Made by a program: the position numbers and the translations under genes. Shown piece after piece: positions 1 through 64,000 of a stretch of 64,000 bases of DNA. The stretch spans positions 3,168,001 through 3,232,000 of the forward strand of contig CAVQMM010000001.1 of assembly GCA_963713615.1 (NCBI GenBank). Reading direction: 5' to 3'. The notes under the pieces were generated by a model. It was given only the letters and a program-made list of their open reading frames with translations. It was not told the origin of the DNA and ran no database searches. The stretch comes from an uncultured Chlamydiae bacterium. GTDB lineage: Bacteria; Chlamydiota; Chlamydiia; Chlamydiales; JAJFMA01. The number at the start of each line of letters is the position of its first letter. Within the stretch, counting starts at the first letter, position 1.

Positions 1-44
1 ATGCTTTCGCCGGACAGCAAATTAAATAATTTCTTTTTTCCCAC
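1..44 (-). CDS. sctL: T3SS stator protein SctL/CdsL, N-terminal fragment (runs off the window)
   Basis: GTG at 44 reads MGKKKLFNLLSGES, resembling chlamydial CdsL N-termini; lies directly downstream of sctJ and sctK. Confidence 0.6.
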   Translation of the reverse strand, partial: MGKKKLFNLLSGES

Positions 45-47
45 AGA

Positions 48-908
48 TCACACTTGTTTATTAAAATAGTTGATCAGACCGATGACTTGTCGCAATAGCT
101 CTGTTCTGACATCTTCAGGGGGCTTACTAGCATAATTTTGCTGGATAATAGCAGCTCTGCCGGTGTCAAGAGCGCGGAGTATATACCAAATGAGATCAGG
201 GCTTTGACCTGTCAAGGCCCTTCCCAGGCGATTAAGGCCTCGCAAATGCATCTGTTGGCGCACTTTTCGGGAGTCTCCATTCCATCCGGTGAGATCCAAG
301 CGAGGAACGGTAAGTTTCTCGCGCTGTTTATACATGTAGAAGTCGAAAAACTGCTTTTCTTCATCGTTCAGACAGCTCAGGATGGCTGTCTGATGAGTTT
401 TATTGACAATGAGGCGGACCTCTTGCACAAGATCTCGCAGACCTAGCAGATCGATCAATCGCATGAGTTGAACCTTGGAGTACTCACCCAGGGGGCTAAC
501 AGGAGATGCCGTCAAATAGCTGGGAGGCAAGCGTTCTTCCTGGCTAACTTTCTCATAAAGGGTATTCAAAAGAAACTGACCCATAGGTGGAGAGGGCCTT
601 TCGGCGGGAAGAGGTAGCTTCAGTAGGCGGCACAGACCTTGTGCTTGGGCTGGCGGTAGTGCTGCTATGGTTGGTAAGCGCAAGGGTTTAGGTAATGATT
701 GGATTGCTGGTACTAACCACGAATAATGAATTCTAGCGATGCGGTCGAGAGGTTGCCTCAGTAGAGGTTCAGCATTGTTCACTGAAAGCGTACTTTTTGA
801 TAATTCTTTGCGGTAGCTTTCCGGCAGCGTTTGGCTAAGCTCCTCCGATAGACCGCCATAATAGCGGTTTAGCAGAACTTGTAGGATCATCCAGCCTTTT
901 TGTTGCAT
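48..908 (-). CDS. T3SS sorting-platform protein (CT560/SctK-like)
   Basis: 286 aa with IHYSW and LDTGRA motifs; sits between sctJ and sctL as in the chlamydial T3SS operon. Confidence 0.7.
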   Translation of the reverse strand: MQQKGWMILQVLLNRYYGGLSEELSQTLPESYRKELSKSTLSVNNAEPLLRQPLDRIARIHYSWLVPAIQSLPKPLRLPTIAALPPAQAQGLCRLLKLPLPAERPSPPMGQFLLNTLYEKVSQEERLPPSYLTASPVSPLGEYSKVQLMRLIDLLGLRDLVQEVRLIVNKTHQTAILSCLNDEEKQFFDFYMYKQREKLTVPRLDLTGWNGDSRKVRQQMHLRGLNRLGRALTGQSPDLIWYILRALDTGRAAIIQQNYASKPPEDVRTELLRQVIGLINYFNKQV

Positions 909-935
909 GCTTCTTACAGAACCCCGACGCTAGTG

Positions 936-1973
936 TTAGGTTTCTTCTTCCTCTGTTTCCTCGTGCTCAGCTTCGTCTTCCTCGTCCTTAGGCTTCTTGG
1001 CGGGTTTGGCGGGCTTGCCAGCTTTGGTAGGGTCATCGGCCGCTTTAGGTTCGTCTTTCTTGGCTAAGCCAGCAGCATCAATGCGTTTGAAAGAAAATAG
1101 CGATGTCTTAGTTGCTGAAAATGCAGGAAGAGCGCGGTACAAGAGCATAATAAAGAGAATCAGCAGGATCAGCACCGATACAAAGAAGGAGAAAAAGACA
1201 ATTCTGAAGCGTGTGACGGATTCCTTGGCCAGGATCATGGTCCAAATCGATACCAGAGGCTTGTCAGCACTGCGCATCCCCCCCTCATCAGTTGCTGGAG
1301 TGGCCTCACGGTAACGGGCGAGGTCCGGAACGACAGTCACATTGTCATAATTTAGGTCCGGAACAGAACCCGCCACGAGCCACTTAATCTTGGAGATCAG
1401 CTGGCTATTGGGATCATTTAACACACCGGTATGTTTGACGTAGACGGAAGCGGTCACCTTGCCCTTTTTGGCATTAGGATTAAGTGGATCTTCCTCCGGA
1501 AAAGAGAGCTGCACGTCGGCATCGACGATCCCGTCCATCTTGCGGATGATACTAGCGATCTGTTCTTGTAGCCCTGAGCGGTAGCGGATTTGTTGCTGCA
1601 TCTCGGAGGGAACAAGGCCCGAATCTCTGAAAAGGTCTAAGAGGCTTTGGGTGGCTCGTCGAGGCAGACCTGCTTGGCTTAATACCGCCATTGCCTCATT
1701 ACGCTGTTCAGAGGGTACAGAGATGTTCCATTTGACTATTGCTGAGCCACCACCGCCGCCGCCTTCGGCTTTGTCCTTGGAGGCTTCAATGTTTCTACCT
1801 GACAAAAATACGAGGATTTCGTTAGCTTCTCGCTCATCAAGGTCATGAGCTATCACTTCACGCGATGCGCAACCCGTTAGCGATAAAAGAATGAAGAGAA
1901 GCCCAACGAGTGTCATGGCAAAGCGAAGTGCCCGAGTCGCCGTGGTATAGTTTACGATGCTGGAAATCATCAT
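936..1973 (-). CDS. sctJ: T3SS inner-membrane ring lipoprotein SctJ/CdsJ
   Basis: Lipobox LTGC, EREANEI, GLVPSE, MDGIVDADVQLSFP, ASVYVKH, C-terminal TM segment. Confidence 0.93.
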   Translation of the reverse strand: MMISSIVNYTTATRALRFAMTLVGLLFILLSLTGCASREVIAHDLDEREANEILVFLSGRNIEASKDKAEGGGGGGSAIVKWNISVPSEQRNEAMAVLSQAGLPRRATQSLLDLFRDSGLVPSEMQQQIRYRSGLQEQIASIIRKMDGIVDADVQLSFPEEDPLNPNAKKGKVTASVYVKHTGVLNDPNSQLISKIKWLVAGSVPDLNYDNVTVVPDLARYREATPATDEGGMRSADKPLVSIWTMILAKESVTRFRIVFFSFFVSVLILLILFIMLLYRALPAFSATKTSLFSFKRIDAAGLAKKDEPKAADDPTKAGKPAKPAKKPKDEEDEAEHEETEEEET

Positions 1974-2151
1974 CTTAGTACCGAAAATATGTGCTGTTCC
2001 TGAAAATCGTGAGATTTGCCCCTGGTTTTTTACGGTATCACATTGGCCAGTTTTTCCAAACGAATCTCTCCATGAGCTGATTAATCGTGGAAAAAAGAGG
2101 GTTTTTAGTTATGCTTAGGGTATCAGAACTCCATGGCAATCAGGTGAGAAG

Positions 2152-3153
2152 ATGTTTTCGAAATTTTTAGATCCCAAAAATGATGTAGCCTTTAAGAAAA
2201 TATTCGGTACGGAAAAGAATAAAGACATCCTGATTCATTTCCTCAATGATATGATCACCTTTAAAACAAAGAAGCCTATCAAGGAGGTTTCTTTCTTGAA
2301 GACAATTCAAGATCCTGAGATTGCCGCAAAAAAAACAAGCATTGTGGATATTCTCTGCGAAGATGAAAATGGAAACCAGTACATCGTGGAGATGCAAGTT
2401 GCCAAAGAAAAAGGCTTTGAAAAAAGAGCTCAATATTATGCCTCCAAGGCCTATAGCTCCCAAGCATGCGTTACGGGGGCCTATCACGATCTTAACGAAG
2501 TGGTGTTTTTAGCAATCACTGACTTTGTCATGTTTCCACAAAAGAAGTCATTTAAATCAGATCATGTGATTTTAGATAGAGAAAGCTTGGAAAATGATCT
2601 CAAGGATTTTTCTTTTACATTTTTAGAGCTTCCAAAATTTAACAAATCGCTTGACCATTTGGGCAATATTGTTGATAAATGGACGTATTTTTTCAAAAAT
2701 GCGGAAGAGACCTCAGAAGAGGATCTTAGTAAAATCATCGGTCATGATCCAATTATAGCGAGGGCCTATAAAGAATTGAGCCGTTTTTCATGGAATGAAG
2801 CGGAATTATTAACTTATAGCCAGGCAGAAAAATACGAGGGGGCTTATCAGGCCTCTTTAGCACAAAAATTTGATGAAGGAGAAAAGAAGGGGATAGAAAA
2901 AGGTCTTCAGGAAGGAGAAAAGAAGGGGATAGAAAAAGGTCTTCAGGAAGGAGAAAAGAAGGGGATAGAAAAAGGTCTTCAGGAAGGAGAAAAGAAGGGG
3001 ATAGAAAAGGGTATTCAGGAGGGGGAAAAGAAGGCACAATTGTTGATAGCAGCTAATCTGTTGGGAAGGAATTTTTCGCCTGAACAGGTTTGTGAATTCA
3101 CAGGTTTAGAGATGGATGAATTGCCATTCTCTGATTACATTTGGACGGATTAG
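2152..3153 (+). CDS. Rpn-family recombination-promoting nuclease / PD-(D/E)XK putative transposase
   Basis: LDPKNDVAFKKIFG, VDILC, IVEMQV, RAQYY, FLELPKF, EGEKKG repeats and C-terminal FTGL motif. Confidence 0.9.
   Translation: MFSKFLDPKNDVAFKKIFGTEKNKDILIHFLNDMITFKTKKPIKEVSFLKTIQDPEIAAKKTSIVDILCEDENGNQYIVEMQVAKEKGFEKRAQYYASKAYSSQACVTGAYHDLNEVVFLAITDFVMFPQKKSFKSDHVILDRESLENDLKDFSFTFLELPKFNKSLDHLGNIVDKWTYFFKNAEETSEEDLSKIIGHDPIIARAYKELSRFSWNEAELLTYSQAEKYEGAYQASLAQKFDEGEKKGIEKGLQEGEKKGIEKGLQEGEKKGIEKGLQEGEKKGIEKGIQEGEKKAQLLIAANLLGRNFSPEQVCEFTGLEMDELPFSDYIWTD
2875..3033 (+). repeat. 36-bp tandem repeat (about 4.4 copies) encoding EGEKKGIEKGLQ
   Basis: GAAGGAGAAAAGAAGGGGATAGAAAAAGGTCTTCAG occurs three times exactly, plus one variant and a partial copy. 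Confidence 0.95.
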
Positions 3154-3193
3154 CAGATGCAGAACGGGACTAGTGGGTTAGCTATCACTCTCG

Positions 3194-4438
3194 TTAGGCT
3201 AGAAGACATCCGAAGCCGCCGTCCCAACCCTCTTGGTTAGGCAGGCAGGTTTTCATAAATGGTCCTACCTTAAGCCTCAGCCGTTGACAGGCTTTAGCGA
3301 TCAATTCTTCGTTTTCACTCGGTAATAGACTACAGGTGAGGTACCAGATTTGCCCTGCAGGAGCTAAAAGCCTTGTTGCGTGGTCTAAGAGGGTATTTTG
3401 CAATATTTCCAGCTGTCCAAGTGCTTCGGGTGTTAAACGCCACCGCGCCTCCGGCCTTTTGTTTAGAACGCCGCTATTGCTGCAAGGGACATCTAGGATA
3501 ATCAAATCGAACTTTTCGTCTGTTGGATATAGCTCTCCCTTGCGACAGGTCACTGATGCCGTGATGCCAAATTTCTGCAGGTTTTCATGTAAGGACTTAA
3601 GTCGCGCCTCTGAGGCATCATTGGCCACTAAATGCGCTTCAGGATAGAGGTCATGGACTGCAATGCTTTTGCCTCCGGGAGCAGCACAAAGGTCGAGGAT
3701 TCTTTTTGGGCACTTACTCACTTTGGCGAGTTTGGCGATTAAGTATACGGGCGTGACATTTTGGACATAGTAATCGGGTGAGGTGGTGAGCTCAGCGAGC
3801 TGAGTCGCATCGGCTACGCGAACCACTGGCAGAGGTGCGGGGTGAATGAGAGTACTCCCAAGGGGCTCGAGCCCTTGTTGACGAATACGTACCATGGCTT
3901 TGGCAGGCAGATTACCCAAAGCTAGAATCTCCTGAGCTTGTGATAGACCATAGGCGGCAATCAGTTTGTCGACATAATAATGTGGGTAAGAATAGTGCGT
4001 CGACCAAGATTCAGGATCTGCCTGAGAGGGGAGGCTAGGTTTCTTAGTGTCATAGGCACGCAAAAGGGCATTGAGGAATTTGGCAAAACCTGGATGGAAA
4101 TACTTTCTGGCAAGCTTTACGGATTCATTCACAATCGAATAGAGAGGAATACGCTCCATGAAATGTGCCTGAAACAGTGCACTGCGCAGCAATAGGCGTT
4201 CCTTGGCCTTAATGTTAAGCTTGCCAGTATTCGTGAGCTGCATGGCCATATGATCAAGGGAGTTAGCCATTTGGATTGTGCCGTAAGCAATATGGCGAGC
4301 TAATGAAATGTCTGTCGGCTTGGGTTGTTGGCTGCGTTGCCATCGCTCTAAACTTTCTGCTGCGTAGCCCTGTTCTTGAACAGATGCGAGGACCGCTAAA
4401 TAGGCGGCTTCGCGGGCATTTGGTGTCGATTCGATCAA
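3194..4438 (-). CDS. rsmB: 16S rRNA m5C methyltransferase RsmB/Sun with NusB-like N-terminal domain
   Basis: ILDLCAAPGGKS, LDVPCSNSG, YLTCS motifs; N-terminal FLNALLR. Confidence 0.9.
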   Translation of the reverse strand: MIESTPNAREAAYLAVLASVQEQGYAAESLERWQRSQQPKPTDISLARHIAYGTIQMANSLDHMAMQLTNTGKLNIKAKERLLLRSALFQAHFMERIPLYSIVNESVKLARKYFHPGFAKFLNALLRAYDTKKPSLPSQADPESWSTHYSYPHYYVDKLIAAYGLSQAQEILALGNLPAKAMVRIRQQGLEPLGSTLIHPAPLPVVRVADATQLAELTTSPDYYVQNVTPVYLIAKLAKVSKCPKRILDLCAAPGGKSIAVHDLYPEAHLVANDASEARLKSLHENLQKFGITASVTCRKGELYPTDEKFDLIILDVPCSNSGVLNKRPEARWRLTPEALGQLEILQNTLLDHATRLLAPAGQIWYLTCSLLPSENEELIAKACQRLRLKVGPFMKTCLPNQEGWDGGFGCLLA

Positions 4439-4494
4439 GTTCCTCCTCGGGGGTTAGTTTCCGATAGATAAGATACACGAAAGCTAATTTTAAA

Positions 4495-4779
4495 CCCGAT
4501 AGTGTCGCAAGGCACGACACTCGCGATGCAAACGGTTCGCTTGCTTTTAGGAGTAACACGGATGTACACGGATCTAGGAGGATAGGATGGAATGGAATTG
4601 AATTCGTGTCGATCCATTCCATCCTAAAACCATTTTTATCGTTTTAGAATAATGAACTAGTTTTTTCCATCCTACTCCTCCTAAATCCTCCTAGATCCGT
4701 GTGCATCCGTGTTACTCCTAGAAAGGCCTCACGAACCGTTTGCATCACGAGTGTCGTGCCTTGCGACGACGCTATCGGG
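4495..4779. repeat. Long palindromic element, family D (GAGTAACACGGATGCACACGGATCTAGGAGG arms)
   Basis: About 90-bp imperfect inverted arms; same motif recurs at 21010-21216 and 43194-43688. Confidence 0.85.
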
Positions 4780-5703
4780 AAAGCAGGATCGCCGAGAAGG
4801 TGGGCGTTCAGGAGTGAGTATTCCTTGCAACACCCATTCCTGGAACCAGGAATGCAAGTTTTTAGAGGCTACTTCGACGAAGGCTCCGCCTCGCTTTTCC
4901 AGCCAGTTGCAGGCTGCTGATGCGGAGCAACCTTTATTGAATAGGCGTAGCAGACGAAACTCTCCGGCTGCAAGTTCCTTCCATTCGATGTGGTTGTTGT
5001 GATTTCTAAATAGAATAAAATAAAACCTGCGACCTTGCTCCAAATCAGGAAAGGGACGTTCCAGCCAATGATCGCCATCTTCAGGCTTGATAAATTCTGT
5101 TCGAAAATTGAACAGGTGATAGGGCCAATCGAACAGACGAACGTGCGGTTGAAGATAGAGCCGAAGATTTAACAAGGCTCCTAGAGAGGTCGTATCAGTG
5201 ACCTGTGGTAGTGAGACCGATGGCATCTGGCGCGCAAAAAAGGCATCATTGTAGGCATGGTCGATTGATGCCGCATCGATGATTAAGGGACGATCCGTAT
5301 CCCAATAGGTCTCTTTCAGAAATCTTGGAAGCATCGAACTTAAAAAGGACAATGACCAGTGTTCTGGTCGGTAGCGGCAGATGTAGGGAAAACCGAACCG
5401 TTGATTGAAATCTGTGTAACCAAAAAGACGCGTGAGTAGAGGTAAGACCTCATGGAGAAGATTAAGCAGCCGCCACCAATACTGTTGGTTATAGATTTCC
5501 ATACGTTCGTGAGACTGCAGGGTAGGGCTGGGAGAGATATATTCGGCGGCCTCATCCTCCATCGGGTTTCCCTTTGGAGACAGTGGCATCATGCGATTGT
5601 CTAGATCAATAGGACGTTCGATGATACTGCCAAACCAAAGTTGTGTCAGCTTCAACTCTTCAGGGACTAGGGAGTCATACATCTGATTGGGGGCTTTCTG
5701 CAT
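4729..5703 (-). CDS. DUF2063 MNIO partner protein (BufC/HvfC-like)
   Basis: ERMEIYNQQYWWRL, LTRLFG, A-x-IDHAY motifs; 5 bp downstream of the DUF692 gene. Confidence 0.85.
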   Translation of the reverse strand: MQKAPNQMYDSLVPEELKLTQLWFGSIIERPIDLDNRMMPLSPKGNPMEDEAAEYISPSPTLQSHERMEIYNQQYWWRLLNLLHEVLPLLTRLFGYTDFNQRFGFPYICRYRPEHWSLSFLSSMLPRFLKETYWDTDRPLIIDAASIDHAYNDAFFARQMPSVSLPQVTDTTSLGALLNLRLYLQPHVRLFDWPYHLFNFRTEFIKPEDGDHWLERPFPDLEQGRRFYFILFRNHNNHIEWKELAAGEFRLLRLFNKGCSASAACNWLEKRGGAFVEVASKNLHSWFQEWVLQGILTPERPPSRRSCFPDSVVARHDTRDANGS

Positions 5704-5708
5704 AAGGT

Positions 5709-6542
5709 TCAGGCCACAACGAGGCTTTGCTGGAACTGCTTAGCTTTCAGCGCTTCATCCCAAGTTTCCTGGAAGGTAATGAAATTGTCGTCCCACTCTA
5801 GCAGGGTTGAGACCCCGCGCGTCAGAGGATAGACCTCTCCATAAATTGCCCATACCTCATCCCTGACATAGGTGTCGTGAGTATCCAAAACATAGGCACC
5901 CCTGTCGGTATGACCTGCGAGGTGTATTTGAAGAACACGATCCATTGGGAGGTTGCGATAATAGTCTTTGGGATCGAAACCATGGTTGCGGCTAGAGACA
6001 TAGATGTTATTGACGTCGAGCATCATATAGATATTGGCTTTCTCAATGACGGCGGAATAGAACTCCCACTCGGCCATTTCATCATGGCGAAAGGTAACGT
6101 ATGATGAAAGGTTTTCTAAGGCAAAGGGAAGCTCGAGGTAGTCTTGGACGATACGTGCACGTTCTGCAACGTAATCGATGACCTTCTGGGTATAAGGAAG
6201 TGGGAGTAAGTCGTGGTAGTGAGCTCCTGGAAGACGTCCCCAACAGAGATGATCAGATATCCATGGTGTTTTGGTTCTCTTGGCGAGAGCTTTGACACGC
6301 TTGAGGTATTCGAAGTCCAGTGGATTGGGGCTTCCGATGGCTAATGAGACGCCATGCTGTACTACAGGATATCGCTCCAAGATACGGTCGAGATTTTCTA
6401 GAGCCTTTCCGCCATCGACGAGGAAGTTTTCCGTGATAATTTCAAACCAATCGATATTGGGTTGATGAGTGAAAATATCTTGAAGATGAGGGATGCGGAG
6501 GCCGATGCCAATGCCAAGGTTTGGTGGAAATTGTGCTGTCAT
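5709..6542 (-). CDS. DUF692 multinuclear non-heme iron oxidative enzyme (MNIO; BufB/MbnB family)
   Basis: GIGLR, FEIITENF, HGVSL, SDHLCW, DLLPLP, LENLSSY, LDVNNIYV, IHLAGH, DTH, LLEWD motifs. Confidence 0.96.
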   Translation of the reverse strand: MTAQFPPNLGIGIGLRIPHLQDIFTHQPNIDWFEIITENFLVDGGKALENLDRILERYPVVQHGVSLAIGSPNPLDFEYLKRVKALAKRTKTPWISDHLCWGRLPGAHYHDLLPLPYTQKVIDYVAERARIVQDYLELPFALENLSSYVTFRHDEMAEWEFYSAVIEKANIYMMLDVNNIYVSSRNHGFDPKDYYRNLPMDRVLQIHLAGHTDRGAYVLDTHDTYVRDEVWAIYGEVYPLTRGVSTLLEWDDNFITFQETWDEALKAKQFQQSLVVA

Positions 6543-6576
6543 AGGAGAAGCCTGGTACAGTATCCAGATGCAAACA

Positions 6577-6602
6577 ACGGCCGCCCCCGAAGGGGCGGCC
6601 GT
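6577..6602 (-). terminator. GC-rich hairpin with UUCG tetraloop between precursor and MNIO genes
   Basis: Minus strand ACGGCCGCCCC-TTCG-GGGGCGGCCGT followed by TGTTTG (weak U tract). Confidence 0.75.
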
Positions 6603-6644
6603 AAGGAGTTCAACGATCTTGTTCGATCCAAGCCGAGGCTTAGA

Positions 6645-8446
6645 CTATCTGTTCTTGTTGCTATTGAACGGATCCTTGTTGATCATATGAGTGCGCTTAT
6701 CATGCATAGCAGCGACGTGCACGGCAAGATTTTTATCGGTATATGCACCAGCTGCTGTATTCTTGCAGCCGCCTTTACCTGCGCAATCGTTTTTTGGGGG
6801 GTTGCTGCAGGAGTTGAGTCCTTTGCAGCTATTTGTCCCCTTACATGTTTGGTTGGCTAGCTCAAGAGCTAATGTTTGGCCTTCTGGACTCAGGGAATTC
6901 CACTCTGCTTTGCCGGACTTGTTCAATAGGGTAACAAGTGTTTGTCTATCCAACTGAGGTGTTGCGGCAACATTATCGTTAAGGCTTAGAAAACCGCCAC
7001 CGCCCTGTGAAGCGCTAGCGTTGTTCTTCTTGCCATTATTTTTTCCAGAATTATTTTGGCCAGAGTTGCTCTTGGTACCACTATTGGTATTGTTGCTTTT
7101 GCCAGCATTGGTTGGTGCTATAGAATCGCTATCAGCAGTGACGCCACCTCTACGTGTTGTAGGGGCTCCCCACTGATTGTCATCCCAGGTAATCTGTCCA
7201 CCAGAACCTCCACCCTGGCTGCTGTTACCAGCACCTTTGGAGGTGTTGCCTTTTGAGCTGTTACCCTTGGTACTATTGCCACCTTGTTGAGGTGCGCTGT
7301 CATCGCCCCAGGCCAACTTACCACCGGCAGCGCCTCCGCCAGCGCCAGTACCTCCGCCAGAGCTTCCGCCTTGGCCGCTGTTGCCAGCGCCAGAGCTTCC
7401 ACCTTGGCCGCTGTTGCCAGTGCTTCCGCCAGTGCTGCCGCTAAAGCTTCCGCCTTGGCTGCTGTTGCCAGCGCCCTTGGTCGTGTTGCCTTTGCTGGCG
7501 TTGCCACTTTGTTGAGGTGCGCTGTCATCGCCCCACGCCCACTGACCGCCGGCACCTTTGTTGGTGCTGCCGCTATTATTTTTCCGGAATTATTTTTTCC
7601 GGAATTGTTGCTGCTGTTACCGGCATCGGCAAATTTAGGGGGGTTAGTGTTGCCTTTGGAGCTATTGTTGCCCTTGGTATTGTTGCCGCCTTGCTGAGGT
7701 GCAGTGTCATCGCCCCAGGATAGCTGACCTGGTGTCTTAGTGGCATTTGTTGAAGCACCACTGCTATTTTTGGTTCCAGCACCCCTTACATTCTGCCCGC
7801 CGGTTTGACCAGGATTAGCGCCTTGGCCGCCGCCGCCATTGCCTGAGCCACCAGTACCGGAGCCGTTGCAGCCTGCGCTATTATTGCAGCCAGCTACATT
7901 GCGGTTCGTGTTGTTGGAGCGGTTATTGCGGTTGGCATTAGGGCTAGCTTGTGCACCCAGAGAGCCTTGGTCGTCGGATAGGGAAACTTTACCGCCGGAA
8001 TTGGATTTTCCAGTGCCTTTAGCGCCGCCGGGAGGACGAGCTCCGCTATCGCTTCTAGGGCCGCTCTGGCCGTTACAACCTGAGTTGCCGCCTCTGCCAT
8101 TGTTGTAATTGTCATAACCACCGCCACGGTTGTCATAGCCGCCATTATTGTCATAGCCATTACCGCCACCGCCGCCACCACAGCCGCCTTGGCAGCCGCT
8201 GCCCCAACGGCCATGGCTAGCATCTTCCCCAACGCTAGGACTAGCGATGAGACGAGCTAGAAGTTGGCCTTCTTCGTCCAAGCTACGGAATAGTTGTTGA
8301 TCTTCCTGGCTTAGAGAGCTGAGGAAATCCTGCTCTGCCACACTGCTTGTTCCATAATCGGTCGCCGCAAGCTCGCCTTGGTTCGCCAACATGATTCCAC
8401 TGGCTAACCCGAGCAGGGCGAGTTTCTTCAGGTCTCTTTTCTTCAT
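6645..8446 (-). CDS. Large secreted Gly/Asn/Ser-rich, Cys-containing MNIO precursor (bufferin-like C-terminus), split by a 1-bp frameshift at 7579-7583
   Basis: Signal peptide MKKRDLKKLALLGLASGIMLA; adding one A to the A5 run joins ORFs 7118-8446 and 6645-7316 into 600 aa; C-terminal CKGTNSCKGLNSCSNPPKNDCAGKGGCK. Confidence 0.8.
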
Positions 8447-8966
8447 GGAATGACTCCTTGCATGGTTGTTGAAAGGGTAACCCCTAGGTTGCCCGTGTGC
8501 TTCATTTTAGAGCGCTGCCACCATAGGTTGAGCATAATCGTTGTAAGTGTGTTGTACTCAAAAAATTAATGGGAATGCAAGAAAAAAATAAAAAGATCAG
8601 AGATTCAGGCGGATGGACTAAAGGATAAAAGCGACATAAAGGACATAAAGGACGTCTGCAATTACCTCCAAAAGACTTAGGAAGTAAATTTCTACAGGTC
8701 CTTTAGAGGTAATTGCAGAAGTCCGATTTTCCGAATTCAATTTCCTGAAAATCGGATGCCGGTGAAGAGAGAGCCATTCCCTTCCCAGGCCCGAAGGGTC
8801 GATATTGCAACAGGCCAGGGCATCGCCCTGGTATACGCCAAGAGAGGATATCGCAGTCTGAAAGACTGCCACAAGACGCTGGTTTGCATAGACCATTTAT
8901 GCATGCCTTTTATCGCAGTCCTTCAGACTGCGAAATCCCTTCCTGGCCTATACCAGGGCGATGCCC

Positions 8967-9275
8967 CATAGGCCTCAACCTAACAGGTCTTTTGAGCTTA
9001 TATCTCAATGACTTAGGACTTCACAATCGTATCTCGGCGCGCAGCGCTTTGGAGTGCGGTCGCTTGCGACCGCTTTTCGTTCCTTGGGACGGCAATGCTA
9101 AACGGCATTGTATGGATTCGTCGAAGGCTGCATGTACTAACTATTTTACCCTTAGGGAATTATAGTAATGCCGTTGCACACGACCGTCGCAAGGAACCCA
9201 AAGCGGTCGCAAGCGACCGCACTCCAAAGCGCTGCGCGCCGAGATACGATTGTTAGGCTTAGGTTGAGGCCTATG
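8967..9275. mobile_element. MITE with CATAGGCCTCAACCTAA termini and an 11-bp TSD
   Basis: Terminal inverted repeats (TIRs) at 8967 and 9275; GGGCGATGCCC duplicated at 8956-8966 and 9276-9286. Confidence 0.8.
9021..9253. repeat. REP-like palindrome family A (GCGCTTTGGAGTGCG...CGCACTCCAAAGCGC)
   Basis: Long inverted arms; copies at 14754, 23098 and 38387. Confidence 0.85.
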
Positions 9276-9450
9276 GGGCGATGCCCTGGCCTGTTGCAAT
9301 ATCGACCCTTCGGGCCTGGGAAGTGATAAAAGCCTGTGTCCACACCAGATAGTGCCATGCTGCCTGAGCTCTCTAGAATCGCCTACTAGCCAAAAAAGAT
9401 AACCTTTTTTACCCAAGAATCGATTCTCAAGGGCTCAAATAATTTTGCAA

Positions 9451-10275
9451 TTACCTCTTTATGTCTTTTTGGTCCTTTAGGGCATTTTTAACCTTTCCGA
9501 AGAGCTGGCAGGCGTTGCGTTGCGTGGCGTTCGCTACCTCGGTAATAGACACGTTTTTTACGGCAGCGATGACCGCGGCTACCTCTGGTAAAAACGCGGG
9601 TTCATTGACCTTTCCACGATGACTTTGCGGGGCCAGATAGGGAGAGTCCGTTTCGATCAATAGCTGGTCTAGGGGCACATGACGAGCGACTTCGCGGAGC
9701 TGTTCACTTTTCTTAAAAGTGACAATACCGCTGAGTGAGAGATACCACCCGCGCTTAAGGACTTCTTCAGCTTCGGCTAGAGAGCCTGTAAAGCAATGTA
9801 ACACTCCACGAGCGTGCTTTCCCTTCACGACATAATCGCTATCGAGGATCTCAAGCAGATCAGCGAAGGCATCGCGACAATGGATGATCACGGGTAGGTT
9901 GCATTCTAGAGCGAGTGCCAGATAGCGACGAAGAAAATGCTGCTGGAGCTGCCTGTCCGAATGCTCGTAGAAATAGTCAAGACCCGTTTCTCCTACTGCA
10001 GCCAATAAACCTTTTTTGGCACATTCCGCAAAGATAGGGAACAGCTCTTCTCCCTCTTTAGCCACATCATGGGGTGTTGTGGCACCAGCATTAAGGATCC
10101 AGGGATGGCTTAGGGCCAGCTTCAGCCCTTCCTCTAGGCTAATCCGGTCCGTGCAGATATTAGTGATATGCCTTACACCTGCTTCCCAGGCCGTTTTTGC
10201 CAAGGAATCAGCCTGTCCCACCAATTGATGGGACGTTAGATGTGCATGGCTATCAAAGTAGGTAACCTCGTTCAC
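9451..10275 (-). CDS. tatD: TatD-family deoxyribonuclease
   Basis: DSHAHL, VGETGLDY, IIHCRDA, VLHCFTG, LIETDSPYLAP. Confidence 0.95.
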   Translation of the reverse strand: MNEVTYFDSHAHLTSHQLVGQADSLAKTAWEAGVRHITNICTDRISLEEGLKLALSHPWILNAGATTPHDVAKEGEELFPIFAECAKKGLLAAVGETGLDYFYEHSDRQLQQHFLRRYLALALECNLPVIIHCRDAFADLLEILDSDYVVKGKHARGVLHCFTGSLAEAEEVLKRGWYLSLSGIVTFKKSEQLREVARHVPLDQLLIETDSPYLAPQSHRGKVNEPAFLPEVAAVIAAVKNVSITEVANATQRNACQLFGKVKNALKDQKDIKR

Positions 10276-12554
10276 CGATTCACTGCCGCCGTGTGTTGCC
10301 CAGAAATAGATTCCTTGACGACTGTTGTCTGAAGCTTGTCGAGATACTTACTGACGACATCGGGGGTTAGAACCTGGGGGAGAATGAGAGGTGTTTCCTG
10401 ACCAGGAATATAAAGCAGGTAAAGGGGGACACCGTTACGTCCATAGCGTCGCAGTTCTTGAGTAATCGCTGGATTAGGGCGGGTCCAGTCGGCCTTAATT
10501 TTGACAACGCCTAAGTCTTCAAACTTTTGCTCAATGTCGTTAAGGGAAAGGACGAGATGATTGGCCTGGCATATCACGCACCACTTAGCTGTGAAATCGA
10601 TGAAGACTGGCTTGCCCTCAGCACGCAGCTGTTCAAGCATAGCCGGGGAAAAAGAACGCCAGGCTTTAGGATGCTGCTCAATATCTGCCAACTGTCCCAG
10701 CTGTGCCCCATCAAGTTCCTCCGGTACCACCTGAGCTGAGATGACCAAGATATAGGTGCCGACGAGCCCTAGAATAATGCTGAGCAATATACCCGCTTTA
10801 CGAGTGATTTGGGGCCGAAAGGGATGGCATAGGTGTCCATAGACCCAACAGGTAACTGCCAAAACAAACAGCGCACATAGCAGCAGAAAAACACCAAGAA
10901 GAGCGGTTTGAGCACCAAATACCCATAGCAACCACAAGATCGTAGCAAATAGGAGGAAGCCCATAAACTGCTTGAACGTTAGCATCCAAGGACCCGGTTT
11001 TGGCAGCCATTTAACCAGCGTTGGGAAAAGTGTTAGCATGAAGTAAGGAAAGGCCATGCCCAGCCCTAAAAACGTAAAAATCAACAATGCAGAGGGTGGC
11101 GGTAGCGTCACCGCGAAGCCAATAGCAGCGCCCAAAAATGGTCCAGTACATGGCGTCGCTACGGCGGTCGCTAAAATCCCATTGAAGAAGGAGCTAGATA
11201 GGCCTATAGAGTGTTTTGCATTGTGACTTTCGCGTTCTCCAGCCCAGGAGGCCACCCCAAGGCCTATTTCGAAAACGCCAAAGAGGCTAAGAGCAAAGAC
11301 TAATAGGACTGCTGCCAAGATGGCTACAAAGATGGGCTCTTGTAGCTGAAAGCCCCATCCTACAGCGTGACCATATGCCTGTAGTATCAACAAGACTCCG
11401 GCCAAAATCCAAAAAGATACTAATACACCAGCGGTGAACATCAATCCATGCTTCACTGTAGACAAACGACTGTGTCCGGCCATCTTGACGATGCTCAGCA
11501 CTTTTAGTGAGATCACCGGAAGGACACATGGCATAAGGTTCAGGATCATTCCCCCGACAAAAGCCATCAGAAGAGCCAAGGCCATTCCACCTTCAAACTC
11601 ATGCATATTAGCACCAGCAGTGACACTATCAGAAGTTGAAGCCATCGCTACCGTTTTGTCCTTTAAAGTTACCCGAACGGCAACAGCGATGTTTTGTTTG
11701 GAACCAGCTTGTAGTAGAAGGACACCATCAAGTTTGTCGAGAGAAGCTTCTCCGCCGGAGGCTTTGCTCAAATCGACTCTATAACCACCATCACCAGAGA
11801 GATGTGCTTTAAGTTCGGATTGATAATCCACCGTATTAGGTTGAGAGGGCAGAAAAAAAGCTGAGGTGATATTTTTATCGAGAGCTCCGGGAGGTTTTAG
11901 GGATAGCTGTACTATTCCCGATGTGTCTTTACCTTGAATATTCCAGGTGTTTAGTGGCAACGCTTGCCTAGCTTGGGTGAACAGGGCCGCATATTGTCCG
12001 TCCCGTAAAGGTGTTGCTTTGCTAACTAACAACGTCGTTTTTGCCGCGCAGTCCCCAGGAATGCAGTTACCATCATTGCAGGCTACCCAGCGTATGGTTG
12101 CCTCGACTTCTAATTCTTGACCCGCAGTGATCGCGTCATTGGGCATCACTTTAGCTAATAAAGCGTAGGAATGGTCATATCCAAACGTCACTAACCCCTT
12201 TTCTGTAAAACGATGTGGGGTAGGCCATTCGAGAGAGAGAACCTTAAAACCGGGAGGTAATGCCCATTCCACCGATGTGGCAAGACCGCTGTCTCCAGCA
12301 TTCTTCCAGTATGTATGCCACTCTTTGTCCATCTTTACGCGCAAGGCTAGCCAAAAGGCACGACCCGATTGGATGCTCTTTTCCTCGGGGATAAGGCTAA
12401 GCTGAATCGGCTCCCGCTGCATCACCGTATCCTGATGACTAAAGGCCGAAAAATCAGGCGTTGCAGAGGTCAGAAAATCGCTGGCTTGAAGGCCTGTGGC
12501 CGAAAATACTGCGATTAGGCTCCAGATGAGCATTCTTACCAAACGATTCAACAT
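10272..12554 (-). CDS. dsbD: Thiol:disulfide interchange protein DsbD
   Basis: WHTYWKN, ACNDGNC, LNLMPCVLP, TPCTGPFL, FTAKWCVIC; ATG at 12554 has a GGAGGGG RBS. Confidence 0.93.
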   Translation of the reverse strand: MLNRLVRMLIWSLIAVFSATGLQASDFLTSATPDFSAFSHQDTVMQREPIQLSLIPEEKSIQSGRAFWLALRVKMDKEWHTYWKNAGDSGLATSVEWALPPGFKVLSLEWPTPHRFTEKGLVTFGYDHSYALLAKVMPNDAITAGQELEVEATIRWVACNDGNCIPGDCAAKTTLLVSKATPLRDGQYAALFTQARQALPLNTWNIQGKDTSGIVQLSLKPPGALDKNITSAFFLPSQPNTVDYQSELKAHLSGDGGYRVDLSKASGGEASLDKLDGVLLLQAGSKQNIAVAVRVTLKDKTVAMASTSDSVTAGANMHEFEGGMALALLMAFVGGMILNLMPCVLPVISLKVLSIVKMAGHSRLSTVKHGLMFTAGVLVSFWILAGVLLILQAYGHAVGWGFQLQEPIFVAILAAVLLVFALSLFGVFEIGLGVASWAGERESHNAKHSIGLSSSFFNGILATAVATPCTGPFLGAAIGFAVTLPPPSALLIFTFLGLGMAFPYFMLTLFPTLVKWLPKPGPWMLTFKQFMGFLLFATILWLLWVFGAQTALLGVFLLLCALFVLAVTCWVYGHLCHPFRPQITRKAGILLSIILGLVGTYILVISAQVVPEELDGAQLGQLADIEQHPKAWRSFSPAMLEQLRAEGKPVFIDFTAKWCVICQANHLVLSLNDIEQKFEDLGVVKIKADWTRPNPAITQELRRYGRNGVPLYLLYIPGQETPLILPQVLTPDVVSKYLDKLQTTVVKESISGQHTAAVNR

Positions 12555-12814
12555 ATCTCCCCTCCCAGGTTGGTAAGGCTGATGACGCGTCTCGACGACC
12601 GAGTGTGGTATATGGTTCCAGATAGCGAGATTACCAGGGTATAAGAATAAATATAACAAGTTTTCTGGTATCCTATTTTTTGGCCTTTATAGAAAACAGG
12701 GAATTCGGACTCCGAAGAACCCTGCTACTTGGCTTGACAAATTGGTGTTATTTCACGTATTAAGCTTCCATCCCTTAAAGGATAAGTGAGCTAAAAGTAA
12801 AGGTTAGTAGTGCG

Positions 12815-13555
12815 ATGATTGTAAGTGTTAAGTTATTAGGAGTCAACCCTTTCGTCCAGGCTTTCACCGAATCGGACCTGTTGGGAAAGGCTATTTTTGT
12901 CGCCCTTATTCTCTTATCCGTCATCACTTGGATCGTTCTCCTCTATAAAGTTAGGTTAATGCAAAAAGCGCGCCGCTATTCAGAGCGATTTCAAGAGGAA
13001 TTTGAGGCGCACCGTCATAATCCGCTGAACTTTAGCTCAGGAATTTGCGAAAAAACAGAAAGTAATCCATTTTTGAGTCTCTATCTCAAACTCAAGGGTT
13101 ATACGGTTGATCTGCTCAACAAGAACCGTTGTTTTGGTAATAAGGGCGAAACGGCTGCTTCTTCTTACCTTTCACCCGCCGACATCGATTTGGTGGGAGC
13201 TCATCTATCGACGGTGATCTCTTCCGAAGCTAAGGGTCTAGAGCGAAATCTCTATATTCTTTCCACTGCCGCCAGCCTCGCCCCATTTCTTGGATTGCTC
13301 GGTACTGTCTGGGGGATTTTAGCGACTTTTTCCCAGCCGCAGCTTCTTGGAACCGGAGGTTCGCATGCTATTCTCGGTGGAATTTCCCTGGCCTTGGTAA
13401 CAACAGTCTTGGGTTTGCTCAACGCTATTCCGGCTCTTATTGGATACAACTATCTTAAAGATTCCGTCAGTGATTTTGAGACATCGATGGAAGAATTTTC
13501 TAGCGATGTTCTGAGTTCCGTAGAGCTGCAGTATCGCCAAGTTGACCTTAAATGA
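12815..13555 (+). CDS. tolQ: TolQ/ExbB proton-channel protein
   Basis: APFLGLLGTVWGI, GISLALVTT, AIPALIGYN. Confidence 0.9.
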   Translation: MIVSVKLLGVNPFVQAFTESDLLGKAIFVALILLSVITWIVLLYKVRLMQKARRYSERFQEEFEAHRHNPLNFSSGICEKTESNPFLSLYLKLKGYTVDLLNKNRCFGNKGETAASSYLSPADIDLVGAHLSTVISSEAKGLERNLYILSTAASLAPFLGLLGTVWGILATFSQPQLLGTGGSHAILGGISLALVTTVLGLLNAIPALIGYNYLKDSVSDFETSMEEFSSDVLSSVELQYRQVDLK

Positions 13556-13562
13556 GGTTTTC

Positions 13563-13979
13563 ATGAGGCGACGTTTTCGGACATCACATACAGAGCCAGT
13601 TATTAATCTTACGCCACTCATCGATGTCGTTTTTGTGATATTGATCGTTTTTTTGATTGCAGCGCCCCTGCTAGAACTCGAACAGATTGATATCGCCAAG
13701 GGTGGTCATCATGATGCCCCAGCTTCTAGGAGTGTGCAGTCCAAAAGTCTTGTTACCGTGTATGTAAGACCCGATGATACGATTTGGTTTGAAGATCAGC
13801 GACGGGATCTGATGGATCTTGCCCTAGTGTTGCGTGAAGCTCACCAGCGATATCCTCATGTCATTCCGCAGCTTATACAAGATCGGCAAAGTCACTTTGG
13901 CACTCATCAGGCTGTAAAAAATGCATTTGAAGTCGCTGGTTATCAGGAGCTGGAATTGATTCTTCGGCCCGGGGATTGA
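13563..13979 (+). CDS. tolR: TolR/ExbD protein
   Basis: INLTPLIDVVFVILIVFLI motif. Confidence 0.9.
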   Translation: MRRRFRTSHTEPVINLTPLIDVVFVILIVFLIAAPLLELEQIDIAKGGHHDAPASRSVQSKSLVTVYVRPDDTIWFEDQRRDLMDLALVLREAHQRYPHVIPQLIQDRQSHFGTHQAVKNAFEVAGYQELELILRPGD

Positions 13980-13980
13980 T

Positions 13981-14709
13981 ATGCGTAGCCTAACCGTAAA
14001 AAGGCCAAATATCCGGGCAATCATTAGCTTGGTCTTGGTGGTTCACGGTCTGCTCGCCCTATCTATTGCTTGGGATCCTGTATTACCAACTCGATCCATT
14101 GCACCGCGACGTCCGGTAGTTGTTCGTGTGGTAGCATTGGCGGAATCCAGGCCGGTGGTGGTAGCTCCAGTCGCTGAAAAGCCGGTGCCACCTCCAGTAC
14201 CGAAGCCACCAGCAAAGGCACAGAAGAAACCCACACCTACAAAGCCACCGACACCTACGAAAAGTCAAGCGAAGCCCAAACCGACCGCTTCTGTAACATC
14301 AGCCCGTACGGCAGCATTGGAAAAGGCACGGGCCTCGCTGGCAAAGCTGCAACACGTAGCGGAGGGGAGTGTGGTGTCTACGGAGAGTATAGATTTGGTG
14401 GTCCCAGACCTATCAGCTGCTCCTATGGCTGCTGTTGAAGTAGCTGTTATGCCCCCTTACTCGGAGGAGTTGACCACGAGGTTGAAGACGTTGCTAAAAT
14501 TGCCTGAATATGGATCGGTGAAAGTACAGTTGACCTTGAAACGACTAGGTTTTGTCAATCGAGTGGAAATATTGCAGGCTGAAAGCCAAGTCAACCGGAC
14601 TTATGTTGAGAAGGAGTTGCCCGCTCTCAAGTTCGCTGATTTTGGCAAATTCTTTCCAGGCGAGGAGGAGCATTCTTTTACTCTCGTGCTCAGTAATGAC
14701 CTCTATTGA
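13981..14709 (+). CDS. TolA/TonB-like protein
   Basis: N-terminal TM segment with His, Pro/Lys-rich linker, position between tolR and tolB. Confidence 0.75.
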   Translation: MRSLTVKRPNIRAIISLVLVVHGLLALSIAWDPVLPTRSIAPRRPVVVRVVALAESRPVVVAPVAEKPVPPPVPKPPAKAQKKPTPTKPPTPTKSQAKPKPTASVTSARTAALEKARASLAKLQHVAEGSVVSTESIDLVVPDLSAAPMAAVEVAVMPPYSEELTTRLKTLLKLPEYGSVKVQLTLKRLGFVNRVEILQAESQVNRTYVEKELPALKFADFGKFFPGEEEHSFTLVLSNDLY

Positions 14710-14753
14710 TTTTTGTCGGATATCTCGTGATGTCGAAATAGCCGTTCAAACCT

Positions 14754-14979
14754 TCACAATCGTATTTCGGCGCGTAGCGCTTTGGAGTGCGTGTCGCTCG
14801 CGACCGCTTTGGATTTGGGCGAGCCTATTGAATCGCGCACCGTTCTACGGAGGCTGCCCCCCCCACAGTTACCCCTAGAGAGAAGGGTTACGTTTCTTGC
14901 AATGCCAACTTCGCCCAAATCCAAAGCGGTCGCGAGCGACACGCACTCCAAAGCGCTGCGCGCCGAGATACGATTGTGA
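14754..14979. repeat. REP-like palindrome family A, intact copy
   Basis: About 68-bp inverted arms TCACAATCGTAT...ATACGATTGTGA; followed by a solo MITE end (14987-15012) and a partial arm. Confidence 0.9.
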
Positions 14980-15138
14980 GGGCGCAGTTAGTTGCTTAAG
15001 TTGATGCCTATGACTCCAAAGCGCTACGCGCCGAGATATGATTGTAAGGGCTTTGGCGCAGTTGCATGGACAAAACCTAAGCACGTGTGGTATACATTAC
15101 CGCGTTCCCTAAGATAGGTTCAGATTTCGGAGGTCCTC

Positions 15139-16545
15139 ATGATGCGTCGGCTCGCTAGTTTTGCATTTACACTACTCATGGCTTGGTCTTCTCTGTTCAG
15201 CGAAGAGGCTCAAGAGCTTGTTGTGAAATTACCCACGTCTACGCCACTACTCCCCATGTATGTGGCACAGATCACTAGTGAGGACACCGAGTTTGATCAC
15301 GGTTATCTGGCAAAACTACAGTCTGTATTGCGTTATGATTTCGATAATAATGCCTTGACGCAACTACTTGGGCCTAATGCTGAAAAGGAAGCTCTGGCTG
15401 CACGTTCTTATGGAGAGCCTGAGTCTGCCCTGTCATCATGGCGCGCAGCTCATGTCATGTACGTCATTATTCCTCGCGTACAAGCGAACCACCTTTCTCT
15501 GCGCCTCATTGCAGTCAATAACCAAGTGGTTAAAGAGCTTAGTGATATCGCCCTCAGTGGGGATTTGGAGGAAGATCGTCACCGAATTCACTTGGTATCC
15601 GATTCTGTACATCACGAGCTTTTTGGTGTCGAAGGCATTGCCACAACACGAATTTTGTATACAAAGCGTTTCGTGAATTCAACCGGAAAGCAGGTTTCGG
15701 AGGTTTGGGAAGCTGACTACGACGGCAGCGGAGCACGTCAGATCACTCACGATGGAGCCTACTGTATTACTCCGAGCTATATCCCACCAGCTCCTGGGAT
15801 GATATCAAGGCAGTTTGTTTATGTAACCTATCGCTGGGGACCACCGAAAATCATGTACGCTTCTCTTAAAGACGGTGTGGGCCAGCGCTTCACCGATTTG
15901 CGCGGCAACCAACTATTACCTTGTGTGTCTCGTCAGCGTGACAAGGTCGCATTTATTAGCGATATCACCGGCAATCCAGACCTTTTTGTTCAGCCCTTTA
16001 GTCCTGAATATGGTGCCGTGGGCAAGCCAATGCAGGTCTTTTCTGCTCGTGGATCCACTCAGGGTAGCCCTTCCTTTAGCCCCGATGGGAAAAAACTGGC
16101 TTTTGTCTCGGATAAAGCCGGGCAACCACAGATTTATGCTATGGATCTTCCCACCGGTGGGGCTAAGCTCAAGGATTTACACCCCGTTCTCGTGAGCGTC
16201 AAAGCGCGTAATGGAACGGCTCCTGCCTGGTCACCAGATGGCTCAAAAATCGTTTTTTGCTCACAGACAAAAGGGTTACGGCAGCTGTGGCTATATGATG
16301 TCGCTACGCGCCAGGAATATCAGCTAACCTTTGGCCCTGCAAACAAGGAAAACCCTAGCTGGGCTCCAGACAGCCTGCACCTTGTTTACAATACTGCAGA
16401 CGCAGGAGATAGCGAACTCTTTCTCCTGGATCTGCATCGCCTGAAGCCCATAAAAATTGAACTGGGCGAAGGGGAAAAGCGCTTTCCCAGCTGGGAACCC
16501 CGTAGCAACAAAAGATCACGTCTTGGCTGGGAAAATAGCGCTTAA
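15139..16545 (+). CDS. tolB: TolB periplasmic beta-propeller protein
   Basis: Signal peptide, ADYDG, repeated PSFSPDG/PAWSPDG/PSWAPD motifs. Confidence 0.93.
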   Translation: MMRRLASFAFTLLMAWSSLFSEEAQELVVKLPTSTPLLPMYVAQITSEDTEFDHGYLAKLQSVLRYDFDNNALTQLLGPNAEKEALAARSYGEPESALSSWRAAHVMYVIIPRVQANHLSLRLIAVNNQVVKELSDIALSGDLEEDRHRIHLVSDSVHHELFGVEGIATTRILYTKRFVNSTGKQVSEVWEADYDGSGARQITHDGAYCITPSYIPPAPGMISRQFVYVTYRWGPPKIMYASLKDGVGQRFTDLRGNQLLPCVSRQRDKVAFISDITGNPDLFVQPFSPEYGAVGKPMQVFSARGSTQGSPSFSPDGKKLAFVSDKAGQPQIYAMDLPTGGAKLKDLHPVLVSVKARNGTAPAWSPDGSKIVFCSQTKGLRQLWLYDVATRQEYQLTFGPANKENPSWAPDSLHLVYNTADAGDSELFLLDLHRLKPIKIELGEGEKRFPSWEPRSNKRSRLGWENSA

Positions 16546-17268
16546 GCCACCGTCAATCACTAAATCAGCACCGATGATATAAGCCGATTGTGGCGAAGCC
16601 AAATAGAGCGCAGCCCCTGCAATATCTTCAGGAGACGCAAATTTGTGTGTGGGAGTATTCTCCGCAAAGCGTTTCATGGCTTCTGGATCCGATTCTCTGA
16701 TTCCATCGAATATAGGGGTGTCGACAAGGCCCGGAGAGATCGCATTAACACGGATACCGCGACTAACAAGGTCGGCAGATAGACCACGTGCCAAATGGCT
16801 TACGGCTGCTTTGGTAGAGGCATAGACGCTATGCCCAGGCCATCCAACGTGTGCTGCAGCGGATGAAATAAAGATAATGGATGCGCCTTGATTCAGGTAG
16901 GCAAGAGAGCGCTGTGCAGTGAAGTACAAGCCTTTGTAATTCACATTCACAATCTCGTCGAAGAACTTTTCATCGACGTCGCTAACTTGTCGAGCTCCTG
17001 CTATGCCGGCGCTGGCTACCACAACATCAATGCCGCCGAATTTGGAATGTGTCTCTTTAAATAGATAATCCAAGTCTGAGATATTGCTAACATCGCCTTG
17101 AATGGCCAGGGCCTGCGGTAATGCAGAGACCGCCTCGTCCAGTTTTTGCTGATTTCGTCCGAAGATGACCACCTTAGCCCCAGATTGGCCAAACGCCTTA
17201 GCGGTCGCTAAGCCAATGCCGCTATTTCCACCAGTGATCACCACAACCTTATTCGTGAACTCATGCAT
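16516..17268 (-). CDS. Short-chain dehydrogenase/reductase
   Basis: TGGNSGIG, YASTK (YxxxK), RVNAISPG, IDGG. Confidence 0.93.
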   Translation of the reverse strand: MHEFTNKVVVITGGNSGIGLATAKAFGQSGAKVVIFGRNQQKLDEAVSALPQALAIQGDVSNISDLDYLFKETHSKFGGIDVVVASAGIAGARQVSDVDEKFFDEIVNVNYKGLYFTAQRSLAYLNQGASIIFISSAAAHVGWPGHSVYASTKAAVSHLARGLSADLVSRGIRVNAISPGLVDTPIFDGIRESDPEAMKRFAENTPTHKFASPEDIAGAALYLASPQSAYIIGADLVIDGGLSAIFPAKT

Positions 17269-17283
17269 GACTCTTCCTTTATT

Positions 17284-18246
17284 TTAGGCTACTGTGTGTT
17301 GCGCGTGGTATGGTTGGCCCGATTGGCGGATACCATAAATAACAGCGCCTAGTAGTAGCATGATGCCGCCAAGTTCCGTCGGCGGCGGTAGACGCTGTTC
17401 TAACATAAAAACGAATACCAAGCCAAAGATCGTCTCAAAGATAGTCAACTGTCCTGCTAAAGAAACAGGCAAGTAGAAGCTAGCACGATTCCAGAGAAAA
17501 GCCCCCACCCATGAACAAACAAGACCCAAGATGGCGCAACCAACCAAAAAGGTCATTAGAGAAGCATCTAGGTGCATAAATTTCTGCATATCGATTTGAC
17601 CCGTCGGCAGTAGGCCAAACACCAATCCGAAGACCCCTACCCAGCCCAGTGTTGTAACTCCCAGCATGGAGGACCATTCGCCACCAGAGATCTCAGGATG
17701 CTCCTTCAGAAAACGTGAGTTAGCCACAACATACCAGGACCACGAGGTCAAACACATCAAACTACAGATGATCCCTAATAGGAATTCATAGGGGGATTCG
17801 CTGGCTGTAAGGTGCGGAGCATTAATGATAACCAAGCCGAGTAAAATCAAAAAGGAAGGTAGCATCAGGCTGCGATAGGAACATTCCTTTTGTGTCCAAT
17901 TGCCGTAAAAGGCGATGGCGATAGGGCTGATACCTAATACAAGAGCACATACGGCAGGTGTCGCATAGCGCAGGGCCATTACCAACCAAATGTAATACCC
18001 AAAGGAAGCTACTACAGCTAGTCTTGCAGCCTTTATCCAAACAAACCTGGGATAGCGACACATTCCCGCAAGCCATTCACGACAGAAGATCGCCAAGGAA
18101 GCAATGCCGTAGAAGAAATAACGCCCCATGGCCACTTCTATGGAGGTAAAGTCCTCCAAAAACTGAGGAACGATAAATATTAACCCCCAGACAAAACAGG
18201 CACCGAGAGCAAAAATAATTCCCCTAGACCTTTCCAGCATGTTCAA
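17284..18246 (-). CDS. DMT/EamA-family transporter
   Basis: About 10 TM helices, WG near the N-terminus, FETIFG. Confidence 0.85.
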   Translation of the reverse strand: MNMLERSRGIIFALGACFVWGLIFIVPQFLEDFTSIEVAMGRYFFYGIASLAIFCREWLAGMCRYPRFVWIKAARLAVVASFGYYIWLVMALRYATPAVCALVLGISPIAIAFYGNWTQKECSYRSLMLPSFLILLGLVIINAPHLTASESPYEFLLGIICSLMCLTSWSWYVVANSRFLKEHPEISGGEWSSMLGVTTLGWVGVFGLVFGLLPTGQIDMQKFMHLDASLMTFLVGCAILGLVCSWVGAFLWNRASFYLPVSLAGQLTIFETIFGLVFVFMLEQRLPPPTELGGIMLLLGAVIYGIRQSGQPYHAQHTVA

Positions 18247-18415
18247 GCCCCTTGTTATGAAATAACAATCGTATAATATTAGTACGTAAAAATCAAATTC
18301 CCTCGTATTGTAAAAAATTAACTAAATGGGACGCCGGTTTTAGTTGTTCGTAAGTTCGTGGGGCTTTTTAGGATTTTACCACAGAGAACACAGAGACACC
18401 GAGATAGGAGAGAAT

Positions 18416-18515
18416 GTCCATTTCTTGCGCTGTACAAAATCCTGTCTGAGGGTTCCGTGGAAATACAGCCCTGTAGAGAACTTAGACAGGATTTTGTACA
18501 GCGCAAGAAATGGAC
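18416..18515. repeat. Hairpin element with about 36-bp arms
   Basis: GTCCATTTCTTGCGCTGTACAAAATCCTGTCT and its inverted complement. Confidence 0.85.
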
Positions 18516-18558
18516 CAGTCCTCAGTTTAACAAAAAAAGTTAGATTGAGCACCTGACC

Positions 18559-18657
18559 CGTTTGTGGGGCCTTAGACAAAATTCACTCTAAGGACCTCTG
18601 TAGGGTTATCCTTCGACAAAATCCTTAGAGTGAATTTTGTCTAAGGCCCCACAAACG
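18559..18657. repeat. Hairpin element with about 37-bp arms
   Basis: CGTTTGTGGGGCCTTAGACAAAATTCACTCTAAGGA and its inverted complement. Confidence 0.85.
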
Positions 18658-18784
18658 ACTCGCACTCCAAAAATCCACACCCCAGTTCGTGCACGGAAAA
18701 TGCTTTATCATTTGTCCCATTTTTGCTAGGATGCCCGGTGCAAGGATTCGTTTCATTTGACCTAACCTACAATTCGAGGCTCCC

Positions 18785-19501
18785 ATGAACTGCGCTCGTC
18801 CGTTAATCTGGATGCAATTTCTGTTCTTAACTCTAGCCCTTACTGGGTGTGGATGTCGGTCATCCTGTGATGTGTGGGAAGACTCAAAGACCGCTAGCCG
18901 TTATTTTGGCAAGGGCCTGGGAGTGCTAACTGGGAGATGTAGCGAATCTGATGAGGCTTGTTCGCGAGAAGATTTTTGCTTTTATGAAGATGACGATGCT
19001 TACTGTCAGTTTGTTCCACTGGAAGATGATTCGCCTGAAGGTCTCATGGGGATGAATCGTGTCGATTTTCCTCAGCCTCGCGAGATGCCCGGAGACCCTG
19101 GAAGCAAGCTACCAGGAATTGAGGCTTTCGTTGATCCCAGCACCGATCCTGTATTGAACAAATCCTTTCAGAACATTCAGTTTGCCTACGACAGCAGCCA
19201 GGTAAAGAGTGATGACAATGTGACTAAACTACGAGCTGTGGCGTCATTTATGAAAGCTCATCCCGACGTCTACCTATCTGTAGAAGGGCACTGTGATGAG
19301 CGCGGTCCTGAAGCGTACAACTTAGCCTTAGGGGCTCGACGTGCTAATACGGTGCGAAATATGCTGATCACTGAAGGTGTAGATAAGGACCATGTCTTTA
19401 CCATTTCCTACGGAAAGGAGCGCTTGCTGGTGCTAGATCATCACGACGAAGCACATGCCAAAAACCGTCGCGCAGAGTTCAAGGTTTATCGACCTTCCTA
19501 G
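18785..19501 (+). CDS. pal: Peptidoglycan-associated lipoprotein Pal
   Basis: Lipobox LTGC; EGHCDERG, YNLALGARRA, SYGKE, NRRAEF. Confidence 0.93.
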   Translation: MNCARPLIWMQFLFLTLALTGCGCRSSCDVWEDSKTASRYFGKGLGVLTGRCSESDEACSREDFCFYEDDDAYCQFVPLEDDSPEGLMGMNRVDFPQPREMPGDPGSKLPGIEAFVDPSTDPVLNKSFQNIQFAYDSSQVKSDDNVTKLRAVASFMKAHPDVYLSVEGHCDERGPEAYNLALGARRANTVRNMLITEGVDKDHVFTISYGKERLLVLDHHDEAHAKNRRAEFKVYRPS

Positions 19502-19511
19502 GGAGCCTTTT

Positions 19512-20204
19512 ATGCGTAATGTATTGGCATATTCGCTGTTAGCCATCATGGTCTCTTCGTCACTTGTTGCTGCGCCATCTCGCAATAGGAATTATCAGCA
19601 GCCAAGTTCCGGTCAGGAGCAGCCTAAAAACTCTCCTTTACGAGATTTTCTGTTGAACATTCGCCACCAGATGACGAACCAGGAAGAGGAAATACGAAAA
19701 CTTAGAGAGCGCCTTGACAACGATGCGAGGGCTGTTGATAGCGTTCGAGAAGATACCGAGAAGCTGCAAGATTTTACCCGAACAGCTTTAAGGGATCATA
19801 GTGAGACTTTGGATACCGCCACGGCCAATTTTAAAGCTAATCATGAGCATCTTCACCAAGATCTTCAGCAGTTGCAGCAGTACGCTAACAGCGTTAAAGA
19901 ACTCATGGAGCAGTATCATAGGCGCATTCAGTCATTGGAAGTTTCAGTAGATCGTCATACAGCTGGTTTGAAGTCTTTAGAAGCAGCCGTTCAATCGCTA
20001 ATAGAGGCCTTTCCCACTGCTGATAAGGCTACAGCGCAGGCAGACGATTCCGTCTATCGCATTGTGGATGGAGATACTTTGGAGAAGATCGCCAGGCGTA
20101 ACCACACCACCATTCGTCGGATTAAAGAGGTCAATGGGCTCACTTCTGATCGAATTATCGTAGGGCAAAAGCTTAAGATTCCCCCGTCAGAAAATGCCCC
20201 ATAG
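19512..20204 (+). CDS. Secreted coiled-coil LysM protein
   Basis: Signal peptide, coiled coil, C-terminal YRIVDGDTLEKIA...IIVGQKLKIP. Confidence 0.88.
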   Translation: MRNVLAYSLLAIMVSSSLVAAPSRNRNYQQPSSGQEQPKNSPLRDFLLNIRHQMTNQEEEIRKLRERLDNDARAVDSVREDTEKLQDFTRTALRDHSETLDTATANFKANHEHLHQDLQQLQQYANSVKELMEQYHRRIQSLEVSVDRHTAGLKSLEAAVQSLIEAFPTADKATAQADDSVYRIVDGDTLEKIARRNHTTIRRIKEVNGLTSDRIIVGQKLKIPPSENAP

Positions 20205-21006
20205 CTCAACCGGGAATAGCTACCAACCGATAGGAATCTTTGATTCGGGTGTTGGGGGACTCACGGTCATGCGTGAGGTGCGCGAAGCGTTACCCTTCGA
20301 GCAAATCACCTATTTAGGAGATACCGCTCGCCTCCCGTATGGTAATAAAAGTCGTGAAACCATTATTCGCTTTAGCTTGGAAAATGCGCGTTATCTCGTA
20401 GAACAAGGGATCAAAGCTCTTGTAGTCGCTTGTAATACCGCTACGGCTCATGCGTTGGAAACATTAGAGCAAACGCTGGCACTGCCGGTAGTTGGTGTGA
20501 TAGCCCCAGGCGTCCTCGCGGCAATAAATAGCAGCACAAGCAGCCACATCGCTGTTCTTGGTACCCGAGGGACAATTAATTCAGGAGCCTATCAAAGGGC
20601 CATTGCCAGTCTTATGCCACGCGCAGTGGTGTATCCTATTGCCTGTCCCCTCTTTGTTCACTTAGTCGAAGAAGATTTTCAACATCATCATGCTACCCGC
20701 CTGATCGCTCAGGATTACCTACGTGCACTCAGCAATACTCCGGTAGATACCATCATTCTCGGGTGTACGCATTATCCCCTTCTTCGCCATATCATTCAGG
20801 AAATATTAGGCAGTCATATCACTGTCGTGGATGCCGCTGTGGCATGCACCAAGGAACTAAAAACAGTTCTTGTAAAGCATAGCCTGTTGTGCTCCCAGCC
20901 TCAAGAACCACGGGCCAAATACTTTGTGTCTGATGATCCGGAAGGCTTCCGACGTATCGGCAGTAAAATCATCGCTGAAGTGATTACAGACGTCCATCTC
21001 TTCTAA
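20194..21006 (+). CDS. murI: Glutamate racemase
   Basis: FDSGVGGL, PYG, ACNTA, LGCTHY. Confidence 0.96.
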   Translation: MPHSSTGNSYQPIGIFDSGVGGLTVMREVREALPFEQITYLGDTARLPYGNKSRETIIRFSLENARYLVEQGIKALVVACNTATAHALETLEQTLALPVVGVIAPGVLAAINSSTSSHIAVLGTRGTINSGAYQRAIASLMPRAVVYPIACPLFVHLVEEDFQHHHATRLIAQDYLRALSNTPVDTIILGCTHYPLLRHIIQEILGSHITVVDAAVACTKELKTVLVKHSLLCSQPQEPRAKYFVSDDPEGFRRIGSKIIAEVITDVHLF

Positions 21007-21009
21007 AAT

Positions 21010-21216
21010 TTCGTGTCGCTTTTAGGAGTAACACGGATGCACACGGATTTAGAGGATTCAGGAGGATAGGATTTGGAAATGAAAATCCTACAATAGCTAT
21101 TCCATCCTAAAATTAATTTTTTTGTTTTTGGGATTGACGAGCCTTGGTCCCATCCTATCCTTCTAGATCCTCCTAAATCCGTGTGCATCCGTGTTTGCTC
21201 CTAAAAGCGAAACGAA
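21010..21216. repeat. Palindromic element family D
   Basis: GGAGTAACACGGATGCACACGGATTTAG arm and inverted arm between convergent genes. Confidence 0.85.
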
Positions 21217-21231
21217 CCGTGAACCGTATTG

Positions 21232-21768
21232 CTAACGTCGGAAGCGCCGGATGGTGAAGATAAACACGCTCACAGCCCCCAGAAGCCCTATTAACAGGAG
21301 CCAGGGGAGAGAATGGAGCGAGTTCTGAGGTGTCACAGTTACATTCCTGAGCTGAAAGAGGCCAGTTAAGGCTTTTTGGTTGTCGAATGTAGGTTCAATG
21401 ACGAAGGTGCCGTTGAGAGCGATCACCCGATCTGGTGATGACTCTAAAGAATTGCCATGCACAGAGACTTGTGTCACCACCTTGGCAGCGTGGCCCACAC
21501 AGCATGTCTTTAGATTTGGGGAGCTGGCGAGAATCCACCGTCCATCCTCACTTTGGTATAAGAAGCCACGGATGGTAACCGTTTGGTTATTCCATTTGGA
21601 ATACTTTGAGTGTAAACTTGCTATACCTTCTTGGCTTAGAACACAGGCCTCAGCATCTCGGCATAGCTCTACCAAAGAGATGAGAGGCGTCGCTTCTGCA
21701 GAAAATCCTTCACAGTGGCCTGCACAAAATAGGCATAGCAAAAGGAAGCGTATCAATATGAGAGTCAT
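21232..21768 (-). CDS. Hypothetical exported/membrane protein (DUF3299-like)
   Basis: Signal-like N-terminus, VTIRGFL...TCCVG, C-terminal TM segment. Confidence 0.6.
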   Translation of the reverse strand: MTLILIRFLLLCLFCAGHCEGFSAEATPLISLVELCRDAEACVLSQEGIASLHSKYSKWNNQTVTIRGFLYQSEDGRWILASSPNLKTCCVGHAAKVVTQVSVHGNSLESSPDRVIALNGTFVIEPTFDNQKALTGLFQLRNVTVTPQNSLHSLPWLLLIGLLGAVSVFIFTIRRFRR

Positions 21769-21906
21769 AACATTGGCCCTTTTTCGATGGTCAAATCTCG
21801 GGGCTTTCTCAAAACCAAACCTCAATGCGCGGGTATAGTTGGGTCTTGCAAATTAGCACAGTTGTCGTTTATCCTCTATCATTAACCAAAACGCAAAGGA
21901 TTAGCA

Positions 21907-23091
21907 ATGGCACACTACCTTTTTACATCGGAATCCGTTTCCAATGGCCATCCTGACAAGATTGCCGATCAGATTTCGGATGCTATTTTGGACGCTTGTT
22001 TGGCTCAGGATCCCCAATCTCGGGTCGCTTGTGAGACACTTGTTAGTTCTGGTTTAGTTGTAGTGGCTGGTGAAATCACCACGAATGCTAGTTTTGAAAT
22101 GCGCGACGTTATTCGCAAAACCATCGAAGAAATTGGCTATACCGATTGTCGTCTTGGATTCGATGCCCGTTCCTGTGGCATTATGTCAAGCATCAATAAA
22201 CAGTCGCCGGATATTGCTCAGGGTGTCAACGAAGGCCAGGGACTGTTTCAGGAGCAAGGTGCTGGGGACCAAGGTTTGATGTTTGGCTTTGCTTGTAATG
22301 ACACCGCTGAGCTAATGCCTCTTCCCATCATGCTTGCGCACCGCCTACTTTCAGAGGTCACACGACAACGTAATGAGGGCGAACTTCCTTACTTGCGTCC
22401 TGATGGTAAAAGTCAGGTGACCGTCGAGTATGATGCAGATCACAACCCTGTGCGTGTTCATACTGTCGTGCTATCGACAATGCATGCCCCTGAAGTGACT
22501 CATGAACGTGTCACTGCTGATATAAAAAAGATTATCCAGTCTGTCATTCCACATAAATTGCTGGATAGCAACACAATCTATTATATCAATCCGACTGGCC
22601 GCTTTGTAGTGGGTGGGCCAGAAGGGGATTGTGGTGTCACAGGACGTAAACTCATGGTGGACACCTATGGTGGCATGGGGCGTCATGGTGGTGGAGCCTT
22701 TTCCGGCAAGGACCCTTCCAAAGTCGACCGATCCGCTTCCTATGCCGCTCGCTATGTTGCTAAAAATATCGTTGCTGCACAGCTAGCACGTCGTTGCGAG
22801 GTACAGGTTTCCTATGCTATTGGTGTCGCACACCCCGTTTCTGTAAAGATTGATACCTTTGGTACAGGAACGGTTAGCGAAGAGCTTCTAAGCCGTGCCG
22901 TTCCCCTAGTTTTTGATCTCACACCCAAAGGCATCATCGAGATGCTAGACCTGCGTCGTCCTATTTACCGGTCAACAGCTTCAGGCGGTCATTTTGGACG
23001 TCAAGAGCCTGATTTTACCTGGGAGAAGACCGACCGAGTCCAGTCTCTATTGCAGGCAGTCAAGCAGGAATCGTTTACTCTTAGTCCTTAA
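21907..23091 (+). CDS. metK: S-adenosylmethionine synthetase
   Basis: [28 protein letters not shown]. Confidence 0.98.
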
Positions 23092-23097
23092 GGCTTC

Positions 23098-23470
23098 TCA
23101 CAATCGTGTCTTGGCGCGTAGCGCTTTAGAGTGCGGTCGCAAGCGACCGCACTCCAAAGCCATAGGCATCAACTTAAGCAACTAACTTCGTAAATAGGCG
23201 CTCAGCGCTTTGGAGCCCTTTGGAGTGCGCGTCGCTCGCGACCGCTTTGGATTTGGGCGAAGTTGGCATTGCAAGAAACGTAACCCTTCTCTCTAGGGGT
23301 AACTGTGAGGGGGCAGCCTCCAAAGAACGGTGCGCGATTCAATAGGCTCACCCAAATCCAAAGCGGTCGCGAGCGACACGCACTCCAAAGCGCTGCGCGC
23401 CTATTTACGAAGTTAGTTGCTTAAGTTGATGCCTATGACTCCAAAGCGCTGCGCGCCGAGCAACGATTGT
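23098..23470. repeat. Family A palindrome containing a nested MITE
   Basis: Outer TCACAATCGT...ACGATTGT arms. Confidence 0.85.
23161..23437. mobile_element. MITE with about 41-bp TIRs (CATAGGCATCAACTTAAGCAACTAAC...) and a 10-bp TSD
   Basis: ACTCCAAAGC at 23151-23160 and 23438-23447; interior is a family A core. Confidence 0.85.
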
Positions 23471-23514
23471 ATGAGGCGATACCTTGGTCTGTTGCACCTT
23501 TCTGGCTATTGAAG

Positions 23515-24219
23515 CTATTCTTCTTCTTCCAAAAAGCGATAGCCTACGCCACGAACGGTTTGAATCCAGTTGAAGTTTGGTCCCATCTTCTTACGCAATG
23601 ACGCAATGTGAACGTCGATGTTGCGGTCAACGATAAAGGCATCGTCGTTTTGTACTTCGTCCAACAGCTGATTGCGTGTTAACACTTTTCCACGACTCAT
23701 GACCAAGCGACGCAGAATACCAAACTCCGACAATGTGAGGGCAATGGCTTTATCTTTTTTCTTTAATTGATAGCGATCTAATTCCAGCACAAAATCGCCA
23801 AAGGTCATTATCTTGGGCGCTTTCTCGGGCTCTTTGCCTCTTCGCAACACAGCTTTGACCCTAGAAAAAAGCACCTTAGGAGAGAAGGGCTTTGCTACAT
23901 AGTCATCAGCTCCCAATTCTAATCCGAGGATGACGTCAATTTCCTCGCTTTTTGCTGAGATCATGATCACAGGAATGTCCTTCAGATCAGGATTTCCCTT
24001 GAGCTTACGACATACATCCAAGCCGCTTTGACCAGGTAACATGATGTCTAATAAGACGATATCTGGTTTCTCGCGCTCGACCGCACGAAGACCATTAAGC
24101 CCATCCACCTCGTGGAAGATTTTGTAGCCAGACATCTCAGCCTGAAGCTTAATTAAAGCAGCAATATCTTCTTCATCTTCTATGAGCACGATGCGAATTT
24201 TGGTCATAAGTTTCTCCAT
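23515..24219 (-). CDS. OmpR/PhoB-family response regulator (no adjacent kinase)
   Basis: IEDE, LLDIMLP, GADDYVAKPF, IDVHIASLRKK, TVRGVGY; start codon uncertain. Confidence 0.92.
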   Translation of the reverse strand: MEKLMTKIRIVLIEDEEDIAALIKLQAEMSGYKIFHEVDGLNGLRAVEREKPDIVLLDIMLPGQSGLDVCRKLKGNPDLKDIPVIMISAKSEEIDVILGLELGADDYVAKPFSPKVLFSRVKAVLRRGKEPEKAPKIMTFGDFVLELDRYQLKKKDKAIALTLSEFGILRRLVMSRGKVLTRNQLLDEVQNDDAFIVDRNIDVHIASLRKKMGPNFNWIQTVRGVGYRFLEEEE

Positions 24220-24418
24220 AGGTCTGGTTGACCGTTGATTATTGAACAAGCAACGTCAATAAGGCAAGTTGCTTTTCATTTTTTGGATCAGAAATGCCAT
24301 TTCAAACAAGTGCATTTATTGTTTAGTATGGAATTGTAACATTTATCCAATTTCATGAAACTAAAAATAATTCGTAGTAGAGATAGATTGTGAGAGAGTA
24401 GGAAAGAGGATAGGAGAA

Positions 24419-24736
24419 TTAGGATTTTACCGCCGAGGCGCAGAGAAGCCGAGATAGGAGAGGGGGGAATAGGAAAATGGCCCTATAGGGAGGGGCTGAA
24501 TGAATCATTACAAAGGATTCCCCTTTGAATGATTCATTCAGCCCCTCCGTATAGGGCCCGTTCCTCGTTTTGGACTAAATGAGGCTTTGGTTACGTACAA
24601 GAGCTTCTGGACAAGATTCTGTGTAAATTTACTGGAACCATTTCCTTTCAAGAGTTTACACAGAATCTTGTCCAGAAGCTCTTGTGTCCCCTCTCTCCTA
24701 TCTCGGCGTCTCTGCGCCTCGGCGGTAAAATCCTAA
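24419..24736. repeat. Palindromic family C element enclosing two further hairpins (24480-24557, 24597-24685)
   Basis: TTAGGATTTTACCGCCGAGGCGCAGAGA...GAGATAGGAGAG arms. Confidence 0.85.
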
Positions 24737-24819
24737 CCCTATCCTCCTCCCCTCGCTCTCTCTCTAGCCAAAAAAGAGTATACGCTATATGTTTGGATCT
24801 TTAGAAAGAATAGGTAATT

Positions 24820-25167
24820 ATGTTAAAGAAGTTTAAGGACACCAGTGGGTCTACCCACTTTCGTCCAGGGTCAGCAGTGTATGTCGTGATGCGTGATGGT
24901 ACGGTCATCGAAGGCCACTGCATTGGTAGTTGTTTAGGAGAGCTAGTATCTCTCGATCGCTCCCCTCTGGATGGAACTGAAAAACAAGGGTTTACTATTC
25001 AGAATAACCATCTGATGCCCAACTGGTGTGAAGGGAAAAGGCAGATTTTGGCGGTGTGCATGAGTCGGGAGGAGGCGGAGGACATGGCGAGCCCTGTACG
25101 TCAGCGTCTAGCGGCTCTTGGCGTGCCCCGGCAAGCAAAACCGCGTCGAAGCTGCGGAGAACAATAA
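24820..25167 (+). CDS. Hypothetical protein
   Basis: 115-aa ORF with ATG and upstream AGGT, co-oriented with the TPR gene. Confidence 0.6.
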   Translation: MLKKFKDTSGSTHFRPGSAVYVVMRDGTVIEGHCIGSCLGELVSLDRSPLDGTEKQGFTIQNNHLMPNWCEGKRQILAVCMSREEAEDMASPVRQRLAALGVPRQAKPRRSCGEQ

Positions 25168-25197
25168 GTCCATCGGCTAGTAAAGGCGGGTACTCTC

Positions 25198-28100
25198 ATG
25201 GCCTATGTTAAGACGGCAATTGGCACCATCTTCATTCTTCTTGCGCTGCTCGTCGGCTATATGTTCATCGCCTTCGATTCAGACTATGAGCTGCATTTGG
25301 CCTATGAATCCTTCTTGAAAGGAGACTACGAGCATTCGCAAAACGAGCTGGCGAAGCTAAAAGGTAGCATTCCATCGGATCAAGTCGATCTCTATAGTGC
25401 TTATGTTGCCCGTGCTCTCAAGGATTTGGATCAGTCTCAAAAGCTTCTTGGGGAGGCTGTTACCAGTGAAGATCATTCAAAATCATCGATACTATTGGAA
25501 ATCCGCCTTAATCAAGCCTTTAATGCATACCTGCAGCATGATGTCACGGCCCTTAAGCAGGCTGTCGATGCCGCGGCTGAGATAGCTCCCAACCAACCCT
25601 GGGTGGTTTTCTTTCAGGCTCTGGAGTCTTTTGAAAATGATGATTATGCAAAAGCTCTGGAACTGTGGTCAGTTCGCTCTGACCGTATGCCGCTGTCTGG
25701 TTGGATGAAAAAGGCCTTCGAAGAGGTGTTTTCAAGGCGTTGGATGGTTCTAACGTTGTCGCGTTGTCAGATCGAGGTGGGTAAGTACCTGATGGCACGC
25801 CAGACCCTTGAGGAAGAGCTCGATGGGGCTTCGCAGAGCGAGCTTCTGGACCTCAACTTCCTTCTTGGCCTAAGCTATGCTAAGGAAGCACAGGAAAAGA
25901 CTCCTAATGGTGCTGCGCCCTACTGGAAGCTAGCTTTTTCCTATCTTAATAAGGTTCCCTTACAAAACGATCTTTATGCAGCAGATCGTCAAAAACTGAT
26001 TGCGGCTGTTGAAAAGCAGGTGAATCAGTTACTGGAAAGTAAATCTTATTCAGATCTTCCTTTCTATGCCTCTACTCTCCAGGCTTGGGGTGCCGATGCT
26101 GCTCTCAACGACCTGGCTTCTACAGTCATAGCCCATCTCAACCAAGCTGTGGGCGATGGTCAGTGGCGCCGCGTTGAAGAGCTTGCTGCTATCGTCAATA
26201 GGATGATACCGGATGGAGCTACTCGACAATCACTACAAAGGCGGTTTCAAGCGCTTGCTGAGACGGCTTTGGCTAATGCTAACCTCGAGCAGCTTGCCGA
26301 GTACTGGAGTGTAGCGCACTTGCTAAGCAATCATCCCGACAAGCTAAGCACCGAATTTGGTGCCAAGCTGTCGTCCAAAGTGGCCACTCTAATTCCTGCT
26401 GATGATCCTGGACTTTCCCATACGATCCCCTTTGTTCGTTTTTGGGCTAATATGGTCAATCAGCCAGATGCTCATCTGGCCTTAGCAAAAACATTGGTTT
26501 CCGCAGCAGAGGATACTTGGATAGCTCCTGGGGGAGAACGTAAAGCAGAACAACTTATCGAAATCGCACAATCACTAACCTCCAAAGACAACCAACCTGC
26601 TATTGACGATGCAATCGACCAGATGATTGCTAGAGTGTATGAAGAAGTTAACAAGCGCGACGACATCGAGAAACTCCCCGCCATTCTTGACGTAGCTGAG
26701 CGTTTTCATGTTTCACAAATCGATATCAAGAGTCCTCTCCAGATTAAAAGGCATGCCACAATGGCACAGGACCTCCTGCGGCAAAGACGCTATGAGGAGG
26801 CCTTGCAACGTGCTAAGTGGGTTCTGAAACTCGATCCTAATAATCAGATAGCGCGTTTCATCGTCGGTATTATCATGTATGATCAAGCCGATTATCTTCA
26901 GGCTAAGGAGTATCTCTCTAGCTTGACGAATCCCTCAGCCTCAGCTCGGGAGGCCTTAGCGATCAGTCAGATACTTTCTGGTGATGAAGAGGAAGGGATG
27001 TCGAGCTTGAATCAGTTTCGCGCTAAAAAGGCTCTTCAGGATGATACTTTATTGCGTTTGGGACTTGGACTTCTTGAACGTGGACAAGCCGCTGAAGGGC
27101 TGGATTGGCTCCAGCAAGTTAAGCAACCGTCCCAAGAAGCGATTATCGGGCAGGCCTATGCGCTGTTTTTGGAAAAGCAATATGACAAGGTACGGCCTCT
27201 GCTAAAGCGTTTGAATACCCCATATAGTGTTCTCGATGGTGTTCAAGGCCTGGCTATCCAAACAGATGTCATGCAAGGACATACAGAGGCAGCTGAAAAA
27301 GCCCTGATCCAGCTTTTGCGTCAGCCAGAACAACCAGCTGTTTCGGGTGTTTCAGCTGCTTTTCAGCAATTTGAGCAGCATAAGATGGCCGAATTTAGTA
27401 GACATTTCCTAGCAGGTCTATTTTTCCGAGACGTCAAAAGCAAAAATGATATCGCTATTAAGTACTTCAGGCTTGTCAAGCACCCGACTCCTGCAATGCT
27501 TCTTGTTAGAGCACAGACGCTGCTTGACCTCGGTATCTATGCCGAAGCTATGGAGGATCTCAATACCATCGCCAACCAGACGGCAGATCCAGATACTGCT
27601 AAGCAAGCTTTGCCATTTCTAGCCATTGCGCTCGATCACAATCAATTGCGCCTGGAAGCGCTCGTTCTTTTTCAACGTTATTTTGAGCTTGAGCCAAAAA
27701 CGACGGACTATCGCCTCGACTACGCACATTTACTGGAGAGGCTGCGCCGTTATGACCTCGCCCTCACACAGTTTGGCATGGCAGGAGGTCTCGACAAGCT
27801 TCCTCCCGAAGATGTTGTTGCCTATGCAAGATGCCTATTCCACCTAGGTCATAACAATGAGGCAGCCAAGATCGGAGATGAGTTTTTGGCACGCCAGCCT
27901 CCGGCACCTTTGGAGTGGCAGATTGGGATGATGCGAGTACTAGGGTATGTAGATCATTTAGAGACCACATGGCCTATTTTGCGGGCTCTCCCACCATCTG
28001 CCAAACTTTCGAATAGTGAAACCCTTCAGCTGGCCGAGTTTTTATTAGAAATAGGAGCCTATACGCAGGTTATCGCCTTAGCCACAGAAAAGCAGGTTGA

Positions 28101-29274
28101 ATGGCGAAAGACAGTGGATGGCCTTTTGATCCTTGCTAAGCTAAGTGACAGACTCGCGCAATTTGAAGATGCTCTGGTATTCTTGCGTTTGGCTTATGAG
28201 AAAGAACCTGCTAATCTCGATATAGCCGCCGCTATAGGTCGATATGCCTATAACGTAAAGGTGCTGGAGAACTCCATCGCAGGTCTAGAGAGTAGGGTTC
28301 AAAGGCAGCCAGAAAGCCCCTCTGTGCGTCTGGCCTATGCTCATCAGGTTGCTAAACTGGGTAACCTCGCCACTCGCGATGCAAAACGCGGCAGCTCAAT
28401 TTATACCAGTGAGTATCAGAAGGCCGCTTTTCTGACAGGAAAACTGTCTAAGAACTTTGATGAAATCCCGCAAGTCCATTGCGTATTCGGTGAGTTATTA
28501 GGCTTTCTTAATAAGCCTAAAGAAGCTGTGGCGGCCTTACGGACAGCGATAGAACTCGATCCCTCCTATGCCGAAGCTGCTGTTCAATTAGCAGATCAGT
28601 ATGTGCTGCAAAACGATGCTAACAGTGCCATTCGTGCGCTCTTCATCGCAGCCCAGTACGAAGCTGATAATCCAGCCATTTGGCTGCAGCTTGCAAACCT
28701 GTACAGTGCTCAAGGTAATCTCTTTGAGGCTTCTCACTTCTATCAAAATGCCATCAAATATAGCCCCAATAGCATAGACCTCTATGTCATTCTGGGAAAA
28801 GTCTTCTTGGATGTTCGCAATCCTGAAGATGCTAAAGTTCTCTTAGAACATGCCCTCACCATTGATCCTAAAAACGTGGCTGTGCTCAGTCTCTTGTTAG
28901 AATGTCTTCATGATCCCCTTCTAAAGGCATCTACAGATGACCTAAAGACTTTAGCTGCTGAGCAAACTCAGGCATATAATCAGCTACGCGCCATTGATCC
29001 CAAGTTTGCCGAAAAATTGATTAGCGCAATCGATCAACGCGACAGTCATGATAGTGAAGATCTACCTATCCTGGACGATACCCAACCAGCCAACAAGTCG
29101 CATGGCAAGCATGGGCGCAAGGGCAGTGAAGAAGACATCTTACCCTCCGATGATAAACAAGGGGTTTCTCCGCCAGATGACTTTGATCGCCAAGCTCGCC
29201 AGTCCATTCCGGAGGATGAGGAAAATTTTGATAACTCTCCCACAAAAGGTAAAGCTTCCACGCTACCAAAATAG
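25198..29274 (+). CDS. Large membrane-anchored TPR-repeat protein
   Basis: N-terminal TM segment; many TPR-like units (LKLDPNN, IELDPSY, LTIDPKN); acidic tail. Confidence 0.85.
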   Translation: MAYVKTAIGTIFILLALLVGYMFIAFDSDYELHLAYESFLKGDYEHSQNELAKLKGSIPSDQVDLYSAYVARALKDLDQSQKLLGEAVTSEDHSKSSILLEIRLNQAFNAYLQHDVTALKQAVDAAAEIAPNQPWVVFFQALESFENDDYAKALELWSVRSDRMPLSGWMKKAFEEVFSRRWMVLTLSRCQIEVGKYLMARQTLEEELDGASQSELLDLNFLLGLSYAKEAQEKTPNGAAPYWKLAFSYLNKVPLQNDLYAADRQKLIAAVEKQVNQLLESKSYSDLPFYASTLQAWGADAALNDLASTVIAHLNQAVGDGQWRRVEELAAIVNRMIPDGATRQSLQRRFQALAETALANANLEQLAEYWSVAHLLSNHPDKLSTEFGAKLSSKVATLIPADDPGLSHTIPFVRFWANMVNQPDAHLALAKTLVSAAEDTWIAPGGERKAEQLIEIAQSLTSKDNQPAIDDAIDQMIARVYEEVNKRDDIEKLPAILDVAERFHVSQIDIKSPLQIKRHATMAQDLLRQRRYEEALQRAKWVLKLDPNNQIARFIVGIIMYDQADYLQAKEYLSSLTNPSASAREALAISQILSGDEEEGMSSLNQFRAKKALQDDTLLRLGLGLLERGQAAEGLDWLQQVKQPSQEAIIGQAYALFLEKQYDKVRPLLKRLNTPYSVLDGVQGLAIQTDVMQGHTEAAEKALIQLLRQPEQPAVSGVSAAFQQFEQHKMAEFSRHFLAGLFFRDVKSKNDIAIKYFRLVKHPTPAMLLVRAQTLLDLGIYAEAMEDLNTIANQTADPDTAKQALPFLAIALDHNQLRLEALVLFQRYFELEPKTTDYRLDYAHLLERLRRYDLALTQFGMAGGLDKLPPEDVVAYARCLFHLGHNNEAAKIGDEFLARQPPAPLEWQIGMMRVLGYVDHLETTWPILRALPPSAKLSNSETLQLAEFLLEIGAYTQVIALATEKQVEWRKTVDGLLILAKLSDRLAQFEDALVFLRLAYEKEPANLDIAAAIGRYAYNVKVLENSIAGLESRVQRQPESPSVRLAYAHQVAKLGNLATRDAKRGSSIYTSEYQKAAFLTGKLSKNFDEIPQVHCVFGELLGFLNKPKEAVAALRTAIELDPSYAEAAVQLADQYVLQNDANSAIRALFIAAQYEADNPAIWLQLANLYSAQGNLFEASHFYQNAIKYSPNSIDLYVILGKVFLDVRNPEDAKVLLEHALTIDPKNVAVLSLLLECLHDPLLKASTDDLKTLAAEQTQAYNQLRAIDPKFAEKLISAIDQRDSHDSEDLPILDDTQPANKSHGKHGRKGSEEDILPSDDKQGVSPPDDFDRQARQSIPEDEENFDNSPTKGKASTLPK

Positions 29275-29303
29275 TGGCCTTTTGGATTCGTCCATGGGGC
29301 GAG

Positions 29304-29388
29304 GGGTTTCAGCCCCCGTAGCAGCAACTTTGCTCCGTAGCATCATTCGGGAGCCTAGCTGCAATACCTTGCTATCTGCATACATCCC
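29304..29388 (-). repeat. 85-bp duplicated fragment of the Rhs pre-toxin region
   Basis: 79/85 identical to 31180-31264 by manual alignment. Confidence 0.9.
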
Positions 29389-29500
29389 CCTCCCTCTGAC
29401 TTTGATTTACGTCTATCCCTTCGCTAGCCGTTTGTAGAATTTTGGGTCATCCGGTTTTGTAGGACTTGACTACAAAGGCAGAAGTTAGCAGGGAGAGGAT

Positions 29501-29645
29501 TTAGGATTTTACCACAGAGAGCGCCGAGACGCAGAGATCGGAGAGGGAGGAAAGAAGAGATCGTTTTTTTGATCTTAATAGGTCATGTTCCTCCCTTCTT
29601 CTATCTCCGATCTCTGCGTCTCGGTGCTCTCTGCGGTAAATCCTA
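29501..29645. repeat. Palindromic family C element
   Basis: TAGGATTTTACCACAGAGAGCGCCGAGACGCAGAGATCGGAGA arm and inverted arm. Confidence 0.85.
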
Positions 29646-29660
29646 TTTCTTTCCTCTCAC

Positions 29661-30034
29661 CTAAGGCCTACAAAACCGTCTGCTGTTAACATGATCGAAT
29701 GGTGCTTCACCATTCAAAATAAAATAGATATAATTCTCCCAGAAAAACAATTCCATAGAACTTGGGTATATTTCTTTTGAAGAATCTATTAATTTTTTCA
29801 ATTTTAAGTTACATCTGTTGACAAAGTCAAGGTCTAAACCATATTCCGCCATCTCTCCTGGATCATTAATTACAAAATATATCAACATTAAATTTATCAA
29901 TAAATTTATGTTCGGTTTGTTGTCTTTTTCAACTATAAATTCATACAAATTTACTGCCTGCTTGATTTTTTTTCTTGTTCGGATTTTAAAGCTTGCGCTT
30001 CAATGTCATTTTTTGGCACGATTGAATTTTCCAT
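29661..30034 (-). pseudogene. Orphan immunity-like gene, frameshifted at an A8 run (29966-29973)
   Basis: ATG at 30034 (MENSIVPK...) joins ORF 29661-29948 if the run is A9; AT-rich; follows a toxin tip. Confidence 0.6.
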
Positions 30035-30035
30035 T

Positions 30036-30135
30036 TCAGGGTGAATACAAAGTTTCAATATTTATCCCAGCATTTTGTATTTCGCCATTTCTAACATGTA
30101 CCCAGATTTCTCTACCATTCCGAGATGTCTTAGAA
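30036..30135 (-). pseudogene. Truncated orphan toxin C-terminal tip
   Basis: Reads SKTSRNGREIWVHVRNGEIQNAGINIETLYSP*; 5' part cut off by a MITE. Confidence 0.5.
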
Positions 30136-30295
30136 GGCCTTGTTCGACTTTTCGCACAGTTTTCGGTCGGCTGCGAGGCGCCCATCTGCAGCATTCGCCT
30201 CCTCGGCAATAGCTAGCGCTATTCCCTCGTCATCGACTGCTGCATCTGGGACCTCTCGCCTGACCGAAATTCTGCCCGGAAAGCCGAACAAGGCC
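30136..30295. mobile_element. 160-bp MITE (GGCCTTGTTCG termini), no TSD
   Basis: Near-identical to 43358-43517 and 61908-62067. Confidence 0.9.
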
Positions 30296-30393
30296 TAATT
30301 CTTAATCCTCCTCTTTCCCTCTTCGCTTATGCCTGTGTTGTCAAGTCCTACATTTGTTTCAATCACGGCGTGATCTCAGCTTACTCCCATTAT

Positions 30394-30792
30394 TTAATCT
30401 CTTAACTCAACTTCAACTTTAGGGTTTTTAATATCATATTCGGTCCACCAACTTGAATTAGCTCCAAAACCATTGAGAATCACTTCATTTTGAGAACATT
30501 GGATGTCGCATATATCTTCAATGGGTTCAAAAATATCTAATGAAAGCTGCTTCCAATGGTTGAGATGCGGATCGAACTGCCTAAATCTGATGCTGTCCCA
30601 TGAATGAAACAAAAGCCTTACTTTTCCTAATTCTTTGCCTAGATTTTCGCCAGCTTCAATGCGGGCTCCATCAGTTGTTATTTGTAAGAATCGCTTATTT
30701 TCATCAAATTCTATAGCTATGACACAAAAATCAGGAAAAGTTAGTTTTTTCAAATATTCAAATCCAAGCATCATTTGTTTACAATTCCCCAA
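30394..30792 (-). CDS. Putative cognate immunity protein of the Rhs toxin
   Basis: Small AT-rich ORF overlapping the Rhs stop codon. Confidence 0.7.
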   Translation of the reverse strand: MGNCKQMMLGFEYLKKLTFPDFCVIAIEFDENKRFLQITTDGARIEAGENLGKELGKVRLLFHSWDSIRFRQFDPHLNHWKQLSLDIFEPIEDICDIQCSQNEVILNGFGANSSWWTEYDIKNPKVEVELRD

Positions 30793-33700
30793 ATACTATA
30801 TCTTTAATTTGAATATGAGCTTCCAAGGACCTTTTGTCCACAACTTGTAAATTGGAATTTAATGAACGCCCTGACCTATCATAAATATGCAAATGGCTAT
30901 AAGGCGTCGTTTTATCTGCTGGGTGAATTTTTACTCTAAGAGTCCCCTGTTTGTCTAGAAATTTCATAAAGCGTGAATCAGGACTTTTTCCTCCAAGCTT
31001 CAGGCCCACTGCTTCTAGGTCTCTCGTAATTTGTTCATAGCTTAGATTCTCGGCTCCATTTAAATATTGTTTGATCGATGTTCGTGTTAGGGATGGTTTT
31101 ACTGATGCGAAGGCAAGGGTTTCTTCTGCAGCCCGTATTCCCGCTGTAGAGACCGATGAGCTTCCACCTTGTGTGACGAGGGTTTCAGCGCCTGTAGCAG
31201 CAACTTTACTCCGTAGCATCATTCGGGAGCCTAGCTGCAAGACCTTGCCACCTGCATACATCCCGACGCCAGCTGCCATGCGAAAGGGATTAACCCATGT
31301 AGCCAGTCCTGCTACCTCTCCCATGCGCTCTGCGATAAAGCAACGTTGACCATCTTGGCCAAGGCTATTCCACTTATCCGAGATTTTGGAGAAGTCACGA
31401 TTCCAGATCGCACTGCCAAGATGATAGCCATAATTCAAGAAACGACTACCTGTATTGATAGGGTGGGCCATCCCTTGCAAGCAACCCGAACCACCCGCTT
31501 TGCATTCTTCCCACGAAAGTCGATTCGTGGTGTATTCCACAGCCAGTCCCCAAGGGTCATAGAGAATGAGTGGGTTATTCTGCACATAGACATAGAGGTT
31601 CGGTCCATCTGCAAAGCCTATAGGGTCTGGTGTTAGCCAACGACCCAAATGACAATCATAGTCTCGCTTACCAAACTGAATCAATTTGGTGTGTGGGTCC
31701 AGACGCTTACTTGCAAATAGCCACGGATTACCCAAAGGTGAATTAGGTAGCATGGCTAAGGTGGCATTGTAGATTTGTACTTCGCCATATGCCGAATAGC
31801 GATAAAACTCAACGGTTTGGCCTGAAGTGGCCTCCAAAAGGCAACAGACATTCCCACGATGATCATGAAGGGGTGCATAGACATTTCCAGCCAATTCAAC
31901 AGCGATGGCAGCGCCTAGCTCCGCTCCCTTGCCAGTACCAAGCACGCGCAATTGTGTGCACAGGCCGTTTTCGAACGCACCAACCTCTCTTTGGTTCTGA
32001 TAGACAAATGTCGTCGTGGACTCCTCCACCCACCCATCTTTCCAGAGAGAGATGGTTTTTCCTAGGCGCCGGCCAAACGAATCATGAAGATAATTGATTC
32101 TCCAGTGGCCGATCTCCTCAGCAGCAACTAGGCGGTTTAATGCATCATAAGTATAGTTTCTGTCTACACCAGGACCACATTTGCTAATCAAATTCCCATT
32201 GGCATCATAGCCATAGGTCAAATCGGAATCCGAGGTGACCTGATTAAGCCCATTCACCACATAATCTAGCCAGTCTTTCTTCAAGCGGTTCCTGATGGAA
32301 TCGTACGCATAGGTATGCGTGACTGGACCATCTTCTTGAGTGAGTTGATACAAATCGTCGTACTGGTATGTGCAACGTGCTTCGCCTAGTAAATCCGTGG
32401 TGATGAGTTGAATCAGATTTCCCGCTGCGTCAAACCCATCAGTAGGGATCTGCTCAGACCATCGTGGGTGTTTAAGAGCAACCCGCCTTCCTAGGGCATC
32501 CCAAGAAAGGTCGATTTTGCCGGCATTGCCGATCAGCTGCATCTCTCTTGCTTGCCCTTTCAGGTCATATTTCGAGTAGGTGTGCTGGTATAGAAGGGTG
32601 TCCGCTGCATCGTAACGACTGATTGTGACTAAATTGGCGCTGTCATACGTGTAGCGAATAGAGGAGCTATCTGGAAGCGTGATCCGAGTCGGACGTCCTA
32701 GGCCATCATAACTAAATTGCAAGCTGTGGCAATTGGCTAACTTTTCTGTCAGAAGTCGATTCCAGGCGTCATAGGAGCGTAGTGTCGTGGTGCTATTTCG
32801 AAGGTCTGCAACACGTACCACATTTCCATTTGCGTCGTAGCTATATTGATAAGCCACTGTTTGGTCAGATGAGGCCATCTCAATCAAACGTCCGAAAGCG
32901 TCGTAGGAATGCGCTAGAACGGTTCCATCAGGTTTTATGGTCGTCCTTAGGCGTCCTGCTGTATCATATTCAAAGCGCGTGACTTTGGGCGATTCATCAC
33001 CGCCTTGCTCCATGATGGAGAGTGTGCGTCCCATACTATCCAGCAGCCAGTCAATGGCATAATCTGTCTTCAGACCGTTCGGGGTAAGGACCTGCTCTTT
33101 TTGGCGCACTTTGCGGCCATTGGCATCGAACCAAACCTCTTCGTAGGAAGTGCGTTGGCCCTGTGCATTGCGACATTCAGTAGAAACAATGCGTCCAAGA
33201 GGGTCATGCATGTCGATGGTCTGGTTTCCGAGGGGATCGGTTACTGTCTTACAGAGCACTTGTCCATTGGCGTTGCGGATATACGCGTAATGGATGGACG
33301 TTGCATGCCCTAGGGCGTCAATGTGAAGGATTGGCCTACTCTGAGAGTCATAACGCGTTTCTGTAACAGAATGGTTGTTTTCGTCTTCATGTACATACGT
33401 GTGGGTCTTATTGCCGAGAATATCGTATGCATAGCGTTCTTTGCTTAGGATCTTCTGGTTTTGGTCTTCGAGGCGGGTTTCTACGACACGGTTGAGATTA
33501 TCAAATTCCTCAATCTGACAGGTATATTCTATCTCATTGATCCAGTGCTGGGTGACTCTGAGTCTGCCCAAAGCATCATACTCATAGCAGGTCTTACTCA
33601 GTCCGGTAGAGTCTTGCTTAGTTTCTTCAATCTTGCGACCGGCTGCATCATACGCATAGCTTGTGGTATAGCCCATGGCGTCGATAGATTGGATGAGGTT

Positions 33701-35449
33701 TCCTCTTCGATAGATGTTGCGTGTGCTTTGAAGGTGATTGTCAGCATTGTCATAGCTGTCGGTAGCGATCAGGCGCCGTTGGTCATCGTATTGGTAGAGC
33801 GTGCAGAGCCCGGATTTGTCCCATTTGGTAGCTAGGGTTCCATTGAGATTGTATTCAAATCGCTCTTGGCTGCCATCAGGATAAAGCACAAAGGTGGGTT
33901 GGCCTCTCAGGGTATAGGTGGTGCGGGTCGTAAAGTTCATCGGGTCAGTTTCCGCAACGACCTGTCCAAGAAGATTGTATTCCTTTTTTGTCTCCGCTGT
34001 GAATACGTTACCCTCTTTGTTAAGGCAGGGAGGGTGCTTGATGCTGGTTTGTCGACCGAATTCGTCATAGGTATAGGTCGTCGTGTGGCCGTAGGGATCG
34101 ACCATTGCGATCTTGTTGCCAAGAAGATCATAGCTATACTTGGTCACCAGGGTGGGACCATTCTCATGCTTTTCTTCGGTCTGGACCAAACGGTTAGAGA
34201 AGTCATAGGTAAAATGTGTGATGTAGCCACTTCCATGCAGCTGTTCATCGATTTTATTGTTATTTTCATCAAAGGTGCGCGTGATGATGTGACCTAGCGC
34301 ATTCTTTTCCTGAATCACGTTGCCCTTGAGATCATATTCCCATTCCAGGGTATAGCGATGGACCCCATTTGCATCATAATGATCCTGCTTGATGAGGTAT
34401 CCCTGCTTAGAATAGGTATTGAACACATCGCTTAAGGTAAGCTCGATGTTGGTTGCAGGATTATAGTAATGTTCGGCTATCTCGATTGGAAAACCGATAC
34501 TGGGGGCTCTATCGCAAGGGCCATCGCTCAGGATGTAATAGGTAACCTTACGCCCTGTCACATTGGTATAGTCATGACTGGCCAGTCCGCTGCCGTCATC
34601 AATGAGCGTTTTAGTGAGAAAGCCATGACTGTCATATTCGTGAAACTCGCGAGTATGACGGCCATGATGGCCCATTGTGAGCTTGGCAATTAACAGATTT
34701 GTCTTGGGGCGGTAGCGGTAAGAAATGTGCTTGCCATCGGGATGATGCTCTTCGAGGGGTAGATTAAATCCATCTGTTGAGTAGGCATATTCTGTTGTAT
34801 AACATTCCACCGGCCTAGTCTGTGGGGTTGGTAGAGGGGGAGGATTCTGGCGTGGTCGTCTATTATATAAAGCTTCGATTTTCAGTTCGTGGACGGGTCG
34901 TAAGTCTCCATTTCTTGTAAAGTAGTCTGGATCTTTGCCAGTAAAATTGCCAAAAAGCTCCTCTTTGACAATGTTACCACGATTGTCATAGGTGGCCATC
35001 GTGTAGTTGACAAAGGTATTCTGGGGTGTGGCAAGCCCCTTAGCCATCAAGTGGCCTGTTTCTGCTCCATTTTCTCCCCATACAAACTGTTGGCTAGCGT
35101 AGAGAGCTGTCTGACCACCGGTGCCAGTGTACTGCTCAATTGCCGTTACTCTTTTTTGATTGTTGATGCGATGGATGGTTCGGTGTTGCAGGGCATCAAA
35201 AACCTCTGTGGCATCTTGATGATAGATAAATGAGGCCAGTGTGATGGGTGTGGTATCTTTGCCCAAAGGAGCTCTTAAAGCCGTAACTTTCCCATTTGTT
35301 GGGTCATAATCGATATCGAGATAGCGATGCTTGGGTTTATCAATCCTATAGAGCTTACGCCATAGACCGTCTCTACTATCACGCTTATAATGGTAATGAA
35401 AGGACATTTCAGGGGCATGCGAAGGCACGATTTTTGATGCTGTCGGCAC
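30779..35449 (-). CDS. Rhs/YD-repeat polymorphic toxin (core plus C-terminal toxin domain)
   Basis: Many YD..G repeats; GRWLTPDP...NNPLILYDPWGL; about 250-aa C-terminus with an HLH motif. Confidence 0.93.
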   Translation of the reverse strand: MPTASKIVPSHAPEMSFHYHYKRDSRDGLWRKLYRIDKPKHRYLDIDYDPTNGKVTALRAPLGKDTTPITLASFIYHQDATEVFDALQHRTIHRINNQKRVTAIEQYTGTGGQTALYASQQFVWGENGAETGHLMAKGLATPQNTFVNYTMATYDNRGNIVKEELFGNFTGKDPDYFTRNGDLRPVHELKIEALYNRRPRQNPPPLPTPQTRPVECYTTEYAYSTDGFNLPLEEHHPDGKHISYRYRPKTNLLIAKLTMGHHGRHTREFHEYDSHGFLTKTLIDDGSGLASHDYTNVTGRKVTYYILSDGPCDRAPSIGFPIEIAEHYYNPATNIELTLSDVFNTYSKQGYLIKQDHYDANGVHRYTLEWEYDLKGNVIQEKNALGHIITRTFDENNNKIDEQLHGSGYITHFTYDFSNRLVQTEEKHENGPTLVTKYSYDLLGNKIAMVDPYGHTTTYTYDEFGRQTSIKHPPCLNKEGNVFTAETKKEYNLLGQVVAETDPMNFTTRTTYTLRGQPTFVLYPDGSQERFEYNLNGTLATKWDKSGLCTLYQYDDQRRLIATDSYDNADNHLQSTRNIYRRGNLIQSIDAMGYTTSYAYDAAGRKIEETKQDSTGLSKTCYEYDALGRLRVTQHWINEIEYTCQIEEFDNLNRVVETRLEDQNQKILSKERYAYDILGNKTHTYVHEDENNHSVTETRYDSQSRPILHIDALGHATSIHYAYIRNANGQVLCKTVTDPLGNQTIDMHDPLGRIVSTECRNAQGQRTSYEEVWFDANGRKVRQKEQVLTPNGLKTDYAIDWLLDSMGRTLSIMEQGGDESPKVTRFEYDTAGRLRTTIKPDGTVLAHSYDAFGRLIEMASSDQTVAYQYSYDANGNVVRVADLRNSTTTLRSYDAWNRLLTEKLANCHSLQFSYDGLGRPTRITLPDSSSIRYTYDSANLVTISRYDAADTLLYQHTYSKYDLKGQAREMQLIGNAGKIDLSWDALGRRVALKHPRWSEQIPTDGFDAAGNLIQLITTDLLGEARCTYQYDDLYQLTQEDGPVTHTYAYDSIRNRLKKDWLDYVVNGLNQVTSDSDLTYGYDANGNLISKCGPGVDRNYTYDALNRLVAAEEIGHWRINYLHDSFGRRLGKTISLWKDGWVEESTTTFVYQNQREVGAFENGLCTQLRVLGTGKGAELGAAIAVELAGNVYAPLHDHRGNVCCLLEATSGQTVEFYRYSAYGEVQIYNATLAMLPNSPLGNPWLFASKRLDPHTKLIQFGKRDYDCHLGRWLTPDPIGFADGPNLYVYVQNNPLILYDPWGLAVEYTTNRLSWEECKAGGSGCLQGMAHPINTGSRFLNYGYHLGSAIWNRDFSKISDKWNSLGQDGQRCFIAERMGEVAGLATWVNPFRMAAGVGMYAGGKVLQLGSRMMLRSKVAATGAETLVTQGGSSSVSTAGIRAAEETLAFASVKPSLTRTSIKQYLNGAENLSYEQITRDLEAVGLKLGGKSPDSRFMKFLDKQGTLRVKIHPADKTTPYSHLHIYDRSGRSLNSNLQVVDKRSLEAHIQIKDIVFGEL

Positions 35450-35914
35450 CTGTCATGCCCTCGAAGTAATTGCTATAGCCGTGTTGAAAGATCTTTGGAC
35501 CGACCTTGCCATCGATGACACCACCATTTTTAAGAACACCTTCATAGGTGACCACGGAGGCTTCGCGCTCTTCCACTACCCATGCGAGATCACGTTCGCG
35601 ATAGTCGGAAGGCCTGTATACATTCCTAATCTCAAAGGAAGATCGATTCCAAACCCATATCCGCGAGTACTAAAATATCTAAGACCGCTATCATAAAATC
35701 GAGAGCAGCGAAGAGGGGCCGGACCATCCACAACTAAGGAAGAGTCGGTCAGGAAGAAATCGCCTGAGATAAGGTTTACACAATCATAGGCAGATGCCAA
35801 AGGTGCATATTCAGCTCCTAAACGCATTTGAGAAGGAAGCTCATCATTTGCGAAGGCAGAAAGGGAAATCACCAGCCCCAGCAGGGTTTGAAGCAGCAAG
35901 TAGAGAGAACGCAT
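35420..35914 (-). pseudogene. Disrupted N-terminal part of the Rhs gene (signal peptide plus DUF6531-like domain)
   Basis: MRSLYLLL...SAFA, CVNLISGDFF, RFYDS; middle segment reads on in another frame (EEREASVV...HGYSNY...SIKN). Confidence 0.7.
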
Positions 35915-36179
35915 GATTGATAAGCCCCTTAAACTTTTTTGTGAAAAGCTAGGGGATTAGTCTAATTTTTAACAACAATAAATTGTATTTCGTTGAAGAA
36001 TCGGGACAGCTTTGCGCTGACACAACCTGATATCTCTAATTAACTTCTCCAGTATCAAATATTGTCGAAAAGCGGCAATTTCTAATTGGCGCCCACACAA
36101 ATTGACTTCACTTATATTCTCTAATGTGTTATCAATTATTTGATATCAAGGGCTTTGCGAACTTAAAGGACCTCTTCGA

Positions 36180-37103
36180 ATGCCATTAGTTGTATTGCTA
36201 TACACATTGTTTGCCAGCGTTTTTACCATTGCAAAGTGGGGATTGGACTTTACACAACCCTTCTTTTTTGTGGGCTTTCGAATGGTCATAGCAGGGGTCT
36301 TGATGATCGGTTACCTAGCTTTAACATCGCCACAGACGCTACAGATCAAAAGAAAACACATTTGGCGTCTCGCTGGTCTCGCTTTTTTTAACATCTACCT
36401 CACTAATGCTATGGAATTTTGGGGGCTGAAGTACCTTACTTCCTTCAAAACCTGTTTTATCTATAGTCTTTCGCCATTCATGGCAGCTTTTTTTTCCTTT
36501 CTTATTTTTAATGAACGGCTCTCATCTCGGAAATGGCTTGGTCTTGTCATTGGTCTTGTAGGCTTTGGGCCCATTCTTTTTCAGATGAGCGAGACCGAAG
36601 CTACCATGGTTTATGCAGGTGTCTTTAGCTTGCCTGAGATTGCTGTCATCATTGCTGCTATTGCCAGCTCATATGGATGGATACTCATGCGTCAGTTGAT
36701 CAATGAGGATGGCTACCATCCTTTATCATGCAATGGCATCAGCATGCTGTTTGGGGGGATTCTCAGCCTTATCCATTCCGGTTTTGTGGAATCCTGGGAC
36801 CCCGTACCGGTATCTGAATGGATGCCTTTCACAGAATCCACTCTGTTACTGGTGCTCATCTCAAACATCTTGGCTTATAATTTGTACGGAATTCTGTTGC
36901 GCCGATTTACAGCTACATTCCTGTCTTTCGCAGGCTTTATGACACCTTTGATTGCTGCCTTTTTTGGTTGGTTAGTGCTTGGCGAAACGGTAACCCTTGT
37001 CTTTTTCGTTTCAGCTTCGGTTGTCTTTGCCGGCTTATTGGTTTTTTACCAAGAGGAGCTCCGTACCGGTGTACGCCTAGCGAATGCCCCGGCTGAAGCG
37101 TAA
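36180..37103 (+). CDS. DMT/EamA-family transporter
   Basis: About 10 TM helices; PFFFVGFRM, FNERL, LGETV. Confidence 0.88.
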   Translation: MPLVVLLYTLFASVFTIAKWGLDFTQPFFFVGFRMVIAGVLMIGYLALTSPQTLQIKRKHIWRLAGLAFFNIYLTNAMEFWGLKYLTSFKTCFIYSLSPFMAAFFSFLIFNERLSSRKWLGLVIGLVGFGPILFQMSETEATMVYAGVFSLPEIAVIIAAIASSYGWILMRQLINEDGYHPLSCNGISMLFGGILSLIHSGFVESWDPVPVSEWMPFTESTLLLVLISNILAYNLYGILLRRFTATFLSFAGFMTPLIAAFFGWLVLGETVTLVFFVSASVVFAGLLVFYQEELRTGVRLANAPAEA

Positions 37104-37247
37104 CTCCCACCCTCCCTTCATCTCATGCCCGTTTCCATGTGCGTTTAGCTAAACGTGCATGGGGAAGGGAGGGACAATTTTATGACCTTCTCATTTATAC
37201 GTGGTTATGGTAAACGTTTTCCCATAATACAAACCTACTAGAGTCAA

Positions 37248-38324
37248 ATGAGTATGTCATCAGCAAAAGGAGAGTCTTGTCTTCTTTTTGATAGAGATGT
37301 TTTTAATAGTCAGATGCAAAAGGCCGTAGAGGCTCTCTTGCCTCCTTTCCAGCGTATCGTACGGGCTTATGTCGTTTTCAATTTGGTCTTTCTGGCCCTA
37401 GCCACCCTAGAAATCGTTTTCTTTGTCTTTTACATGCGTTGGCTGATGCATTCGTCTACACTAGCATTTAGCTTAGCGGTCATCTTTCTAACCATTTTCT
37501 CCTATTTCATTCTTCGCGTATACCTTCAGGCTAAAAAACCCGTACAGTTTATTGGCCTTCGCGATCGTTTTCTGGCGGCTAGCAAGAGCCTGGTGGGTTA
37601 TCAAGAGGGTATTCCTGAACATCATCTCGCTTTGGCTAATGCTTGCAGTCGATGTGCCTCTGCTCTTCAGAGTCGAGAACATACCTACTATACTCCCCCA
37701 AAGGGTCTTTTATTTTTAGCCCCCTCAATCGAACGTTTTAGCTTTTGGTGGCATTGGGAAGATGTTCTTCGCATGCGAGAGCTCCTACTGCTCAATGCCG
37801 TAGAAGAACATATTCAGGCTGTTAAGTGCGAGCCCACCAACCTAGAGGTTCACACCGCTTTGGCTAATGCCTACGTCATGTTGTCAGGTCTCTATGTAGA
37901 TCATCGCAAAGCCGAAGGTTTCGATGAAGACCGCTGGGCTTTGGCGGGACAACTCGCCGAAGAGCTCGACCAAAAATTTCGAGATGCTGCCGAGAGAGCG
38001 ATTGAGGAATTCAAGATCCTCAATGACTATGCCCCTGATGATCCCTGGATTCACGCACAGTTAGCTTACAGCTATAGAGACCTGCAGATGCCACAAGAAG
38101 AAATTAGGGAGTACGAGATCATTTTGAAGCTGCGGCCCGATGACCGTGACACCCTTTATCGCTTGGGAACTCTCTATTTTCAGCAGGGATTAAATGCGAA
38201 GGGATTGCGGGCTTATGAAGAGCTCAAACGTTCTAACTTCAAACAAGCTGAGAGCCTCATCAACTATTATGGTGCTTATGGACGTGGAAATGACCCTTCG
38301 GTTGCTCCACCCTCAGCGATCTAG
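37248..38324 (+). CDS. Membrane protein with C-terminal TPR-like repeats
   Basis: Two TM segments followed by TPR-like units (APDDPWIHAQLAYSY). Confidence 0.75.
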   Translation: MSMSSAKGESCLLFDRDVFNSQMQKAVEALLPPFQRIVRAYVVFNLVFLALATLEIVFFVFYMRWLMHSSTLAFSLAVIFLTIFSYFILRVYLQAKKPVQFIGLRDRFLAASKSLVGYQEGIPEHHLALANACSRCASALQSREHTYYTPPKGLLFLAPSIERFSFWWHWEDVLRMRELLLLNAVEEHIQAVKCEPTNLEVHTALANAYVMLSGLYVDHRKAEGFDEDRWALAGQLAEELDQKFRDAAERAIEEFKILNDYAPDDPWIHAQLAYSYRDLQMPQEEIREYEIILKLRPDDRDTLYRLGTLYFQQGLNAKGLRAYEELKRSNFKQAESLINYYGAYGRGNDPSVAPPSAI

Positions 38325-38550
38325 AGCTTCCCTCCTGTTTGGCGCAGTCAGGGAATGCATAGTGTTACACACATCTTTTACTTGACTCACAATCGTATCT
38401 TGGCGCGCAGCGCTTTGGAGTGCGTGTCGCTCGCGACCGCTTTGGATTTGGGCGAGCCTATTGAATCGCACACCGTTCTACGGAGGCTGCCCCCCCCAAC
38501 AGTTACCCCTAGAGCGAAAGGTTACGTTTCTTGCAATGCCTAGCTCACCC

Positions 38551-40266
38551 CCTCATTTCCCGTGAAAATTGTAACTAGGTCTGGCCCGGCAACGCAATTT
38601 TTAGACCCTGTAAAATTTCCCTCTGTGGTTTTGTAACCTCGGTGAGGATATGGCCGTACTTACCAGAATACTTTATTTTAGTCAGTGTATCCATTTCTTG
38701 TAGAAGCTCCCGAACCGTGTATCGTTTAATAAGACCAGACTGTCTCATTTCTTTGCGCAGAGCGCTCATGTAAATAAGGGCAATGAATTGCACAAAAAGC
38801 CTGCCATCAACAGTTGCTGAACTATGCATGCGTAAGCGTTTCATATCCAACTGATTTTTCAGGTCATCAAAGCACTTTTCTACCACATCTTTGTCTCGGT
38901 AGATTTGCAAGGACTCCACCGGATCCTTAATACTATTGGTCAACAGCGCTTGGAATCCAGCATAGCGGTTGATGTACTGACTCACAGCTTGATCATTGTA
39001 CGAGACTCGTATGCCTCGCTTGCGGGTGGTCTTTATCACAAAAAATGCGTCGTACGCATCTTGATGCGCGTTAATCAAATCTCCTGATTCCAGTTCCTTC
39101 TTATACCCAACCAATTCTTCAGTAAACTGATCGACGGCGGTGGCTCGTGCATGAGCATTGTAGTAGAGGTGTAGATAGCAGCGACGCTTGTCATCCCCCC
39201 ATGGGTACAGACGAGAGTGAACATATAGGATCTCATTATCAAGCTTTTGGTATCCCTCAGGCCCATGGATCACCCCATAAATGTCATTTATAGCGAGTTG
39301 TACCCACTTGTTCTTCAGAGGGATTGATAGAGTAAATCTGTCCCTGGCAGCAAGCAGGTGATCAACATTTTTTTTGCTGTAGAACCCTTTGTCCATCACG
39401 TAGTGAAGTTTCTTTATCTCCAGAGCTTTGAAGGTCTTCAAGAGGTTGTGTAATGTAGTCACATCGGTGATGTTGCCCGGAGTCCGTTCGAAATACACTG
39501 GCAAACGTCCCTTCTGGCCGAAGAGTATGGCAAGATTCAGCTGTGGTAACTTATCCAGGTCGCGGTTGTGGCCGTATTTGATGTATTCATTGAGCTCAGA
39601 ATATGAGGAAATAGAAGTGATGTCGTAACAGAGATAATCATCCTCTAACACTTTATTCATCCACTTGGTGAAAAAGGTTTGCTTCTTATCGATGCTAATG
39701 GCGCCAAGGATTTCGCTAATCCTCTGGCTGGTTAAGCACTCAACGGAAGGCACATGGTTCTTGCACCATGTCCCGCAATAGCTCAGAGGCCCTCCTTGAA
39801 TGGCAAGATAATAGGCCATTGCCTGAATCTGTTGGTACTCCTGAGGGAAGCAAGACCTCAACAACTGTTTCAGGCCTAACTGCTCGGTAATAGCATCGAG
39901 CACGATCGAAGGTCCCACAACTTCAGCAGATGCAGTGACCGCGGGATCTCGAATGACTGCCTGTTCAGGTTTAAGACGCTTGGAGGGAATGAACTCTCCG
40001 GTGACTGGATCGAGCTTACCCACACACACTTGCTTATTACGAGACTGTTTTTTCTCTTTATCCCAGAATGAGGTGTATTCGTATACGTAGGTAACGCCGG
40101 TAGTCTTGTTTATATGGTTGACTCTGCATGGCATACACTATTTCCTTCCTTAAATCGTTACAATTGTAACGATGAAAAATGAAAAAATCCAGCATAAAAT
40201 GTGCGCAACAGGCTTTTTTTTAGTGAATTACGACAGACCTAGTTACAATTTTCGCGGGAAATGAGG
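38551..40266 (-). mobile_element. Complete IS1634-family insertion sequence (1716 bp)
   Basis: 33-bp TIRs CCTCATTTCCCGYGAAAATTGTAACTAGGTCTG (1 mismatch); 6-bp TSD TCACCC. Confidence 0.92.
38575..40134 (-). CDS. IS1634-family DDE transposase
   Basis: YDITSISSY, GHNRD, GNITD, VMDKGF, YRDKDVVEKCFDDLK. Confidence 0.9.
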   Translation of the reverse strand: MPCRVNHINKTTGVTYVYEYTSFWDKEKKQSRNKQVCVGKLDPVTGEFIPSKRLKPEQAVIRDPAVTASAEVVGPSIVLDAITEQLGLKQLLRSCFPQEYQQIQAMAYYLAIQGGPLSYCGTWCKNHVPSVECLTSQRISEILGAISIDKKQTFFTKWMNKVLEDDYLCYDITSISSYSELNEYIKYGHNRDLDKLPQLNLAILFGQKGRLPVYFERTPGNITDVTTLHNLLKTFKALEIKKLHYVMDKGFYSKKNVDHLLAARDRFTLSIPLKNKWVQLAINDIYGVIHGPEGYQKLDNEILYVHSRLYPWGDDKRRCYLHLYYNAHARATAVDQFTEELVGYKKELESGDLINAHQDAYDAFFVIKTTRKRGIRVSYNDQAVSQYINRYAGFQALLTNSIKDPVESLQIYRDKDVVEKCFDDLKNQLDMKRLRMHSSATVDGRLFVQFIALIYMSALRKEMRQSGLIKRYTVRELLQEMDTLTKIKYSGKYGHILTEVTKPQREILQGLKIALPGQT

Positions 40267-40680
40267 TCACCCAAATCCAAAGCGGTCGCGAGCGACACGC
40301 ACTCCAAAGCGCTGCGCGCCGAGGCACGATTGTGAGGGCTTAGGTCGATGCGTACAGCTTAACGCGTGTTATTTATCTAACCTTTAAATCCTTACGTTCA
40401 TTCGGATAGACGCTATTTCGGATACGTGCTGCTTTCAAGAAAAAGCTGTGTCCAAAAAATGTGCGAAGTCCAGCATGCGATCCAACGAAGAAATTCCACT
40501 AGATGTTGGTCTAACTGCCGTTTTTAGGATCTAGGAAAAAATATATTTGATTTTTTTGACGCCTCGATACATTGTTGGGCCAACTCTATAAAAGATTTTA
40601 GACGATGTCGTCGCGTTACAAACGGCCAAAACGGCTCTCGAGCTAAGGTAGACGCCAAGCAAACAGGGGAAGAGTAACTT

Positions 40681-42615
40681 ATGGGGAAGGAAGATACCAT
40701 CCACTTACAGGACAAAAAAAACGTACCGAGCTGGCTAAAAGTCGTCATTTCATTGGCTATCTTGGCTGCCATCGCGGTTTGTCTAGCTATTTACTTTACG
40801 CAAGACCTTTTGAAGACGGCGGAAGGCCAGCTAGGTGCTATCCGTGCGCGAGATTTTTCGAGGGCTTACTATGAGTACACCGCCAAAGATTTCAAGGCGG
40901 CTACTTCTCTAGAGGCATTCACGGAATTCGTAAAGTCTCATCCGGCCTTAGTTAACAACGAATCGGCAAATTTTAACGAAAGAACCATTGAAAACAGCGT
41001 AGGTACGCTACATGGTACCCTGATTTCCAGGGACGGTGGCGTAACGCCGATCGAATATAAGTTTGTTAAGGAAGGCGATCGTTGGAAAGTTCTCAGCATG
41101 CGTTTGGTGCCTACAGGCGCTGTTTCTTCGGGTGTTGAAACCGCCAGGGTCAGTGAACTTGTCGAGCCCGTAGAGGCCCAATTAGCAGCTTTTCGCAGTA
41201 ACGATATTGCCAAAGCCTACTTTGGGTATGTCTCTAAAGACTTTCAAGAAACAACACCGCTGAAATCCTTCCGTGAGTTTGTTCAGAACTATCCCATTCT
41301 CACCAGACACCATTCGGCAACTTTTAGCGACGGCAGCGTTGATGGTAAGCAAGGCACTATCGAGGCTATCCTAAATGGCCCTGAAGGCAGTACGTCAGTA
41401 GAGTACAAGCTTAGCAAGGAAGATGGAAAGTGGAAGATTTGGAGCCTACGCTTGAATCTGCCTACCGAAGCGATGTCTCGCGAAGCCTCGGCTTCTGAAC
41501 TGGATGACATCACGACGCCAATCGAAGCCTTGTTGGCCTATCTGAGAGCCGGAGACTACACACGTGCTTACTATGAATATGGCGCTAAAGAATTCCAGTC
41601 AGCGACATCACTGGATGCTTTCCGTGAATTCATTAAGGCCTATCCAGCGCTCACGGAGCATAAAACGGTCGCCTTTGAGACTCCTACTGTCAATAGTGAC
41701 ACTGCTACAGTAGTGGCTATGTTGACATCTTCCAATGGTACCACACCCGTTGAGTATCAACTCATCCGTGGTGGAAAGAATGCTTGGAAGGTCTGGAGTA
41801 TGCAGATTCTTTCGAAGTCTGCTACCAGTGGTAATGCGCCTGCTTTTAACACCGCTGATTTGGTGAATACCATCGAAGCACAGCTGACAGCATTAAGGTC
41901 CGGAGATGTTTCCAAGGCTTACTATGCCTTTACATCTAGAGAGTTTCAGCGCTCAACCTCTCCATCGGCCTTTGAAAAGTTTATTCGCTCGCACTCTGTG
42001 CTAGCTGATAACCAGGTCGCTAACTTCACCAACCTATCTTTTAAGAACGATGTAGGCACCTTTCAGGGGTTGCTCACTTCGACCAATGGTCAGGCTAGCC
42101 GCGCAGAGTTTGACCTTGTCCAAGAGGATGGAAAGTGGAGAGTACTAAGTATCCAATTGCTTCCTGAGGGAGGCACCACTAGTGCCCGAAACGAGCCATC
42201 GGGTCGGTCTTATAGCAAGGGGACGGTGGCCCTTAACGATAAGAGCAGTAACCAGACAACATCTAACGGGAAGGGCTCCAATATGGAGCTCTCCCAGTTA
42301 CTCATTGGCTCGACTGTAGACTCGGAGGGACGTGTCAGAAGTCCCTCTGGCCGCTTCACTAGCGGTACAGGGGATTTGCATGTAGACTTGTTTGTACGAA
42401 ATGCTGCTACAGGTGCTAAGGCAGAGTTAATCATGGAGCATATCGATAGTAAGACGCGTGTTCCTCCAGTTGAAACGCGTCTGGAACAGTCTGGTGATAC
42501 GGTGCTCTCGTTCATCTTTGCCCCACCTGCTCATGGATGGCCAAAGGGTAACTATCGCTTGATTGCAAGAAGCTCGAATGGACGCGAGAAAGTACAAGAA
42601 TTTCGAATTGAATAG
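40681..42615 (+). CDS. Membrane-anchored protein with four tandem DUF4864/NTF2-like domains
   Basis: Four repeats of QL.A.R..D..(K/R)AY....S..FQ..T....F..F ending in WK(V/I). Confidence 0.75.
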   Translation: MGKEDTIHLQDKKNVPSWLKVVISLAILAAIAVCLAIYFTQDLLKTAEGQLGAIRARDFSRAYYEYTAKDFKAATSLEAFTEFVKSHPALVNNESANFNERTIENSVGTLHGTLISRDGGVTPIEYKFVKEGDRWKVLSMRLVPTGAVSSGVETARVSELVEPVEAQLAAFRSNDIAKAYFGYVSKDFQETTPLKSFREFVQNYPILTRHHSATFSDGSVDGKQGTIEAILNGPEGSTSVEYKLSKEDGKWKIWSLRLNLPTEAMSREASASELDDITTPIEALLAYLRAGDYTRAYYEYGAKEFQSATSLDAFREFIKAYPALTEHKTVAFETPTVNSDTATVVAMLTSSNGTTPVEYQLIRGGKNAWKVWSMQILSKSATSGNAPAFNTADLVNTIEAQLTALRSGDVSKAYYAFTSREFQRSTSPSAFEKFIRSHSVLADNQVANFTNLSFKNDVGTFQGLLTSTNGQASRAEFDLVQEDGKWRVLSIQLLPEGGTTSARNEPSGRSYSKGTVALNDKSSNQTTSNGKGSNMELSQLLIGSTVDSEGRVRSPSGRFTSGTGDLHVDLFVRNAATGAKAELIMEHIDSKTRVPPVETRLEQSGDTVLSFIFAPPAHGWPKGNYRLIARSSNGREKVQEFRIE

Positions 42616-42724
42616 CTTATGTGTTTATCTTAGCTTTTCAATTGGTTGACGTTTCGCATCTAGGTTCTAGCCAATTTCTGCCAGGGCATTCCTTCCATAA
42701 AACACTTTTGTAAAGGAGAGTCTT

Positions 42725-43189
42725 GTGAGGGTATCCTTTGTGAGCGCTCTATTTTTGTCAGTGGCGTTATTGACAGCAACTGTTCAAGGCGCCGCTGCCA
42801 CTTCTACTTCCGATGCCGGTCAGCAGGCTGATTCGGCAAAGCAGGTGAAACAGGTACTCAATCTCTTTTTCACAGCTCTTCATAAAGCGAGTATTAGTCA
42901 GGCCTACTACGGTTATACTTCCACGGAGTTTCGACAAGCCACGAATTGGCGCGACTTCCAGGTGTTTGTTCAACGTTTTCCGTCATTGGACCGCAATCTA
43001 GACTATGACATCGAGAAGCCAGATTTTTATGATACTACGGCGACGGTGAATGTTAATACGAGTTCAGCTGACCACAAGGAAAATTTAGTGGTTTTCGATA
43101 TGATCTTTCAAGCGGGTCAGTGGCGTATTTTGGGCATTCAAATCTACAATAAGCAAGGAGAAAGAGGAGCAGGAGAAGGAGAGGATTAG
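42725..43189 (+). CDS. Secreted single-domain DUF4864-like protein
   Basis: Signal peptide; AYYGYTSTEFRQAT...WRILGI resembles the upstream gene's repeats. Confidence 0.7.
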   Translation: MRVSFVSALFLSVALLTATVQGAAATSTSDAGQQADSAKQVKQVLNLFFTALHKASISQAYYGYTSTEFRQATNWRDFQVFVQRFPSLDRNLDYDIEKPDFYDTTATVNVNTSSADHKENLVVFDMIFQAGQWRILGIQIYNKQGERGAGEGED

Positions 43190-43193
43190 GAAT

Positions 43194-43688
43194 GGATTAA
43201 CACGGATGCACACGGATCTAGGAGGAATTAGGATTAACACGGATGCACACGGATCTAGGAGGAATTAGGATTAACACGGATGCACACGGATCTAGGAGGA
43301 TTTAGGAGGATCGGATGGTAGATATGGTTTGCGTAGTTTTTAGGATCAACATGGATGGGCCTTGTTCGGCTTTCCGGGCAGAATTTCGGTCAGGCGAGAG
43401 GTCCCAGATGCAGCAGTCGACGACGAGGGAATAGCGCTAGCTATTGCCGAGGAGGCGAATGCTGCAGATGGGCGCCTCGCAGCCGACCGAAAACTGCGCG
43501 AAAAGTCGAACAAGGCCCATGGATGCACACAGATTTAGGAGGATAGGAAAAATGCTTTTTGAATGTAGTTTTAGGATGAATTAAATTGCATTTTCCTAAA
43601 TCTTCGCGCTGGATAAGCCACACCCAACCATCCGATCCTCCTAGATCCGTGTGCATCCGTGTTACTTCTGAAAATCGGACGAACCGTT
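43194..43688. repeat. Family D element with a 37-bp tandem triplication and a nested MITE
   Basis: GGATTAACACGGATGCACACGGATCTAGGAGGAATTA three times at 43194-43304; inverted arm about 43628-43688. Confidence 0.88.
43358..43517. mobile_element. 160-bp MITE with 8-bp TSD CATGGATG
   Basis: TSD at 43350-43357 and 43518-43525. Confidence 0.92.
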
Positions 43689-43756
43689 GTTATACCCTAA
43701 ATATTGTCTTGTCGCTATAATGAATAATCCAAAATTCATCCATTAGTCTGTGGGCG

Positions 43757-46576
43757 GTGCCAATGCGTTATTCTTATCGCTCCTTAATCAGCCTGTTTTC
43801 TGTGCTAACGGGCATCCTGATTCTTTGTATTTCGGCGACACTCCCTCGGCAAGGGACTCCCCCCACCAGTGAGGAAGAAGGCTTATTTGTACGTCGTATC
43901 ATCGAATTATGGCGTGGCGAAGAACACGATCTGGCTAAGCAGCAGATGCGTCAGTTTTTCCAAGAATACCCTCAGAGTCGCTTCAAAGATCGCTTAATGG
44001 CCATCGCGGGCGATAACGAATGGCATCACAAACATTATGTTGAGGCTGGGCGGTATTACGATCAGGTGACGACTCCAGAGTTGCTGAGTGACATTCTCGA
44101 TAGGCGAATAGATACTCTGTATCACACAAATCAATATGAGCGTCTCCTGGCCGTCTTGGCAGGGCATTTACCTCCTAATGGACGTGTTGACCTAAGCGAT
44201 CTCGAGGTTCTCCGCATCTATTACTATGCCGAGGGCCTAGTTCATTCTCCTGAGGTCCCCGATTATGAAGAAAAGGCCCTAAGCAACTATCAAAAGCTAT
44301 TTGATACACGCCTAGCCGTTCAGGCGAAGCATGGCGCCGCCAGTATTTTAGCCAAAACAGGACGGTATAAGGAGAGTGTTTTTCTCCTTCTAGCCCTTGC
44401 TAACGAAGATTCGGTCAATCACGACGCTCTGTTAATGCGAGCCGCACAGCTACAGATCAACTACGATCCCAATGCCGCCGTTCAGACCCTCGCTGGCCTA
44501 AAAGGACACAATACCGAAGGTGGCGCCTTTAGTCAGGTATTTCTGCTTTTTCAGTCTAAGCAGTATGCTGAGCTATTGCAGAAACGCCCACAGTTTTTGG
44601 ATACCGTCGATGTGCAGCAGAAACCCTTATTGGATTATTTTATGGGGCGTGCAGCTTTTGCCCTTGAGAATTACCAAGAAGCCATAGATATCCTCAAACC
44701 TTTGCTAGATGTACAAGGAACTGCCACTACAGCATCCTCCAACGAAAAGCTTGTCTTAGTGACGTTGATCCTCAGTGCCCAAAAACTCAACCAGCCCGAG
44801 GTTGCCCAGGGATGGCTTTCACAGTTAGAAGATAACTTTTCCTCAGATGTGTTACTTCCGCGTTTGATGTTGTCGCAGGCGACTCTCCTTCGCGCTAAGG
44901 GACATTCCTTGGAGGCTTTATCGATCCTAGAACGCGCTCAAGACAAGCTGACATTTCAGGATGACTTAGAAAAAGCCGCTTTTGAGCGTCTTGGGCTTCT
45001 CAATGAGTTGCAGCGTTGGAGAGCCTGCCGTGACGTTGCCTGCAATTTCGTGGTCGACTTTCCGGACAGCGCTATGTTACCTGTAGTGGCGAAGCTGAAG
45101 ATACAGATGACCGCTAGGCAGCTCCAAGATAACTCCTTAACGGTTGAAGAGCGCAATTTAGTTCAGCAGCGTCTTTCGCATGAACTGAAGCAGGCATTGG
45201 AAGAAGGTAAATATTTCACAGAAGAAGAGAGACCCACCTACCTCCTCCACCTGGCTAAATCAGAGTATGCACAGAAAAACTTTCATGCGGCGATGGTCGC
45301 CGCCAAAGAGTTCCTAGAGAACTATCCAAGAGATAAAGAGGCCTATCAGGCGCACCTTATCTTAGCCTATTGTTATTTTGACACCGGCGGGGCCCTACAG
45401 CCATTTATATCGCACGCTGAAAGCGCCCTCGCCCTTCGACCCGAACTTCCCGATCAAGATGTCATTCGTCTCAATCTTTTTGGCGCATATCTGCAGTTAG
45501 CACGTACTGCAGGTGAACCTGTGGATACCCAAGGGGGCAATACATCCCGAGCTGCAGATCATCTGTATGCTGTCGTCAACCGAAAGATGACTGTGGTAAA
45601 GCCAGACAACCTTCGATGGCTTGCACGCTTCTACTATACCCAAGTGCGTCAAAATGGCCATGAAGGTTACATTGAGGCATTGCCGCCTTCACAGCGTCGT
45701 ACCCTCGCCATGCGAGCTGCTGAAGCGCTTGAGGTGATCGCAGACAAGAATAATGTTTTTGATAAGCAAAGCATTTCCGGGCGAGAGGGCAATCTACAGG
45801 ATTTAGTGATGCTGAGCCGTTTGTATGGTTGGCTAGGCAGGAATGATAATCGCCGTAGTCTTCTCGAGCAACTGATCAATAGGCCATGGCCCGAAACACG
45901 GGAAATGCGTGCTCAGCTAGCCCAGTTGCGCTTGGAGCTCGCTCAACGTTATGAAGAAGCTGGCGAGGCTAAAAAGGCCCTCAAAACGTATGAAGAGATT
46001 GTCTCCAGCGCATCGGATAATGATTCTCACATCCGCGACGCCACACAGCTGCAAATGGCACGCCTTCGTTTCTACAGTCTACCTGTGAATAAAAGACGAT
46101 CTGACAATCCTGAAGTTGTCATGGTGTTAAGTACCCTGCAAGGTCTTCAGGCTCGTCGTTCACTCGCTCATGAACCCGTACACCTAGAAGCTGCCTGGGA
46201 ACGTGCCAATATAGCTGCCGCAGTAGCAGCAGGCCCTTCGGAAGATGAAGCTCTACTCACACAGCTTAAGCTGGCCAAACGCCAAATCGTCAGCCAGGAC
46301 GATATTGTCTCACGAGATTATCATGCGGCTCGTCAGACCCGTGTTGATAAGGACCAGATCTATCAGGCTTATCTGATGTTGTTCGATGCGCGCATTGCCG
46401 TACTAGAAGCTAATCAGGCTGCCAGCCGTCACCGTGTTCAGGATCAAAGAAGCAAGCTGCAAGTTGCCGAGGCTTTATATAACACTCTTTTACAGGGCAA
46501 TTTTGCCGTTTCCAATTATCTAGTACATCAAGCACAATTGGGCCTCGAAGAAATTGCTCTCGTCAGAAATCCATGA
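43757..46576 (+). CDS. Large exported TPR-like protein
   Basis: Hydrophobic N-terminus; helical repeats (FFQEYPQS, FLENYPRD). Confidence 0.75.
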   Translation: MPMRYSYRSLISLFSVLTGILILCISATLPRQGTPPTSEEEGLFVRRIIELWRGEEHDLAKQQMRQFFQEYPQSRFKDRLMAIAGDNEWHHKHYVEAGRYYDQVTTPELLSDILDRRIDTLYHTNQYERLLAVLAGHLPPNGRVDLSDLEVLRIYYYAEGLVHSPEVPDYEEKALSNYQKLFDTRLAVQAKHGAASILAKTGRYKESVFLLLALANEDSVNHDALLMRAAQLQINYDPNAAVQTLAGLKGHNTEGGAFSQVFLLFQSKQYAELLQKRPQFLDTVDVQQKPLLDYFMGRAAFALENYQEAIDILKPLLDVQGTATTASSNEKLVLVTLILSAQKLNQPEVAQGWLSQLEDNFSSDVLLPRLMLSQATLLRAKGHSLEALSILERAQDKLTFQDDLEKAAFERLGLLNELQRWRACRDVACNFVVDFPDSAMLPVVAKLKIQMTARQLQDNSLTVEERNLVQQRLSHELKQALEEGKYFTEEERPTYLLHLAKSEYAQKNFHAAMVAAKEFLENYPRDKEAYQAHLILAYCYFDTGGALQPFISHAESALALRPELPDQDVIRLNLFGAYLQLARTAGEPVDTQGGNTSRAADHLYAVVNRKMTVVKPDNLRWLARFYYTQVRQNGHEGYIEALPPSQRRTLAMRAAEALEVIADKNNVFDKQSISGREGNLQDLVMLSRLYGWLGRNDNRRSLLEQLINRPWPETREMRAQLAQLRLELAQRYEEAGEAKKALKTYEEIVSSASDNDSHIRDATQLQMARLRFYSLPVNKRRSDNPEVVMVLSTLQGLQARRSLAHEPVHLEAAWERANIAAAVAAGPSEDEALLTQLKLAKRQIVSQDDIVSRDYHAARQTRVDKDQIYQAYLMLFDARIAVLEANQAASRHRVQDQRSKLQVAEALYNTLLQGNFAVSNYLVHQAQLGLEEIALVRNP

Positions 46577-46582
46577 GGTCAG

Positions 46583-48466
46583 ATGATCCCGAACGAGCCC
46601 TCAAATCATGTACCCTTGCAGCCTCCGGCCAAGAGCTGGTTGCTTCCTGTTGTATTAGTCTCTGCCATTTTGTTACATGTCGCTCTTTTTCTATCATTTC
46701 ATGAGATGTCATTAGCCTTATCGAGCAACAACACCCCGCTCAAGTTTGAAGACAAAAGAATTGCCACAGCGGTGCAGACCGATGATGACATAGCCAAGAA
46801 AAATGCGCAGTTAGCCCATGTATTCAATCGCGTGATTACCGAAGCCTCTGGAGGCGAAGCCGTAGGAACTTCTCTGGCTTTGCAAGGAAGTGAATTCGTG
46901 CTGCCCGATCTGGCAAGCCTGCCAACCGAATGGCAACCCATTTCCATTGACGTTTCGATGCCTAAGCAGTGGGATGTCACCGCTGATCTTAGCAAAACAG
47001 ATCTTTTGGATGTTCCTCCTGCAATCGACATCGTAGTTCCCAGCGATAAGCTATCGACACTTGACCTCTTGCAAGCGACCGAGGCTTTACTCGGTGATGT
47101 TGAAATCCTTGTCAATGGCAGCTTTGATATTCATGCGGCACGCGGAGGGCGCAATGAACAAGCCTCACAGTATGGCAATGCCCTGGAAAATCGTTCTGGT
47201 GTTCGTCAAGACGGGCTGATAGACCCCGACCACGCTGCTTTTGCCAGCTTGGAGGGAACTCACGCTCCGGATTCCTTTGAGCAGGCCCTTAAGGACCGAG
47301 CTGACAAAGAACATCAAGCGTATGAAGGCCAAATCGCAGAGGGCATGTCTCAGGCCAATTTGGGTTCTCAGTCAACACGCGAAGGTGCCGGAAGTCATGC
47401 TTTGAATGGACCTGGTTCTCCCGGTCACATCGCTAGCAGTAGTGACTTTTCTCTAAGCATTGAATATGCCCCGAGAAGTCATGGAGGGGGCTATATCTTT
47501 CGGCTAGCCTTGACCCCGAAATCGAATGTCGTTTTCAAGACCATCAAACATAACATATCCTTTCTGATCGACCGGTCTCACTCTATCGACAAAGAGCGCT
47601 ATGTGGCGACTAAGATGGCCGTCATAGAGGTGCTTGACCTATTGAGAGAGGGCGATACCTTTAACCTATTGGTGTTTGATGACCATGTCGTTTCCTTTGC
47701 ACCTCAAAATGTTCCCGTCAATCAAGCGAATATAGCCGCTGCAAAGGCTTTCCTGGCGAACCAGCCGCATGGAGGTTTTTTTGCCTCAACCGATCTCTAT
47801 GCTTCTTTGGTCAACATCGTTCCCAGCGCTGTGGGCCCGCAGGAACTGAATACCGCTATTCTGTTATCTGATGGTGAAACATACCTAAGCAAAGATAGGC
47901 AGCGACACAATATTTCCCTTTGGACCCAAAAAAACCAGGGTAAAGTCGCTCTATTTAGTTTAGCAGTCGGCAAAGGCAACAACCTGGCTCTATTGGATCT
48001 GCTCTCTTCCCTGAATCGTGGAAGGTTAGCATACAGCCCATCACATCATCAGGTAGGCCATGCCTTGAGGGAGTTAATGAGTTCGGTGGAGCACCCTATT
48101 GGTAAAGATATTGTCACCAATATCGTTACCCTTCATGACAACGGTGTGGTTTCATTGTATCCTCCACAGCAGCGGTTGCCTAACCTTTATCGCGATACAG
48201 GATATGTTCTATATGGCTACTGCAGTCGCCTAGAGGACTTTTACCTATTTCTGCAAGGACGCTACTACGATCGCTTTTTAGACATCAAGCAACGTGTCGT
48301 GTTTCGCGAAGGTCAGCAGGTGGCCACAGCAGATCTGGAGCGGCAATGGGCCATTCAGCAAGCCTACGATCTATATGAAAACTATCTAGGAGAAGGAAAC
48401 CATGCGGCTCTAGCGGCTGCTAGACGCCTTCTCAGTCCTTACGGAATCCCCATCGCGTTTCAATAA
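46583..48466 (+). CDS. Membrane-anchored von Willebrand factor A domain protein
   Basis: N-terminal TM segment; MIDAS motif FLIDRSHS; ILLSDG. Confidence 0.85.
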   Translation: MIPNEPSNHVPLQPPAKSWLLPVVLVSAILLHVALFLSFHEMSLALSSNNTPLKFEDKRIATAVQTDDDIAKKNAQLAHVFNRVITEASGGEAVGTSLALQGSEFVLPDLASLPTEWQPISIDVSMPKQWDVTADLSKTDLLDVPPAIDIVVPSDKLSTLDLLQATEALLGDVEILVNGSFDIHAARGGRNEQASQYGNALENRSGVRQDGLIDPDHAAFASLEGTHAPDSFEQALKDRADKEHQAYEGQIAEGMSQANLGSQSTREGAGSHALNGPGSPGHIASSSDFSLSIEYAPRSHGGGYIFRLALTPKSNVVFKTIKHNISFLIDRSHSIDKERYVATKMAVIEVLDLLREGDTFNLLVFDDHVVSFAPQNVPVNQANIAAAKAFLANQPHGGFFASTDLYASLVNIVPSAVGPQELNTAILLSDGETYLSKDRQRHNISLWTQKNQGKVALFSLAVGKGNNLALLDLLSSLNRGRLAYSPSHHQVGHALRELMSSVEHPIGKDIVTNIVTLHDNGVVSLYPPQQRLPNLYRDTGYVLYGYCSRLEDFYLFLQGRYYDRFLDIKQRVVFREGQQVATADLERQWAIQQAYDLYENYLGEGNHAALAAARRLLSPYGIPIAFQ

Positions 48467-48468
48467 TT

Positions 48469-49026
48469 ATGCGTATTATCGCCGGACAATTTCGCCATCG
48501 TGCTCTTGAGGCTCCCAAAGGGCCAGCTACACGCCCGACATCAGGGATCGTACGAGAGGCCGTTTTTAACATTTGTCAAGGTTCTGTCGAAGGTGTCGAT
48601 GTCTTGGATCTCTATGCAGGCAGTGGAGCCATGGGTCTGGAGGCTCTGAGCCGAGGCGCCCGTTCTGTCACTATGGTAGAGAATGATGCGCATGCTTTAA
48701 GGGCCATCAAAAAGAATATCGAGGCCCTGGGAGTCCAGCAACAGGCTATGGTGCTATCCGGGGATGTCTTTAAAAGCCTTTCCCGCATTGGCAAGCGCTT
48801 TGGCATGATCTATGCTGATGCCCCCTACGATGCAATTCAAGGACGGGATAAACTGATTCTGGAGATCGACAAAGGCCTGCTATTATTACCGGGTGGAGAC
48901 TTTTTTTTGGAGGAGGCGACCAAGGCCAAGGAGCCGGAGGTTGTCTTAGAAAGGCTACAATTAAAAAGCTGTCGAAATTATGGGCGGAGTCAACTTCGGC
49001 ATTACGTATATGAGGTTTCTTCATGA
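48469..49026 (+). CDS. rsmD: 16S rRNA m2G966 methyltransferase RsmD
   Basis: MRIIAG, TRPT, VREAVFN, LDLYAGSGAMGLEALSRGA. Confidence 0.95.
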   Translation: MRIIAGQFRHRALEAPKGPATRPTSGIVREAVFNICQGSVEGVDVLDLYAGSGAMGLEALSRGARSVTMVENDAHALRAIKKNIEALGVQQQAMVLSGDVFKSLSRIGKRFGMIYADAPYDAIQGRDKLILEIDKGLLLLPGGDFFLEEATKAKEPEVVLERLQLKSCRNYGRSQLRHYVYEVSS

Positions 49027-49514
49027 AGACCGCACTCTATCCTGGAACGTTTGATCCACCGACGTTGGGACATCTGGACATTATTGAACGTGCTGCCAAG
49101 ATGGTAGGGACGCTCTATGTCGGTGTGGCGACCAATACAGGCAAGGGACCAGCCTTGTTTACTGTGGAGGAGCGTATAGAATTGCTTCGCGAAGTCACTA
49201 AACAGCTTTCTAACGTAGAAATTGTTGTTGTGGATGGCCTAGTGGCCGATTTCGTAAAAGACCATAGCATATGCTGTATTGTCAGGGGACTTCGCGCGGC
49301 ATCTGATTGCGATAACGAATTTCGCATGGCCATAGCAAACCGGCAGATGGGTGGTGCTGAGACTTTGTTTTTGGTAGCTAGCGATCACTTGGCGCATCTT
49401 AGTGCGACGCTCATCCGCGAAATAGCCGCTTCAGGCAAACACCTCGAGAACTTTGTCCCTGCAGGTATTGTAGAGCGTGTCTATCAGCAAAAAAATGGAC
49501 CTCATGGACAATAA
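49023..49514 (+). CDS. coaD: Phosphopantetheine adenylyltransferase
   Basis: YPGTFDPPTLGHLDI, VRGLR. Confidence 0.96.
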   Translation: MKTALYPGTFDPPTLGHLDIIERAAKMVGTLYVGVATNTGKGPALFTVEERIELLREVTKQLSNVEIVVVDGLVADFVKDHSICCIVRGLRAASDCDNEFRMAIANRQMGGAETLFLVASDHLAHLSATLIREIAASGKHLENFVPAGIVERVYQQKNGPHGQ

Positions 49515-49603
49515 TGGACACCATGGACGTTAGTGGACTAACTCCGAGTCCAATTTGTCCACTAATGTCCATGGTGTCCATTATTGTCCATGAGGTCCAT
49601 TTT
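49492..49603. repeat. ATGGAC 9-bp-period hairpin (family E)
   Basis: AAAATGGACCTCATGGAC...GTCCATGAGGTCCATTTT near-perfect stem. Confidence 0.9.
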
Positions 49604-49618
49604 GACTAGGAGCAGACA

Positions 49619-50185
49619 ATGGCGTCATTAATCCCTTCACATGGTGGTTACCGTAATTTAAAGAGCTTTCAGCTTGCACGCTTAGTCTTCGATATTACCG
49701 TTCGATTTTGCGATAGGTTTATCGATCGACGAAGCCGCACGCACGATCAGATGGTCCAGGCGGCTCGTTCCGGAGTTCAAAATATTGCTGAAGGCAGCCA
49801 GGCTTCAGGAACTTCCAAAAAGACTGAGTTAAAACTTACCAATGTGGGTCGAGCAAGTCTTGAAGAGCTGCGACTAGACTATGAGGACTTCTTACGGCAA
49901 CGTGAACTGCATTTATGGGACTATGCCGATCCTCGGCGTAAGGAATTGATCAGCCAACGTCTGCAAACTGTAGATCAGTTTGCACTTTGGGTTAAGTTAG
50001 TCAGCCAAAGAGACCATTGTGATGTAGGGGAAGTCGCTGCCAACGGCACATTAGTGCTGATTTCTAGAGCATGTATGCTTTTGAAAAAGCAGCTTGCTGC
50101 TCAGGCAGAGGCTTTTGAAAAGGAAGGTGGTTTCACAGAGCGTCTCTATAGAACCAGATCGACCGTTCGCAAAAATGGACAGTAA
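49619..50185 (+). CDS. Four-helix-bundle protein (23S rRNA IVS-protein-like) with suffix domain
   Basis: GGYRNLKSF, RTHDQMVQAARSGVQNIAEGS, ASLEELRLDYEDFL, FEKEGGFTERL. Confidence 0.9.
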   Translation: MASLIPSHGGYRNLKSFQLARLVFDITVRFCDRFIDRRSRTHDQMVQAARSGVQNIAEGSQASGTSKKTELKLTNVGRASLEELRLDYEDFLRQRELHLWDYADPRRKELISQRLQTVDQFALWVKLVSQRDHCDVGEVAANGTLVLISRACMLLKKQLAAQAEAFEKEGGFTERLYRTRSTVRKNGQ

Positions 50186-50371
50186 CGGACAAAATGGACC
50201 TCATGGACAGTAATGGACACCATGGACGTTAGTGGACTAATTCCGAGTCCACTCTGTCCATTAATGTCCATGAGGTCCATAATGTCCACTCTGTCCATTA
50301 ATGTCCATTGCTGTCCATGAGGTCCATTTTGTCCATAATGTCCATTCTGTCCATGGTATCCATCTTGTCCA
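50171..50371. repeat. ATGGAC/GTCCAT 9-bp-period repeat (family E), second copy
   Basis: About 70 bp nearly identical to 49492-49552, with an expanded GTCCAT arm. Confidence 0.9.
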
Positions 50372-51216
50372 TATCCCCATGCATTGCGGGCTTTCTAACC
50401 CCACAAGAGGTATCGGCCCTTCCTAGCAAGCCTGCGGACCACCGTCTGTTCTACGGCAATGAGGCTGCGCAGTTTGGCGAGTTACGCTTACCAAGTGGTC
50501 CTGGGCCACACCCGGTGGCTATTGTTATTCATGGAGGGTGTTGGATATCCAAATTTGCTGGTCTTGAAAATACCGCAGCATTGGCGGATGCCCTGCGAGA
50601 TCTTGGTGTTGCCACTTGGAACATTGAATATCGACGCGCCGACGAAAAAGGCGGCGGTTGGCCAGGAACATTTCTCGATGTGGCCCATGCTGCCGATTAT
50701 CTAAAAAAAATCGCGCATAGCCATTGTCTAGACCTTAACCGCGTCATTGCGATGGGGCATTCAGCGGGTGGACACTTGGCTCTGTGGCTTGGGGCTCGTC
50801 ACAGACTTTCGCCCAAGAGTGAGCTATTCCTATCTCATCCCCTACAGTTTCAAGGCATCATTTCGTTAGGTGGTGTGCCCGACCTCAGAGCTTTTCGACA
50901 AAAAACATACGATATTTGTGGTGAAGACATCATTGGACGTTTAACGAACGAACACTTCCAGGACACATCACCGATCGAGTTATTGCCTCTGTGTATTCCG
51001 CAAATCTTGATCTATGGTGCACAGGACCAAGTGGTACCTACCGAACTTGGGCGTGCCTATGTGCGAGCAGCACAACAAGCTGGCGATGATTCCGTAGAAC
51101 TCATTGAAGTCCACAATGCTGCGCACCACGAATACAATGCACCTAGTTCTTCGACTTGGCCAACCATTAGGTCAGCTGTTTTTGCGCTGTTTGAGGGGTG
51201 TTTATCTAGTCCTTAA
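50317..51216 (+). CDS. Alpha/beta hydrolase (esterase/lipase)
   Basis: IHGGCW, WNIEYRR, GHSAGG, GAQDQVV. Confidence 0.9.
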   Translation: MRSILSIMSILSMVSILSISPCIAGFLTPQEVSALPSKPADHRLFYGNEAAQFGELRLPSGPGPHPVAIVIHGGCWISKFAGLENTAALADALRDLGVATWNIEYRRADEKGGGWPGTFLDVAHAADYLKKIAHSHCLDLNRVIAMGHSAGGHLALWLGARHRLSPKSELFLSHPLQFQGIISLGGVPDLRAFRQKTYDICGEDIIGRLTNEHFQDTSPIELLPLCIPQILIYGAQDQVVPTELGRAYVRAAQQAGDDSVELIEVHNAAHHEYNAPSSSTWPTIRSAVFALFEGCLSSP

Positions 51217-51523
51217 AAAGCCCCTCAAAGCCCTTTTCTTTGGGTTTTTCTTCGCTGCCAAAGAGACGTTTTTCGATGTCAGTGGCTTTTGGAGTATCCT
51301 TAGGTCCTGTGCCTAGCACAGAAAACTCCTCACAGAGATTAAACTTTTCACGATCCGCTACGAAGTCGGTGCCAGGAACAGCACAGTCGTTAGGTTTGCC
51401 GGGGCTGTAATGTTTACAGTTTTTGCACACATGCAGCCAGGCGTGACAGCTATCACAAGTTGCTTTGAACGAAATCTTCTTTCCGACATCTGTCAGTTCG
51501 CCCCCACAGCTCCAGCAATTCAT
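51206..51523 (-). CDS. Small Cys-rich (zinc-ribbon-like) conserved hypothetical protein
   Basis: CWSC, CDSC, CKNC, C...NLCEEF. Confidence 0.7.
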   Translation of the reverse strand: MNCWSCGGELTDVGKKISFKATCDSCHAWLHVCKNCKHYSPGKPNDCAVPGTDFVADREKFNLCEEFSVLGTGPKDTPKATDIEKRLFGSEEKPKEKGFEGLFKD

Positions 51524-51527
51524 GATG

Positions 51528-54068
51528 TTAGCTCGCAGACTCTTTTTCGGTCTTGGATCCATCCGGCGCAAAAGTCTGTTTACTTCCAGGCTTTAACTCA
51601 TCGTCAACAAACACTTGCTGAACCTTTGGTGTGCCATCATCGTAGTATTTGTTGAAGGGGCCATGGCGCTTATCGTTGCGATATGTTCCTTCAAAGGTGA
51701 GGATGCCATCAGCATTCCAGGTTCGGCTAGGGCCATTCAATTGGCCTTTGCTATATGTCGCTATAGCTGCTAGCCTACCATCTTCGTAATAGGTCTTTTC
51801 TTCCCCTTCTTTGACATCAAGGGCGTAGGTAACCTCACGCCGTAGTACTCCTGAAGGGAAGTATTCAAAAGAGGGGCCTTCGCGTTGACCTGCTACAAAA
51901 GTGGCCACAAGAACAGTGGCTCCTGATGGATTAAAAACGGCCGCTGCGCCATCCTTAAGTCCATTACGATAGAACGTACTTCCGACCTTGTTGCCTTCAC
52001 GGTCGTAGGCTCGGACTTCACCTTCGTACTGACCCGCACTGTAGTTAGCTTCTAGAGCTTTTATGCGTTCTCCTTTTTCATTGGGAGGAAAGAATAGCTG
52101 ATAGGGACCCTCAAGCCTATTATCGACATAGGATGCGATGATGACTTCACCAGATCCTTTTTTCTCGAAATGGCGTCCTTGCACGAGGCCATTTTCGTAG
52201 TCGGTCTGTTGGAGGAGTTCTCCATCGCGAGCCCAGAGTTCTTTAATGCCATGGGAAATGCCCTGGCGGTACCTCATGATGGATTGCTTGGTTCCATCAA
52301 AATAGAAAGTCAATTGATCCCCATCAAAAGCATTCTCGCGATAGCTCAGTTGCCGAGAGATCTGAGGTTTTTCCTGTGTAGGTAGGAGCGGGTAGTATTC
52401 CAACCATGGTCCCGAGGCAGCCCCTTTTGCGTATAGACCTTCGGTTTTAAGTGATCCTTCCGGATACCACTCGCGCCAAGGCCCCTCCAAGAGGCCATTG
52501 ACGTAGGTAACACTGCGTTGTAGCTGGCCGTTGGGGTAATAAAGCTCTTCTTTATTCGATGGCTTACCTTCTACGAAGCTAGCCTTGCGCTTGAGCTGTC
52601 CAGAGGGATACCACTCCTCCCAAGATCCATCAGGAATGCCACTGATGTAGTGGGCAGACAGGACTAATGTGCCATCTTCATCCCACTCGCGACGCTCGCC
52701 TTCTTCAAGCCCTTCTGAATAACTCGCGCGGCTCTTTTGGTGGCCATCACCAAACCAAAGCTGTACCATTCCATCTCGAGCGCCATTGCGCGAGGGTATA
52801 GAAGCAACTAGCACTCCACTGCTATTCCACTCTTCATAAAGGCCATGCCGCATTCCTAGTTGGTAACTAGCTCGTTTTTTGAGGCTACCATTAGCGTAAA
52901 AGTCCTCTTGTGGACCCTCAAATTCGCCTTTGGAATAGTGATAGCGATGTTTTAACTGTCCATCCGGATAGTACTGTAAGTATTCTCCGGTTAATGCTCC
53001 GTTAGCTAGGCGGTATTGCGTCATCTTGGTGCCGTTGGGATACCACTCCACGATAGGCTGTAGGAGATGTCCTTGACGGTCGTAACGCGCTAAATAGATG
53101 GTGGCACCCGTCTCAGCATCTTTGCGGTAATGCTCGCCAACAGGAACGCCTTGAAGGTATTCTCCTTGCCCTAGCAATGTGCCATCGGCACCAAAGAAGG
53201 ATTCCTTACCTATCCGATCTCCATTCTTATAGTGTTGATGGTAGCTTTCTTGCCCACTGGCATAATACCGGACATGTGTGCCGCAGGGTTGTCCTCGGCG
53301 AAAAGCTTGGGTTTCGACGACGTGATGTTCTTCGTCGTATAGGGTCAAAGCAGGCGTAGTTCCATTATCCTGCAGCAGGCCGGCCTCGAAGAAACGGCGC
53401 AATTTGACCCCCTGTGACTCATACCATTCGAGAGCCTCCCCATTTGGTAGCCCATTGACATAGGTCATGGCGAGAGATTTTTGTCCCTTGGCGGAATAGC
53501 AGGTAAAGGGCCCGTCAAGCTTTCCAGCGCTGTAACGACCTTCTGAGACTACGAGTCCGTTAGGATGATAATCTTTGAATTCCCCATCTAAAAGACCGTT
53601 TGAGTAGGATGCCCTGGTCTGCGCCTGTCCACTTTGATAGTAGCATTGATAGGCCCCATGCAAAACACCTTCGTGATAGGCCACGATAGATGCCACGCTT
53701 CCATTGGGATAGTAGGTGACGGCATGTCCGTGAGGGATAACGGTTGTACCTAAAGCGACAGCGGATGGATGTTTGGCCCCTACCACGGTGAGATCTACTT
53801 CTTCGCGGACTGTACCGGCTTCATCAAAGGTGACTAGCTGAATGGGAGCGTTCCCACCGCCTTGTGCTAGCGGAGCGTAGAATAGAATGTTCCTAGGCTG
53901 TCCCCCAGAGTATGTCACTAGCGTCTTCGCTATCCAGTTAGGCTGACGCTTTTGGATAATACCGGGTGGCAGAAGATTGATGGTTAATGTCGAATCTGCC
54001 GCGGGTAACAAGGTAAACACAAAGCTACCTGCTACCAGCCAATAAGCTATTTTACGCAACATCGTCAA
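51528..54068 (-). CDS. Exported MORN-variant (YwqK-like) repeat protein
   Basis: Signal peptide followed by many Y..G..(D/H/E)G....YY.NG repeats. Confidence 0.88.
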   Translation of the reverse strand: MTMLRKIAYWLVAGSFVFTLLPAADSTLTINLLPPGIIQKRQPNWIAKTLVTYSGGQPRNILFYAPLAQGGGNAPIQLVTFDEAGTVREEVDLTVVGAKHPSAVALGTTVIPHGHAVTYYPNGSVASIVAYHEGVLHGAYQCYYQSGQAQTRASYSNGLLDGEFKDYHPNGLVVSEGRYSAGKLDGPFTCYSAKGQKSLAMTYVNGLPNGEALEWYESQGVKLRRFFEAGLLQDNGTTPALTLYDEEHHVVETQAFRRGQPCGTHVRYYASGQESYHQHYKNGDRIGKESFFGADGTLLGQGEYLQGVPVGEHYRKDAETGATIYLARYDRQGHLLQPIVEWYPNGTKMTQYRLANGALTGEYLQYYPDGQLKHRYHYSKGEFEGPQEDFYANGSLKKRASYQLGMRHGLYEEWNSSGVLVASIPSRNGARDGMVQLWFGDGHQKSRASYSEGLEEGERREWDEDGTLVLSAHYISGIPDGSWEEWYPSGQLKRKASFVEGKPSNKEELYYPNGQLQRSVTYVNGLLEGPWREWYPEGSLKTEGLYAKGAASGPWLEYYPLLPTQEKPQISRQLSYRENAFDGDQLTFYFDGTKQSIMRYRQGISHGIKELWARDGELLQQTDYENGLVQGRHFEKKGSGEVIIASYVDNRLEGPYQLFFPPNEKGERIKALEANYSAGQYEGEVRAYDREGNKVGSTFYRNGLKDGAAAVFNPSGATVLVATFVAGQREGPSFEYFPSGVLRREVTYALDVKEGEEKTYYEDGRLAAIATYSKGQLNGPSRTWNADGILTFEGTYRNDKRHGPFNKYYDDGTPKVQQVFVDDELKPGSKQTFAPDGSKTEKESAS

Positions 54069-54171
54069 AACCTGGTCTTAGAGAGTTAATGTTCATGTGA
54101 TTATGACTGATGCTGCACTTATTCTCAAGGAACGGCTCGTGTCGCTTTTTTTGGAGTAACACAAGCCCGAA

Positions 54172-55491
54172 TCAAGGAGGTAAGGCATACTCTACTTCAG
54201 CACGCTCTTCTGCTGATGGGTCTGAGAGTTTACGCACTTCGTTGTTACGCCATTTATCAACAGTCTTCTGCCACGCCATCACATCGTATGGGTTGTTAAA
54301 TGGTCTATACCACGAACTACTCTGGACTTTGATGCCAAGGCGATCGGTCAGGTTTCTCACAAACGTCGCGCAGTTTTCACCACCAATACTCAAAATCTGG
54401 TACTTTCCAGGTTTTTGCTGGTAGTCCCTGATATAGGCTAGGGTTTCGTCGAACTGCTCCTGCGTAATCTTAATGGGTGTCGTAACGATCTTGTCTGGGT
54501 CGCCTGCTATTTCCATTAAATCAGGACTGGTGGCGTGACCTTCTTCAGGTTTAAGGTGCTTTGCTGCCGATATCAAATCGCTTATGGGCGTATTACCCCA
54601 GTACCCAATGCTATAGAAATCGCCTTCAGGATTGACCAGCCTGATCCAATTATGCGGAGGAAAAGTGTCGATAGAGACCACTTCAAGAACATATTGATGA
54701 TGATACAGGTTAGGATCCACTTTTTTGAATGGGACTACCTCAGTGGATGGCTGCCCAGGCACTAATCCTTCAGAGGTATAGAAATAGTTAGTCAGTTTGC
54801 CTTTGGAATCAACCTTCACATTGTCTTTAATCTCAGACCACGGTTTCATCACCCCCATGACCATCAGCTCCGGCATGCCCTCAGAGTTTACTTCGACTTT
54901 TTGGTTGTGATAGGACAGGTGTTTATAGAGGTAATTCGCTTTCACGAAAGCTTCAAAGTCGGGGTGGTCTACCAAAACCTCAGGTTCTATGCCTAGGCGT
55001 GTTGCCAGCAATTCCCGCTGTAACCCCGCAAGCCAGGCTTGATTCTTGCCTATCGGTTCTAAATGTCGAAAAAATTTGTCCGTTGCTGAGACGAAACGTC
55101 GGTCATTAGGATCTGCTTTGACGAGTTTGTTAATCCATTGACCCAGTAATTCTTGTTCCTGAGCGTAGTCCGGCACCTTCTTCTCATAGACCTTGAAGTC
55201 GGACGGTGAATAGGTGTAGATCTTGCTGATGGTGAGGCCTTCAGCGTTCCCTTCACTATCCAGGTCTACCTTCATGATGTCATCGTTGGAACTCAAATTT
55301 TCAATCAAGGCAGCTTTGGCTTTGTCCGGCCCCTCATAGACTTTGGTCTGGCTTTTATCCCAGAAACCAACGGTCTCGACGCTTTTACCTCCGATCAGCC
55401 AACCCGTCCAATCTAGGGCTATCGTTGCCGTGGGATAAGAACAAATTAAAATAAAACTTAATGTTATTGTGGAAATTCTACGCTGCAACAT
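54172..55491 (-). CDS. Secreted hypothetical protein with a possible permuted papain-like C-terminal domain
   Basis: Signal peptide; HNWIRL ... YQIL....ENCATF. Confidence 0.6.
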   Translation of the reverse strand: MLQRRISTITLSFILICSYPTATIALDWTGWLIGGKSVETVGFWDKSQTKVYEGPDKAKAALIENLSSNDDIMKVDLDSEGNAEGLTISKIYTYSPSDFKVYEKKVPDYAQEQELLGQWINKLVKADPNDRRFVSATDKFFRHLEPIGKNQAWLAGLQRELLATRLGIEPEVLVDHPDFEAFVKANYLYKHLSYHNQKVEVNSEGMPELMVMGVMKPWSEIKDNVKVDSKGKLTNYFYTSEGLVPGQPSTEVVPFKKVDPNLYHHQYVLEVVSIDTFPPHNWIRLVNPEGDFYSIGYWGNTPISDLISAAKHLKPEEGHATSPDLMEIAGDPDKIVTTPIKITQEQFDETLAYIRDYQQKPGKYQILSIGGENCATFVRNLTDRLGIKVQSSSWYRPFNNPYDVMAWQKTVDKWRNNEVRKLSDPSAEERAEVEYALPP

Positions 55492-55577
55492 AGTAGACCT
55501 CCCCTTTAAATTAACCCCATTATAAGCTAATTTAATATTTTTGTGGGAAATCATAAGAGGGGCAACGTTTAGCATTT

Positions 55578-56747
55578 TTATGCTAGAACAGCTTCGGGTT
55601 CGGGCTGGTCCTGGGGCAAGCGAATTGCTATCCCTAACCCGACAACATTTAACAAGCCCATCACCATGAGGGTCTGAACTGGAGCATATTCAGGAGGGAA
55701 CAGCTTAGTAAGAATACCGCTGGCGGGAGCCAGGCTCTCTGCGACACACCAGACCATTCCCATGGCGAAGGCGCTAATCAGGCCGGGCTGACCAGGCAGC
55801 AAGCGATGTCCTAGAGCGAGACCTAGCGGAGCTACGGTATTAAAAGCAGCACCAAGTGCAGCTAATAGGATTAACATCAGCCATGGACTGGTGATTCCGA
55901 GTCCGAGCCAAAGGAAGAAGAAGAGTAAGCTGGCTGCCATCGAGACAACGATAACCGTTTTGGATGAATAAGCATCAGCCAGAAGTCCCGCCGGGACTAG
56001 CATAAGAGCTCCACCCATAATGAAAGCGAGGTGTCCTCCACCAAAGCTTATCCAGTCTTCACATCCCATGGCATGTAGCACATCTGGCAATAGGAAAATG
56101 GTGGCCCAATAGAGACCTTGGTTACACACCAATACCCAATAGAGGCAGCGTAGATCAGCCCGTTTGAATAGTTTTAGAACGGCAGAAAAGCTAGTTTTTG
56201 TAGCTCCACTTTTATCGCGCAATTGACCCGGTAGGAAGTAGCATGCCGGGATCAATAACAACATAGGGATGGTGAGGACGGCAGTATTGCCATCCAGATG
56301 CTGGTAAGTATGGTAGAAACAGATCTGACTAATGGCTAATCCTAACGCGCCACCAGAGGCAAAAATCGTAAAGAAGAGGCCTCGGCGCGTGCGTGTCAGT
56401 GTTCCAACCAATCCCGCAGCAGAAGGATGAAAAGCACCGGAACCCAAGAATGTCGCTAATAAGAGCAGGAACAAAACAAGGTAGTCATCAGTATAAGACA
56501 TTAAGCTGCTGGCACAGACAAAGACCAATCCAAAAATAATAATGCGCTTGCGATGCCCAGAATCACTCATCGATCCAAAAAAAGCCTGGCTGCCCTCGCC
56601 AATCAAGGCGGCGATCACCCCAATGATACCTGCCTTTGCTAAGTCCAGACCTGCCATCGTCTTATAGACGGCGAAGATGCCTATCTGGAAGTCTACAAAA
56701 AAATGGGCTGCCCAGAGAGCTAGTAGCGTCAAGATGCTCTTATGCAT
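55578..56747 (-). CDS. MFS transporter (Fsr-like)
   Basis: AHFFVD, GSMSD, GSGAFHP; about 12 TM helices. Confidence 0.88.
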   Translation of the reverse strand: MHKSILTLLALWAAHFFVDFQIGIFAVYKTMAGLDLAKAGIIGVIAALIGEGSQAFFGSMSDSGHRKRIIIFGLVFVCASSLMSYTDDYLVLFLLLLATFLGSGAFHPSAAGLVGTLTRTRRGLFFTIFASGGALGLAISQICFYHTYQHLDGNTAVLTIPMLLLIPACYFLPGQLRDKSGATKTSFSAVLKLFKRADLRCLYWVLVCNQGLYWATIFLLPDVLHAMGCEDWISFGGGHLAFIMGGALMLVPAGLLADAYSSKTVIVVSMAASLLFFFLWLGLGITSPWLMLILLAALGAAFNTVAPLGLALGHRLLPGQPGLISAFAMGMVWCVAESLAPASGILTKLFPPEYAPVQTLMVMGLLNVVGLGIAIRLPQDQPEPEAVLA

Positions 56748-56933
56748 GATTATATTCCTGTTTTTTAGGTACTATAATGATATCACGAAACAAGCGATTA
56801 TGTAAATAAAAATAATTTTATATAGTTCGAAATTAAAATAAGGTTGAGTGATATGGTTAGTATTTGTAAACCCTAAGGCATAACTTCTCTGCTCTCATCC
56901 TACTTGCCTCCTAACGGCACACTCGCTAGAATG

Positions 56934-57093
56934 GGCCTTATTCACCTTTGCGGTCAGTTTTCGGTCGACTGCAAAAGGATCGTCTGTCGCGTTTTGCTCC
57001 TCGGACATAGCTGGCGCTATGCCCTCGTCACAAACCACGACATCCGACCTTTTTCGTCCGACCGAAATTCTGACCGTAAAGGTGAACAAGGCC
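56934..57093. mobile_element. Diverged 160-bp MITE with 8-bp TSD CTAGAATG
   Basis: GGCC termini, same length and central ATAGCTGGCGCTAT hairpin; TSD at 56926-56933 and 57094-57101. Confidence 0.85.
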
Positions 57094-57136
57094 CTAGAAT
57101 GCAGCTATGATTACAAAATTGTGGGAGGCAGTTGCG

Positions 57137-58354
57137 ATGAGTACTTTTGGAAACGCTCAAATTCAGCTTAAAAAGGCTGCCGATAAGCTCGGCATTGCGG
57201 AGAATGTACTTGTTGGTCTCCTGAAACCGGAGTCGGTTGAGAGTGTGTCGTTCCAAGTTCAGATGGATGATGGAACCAGCAAAACTCTGCACGGCTTTCG
57301 TGTACGCCATAACACAAATCGCGGGCCTGGAAAGGGTGGAATTCGTTTTCATCCTCAGGTTGATGTTGATGAAGTGATGGCCCTAGCTAATTGGATGACC
57401 TGGAAATGCGCCGTTCTCGATGTTCCCTTTGGCGGTGGTAAGGGCGGCGTTATCGTCGATCCAAAAAAACTTAGTAAAGCGGAATTGAAGCGTGTTTCCG
57501 AAGGCTTTATGACCGCCATCGCCTCTTTCGTGGGACCAGAAAAGGACATTCCTGCTCCTGACGTTGGCACCACTGCAGAGATCATGGAATGGATGCTTGA
57601 TGCTTACAACAAGGCTGTCGGGGGCGAACATCCAGGTGTGATCACCGGTAAGCCCCTGAATCGTGGCGGTTCCGTAGGGCGCGACGACGCCACAGCTCGC
57701 GGTGGCTTCTATGTCTTGCAGCAGGTTGCTAAAGACCTCCCTCTTCCTAAGGGCGCAACCATCGCCATCCAAGGATTTGGTAATGCGGGTCAGCATATGG
57801 CCAAACTGTGCAGCGACGCTGGCTATCGCATTGTTGCTGTGACCGATTCCAGTGGGGGAGTCTCCAACCCTGAGGGGCTTGACGTCGCCAAACTTCTAGA
57901 ATACAAAAAAAATACGGGTCATGTGCATGGATTTCCAGGGAAAGCCACTGTTAACGAGGCCTTGCTAGAGCTTCCTGTGGATATCTTGGTTCCTGCGGCT
58001 CTTGAGAACCAGATCACCGCTATCAATGCCGACAGAATAAAAGCGAAGGTCGTTCTAGAGCTCGCTAACGGTCCCACAACCCCTGAAGCAGATGAAATTC
58101 TCTTCAAAAAAGGCATTCTTGTGCTGCCAGATATTCTTGCCAATGCCGGTGGCGTAACAGTCAGCTTCTTCGAGTGGTACCAAAACCAAAATGATGAGCA
58201 TTGGACATTGGAACAAGTGCACAAGAAGCTCTTTGATAAGATGACAGCAGCTGCTAAAGCGGTCTTTGATACAGCCAAAAAATCTAAGGTGGATTTGCGC
58301 ACCGCCGCCCTGATGGTAGCGCTACAAAGAGTCATCGCTGCTAAGGCAAAATAG
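57137..58354 (+). CDS. gdhA: Glu/Leu/Phe/Val dehydrogenase (glutamate dehydrogenase)
   Basis: GPGKGGIRF, GGGKGG, DIPAPD, QGFGNAG, ELANGP, NAGGVTVS; GGAGG RBS. Confidence 0.92.
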   Translation: MSTFGNAQIQLKKAADKLGIAENVLVGLLKPESVESVSFQVQMDDGTSKTLHGFRVRHNTNRGPGKGGIRFHPQVDVDEVMALANWMTWKCAVLDVPFGGGKGGVIVDPKKLSKAELKRVSEGFMTAIASFVGPEKDIPAPDVGTTAEIMEWMLDAYNKAVGGEHPGVITGKPLNRGGSVGRDDATARGGFYVLQQVAKDLPLPKGATIAIQGFGNAGQHMAKLCSDAGYRIVAVTDSSGGVSNPEGLDVAKLLEYKKNTGHVHGFPGKATVNEALLELPVDILVPAALENQITAINADRIKAKVVLELANGPTTPEADEILFKKGILVLPDILANAGGVTVSFFEWYQNQNDEHWTLEQVHKKLFDKMTAAAKAVFDTAKKSKVDLRTAALMVALQRVIAAKAK

Positions 58355-58355
58355 C

Positions 58356-59267
58356 ATGGTTGGGCGGTACATCGATCGAGACGTCCTGAAGTCTGCATGT
58401 CCGGCCCATCCCATCACGCGCTTCGCACCGAGTCCAACCGGCTATCTTCACATGGGCCATGTGCTATCCATGGCGTATGTGTTCGGTGTTGCAGAGATCA
58501 TCGGCGCCAAAGTGATCCTGCGCATCGAAGATCACGATCGCCAGCGCTGCCGCAAAGAATATGAACAGGCTATCCTCGACGATATGGCTTGGTTGGGATT
58601 TGTTCCACATAACTGGTCGGACATCTCTCGTCAGAGTGGGCGTGCAGAGCGCTACCAAGAAATTATAGCGAATCTGTGGGAGCAACAGCTGGTCTACCGC
58701 TGTGCATGCAGTCGTAAGCAGATTCTGGCTACATCTACAGCGGCTCAAGAACTATTCTATCCAGGGCTCTGTCGCGGAAAATCCCTTGTAGAAGCCAAGG
58801 GATGTGGCATTCGCCTGAAAACTAGTGATCAGAGCTTTCAGTGGAACGACCTGCTTCTTGGAGCTCATCGTCAGATTCCTGCTCAGCAATGCGGAGATTT
58901 CTTGCTACAAGATCACCTAAAGAATTACACATACAATTTCGCGGTTGTGGTAGACGATATTGACCAAGGAGTCAATGTGGTGGTGCGTGGAGAGGACTTG
59001 CTGCACTGCACAGCGCGGCAGATGTTGTTATCGGAATTATTAGGTGGAGTTCAACCCATCACCTTCGCACATCACCCCTTGCTCATTGATCCGGATGGCA
59101 ACAAGCTTAGCAAACGCTTCTTGTCGGAAGGGGTTATTCAACGTCGGCTGCGCGGTGACTCAGCGGACGTTGTCTTGGGTGAAGCGCTTTGGCTGGCGGG
59201 ATTATTGTCCAAAAAACGGCCTATAAAAGCCCAGGATGTTCCAGACGTCCTTATGGGCAACAGATAG
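58356..59267 (+). CDS. gluQ: Glutamyl-Q tRNA(Asp) synthetase-like protein
   Basis: RFAPSPTGYLHMGH, LRIEDHD, CACSRK, VVRGEDL, KLSKR; no anticodon-binding domain. Confidence 0.88.
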   Translation: MVGRYIDRDVLKSACPAHPITRFAPSPTGYLHMGHVLSMAYVFGVAEIIGAKVILRIEDHDRQRCRKEYEQAILDDMAWLGFVPHNWSDISRQSGRAERYQEIIANLWEQQLVYRCACSRKQILATSTAAQELFYPGLCRGKSLVEAKGCGIRLKTSDQSFQWNDLLLGAHRQIPAQQCGDFLLQDHLKNYTYNFAVVVDDIDQGVNVVVRGEDLLHCTARQMLLSELLGGVQPITFAHHPLLIDPDGNKLSKRFLSEGVIQRRLRGDSADVVLGEALWLAGLLSKKRPIKAQDVPDVLMGNR

Positions 59268-59277
59268 AGGGGGCATC

Positions 59278-59490
59278 ATGCGCTGGTATCAATACCTAGG
59301 GTTCTCATCGTGGGGAGGCCTTGTTGAACTCCTGGTGGCCCTTTTTATGGGTGGTTTAGCTTTCTCATACGGTAACATCAACGTCTTTGAGCGATACTTC
59401 TATGCTTTCCTCGTTTTCGTCATGACTTGGTTGTTGGCATGGATGGTACGTTGGACCTGTGTCTGGATTGGGGAATCCCTGAAGAAATAA
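59278..59490 (+). CDS. Small two-TM membrane protein
   Basis: GAGGGG RBS, two hydrophobic segments, operon position. Confidence 0.6.
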   Translation: MRWYQYLGFSSWGGLVELLVALFMGGLAFSYGNINVFERYFYAFLVFVMTWLLAWMVRWTCVWIGESLKK

Positions 59491-59502
59491 GGAATAGGAT
59501 GT

Positions 59503-60510
59503 ATGAATCTTGTAGATCGCCTTCAAGACCTTCAGGGCGTTGACTATCCCTGTCAGTCACGTGTACATCGGTTGCCAAGTTTTGATACCGACACCTGTTC
59601 GTGTTATGTCAAACGCGATGATGAACTCGGCTTTGGCATTTCAGGGACTAAGGTGCGTAAGTACCGTTCGTTGCTGCCGTTTCTGCTAAAAGAGCGTTTT
59701 GATGAAGTCATCGTCATTGGTGGGGTGAATTCTAACAATGTCCTCGGTCTTGTGCAGCTCTTAATTGAAAACCGTATTGCTCCGCGGCTTTTTTTGCGTG
59801 GAGATCCCTCACGCCCTACTGTGGGCAATGGCTTTTTAACACGTATGCTTGTCAGCGAATCTGTCGTTCGGTGGTTGTCTCGTGAAGAATGGACTCATGT
59901 TGAAGAGTTAGCCCATCAGTATGCCCGGGAGCAGGAAACTTTAGGAAGGCGCGTCTTTGTGGTGCCAGAGGGAGCCTCCTGTGAGCAGTCTTTGGCAGGG
60001 TCTCTGACATTAGCATTGGACATTCAGCGTAACGAAGAGCAGGTAGCGCACCCTCTAGAGCATATTTTCATTGATGCTGGTACGGGATTGTCGGCTATTG
60101 GACTGCTGTTGGGATTGGCCTATACGAAGGCCTCTAACCACACGCATGTTCTCCTACTTGCCGATGACGAAGCAGCATTCTTGGAACGCCTTAAGTCCTT
60201 TCATGACCTATTTGAGAAGTCCATTGCTCAGCCCTGTCCGATGCCGCATCGATTTACACTTTATCATCCGGAGAATGCTCCTAGCTTTGGTTCCACTAAT
60301 GCACGCGTGTGGCAAGAAATACGTGATGTTGCGCGATGTGAGGGCTTCTTTCTGGACCCTATTTATTCCGCGAAGCTGTTTGTTGAGGCGCGTCGCATTC
60401 TGACACAGCAGCATCTTGTGGGACACTCTCTCTTGGTCCATGGGGGCGGTGCCCTTGCATTGGCTGGCTTTCAGGCGCAGCTGCAGTCACGTGGGGGCCT
60501 CAGCCCATAA
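59503..60510 (+). CDS. D-cysteine desulfhydrase / ACC deaminase family PLP enzyme
   Basis: VKRDD...SGTKVRK, SNN, PEG, GTG, LDPIYSAK. Confidence 0.85.
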   Translation: MNLVDRLQDLQGVDYPCQSRVHRLPSFDTDTCSCYVKRDDELGFGISGTKVRKYRSLLPFLLKERFDEVIVIGGVNSNNVLGLVQLLIENRIAPRLFLRGDPSRPTVGNGFLTRMLVSESVVRWLSREEWTHVEELAHQYAREQETLGRRVFVVPEGASCEQSLAGSLTLALDIQRNEEQVAHPLEHIFIDAGTGLSAIGLLLGLAYTKASNHTHVLLLADDEAAFLERLKSFHDLFEKSIAQPCPMPHRFTLYHPENAPSFGSTNARVWQEIRDVARCEGFFLDPIYSAKLFVEARRILTQQHLVGHSLLVHGGGALALAGFQAQLQSRGGLSP

Positions 60511-60514
60511 GGGA

Positions 60515-60640
60515 TTTTTTACCACAGAGGCCACCGAGACGCCGAGATAGGAGAGAGAGGAAGAAGGAGTAGCTTTTAATAAAAAAATATTCCTTCTTCC
60601 TCTCCTCTCTCGGCGTCTCGGTGACCTCTGTGGTAAAAAA
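60515..60640. repeat. Palindromic family C element
   Basis: TTTTTTACCACAGAGG...CCTCTGTGGTAAAAAA between convergent genes. Confidence 0.85.
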
Positions 60641-60647
60641 AAAAGCT

Positions 60648-61796
60648 TCACAATCTTAATTTGATTCGTTGACAATCTTTCAGGGCGAGAACGGTGGTTC
60701 GCTCGTCCAAGGGAAAAGTCTCTTCTATAGGAGTGACTATGAATAAATGGTCTAAAGATAATGATTCACGCGCACTGGCCATGGATTTGGTGAGCTTGGG
60801 TTGGTCTGTACACTTAAATTCGAAACCTAAACGGCGGCCTTGATAGGATACAAACAGGTCTAGCTCAGCTTCCTGATGCGTTGCCCAAAAATAACATTCT
60901 TCTGGGCGCAGCTGCAGGGCCTTGGTCACCTCCTCTAGCGCAAAACCCTCCCAGGAAGCTCCTTTGCGAATGTCCATGACCAATTCCTCATAGCTTTTTA
61001 TAAACAGTAATCGATGCAGGATGCCTGAATCACGAATATAAATTTTTGGAGTCTTCACCAACCGTTTACTACCATTTTCATGCCAAGGTGACAGCGTTCG
61101 GATCATGAACGTCCCTTCTAATAGGGCCAGGTAGTTTTTTAGCGTTGGTACAGGTACCTCAAGAAACTGTGCCATGTTCGAGTAATTCATTATGTTGCCA
61201 TGATACTGTGCCAGCATAGCCCACAGGCGTAGGATGCGCTGCGGGGGCAGATTCATGCCAAGATTCGCTAAGTCCCTTTCAAAGTAGGTCTGCATATAGA
61301 CCTCCCTCCAACGATCGCTCGCGGTATCCGAGCTTGCAAGGAATGACCGCGGAAACCCCCCGCGCGACCATAATTTCTTTTGGTCTTCCACTTCCGAGAG
61401 CTGAAAAGGAGTGACGTTGATATAGGCGATTCGGCCCGCCAGCGTCTCAGAGCTCTGTTGCAAGAGCTCTCGCGAAGCACTTCCTAAAATAAGAAATTTC
61501 AAGGGTCGATTATCGACAACAACGCGTAGATAGGGGAACAGGTCGGGTCGGCGCTGGATTTCATCAATGATCACTAAACCCGTTAATGCCTCAAACGTTA
61601 GCTTTGGATTCTCTAGCTTAGCCAGATCCGTGTAGTCTTCCAAATCAAAATAATGGACCGTTCCTGGATAGGTTTGGGCAAACTGATGCGCGATAGTGGT
61701 CTTTCCGCATTGTCGGGGCCCTAATAGGGCGCAGACAGGAATGATTTCCAAGTCTTCAGCAATTTGTTGTAAATACGACTGGCGAATTTTTTCCAT
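60648..61796 (-). CDS. AAA+ ATPase with DUF4143 domain
   Basis: GPRQCGKTT, IDEIQ, LGSAS, ETLAGR, RGGFP, KTPKIY.RDSG, ELD, FEFK. Confidence 0.9.
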   Translation of the reverse strand: MEKIRQSYLQQIAEDLEIIPVCALLGPRQCGKTTIAHQFAQTYPGTVHYFDLEDYTDLAKLENPKLTFEALTGLVIIDEIQRRPDLFPYLRVVVDNRPLKFLILGSASRELLQQSSETLAGRIAYINVTPFQLSEVEDQKKLWSRGGFPRSFLASSDTASDRWREVYMQTYFERDLANLGMNLPPQRILRLWAMLAQYHGNIMNYSNMAQFLEVPVPTLKNYLALLEGTFMIRTLSPWHENGSKRLVKTPKIYIRDSGILHRLLFIKSYEELVMDIRKGASWEGFALEEVTKALQLRPEECYFWATHQEAELDLFVSYQGRRLGFEFKCTDQPKLTKSMASARESLSLDHLFIVTPIEETFPLDERTTVLALKDCQRIKLRL

Positions 61797-61907
61797 AGGA
61801 CATCTTCCATGAACGAGGTGGTATTAACAATGAAGTATTTCAGAACGTTGCCCATTTATCCATGAAAATCCAACGAAATTGAACAGATTTTCATGGAGAT
61901 ATGGAAA

Positions 61908-62067
61908 GGCCTTGTTCGACTTTTCGCGCAGTTTTCGGTCGGCTGCGAGGCGCCCATCTGCAGCATTCGCCTCCTCGGCAATAGCTAGCGCTATTCCCTC
62001 GTCGTCGACTGCTGCATCTGGGACCTCTCGCCTGACCGAAATTCTGCCCGGAAAGCCGAACAAGGCC
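61908..62067. mobile_element. 160-bp MITE with 8-bp TSD TATGGAAA
   Basis: TSD at 61900-61907 and 62068-62075. Confidence 0.92.
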
Positions 62068-62211
62068 TATGGAAAGATGTTATATTTCTAGCAGGTGATT
62101 TGAAGCAAACGGCAAAAAAACATGATAAATGGGATACGCCTGATATGCAGGATAAAGGAAAAGAGAGCCAAATTCCAAATTTATGACCTATTGTGGTATA
62201 AAGTGCAGCAC

Positions 62212-63237
62212 ATGGAACAACCAGCAATCGGGCATTCACATATGGCGCCTCAACCTATTCCTAACATGTTTCTTTGGCGACGGCTTCACTCCCTTGCAGG
62301 GGTGTGGCTGGTCCTGTTCCTTATTCTGCATCTCTTGACCAATTCGCAGGCGGCATTGTTTGTAGGGGATGACGGCCAAGGCTTCATCGAGGGGGCCGAC
62401 TCTCTTGAACACATCCCATACGTTCGTGCTGTCGAAGTGCTCCTCCTTGCGGTGCCATTTGCCATTCATATTCTCTTTGGCCTTCATAGGTTGTTTATGG
62501 CGGAATCCAACTCCTTTCCTACCGATGGCAGCAAGCCAGCCTTGCCCCAATACCCTCGCAACCGCGCGTTTACCTGGATGCGTTGGACCTCCTGGCTTCT
62601 CCTGCTCGGGGTTATCCTTCACGTTGTCCATATGCGGTTTATTGACTATCCCTGGAACGTCGAAAAAGATGGGCAGAAATATTATCTGGCTATTTTGGGG
62701 GTCGATTCCGGTCTCTATACAGTGTCGGAGCGTCTTCATGTTACACTCTACGATGCTAAGCACATTGCCGAACTCTCTAAGGACAATCCGAAGCTCCCAC
62801 CGATCTCTAAGAGCAAGTCAGAGGTGAGCTTCTTTCACGGTCCTAAAGATGAGACCTTCGACGAGGCCAAACTTAAGCAGCTTCAGCTTTTACAGGATCA
62901 ACGCGACCAGCAGCATTGGGTAGAGGCTTTACAACGTCATCCTGTGGATGATCATCATGTCATCGCCGTGGCTAAAAATTTCGGATCTGCCTCACTGCTG
63001 ATCTTGCGCGACACCTTTAAGTCCCCTCTCATGGTGGTGTTGTATAGTATCTTCGTATTAGTTACCTGTTATCATGCCTTTAATGGTCTATGGACCTCTC
63101 TGATCACATGGGGAATAACCCTAACGGCGAGATCGCAGCGCCTGGCTTTTTACTTATCCACAGCCCTGATGTTCCTAGTGGCTTTCCTTGGGCTCGCAGC
63201 AGCCATAGGCACCTACTGGGTTAACCTGAGAAGTTAG
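62212..63237 (+). CDS. sdhC: Succinate dehydrogenase cytochrome b558 subunit (chlamydial type)
   Basis: RRLHSLAG, HLLTN, HAFNGLW, WGI; precedes sdhA. Confidence 0.9.
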   Translation: MEQPAIGHSHMAPQPIPNMFLWRRLHSLAGVWLVLFLILHLLTNSQAALFVGDDGQGFIEGADSLEHIPYVRAVEVLLLAVPFAIHILFGLHRLFMAESNSFPTDGSKPALPQYPRNRAFTWMRWTSWLLLLGVILHVVHMRFIDYPWNVEKDGQKYYLAILGVDSGLYTVSERLHVTLYDAKHIAELSKDNPKLPPISKSKSEVSFFHGPKDETFDEAKLKQLQLLQDQRDQQHWVEALQRHPVDDHHVIAVAKNFGSASLLILRDTFKSPLMVVLYSIFVLVTCYHAFNGLWTSLITWGITLTARSQRLAFYLSTALMFLVAFLGLAAAIGTYWVNLRS

Positions 63238-63241
63238 CAAT

Positions 63242-64000
63242 ATGACAACGGAAAAAGAAGTTATCGTAGTGGGCGGAGGCTTGGCAGGGCTTTCAACGGC
63301 CCTCAAGCTGGCCGAAAAGGACTGTCATGTAAAAATTGTCTCCGTCACAGCATGTAAGCGTTCCCACTCCGTCTGCGCCCAAGGCGGTATTAACGCGGCT
63401 ATGAACCTGATGGGCGAGGATGACTCCCCGATTCTCCATGCCTACGACACCATCAAAGGCGGAGATTTTCTGGCCAACCAGCCCGCTGTATTGGAGATGT
63501 GTTTGGCCGCGCCTGCGATCATACATATGCTGGATCGCTTTGGTTGTCCTTTTAATCGAACTCCAGAGGGCAACCTCGACTTCCGACGTTTCGGTGGCAC
63601 TCTCTACAACCGCACAGCCTTCTGTGGAGCCTCCACTGGCCAGCAGCTTCTCTATGCGCTCGATGAGCAGGTTCGCAGGCATGAAGTACGCGGTAGGGTT
63701 GAAAAATATGAGGGCTGGGAGTTCATGCGCTTGGTCATCGATGATGAAGGCCACGCTAGAGGCATTGTCGTCATGAATCTCTTTAACCTCAAACTTGAGG
63801 TGCTCAAAGCCGATGCTGTCGTCGTCTGTACCGGAGGGCCTGGGTTAATCTTTAAGAAGTCCACCAATTCCACATTCTGCACAGGAGCGGCTAATGGACG
63901 TCTCTATATGCAGGGGATGAAGTATGCCAATGGCGAATTTATTCAAATCCATCCCACAGCAATTCCTGGTCCCGATAAACTGCGTCTCATCTCAGAGTCA
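63242..64000 (+). CDS. sdhA: Succinate dehydrogenase flavoprotein subunit (partial)
   Basis: MTTEKEVIVVGGGLAGL, RSHSVCAQGGINA, FIQIHPT; runs off the window. Confidence 0.95.
   Translation, partial: MTTEKEVIVVGGGLAGLSTALKLAEKDCHVKIVSVTACKRSHSVCAQGGINAAMNLMGEDDSPILHAYDTIKGGDFLANQPAVLEMCLAAPAIIHMLDRFGCPFNRTPEGNLDFRRFGGTLYNRTAFCGASTGQQLLYALDEQVRRHEVRGRVEKYEGWEFMRLVIDDEGHARGIVVMNLFNLKLEVLKADAVVVCTGGPGLIFKKSTNSTFCTGAANGRLYMQGMKYANGEFIQIHPTAIPGPDKLRLISES

What the first reader, a model, noticed from the sequence alone, without database searches (positions are those of the whole stretch)
4729..8446. Chlamydial MNIO (DUF692/DUF2063) RiPP-type cluster with a giant low-complexity precursor
Seen: three co-oriented genes in the order precursor, DUF692, DUF2063. 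The repaired precursor is about 600 aa with a signal peptide, a roughly 430-aa Gly/Asn/Ser spacer, five N-proximal Cys (GCQGGC, SGCN, AGCNNSAGCN) and a five-Cys C-terminal cluster (CKGTNSCKGLNSC...DCAGKGGCK). Established: MNIO/DUF2063 pairs such as BufBC and HvfBC modify Cys in exported small proteins to give copper-binding heterocycles, and those precursors are short. Inference: this is an unusually long, probably disordered, multi-site-modified exported protein. It may serve metal (copper) defence inside a eukaryotic host or act as a cell-envelope component. No DoxX or ECF sigma gene is adjacent.
Basis: partly seen in the sequence, partly recalled or inferred. Interest (0 to 1): 0.9.

Follow-up and report, generated by a model that had tools for sequence, protein, structure and literature searches.

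The report
Giant chlamydial bufferin-like exported protein
An environmental chlamydia carries an intact 600-residue gene, broken in the assembly only by a likely sequencing slip, next to an iron enzyme and its partner that likely turn its cysteines into copper-binding rings; it is the longest member found of a chlamydia-wide family that published surveys miss, and the matching clusters in two cultured relatives switch on late, as the infectious stage forms, so it likely arms that stage against metal poisoning by the host cell.

Summary
Observation confirmed. The minus-strand operon reads precursor (8446-6645), MNIO (above the BufB cut-off) and a DUF2063-RRE partner. The precursor frameshift is most likely an assembly error: both RNA contigs that span it, from two studies, restore a 600-aa frame.

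The protein has a signal peptide, a three-helix module, a 410-aa Gly/Asn/Ser linker with five Cys and four WGDD repeats, a second module copy, a Buf2-like loop with five of six Cys, and a closing helix.

It belongs to a chlamydial family found in 60 of 250 genomes, 49 with it directly upstream of an MNIO. Full-length homologues are 132-477 aa. All 39 of 40 module matches to the BufA2 model are weak. A published survey scored five Parachlamydiales MNIO genomes as having no precursor.

In published data from two cultured relatives, the cluster rises late in the cycle or in elementary bodies, with no copper treatment described in the passages read.

Verdict: new variant of the bufferin/captophorin kind. 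It is probably an exported, thiooxazole-bearing metal sink of the infectious stage; an envelope-structural role remains open. Long precursors and missing DoxX/sigma genes are already known for Buf2 loci.

The parts
8551..8580 (-). Likely sigma66/sigma70-type promoter: TTGCA(T/A)-type -35 at 8575-8580, 17-18 nt spacer, TA(C/A)AA-type -10 at 8551-8556
   Evidence: Same arrangement upstream of the precursor in 6 of 6 loci of this family compared; RNA contigs of two runs begin at 8527 and 8533. Not picked up by the consensus scan. Function inferred.
8454..8459 (-). Shine-Dalgarno-like AAGGAG
   Evidence: Sequence; GGAG conserved in 6 of 6
6645..8446 (-). Precursor gene, 600 aa, 10 Cys; frame-shifted in the assembly
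   Evidence: intact congeners of 431 and 477 aa
7578..7584 (-). Short A-run where the assembly lacks one base
   Evidence: 2 of 2 spanning RNA contigs, from two studies, carry the extra base and are otherwise identical
8363..8446 (-). Likely Sec signal peptide (residues 1 to about 28), no lipobox Cys
   Evidence: Basic N-region, hydrophobic core, LxA-type end; same start across the family; judged by eye
8237..8335 (-). N-terminal copy of the three-helix module (about residues 38-70)
   Evidence: Profile A2 match E 2.6e-4 here, 4.2e-8 and 3.7e-9 in relatives; hhalign of N-copies against A2, probability 98.1
6978..8212 (-). Gly/Asn/Ser-rich linker (residues 79 to about 490) holding Cys85, 89, 124 (8075-8194) and Cys187, 193 (7868-7888)
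   Evidence: Composition and positions; internal DNA repeats D1-D5
7170..7726 (-). Four Cys-free WGDD-type repeats (7688-7726, 7506-7544, 7281-7319, 7170-7196); two looser copies at residues 153 and 486
   Evidence: Motif found 1-3 times in 7 of 8 related precursors, at most 0.02 expected per shuffled linker; the pattern was written with these sequences in view
6852..6950 (-). C-terminal copy of the three-helix module (residues 500-532)
   Evidence: AlphaFold2 helices H7-13, H16-24, H27-37 of the model, pLDDT 76-89; alignment A2
6765..6845 (-). Buf2-like Cys loop with CysI-CysV; the CysVI position holds Gly
   Evidence: NF050166 BufA2 E 1.2e-4, 22 bits against a cut-off of 60; 39 of 40 A2 members hit it; alignment
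6678..6737 (-). Closing basic helix (DKNLAV..KR) of the module
   Evidence: paralogues lacking the loop join helix 3 directly to it
6577..6602 (-). GC-rich hairpin between precursor and enzyme, likely an attenuator or RNase stop
   Evidence: z -3.84; related CGGCCGC-stemmed hairpin in 4 of 4 family loci folded; RNA contigs end at 6657-6692 in four runs, one other contig continues into the MNIO
5709..6542 (-). MNIO (DUF692), BufB-type, Cys-Lys subtype
   Evidence: the His/Asp/Glu/Asn motifs of the alignment with 3BWW are conserved, with Asp252 where 3BWW has Phe
4729..5703 (-). DUF2063 plus RRE partner protein (PME type 1); its last codons run into a dispersed repeat

Best explanation
This is an intact three-gene MNIO cluster whose iron enzyme and RRE-bearing partner likely convert cysteines of a 600-aa, likely Sec-exported protein into 5-thiooxazoles, giving a long flexible protein that likely binds copper in the periplasm or envelope of the infectious elementary body. 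Steps: (1) Shown: the gene is whole in RNA contigs from peat. (2) Inferred: transcription from a sigma66-type promoter, with a hairpin giving more precursor than enzyme message. (3) Inferred from cultured relatives: expression is tied to the late or elementary-body stage rather than to a copper-sensing ECF sigma factor. (4) Inferred from family membership: the enzyme pair binds the precursor in the cytoplasm, perhaps through the three-helix module that precedes each Cys cluster, and oxidises the central Cys of the C-terminal loop (-4 Da each, about 305 nm absorbance). (5) Less certain: some of the five G/S-C-G/N/Q linker cysteines are modified too. (6) Inferred: export, signal cleavage, and Cu(I) binding by the thiol-bearing rings on a disordered tether, buffering metal met in a protist phagosome or in soil water.
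For: Enzyme passes the BufB equivalog cut-off and fails HvfB (313.9/310 against 246/360). It has Asp after the catalytic Asp and lacks the second Arg, the Cys-Lys signature described in PMC13097082. Distant chlamydial MNIOs beside EGKCG-type precursors show ERDF instead (L061). The partner folds like NGO1945. PMC13097082 reports that all characterised MNIO-PME1 systems install thiooxazoles and generally bind Cu. The loop matches BufA2 in 39 of 40 members, and MerC-Buf2 fusions appear at the tail of the profile search. Linkage: 49 of 60 genomes. The number of linker Cys rises with precursor length (median 0 to 8.5), and the G004 orthologue has a His/Cys-rich linker with 19 Cys. Parachlamydia acanthamoebae UV7 shows the same rsmB-DUF2063-DUF692 order; the two upstream genes rise in elementary bodies over 24 h by 1.0-1.3 (vertical lines) and 3.2-4.3 (horizontal lines) log units while rsmB falls. 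In Protochlamydia amoebophila the three genes upstream of DUF692 are class 'late II' like omcA/omcB, rise about 3 log2 units, carry predicted signal peptides, and two were detected in the EB proteome.
Against: No modification or metal binding was tested for any chlamydial member. CysVI, which in Caulobacter BufA2 likely forms the disulfide with CysI, is missing. The linker Cys are not followed by Lys, which a Cys-Lys enzyme may prefer. About 290 residues of the linker (194-484) hold no Cys at all, and one relative's gene next to the MNIO has no Cys (L039), so part of the protein's role cannot be thiooxazole chemistry. Late expression also fits a structural role. The higher level in horizontally passaged EBs is shared by omcB and rsmB, so it is not specific. 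The link to the expression tables rests on gene order and accession adjacency; the sequences of PUV_RS00610 and pc1862-pc1864 were not seen. The genome already has a CopA-type ATPase.
Confidence: 0.62

Rival explanations
1. The modified protein is a structural part of the elementary-body envelope or periplasm: a disordered, self-associating scaffold in which WGDD-type motifs act as stickers and modified or free Cys act as cross-links. Metal binding is incidental.
For: Late II class shared with omcA/omcB, and EB-proteome detection of the positional counterparts. Cys-free aromatic/acidic motifs are conserved in a fast-changing linker. A Cys-free family-type gene lies directly upstream of one MNIO. 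Fontiphorin aggregates with Cu.
Against: The module was found in only 60 of 250 genomes, and in 0 of 29 genomes of the family with 1.0-1.3 Mb genomes. Length varies from 132 to 600 aa. Thiooxazole formation removes Cys from ordinary disulfide pairing (general knowledge).
Confidence: 0.2
2. It is a multi-core precursor, cut after the recurring hydrophobic-hydrophobic-Ala/Ser motifs into several small modified peptides that act separately, possibly in the inclusion.
For: Many homologues are arrays of short units that start with such a motif and carry a C-x5-C pair (P0015, P0055, P0080, L089, L090). Helix 3 of the module ends in the same kind of motif. 13 of 33 loci hold two or more module-bearing genes.
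Against: Here four of the six motifs are followed by Cys-free spacers. No protease or transporter gene lies in the operon. A stricter motif test on other families gave only 4 of 14 hits.
Confidence: 0.1
3. The product is modified and exported as in the best explanation but buffers oxidants or another metal (Zn, Hg, Ag) rather than copper.
For: MNIO-PME1 clusters are linked to oxidative stress as well as metals. MerC-Buf fusions exist. The His-rich linker in G004.
Against: Characterised thiooxazole products generally bind Cu.
Confidence: 0.06
4. The gene is truly frame-shifted in this strain (decay or slippage) and gives no 600-aa product.
For: The assembly has the shift. No DNA run of the source sample was laid across the site.
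Against: 2 of 2 spanning RNA contigs, otherwise identical to the window, carry the extra base. The site is a homopolymer. Congeners are intact.
Confidence: 0.03

Closest known systems
Bufferin 2 (BufA2-BufB2-BufC2 of Caulobacter vibrioides; Buf_6/12Cys; the Cys-Lys group of captophorins)
   Same: Gene order A-B-C; Sec-type signal peptide; BufB-type MNIO with the Cys-Lys Asp; DUF2063-RRE partner; C-x5-C-x5-C...C-x5-C loop; no adjacent sigma factor or DoxX.
   Different: 600 aa against a 61-residue core (family range 51-367); loop set inside a helical module found here only in chlamydial records; module partly duplicated; CysVI lost; 410-aa disordered linker with extra Cys; far below the BufA2 model cut-off; relatives expressed by developmental stage.
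Oxazolin/fontiphorin/gonophorin (HvfABC, FonABC, NgoABC; EGKCG repeats)
   Same: Exported, flexible, multi-site substrates of MNIO-PME1 pairs; many relatives carry G/S-C-G repeats in the N-terminal region.
   Different: No EGKCG pentamer; enzyme below the HvfB cut-off and with Asp, not Phe, after the catalytic Asp.
TIGR04222 proteins (MNIO-linked, 70-643 aa)
   Same: [quoted passage not shown]
   Different: Those are integral membrane proteins with PME type 2 partners; TIGR04222 was not hit by either half.
OmcA/OmcB cysteine-rich EB envelope proteins
   Same: Exported, Cys-bearing, late-cycle expression in relatives.
   Different: No match to their families in Pfam or NCBIfam; low Cys density (10 of 600); dedicated modifying enzymes.

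Membership tests
MNIO-PME1 (captophorin/bufferin-type) cluster | MNIO of the BufB group with intact metal-site motifs | tested here: met
   NF050167 313.9 against 310; motifs conserved with 3BWW
MNIO-PME1 (captophorin/bufferin-type) cluster | DUF2063 + RRE partner directly downstream | tested here: met
   PF09836 above cut-off; model pLDDT 91.8 matches 3DEE at E 8.4e-7
MNIO-PME1 (captophorin/bufferin-type) cluster | Cys-bearing precursor gene directly upstream, order conserved | tested here: met
   49 of 60 module-positive genomes; 27 of 33 loci had the MNIO within the fetched stretch
MNIO-PME1 (captophorin/bufferin-type) cluster | Sec signal peptide on the precursor | tested here: inconclusive
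   Typical layout by eye and conserved; no predictor run; positional counterparts in Protochlamydia predicted positive in PMC2811131
MNIO-PME1 (captophorin/bufferin-type) cluster | Cys converted to 5-thiooxazole; copper binding | not testable with these tools
   Needs MS, UV and metal assays
BufA2 / Buf_6/12Cys precursor | Match to the BufA2 model above its cut-off | tested here: not met
   22.2 bits against 60; best E among 40 members 8.4e-12
BufA2 / Buf_6/12Cys precursor | Six (or twelve) conserved Cys with the CysI-CysVI pair | tested here: not met
   Five Cys, Gly at CysVI; relatives: 56 six-Cys, 88 five-Cys, 6 other of 150
BufA2 / Buf_6/12Cys precursor | Cys-Lys motifs paired with an MNIO having Asp after the catalytic Asp | tested here: met
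   Cys535, 541 and 561 followed by Lys; EWDD; mapping to FonB 249/250 inferred through the ERDF of 3BWW
Oxazolin / EGKCG group | EGKCG repeats and HvfB-type enzyme | tested here: not met
   No such pentamer; NF003818 246 against 360
Buf1 (DUF2282) | PF10048 match; DoxX and ECF sigma genes often adjacent | tested here: not met
   No Pfam hit for either half; neighbours are tatD and rsmB
OmcA/OmcB envelope proteins | Chlam_OMP/DUF11 domains and high Cys density | tested here: not met
   No Pfam or NCBIfam hit; 10 Cys in 600 aa

The most novel reading that the evidence does not exclude
Environmental chlamydiae have turned the bufferin stress system into part of their developmental programme. A lineage-specific helical module acts as a portable recognition tag on long disordered proteins, which are decorated with thiooxazoles and pre-loaded into the envelope of the infectious particle as a metal-trapping, possibly metal-cross-linked mesh. 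That would be a third class of Cys-based EB envelope protein beside OmcA and OmcB, and a case of MNIO chemistry used on a structural protein.
Probability: 0.3. Interest if true: 0.82.

Novelty: new variant of a known kind. Interest (0 to 1): 0.58.

Why it matters
It supplies a substrate family for the MNIO clusters of environmental chlamydiae, which a 2025 survey table lists without precursors in 5 of 5 MNIO-bearing Parachlamydiales genomes. It ties these clusters to published elementary-body expression data, so the idea can be tested at once by searching existing EB proteomes for -4 Da cysteine peptides. If right, protist symbionts carry a ready-made defence against host metal poisoning, and MNIO enzymes modify proteins of 600 residues at sites hundreds of residues apart, which is useful for engineering metal-binding polypeptides.

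Tried and rejected
Fold of the C-terminal module: no Foldseek match with E<=0.001 in the PDB; best VIA-align Z 3.6 and none at 5 or above among 48,161 chains; no PDB sequence match; ESM Atlas hits all below 0.9. With a model pLDDT of 69, this shows neither a new fold nor a known one.

The first genome-contig scan with the single sequence found nothing; the alignment-based scan found 33 loci. The consensus promoter/terminator scan gave counts no higher than shuffles. The Waddlia transcriptome supplements held none of the terms searched. Earlier-finding searches by words and by sequence were empty.

RNA contig depth and cover are higher over the precursor than over other genes in 20 kb, but the runs were found with this region and contigs cannot rank genes, so I do not count this as evidence of high expression. 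DNA run X4 gave only short foreign matches.

Adjacency of dsbD and tatD was considered as a functional link and rejected: tatD appears in only 6 of 57 fetched loci, all from this family. A resemblance between the linker KGxNS units and the Cys loop was noted by eye but not tested; low complexity could explain it.

Literature searches found no paper describing this precursor family. One preprint notes conserved 'RiPP-like' clusters in Amoebachlamydiales without naming them. Subscription papers and unreadable or truncated supplements were not covered.
Full report
OBSERVATION. The three genes are on the minus strand in the order given. The enzyme is an MNIO: PF05114 340 bits; NCBIfam BufB 313.9 against a cut-off of 310; HvfB 246 against 360; ApyH, ChrH and MbnB far below theirs. 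Its His/Asp/Glu/Asn motifs align with the solved homologue 3BWW. The third gene passes the DUF2063 cut-off and has a weak NGO1945_C/HvfC-RRE hit. Its AlphaFold2 model (pLDDT 91.8) matches NGO1945 (3DEE, E 8.4e-7) and TglI. It is the only PF05114 match in the genome. Related loci with titles are almost all Chlamydiota (Parachlamydiaceae, Waddliaceae, Chlamydiales); several are titled only 'uncultured bacterium' and one 'Verrucomicrobia'.

THE FRAMESHIFT. The precursor switches frame in a short A-run near 7579-7584. Peat metatranscriptome runs hold the region. Of the RNA contigs laid from five RNA runs, two span the site (X2 and X3, different studies); both carry one more base and no other difference. 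No spanning contig agrees with the assembly. The frame then gives 600 aa. Congeners have intact genes of 431 and 477 aa, and a same-family genome one of 347 aa from the matching start. An assembly error is much the likeliest cause.

ANATOMY. Residues 1 to about 28 look like a Sec signal peptide (by eye). Residues 38-70 are a copy of a three-helix module whose second copy lies at 500-532. The profile of the C-terminal region hits the N-copy here (E 2.6e-4) and in three relatives (down to 3.7e-9), and profile-profile comparison gives probability 98.1. Residues 79 to about 490 are 57% Gly/Asn/Ser with few hydrophobic residues, so probably disordered (inferred from composition). They hold Cys85, 89, 124, 187 and 193 and six copies of a GQ-[LIVW]-[SAT]-[LW]-x-D motif, four of them WGDD-type. 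The motif recurs in 7 of 8 related precursors, against at most 0.02 expected per shuffle; the pattern was written with these sequences in view, so the contrast is inflated. After the second module comes a loop C-x5-C-x5-C-x7-C-x5-C and a closing basic helix. AlphaFold2 gives three confident helices, a low-confidence loop and a fourth helix (mean pLDDT 69). Paralogues without the loop join helix 3 straight to helix 4, so the loop is an insert in a helical carrier. The loop is homologous to BufA2: 39 of 40 aligned members hit NF050166, though weakly (best E 8.4e-12; 20-22 bits here against a cut-off of 60), and MerC-Buf2 fusions appear at the end of the profile search. The sixth Cys is Gly here. 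In Caulobacter BufA2 the four central Cys carry -4 Da and CysI-CysVI likely form a disulfide, so the modifiable positions are kept and the clamp is lost.

FAMILY. The module was found in 60 of 250 genomes scored across the phylum and the MNIO in 79 of 251. Of the 60, 49 have the module within 1.5 kb upstream of the MNIO, 5 have the two on different contigs, and 6 gave no MNIO (one strong hit in a 370-contig assembly, five weak). Thus 25 of the 79 MNIO genomes gave no module match. Of the 15 loci read in detail, most had other signal-peptide, low-complexity genes upstream and three (L037, L049, L052) had no evident precursor adjacent. Neither gene was found in the family with 1.0-1.3 Mb genomes (0 of 29 and 0 of 30). 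A search of 1.84 billion representatives gave 246 hits. Among the best 150, 106 had a signal-like start: median 245 aa, range 132-477, 36 above 300, 10 above 367. The 600-aa protein is the longest seen in any call. Linker Cys rise with length and sit mostly in G/S-C-G/S/N contexts, most often five residues apart, as in the loop. Five-Cys loops (88) outnumber six-Cys loops (56) among these close hits, while the locus set had 6 and 33 of 47 genes. 13 of 33 loci carry two or more module-bearing genes. The N-terminal module copy is clear in about eight of the 150 hits.

ENZYME SUBTYPE. PMC13097082 (Results parts 1-3 read) reports that Cys-Lys MNIOs have Asp where Lys-Cys MNIOs have Phe, next to the catalytic Asp, and lose a second N-terminal Arg. 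This enzyme reads EWDD where 3BWW reads ERDF; most chlamydial orthologues read EWDD, and the distant one beside an EGKCG-type precursor reads ERDF. Three loop Cys are followed by Lys; the linker Cys are not. Genome G005 has an EWDD enzyme, no module match, and upstream genes with 3 and 0 Cys. That suggests G/S-C-G sites can be substrates, and that these proteins have a Cys-independent role as well.

REGULATION. A TTGCA(T/A)-17/18-TA(C/A)AA arrangement precedes the precursor in 6 of 6 loci of this family. It resembles a housekeeping sigma promoter (recalled), not the SigF control of Caulobacter. A strong hairpin follows the stop codon (z -3.84), with a similar stem in four relatives. RNA contigs begin at 8527/8533 and end at 6657-6692, a weak hint of a mainly monocistronic precursor message. 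P0329, a 154-aa family member, is WP_006341517.1 of Parachlamydia acanthamoebae, next in accession to the MNIO and DUF2063 proteins that Antoine et al. list for that species with zero precursors. In PMC7474615 (passages and supplement rows) the order rsmB-DUF2063-DUF692-RS00605-RS00610 matches the window, where rsmB also follows; rsmB was in 25 of 57 fetched loci. RS00610 goes from 7.2-7.7 at 24 h to 8.5-8.9 (vertical lines) and 11.8-11.9 (horizontal lines) in EBs, well above the enzyme genes, while rsmB falls. omcB rises more. In PMC5451489 (passages and supplement rows) pc1862-pc1864 upstream of DUF692 are 'late II' like omcA/omcB and rise about 3 log2 units to the extracellular stage; pc1863 and pc1864 are in the EB proteome; DUF692 and DUF2063 rise about 2.5, though the latter is classed early I. 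PMC2811131 (passage and supplement) predicts signal peptides for all three, groups them in one cluster and calls them beta-barrel proteins. I did not see their sequences, so the homology is positional. The main text of PMC5451489 does not contain the word copper; I did not read the culture methods of either study.

MECHANISM. Shown: an intact operon, enzyme type, partner fold, family linkage and presence in RNA libraries. Inferred: thiooxazole formation on the loop, probably also on linker Cys; recognition through the helical module (untested); Sec export; Cu(I) binding; and action in the EB periplasm or envelope, against metals delivered to phagosomes (ATP7A passage in PMC5758549; the bufferin paper makes the amoeba argument). 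The host of this organism is unknown. The structural-scaffold reading is the main rival, and the two are not exclusive.

COMPARISON AND NOVELTY. It works like bufferin 2 but fails membership of the BufA2 precursor family on model score and Cys count, while the cluster meets every testable criterion of the MNIO-PME1 class. Long MNIO substrates are in print (PMC12452194, parts 1-5 of 8 read), so size alone is not new, though 600 aa exceeds the stated Buf2 maximum of 367. Its main text never mentions chlamydiae. In the stored, truncated part of its table, 5 of 8 Parachlamydiales genomes have an MNIO and none has a recognised precursor. What I did not find in the searched literature is the helical carrier module, its duplication, the disordered Cys linker and the link to the EB stage. 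Three earlier notes of this scan on other chlamydial genomes reached a similar family assignment; they are not independent evidence. PMC11626156 was read as passages, the HvfB cofactor preprint, the sponge-chlamydiae preprint and PMC13229535 as passages, and PMC6090853 by supplement search only.

VERDICT. Real, intact, a new variant of a known kind; interest 0.58.

Noticed in passing
window 8778-9326: A nested palindromic element of about 550 bp just upstream of the promoter; 273 BLAST matches in the genome, many near full length at 92-95% identity, with a tandem array near C1:2273500-2277800. MITE/REP-like, uncharacterised.
   Followed up: partly
window 4504-4767: A second dispersed inverted-repeat family (167 matches) between the operon and rsmB; one arm overlaps and supplies the last codons of the DUF2063 ORF.
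   Followed up: partly
L039 (G005:C9:20400-30000): Two tandem signal-peptide, low-complexity genes upstream of an EWDD-type MNIO, with 3 and 0 Cys and the same GQLA-type motifs; no Buf2-like loop found in that genome. A test case for what the enzyme modifies.
   Followed up: partly
L102:1414-2457 (G004): The orthologous precursor has a His/Gly-rich linker with many C-x5-C pairs (19 Cys in 347 aa), the most metal-binding-looking member of the family.
   Followed up: partly
L050 and L053, gene directly upstream of the MNIO; L047, second gene upstream: Signal-peptide proteins that by eye consist of repeated helical units resembling the module, almost without Cys; possibly Cys-free carriers or chaperones.
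   Followed up: no
G023 (loci L055-L059): One genome with five MNIO genes, several beside about 70-aa signal-peptide peptides with 2-3 Cys; one MNIO has an internal TGA.
   Followed up: no
L052 (G013:C6:153600-163500): MNIO preceded by a different gene set (a 341-aa enzyme-like gene and, on the other strand, a 102-aa NHLP-like ORF and a radical-SAM-like ORF, judged by eye): possibly another RiPP type.
   Followed up: no
G000:C1:1645323-1647443; C1:1228153-1228401 and 3432922-3433164: A CopA-type P1B ATPase (CPC, YN and MxxSS motifs) and two DoxX genes lie elsewhere in the genome.
   Followed up: partly
window 2152-3153: Rpn/PD-(D/E)XK nuclease-family gene with C-terminal tandem repeats, inserted between sctJ and rsmB.
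   Followed up: no
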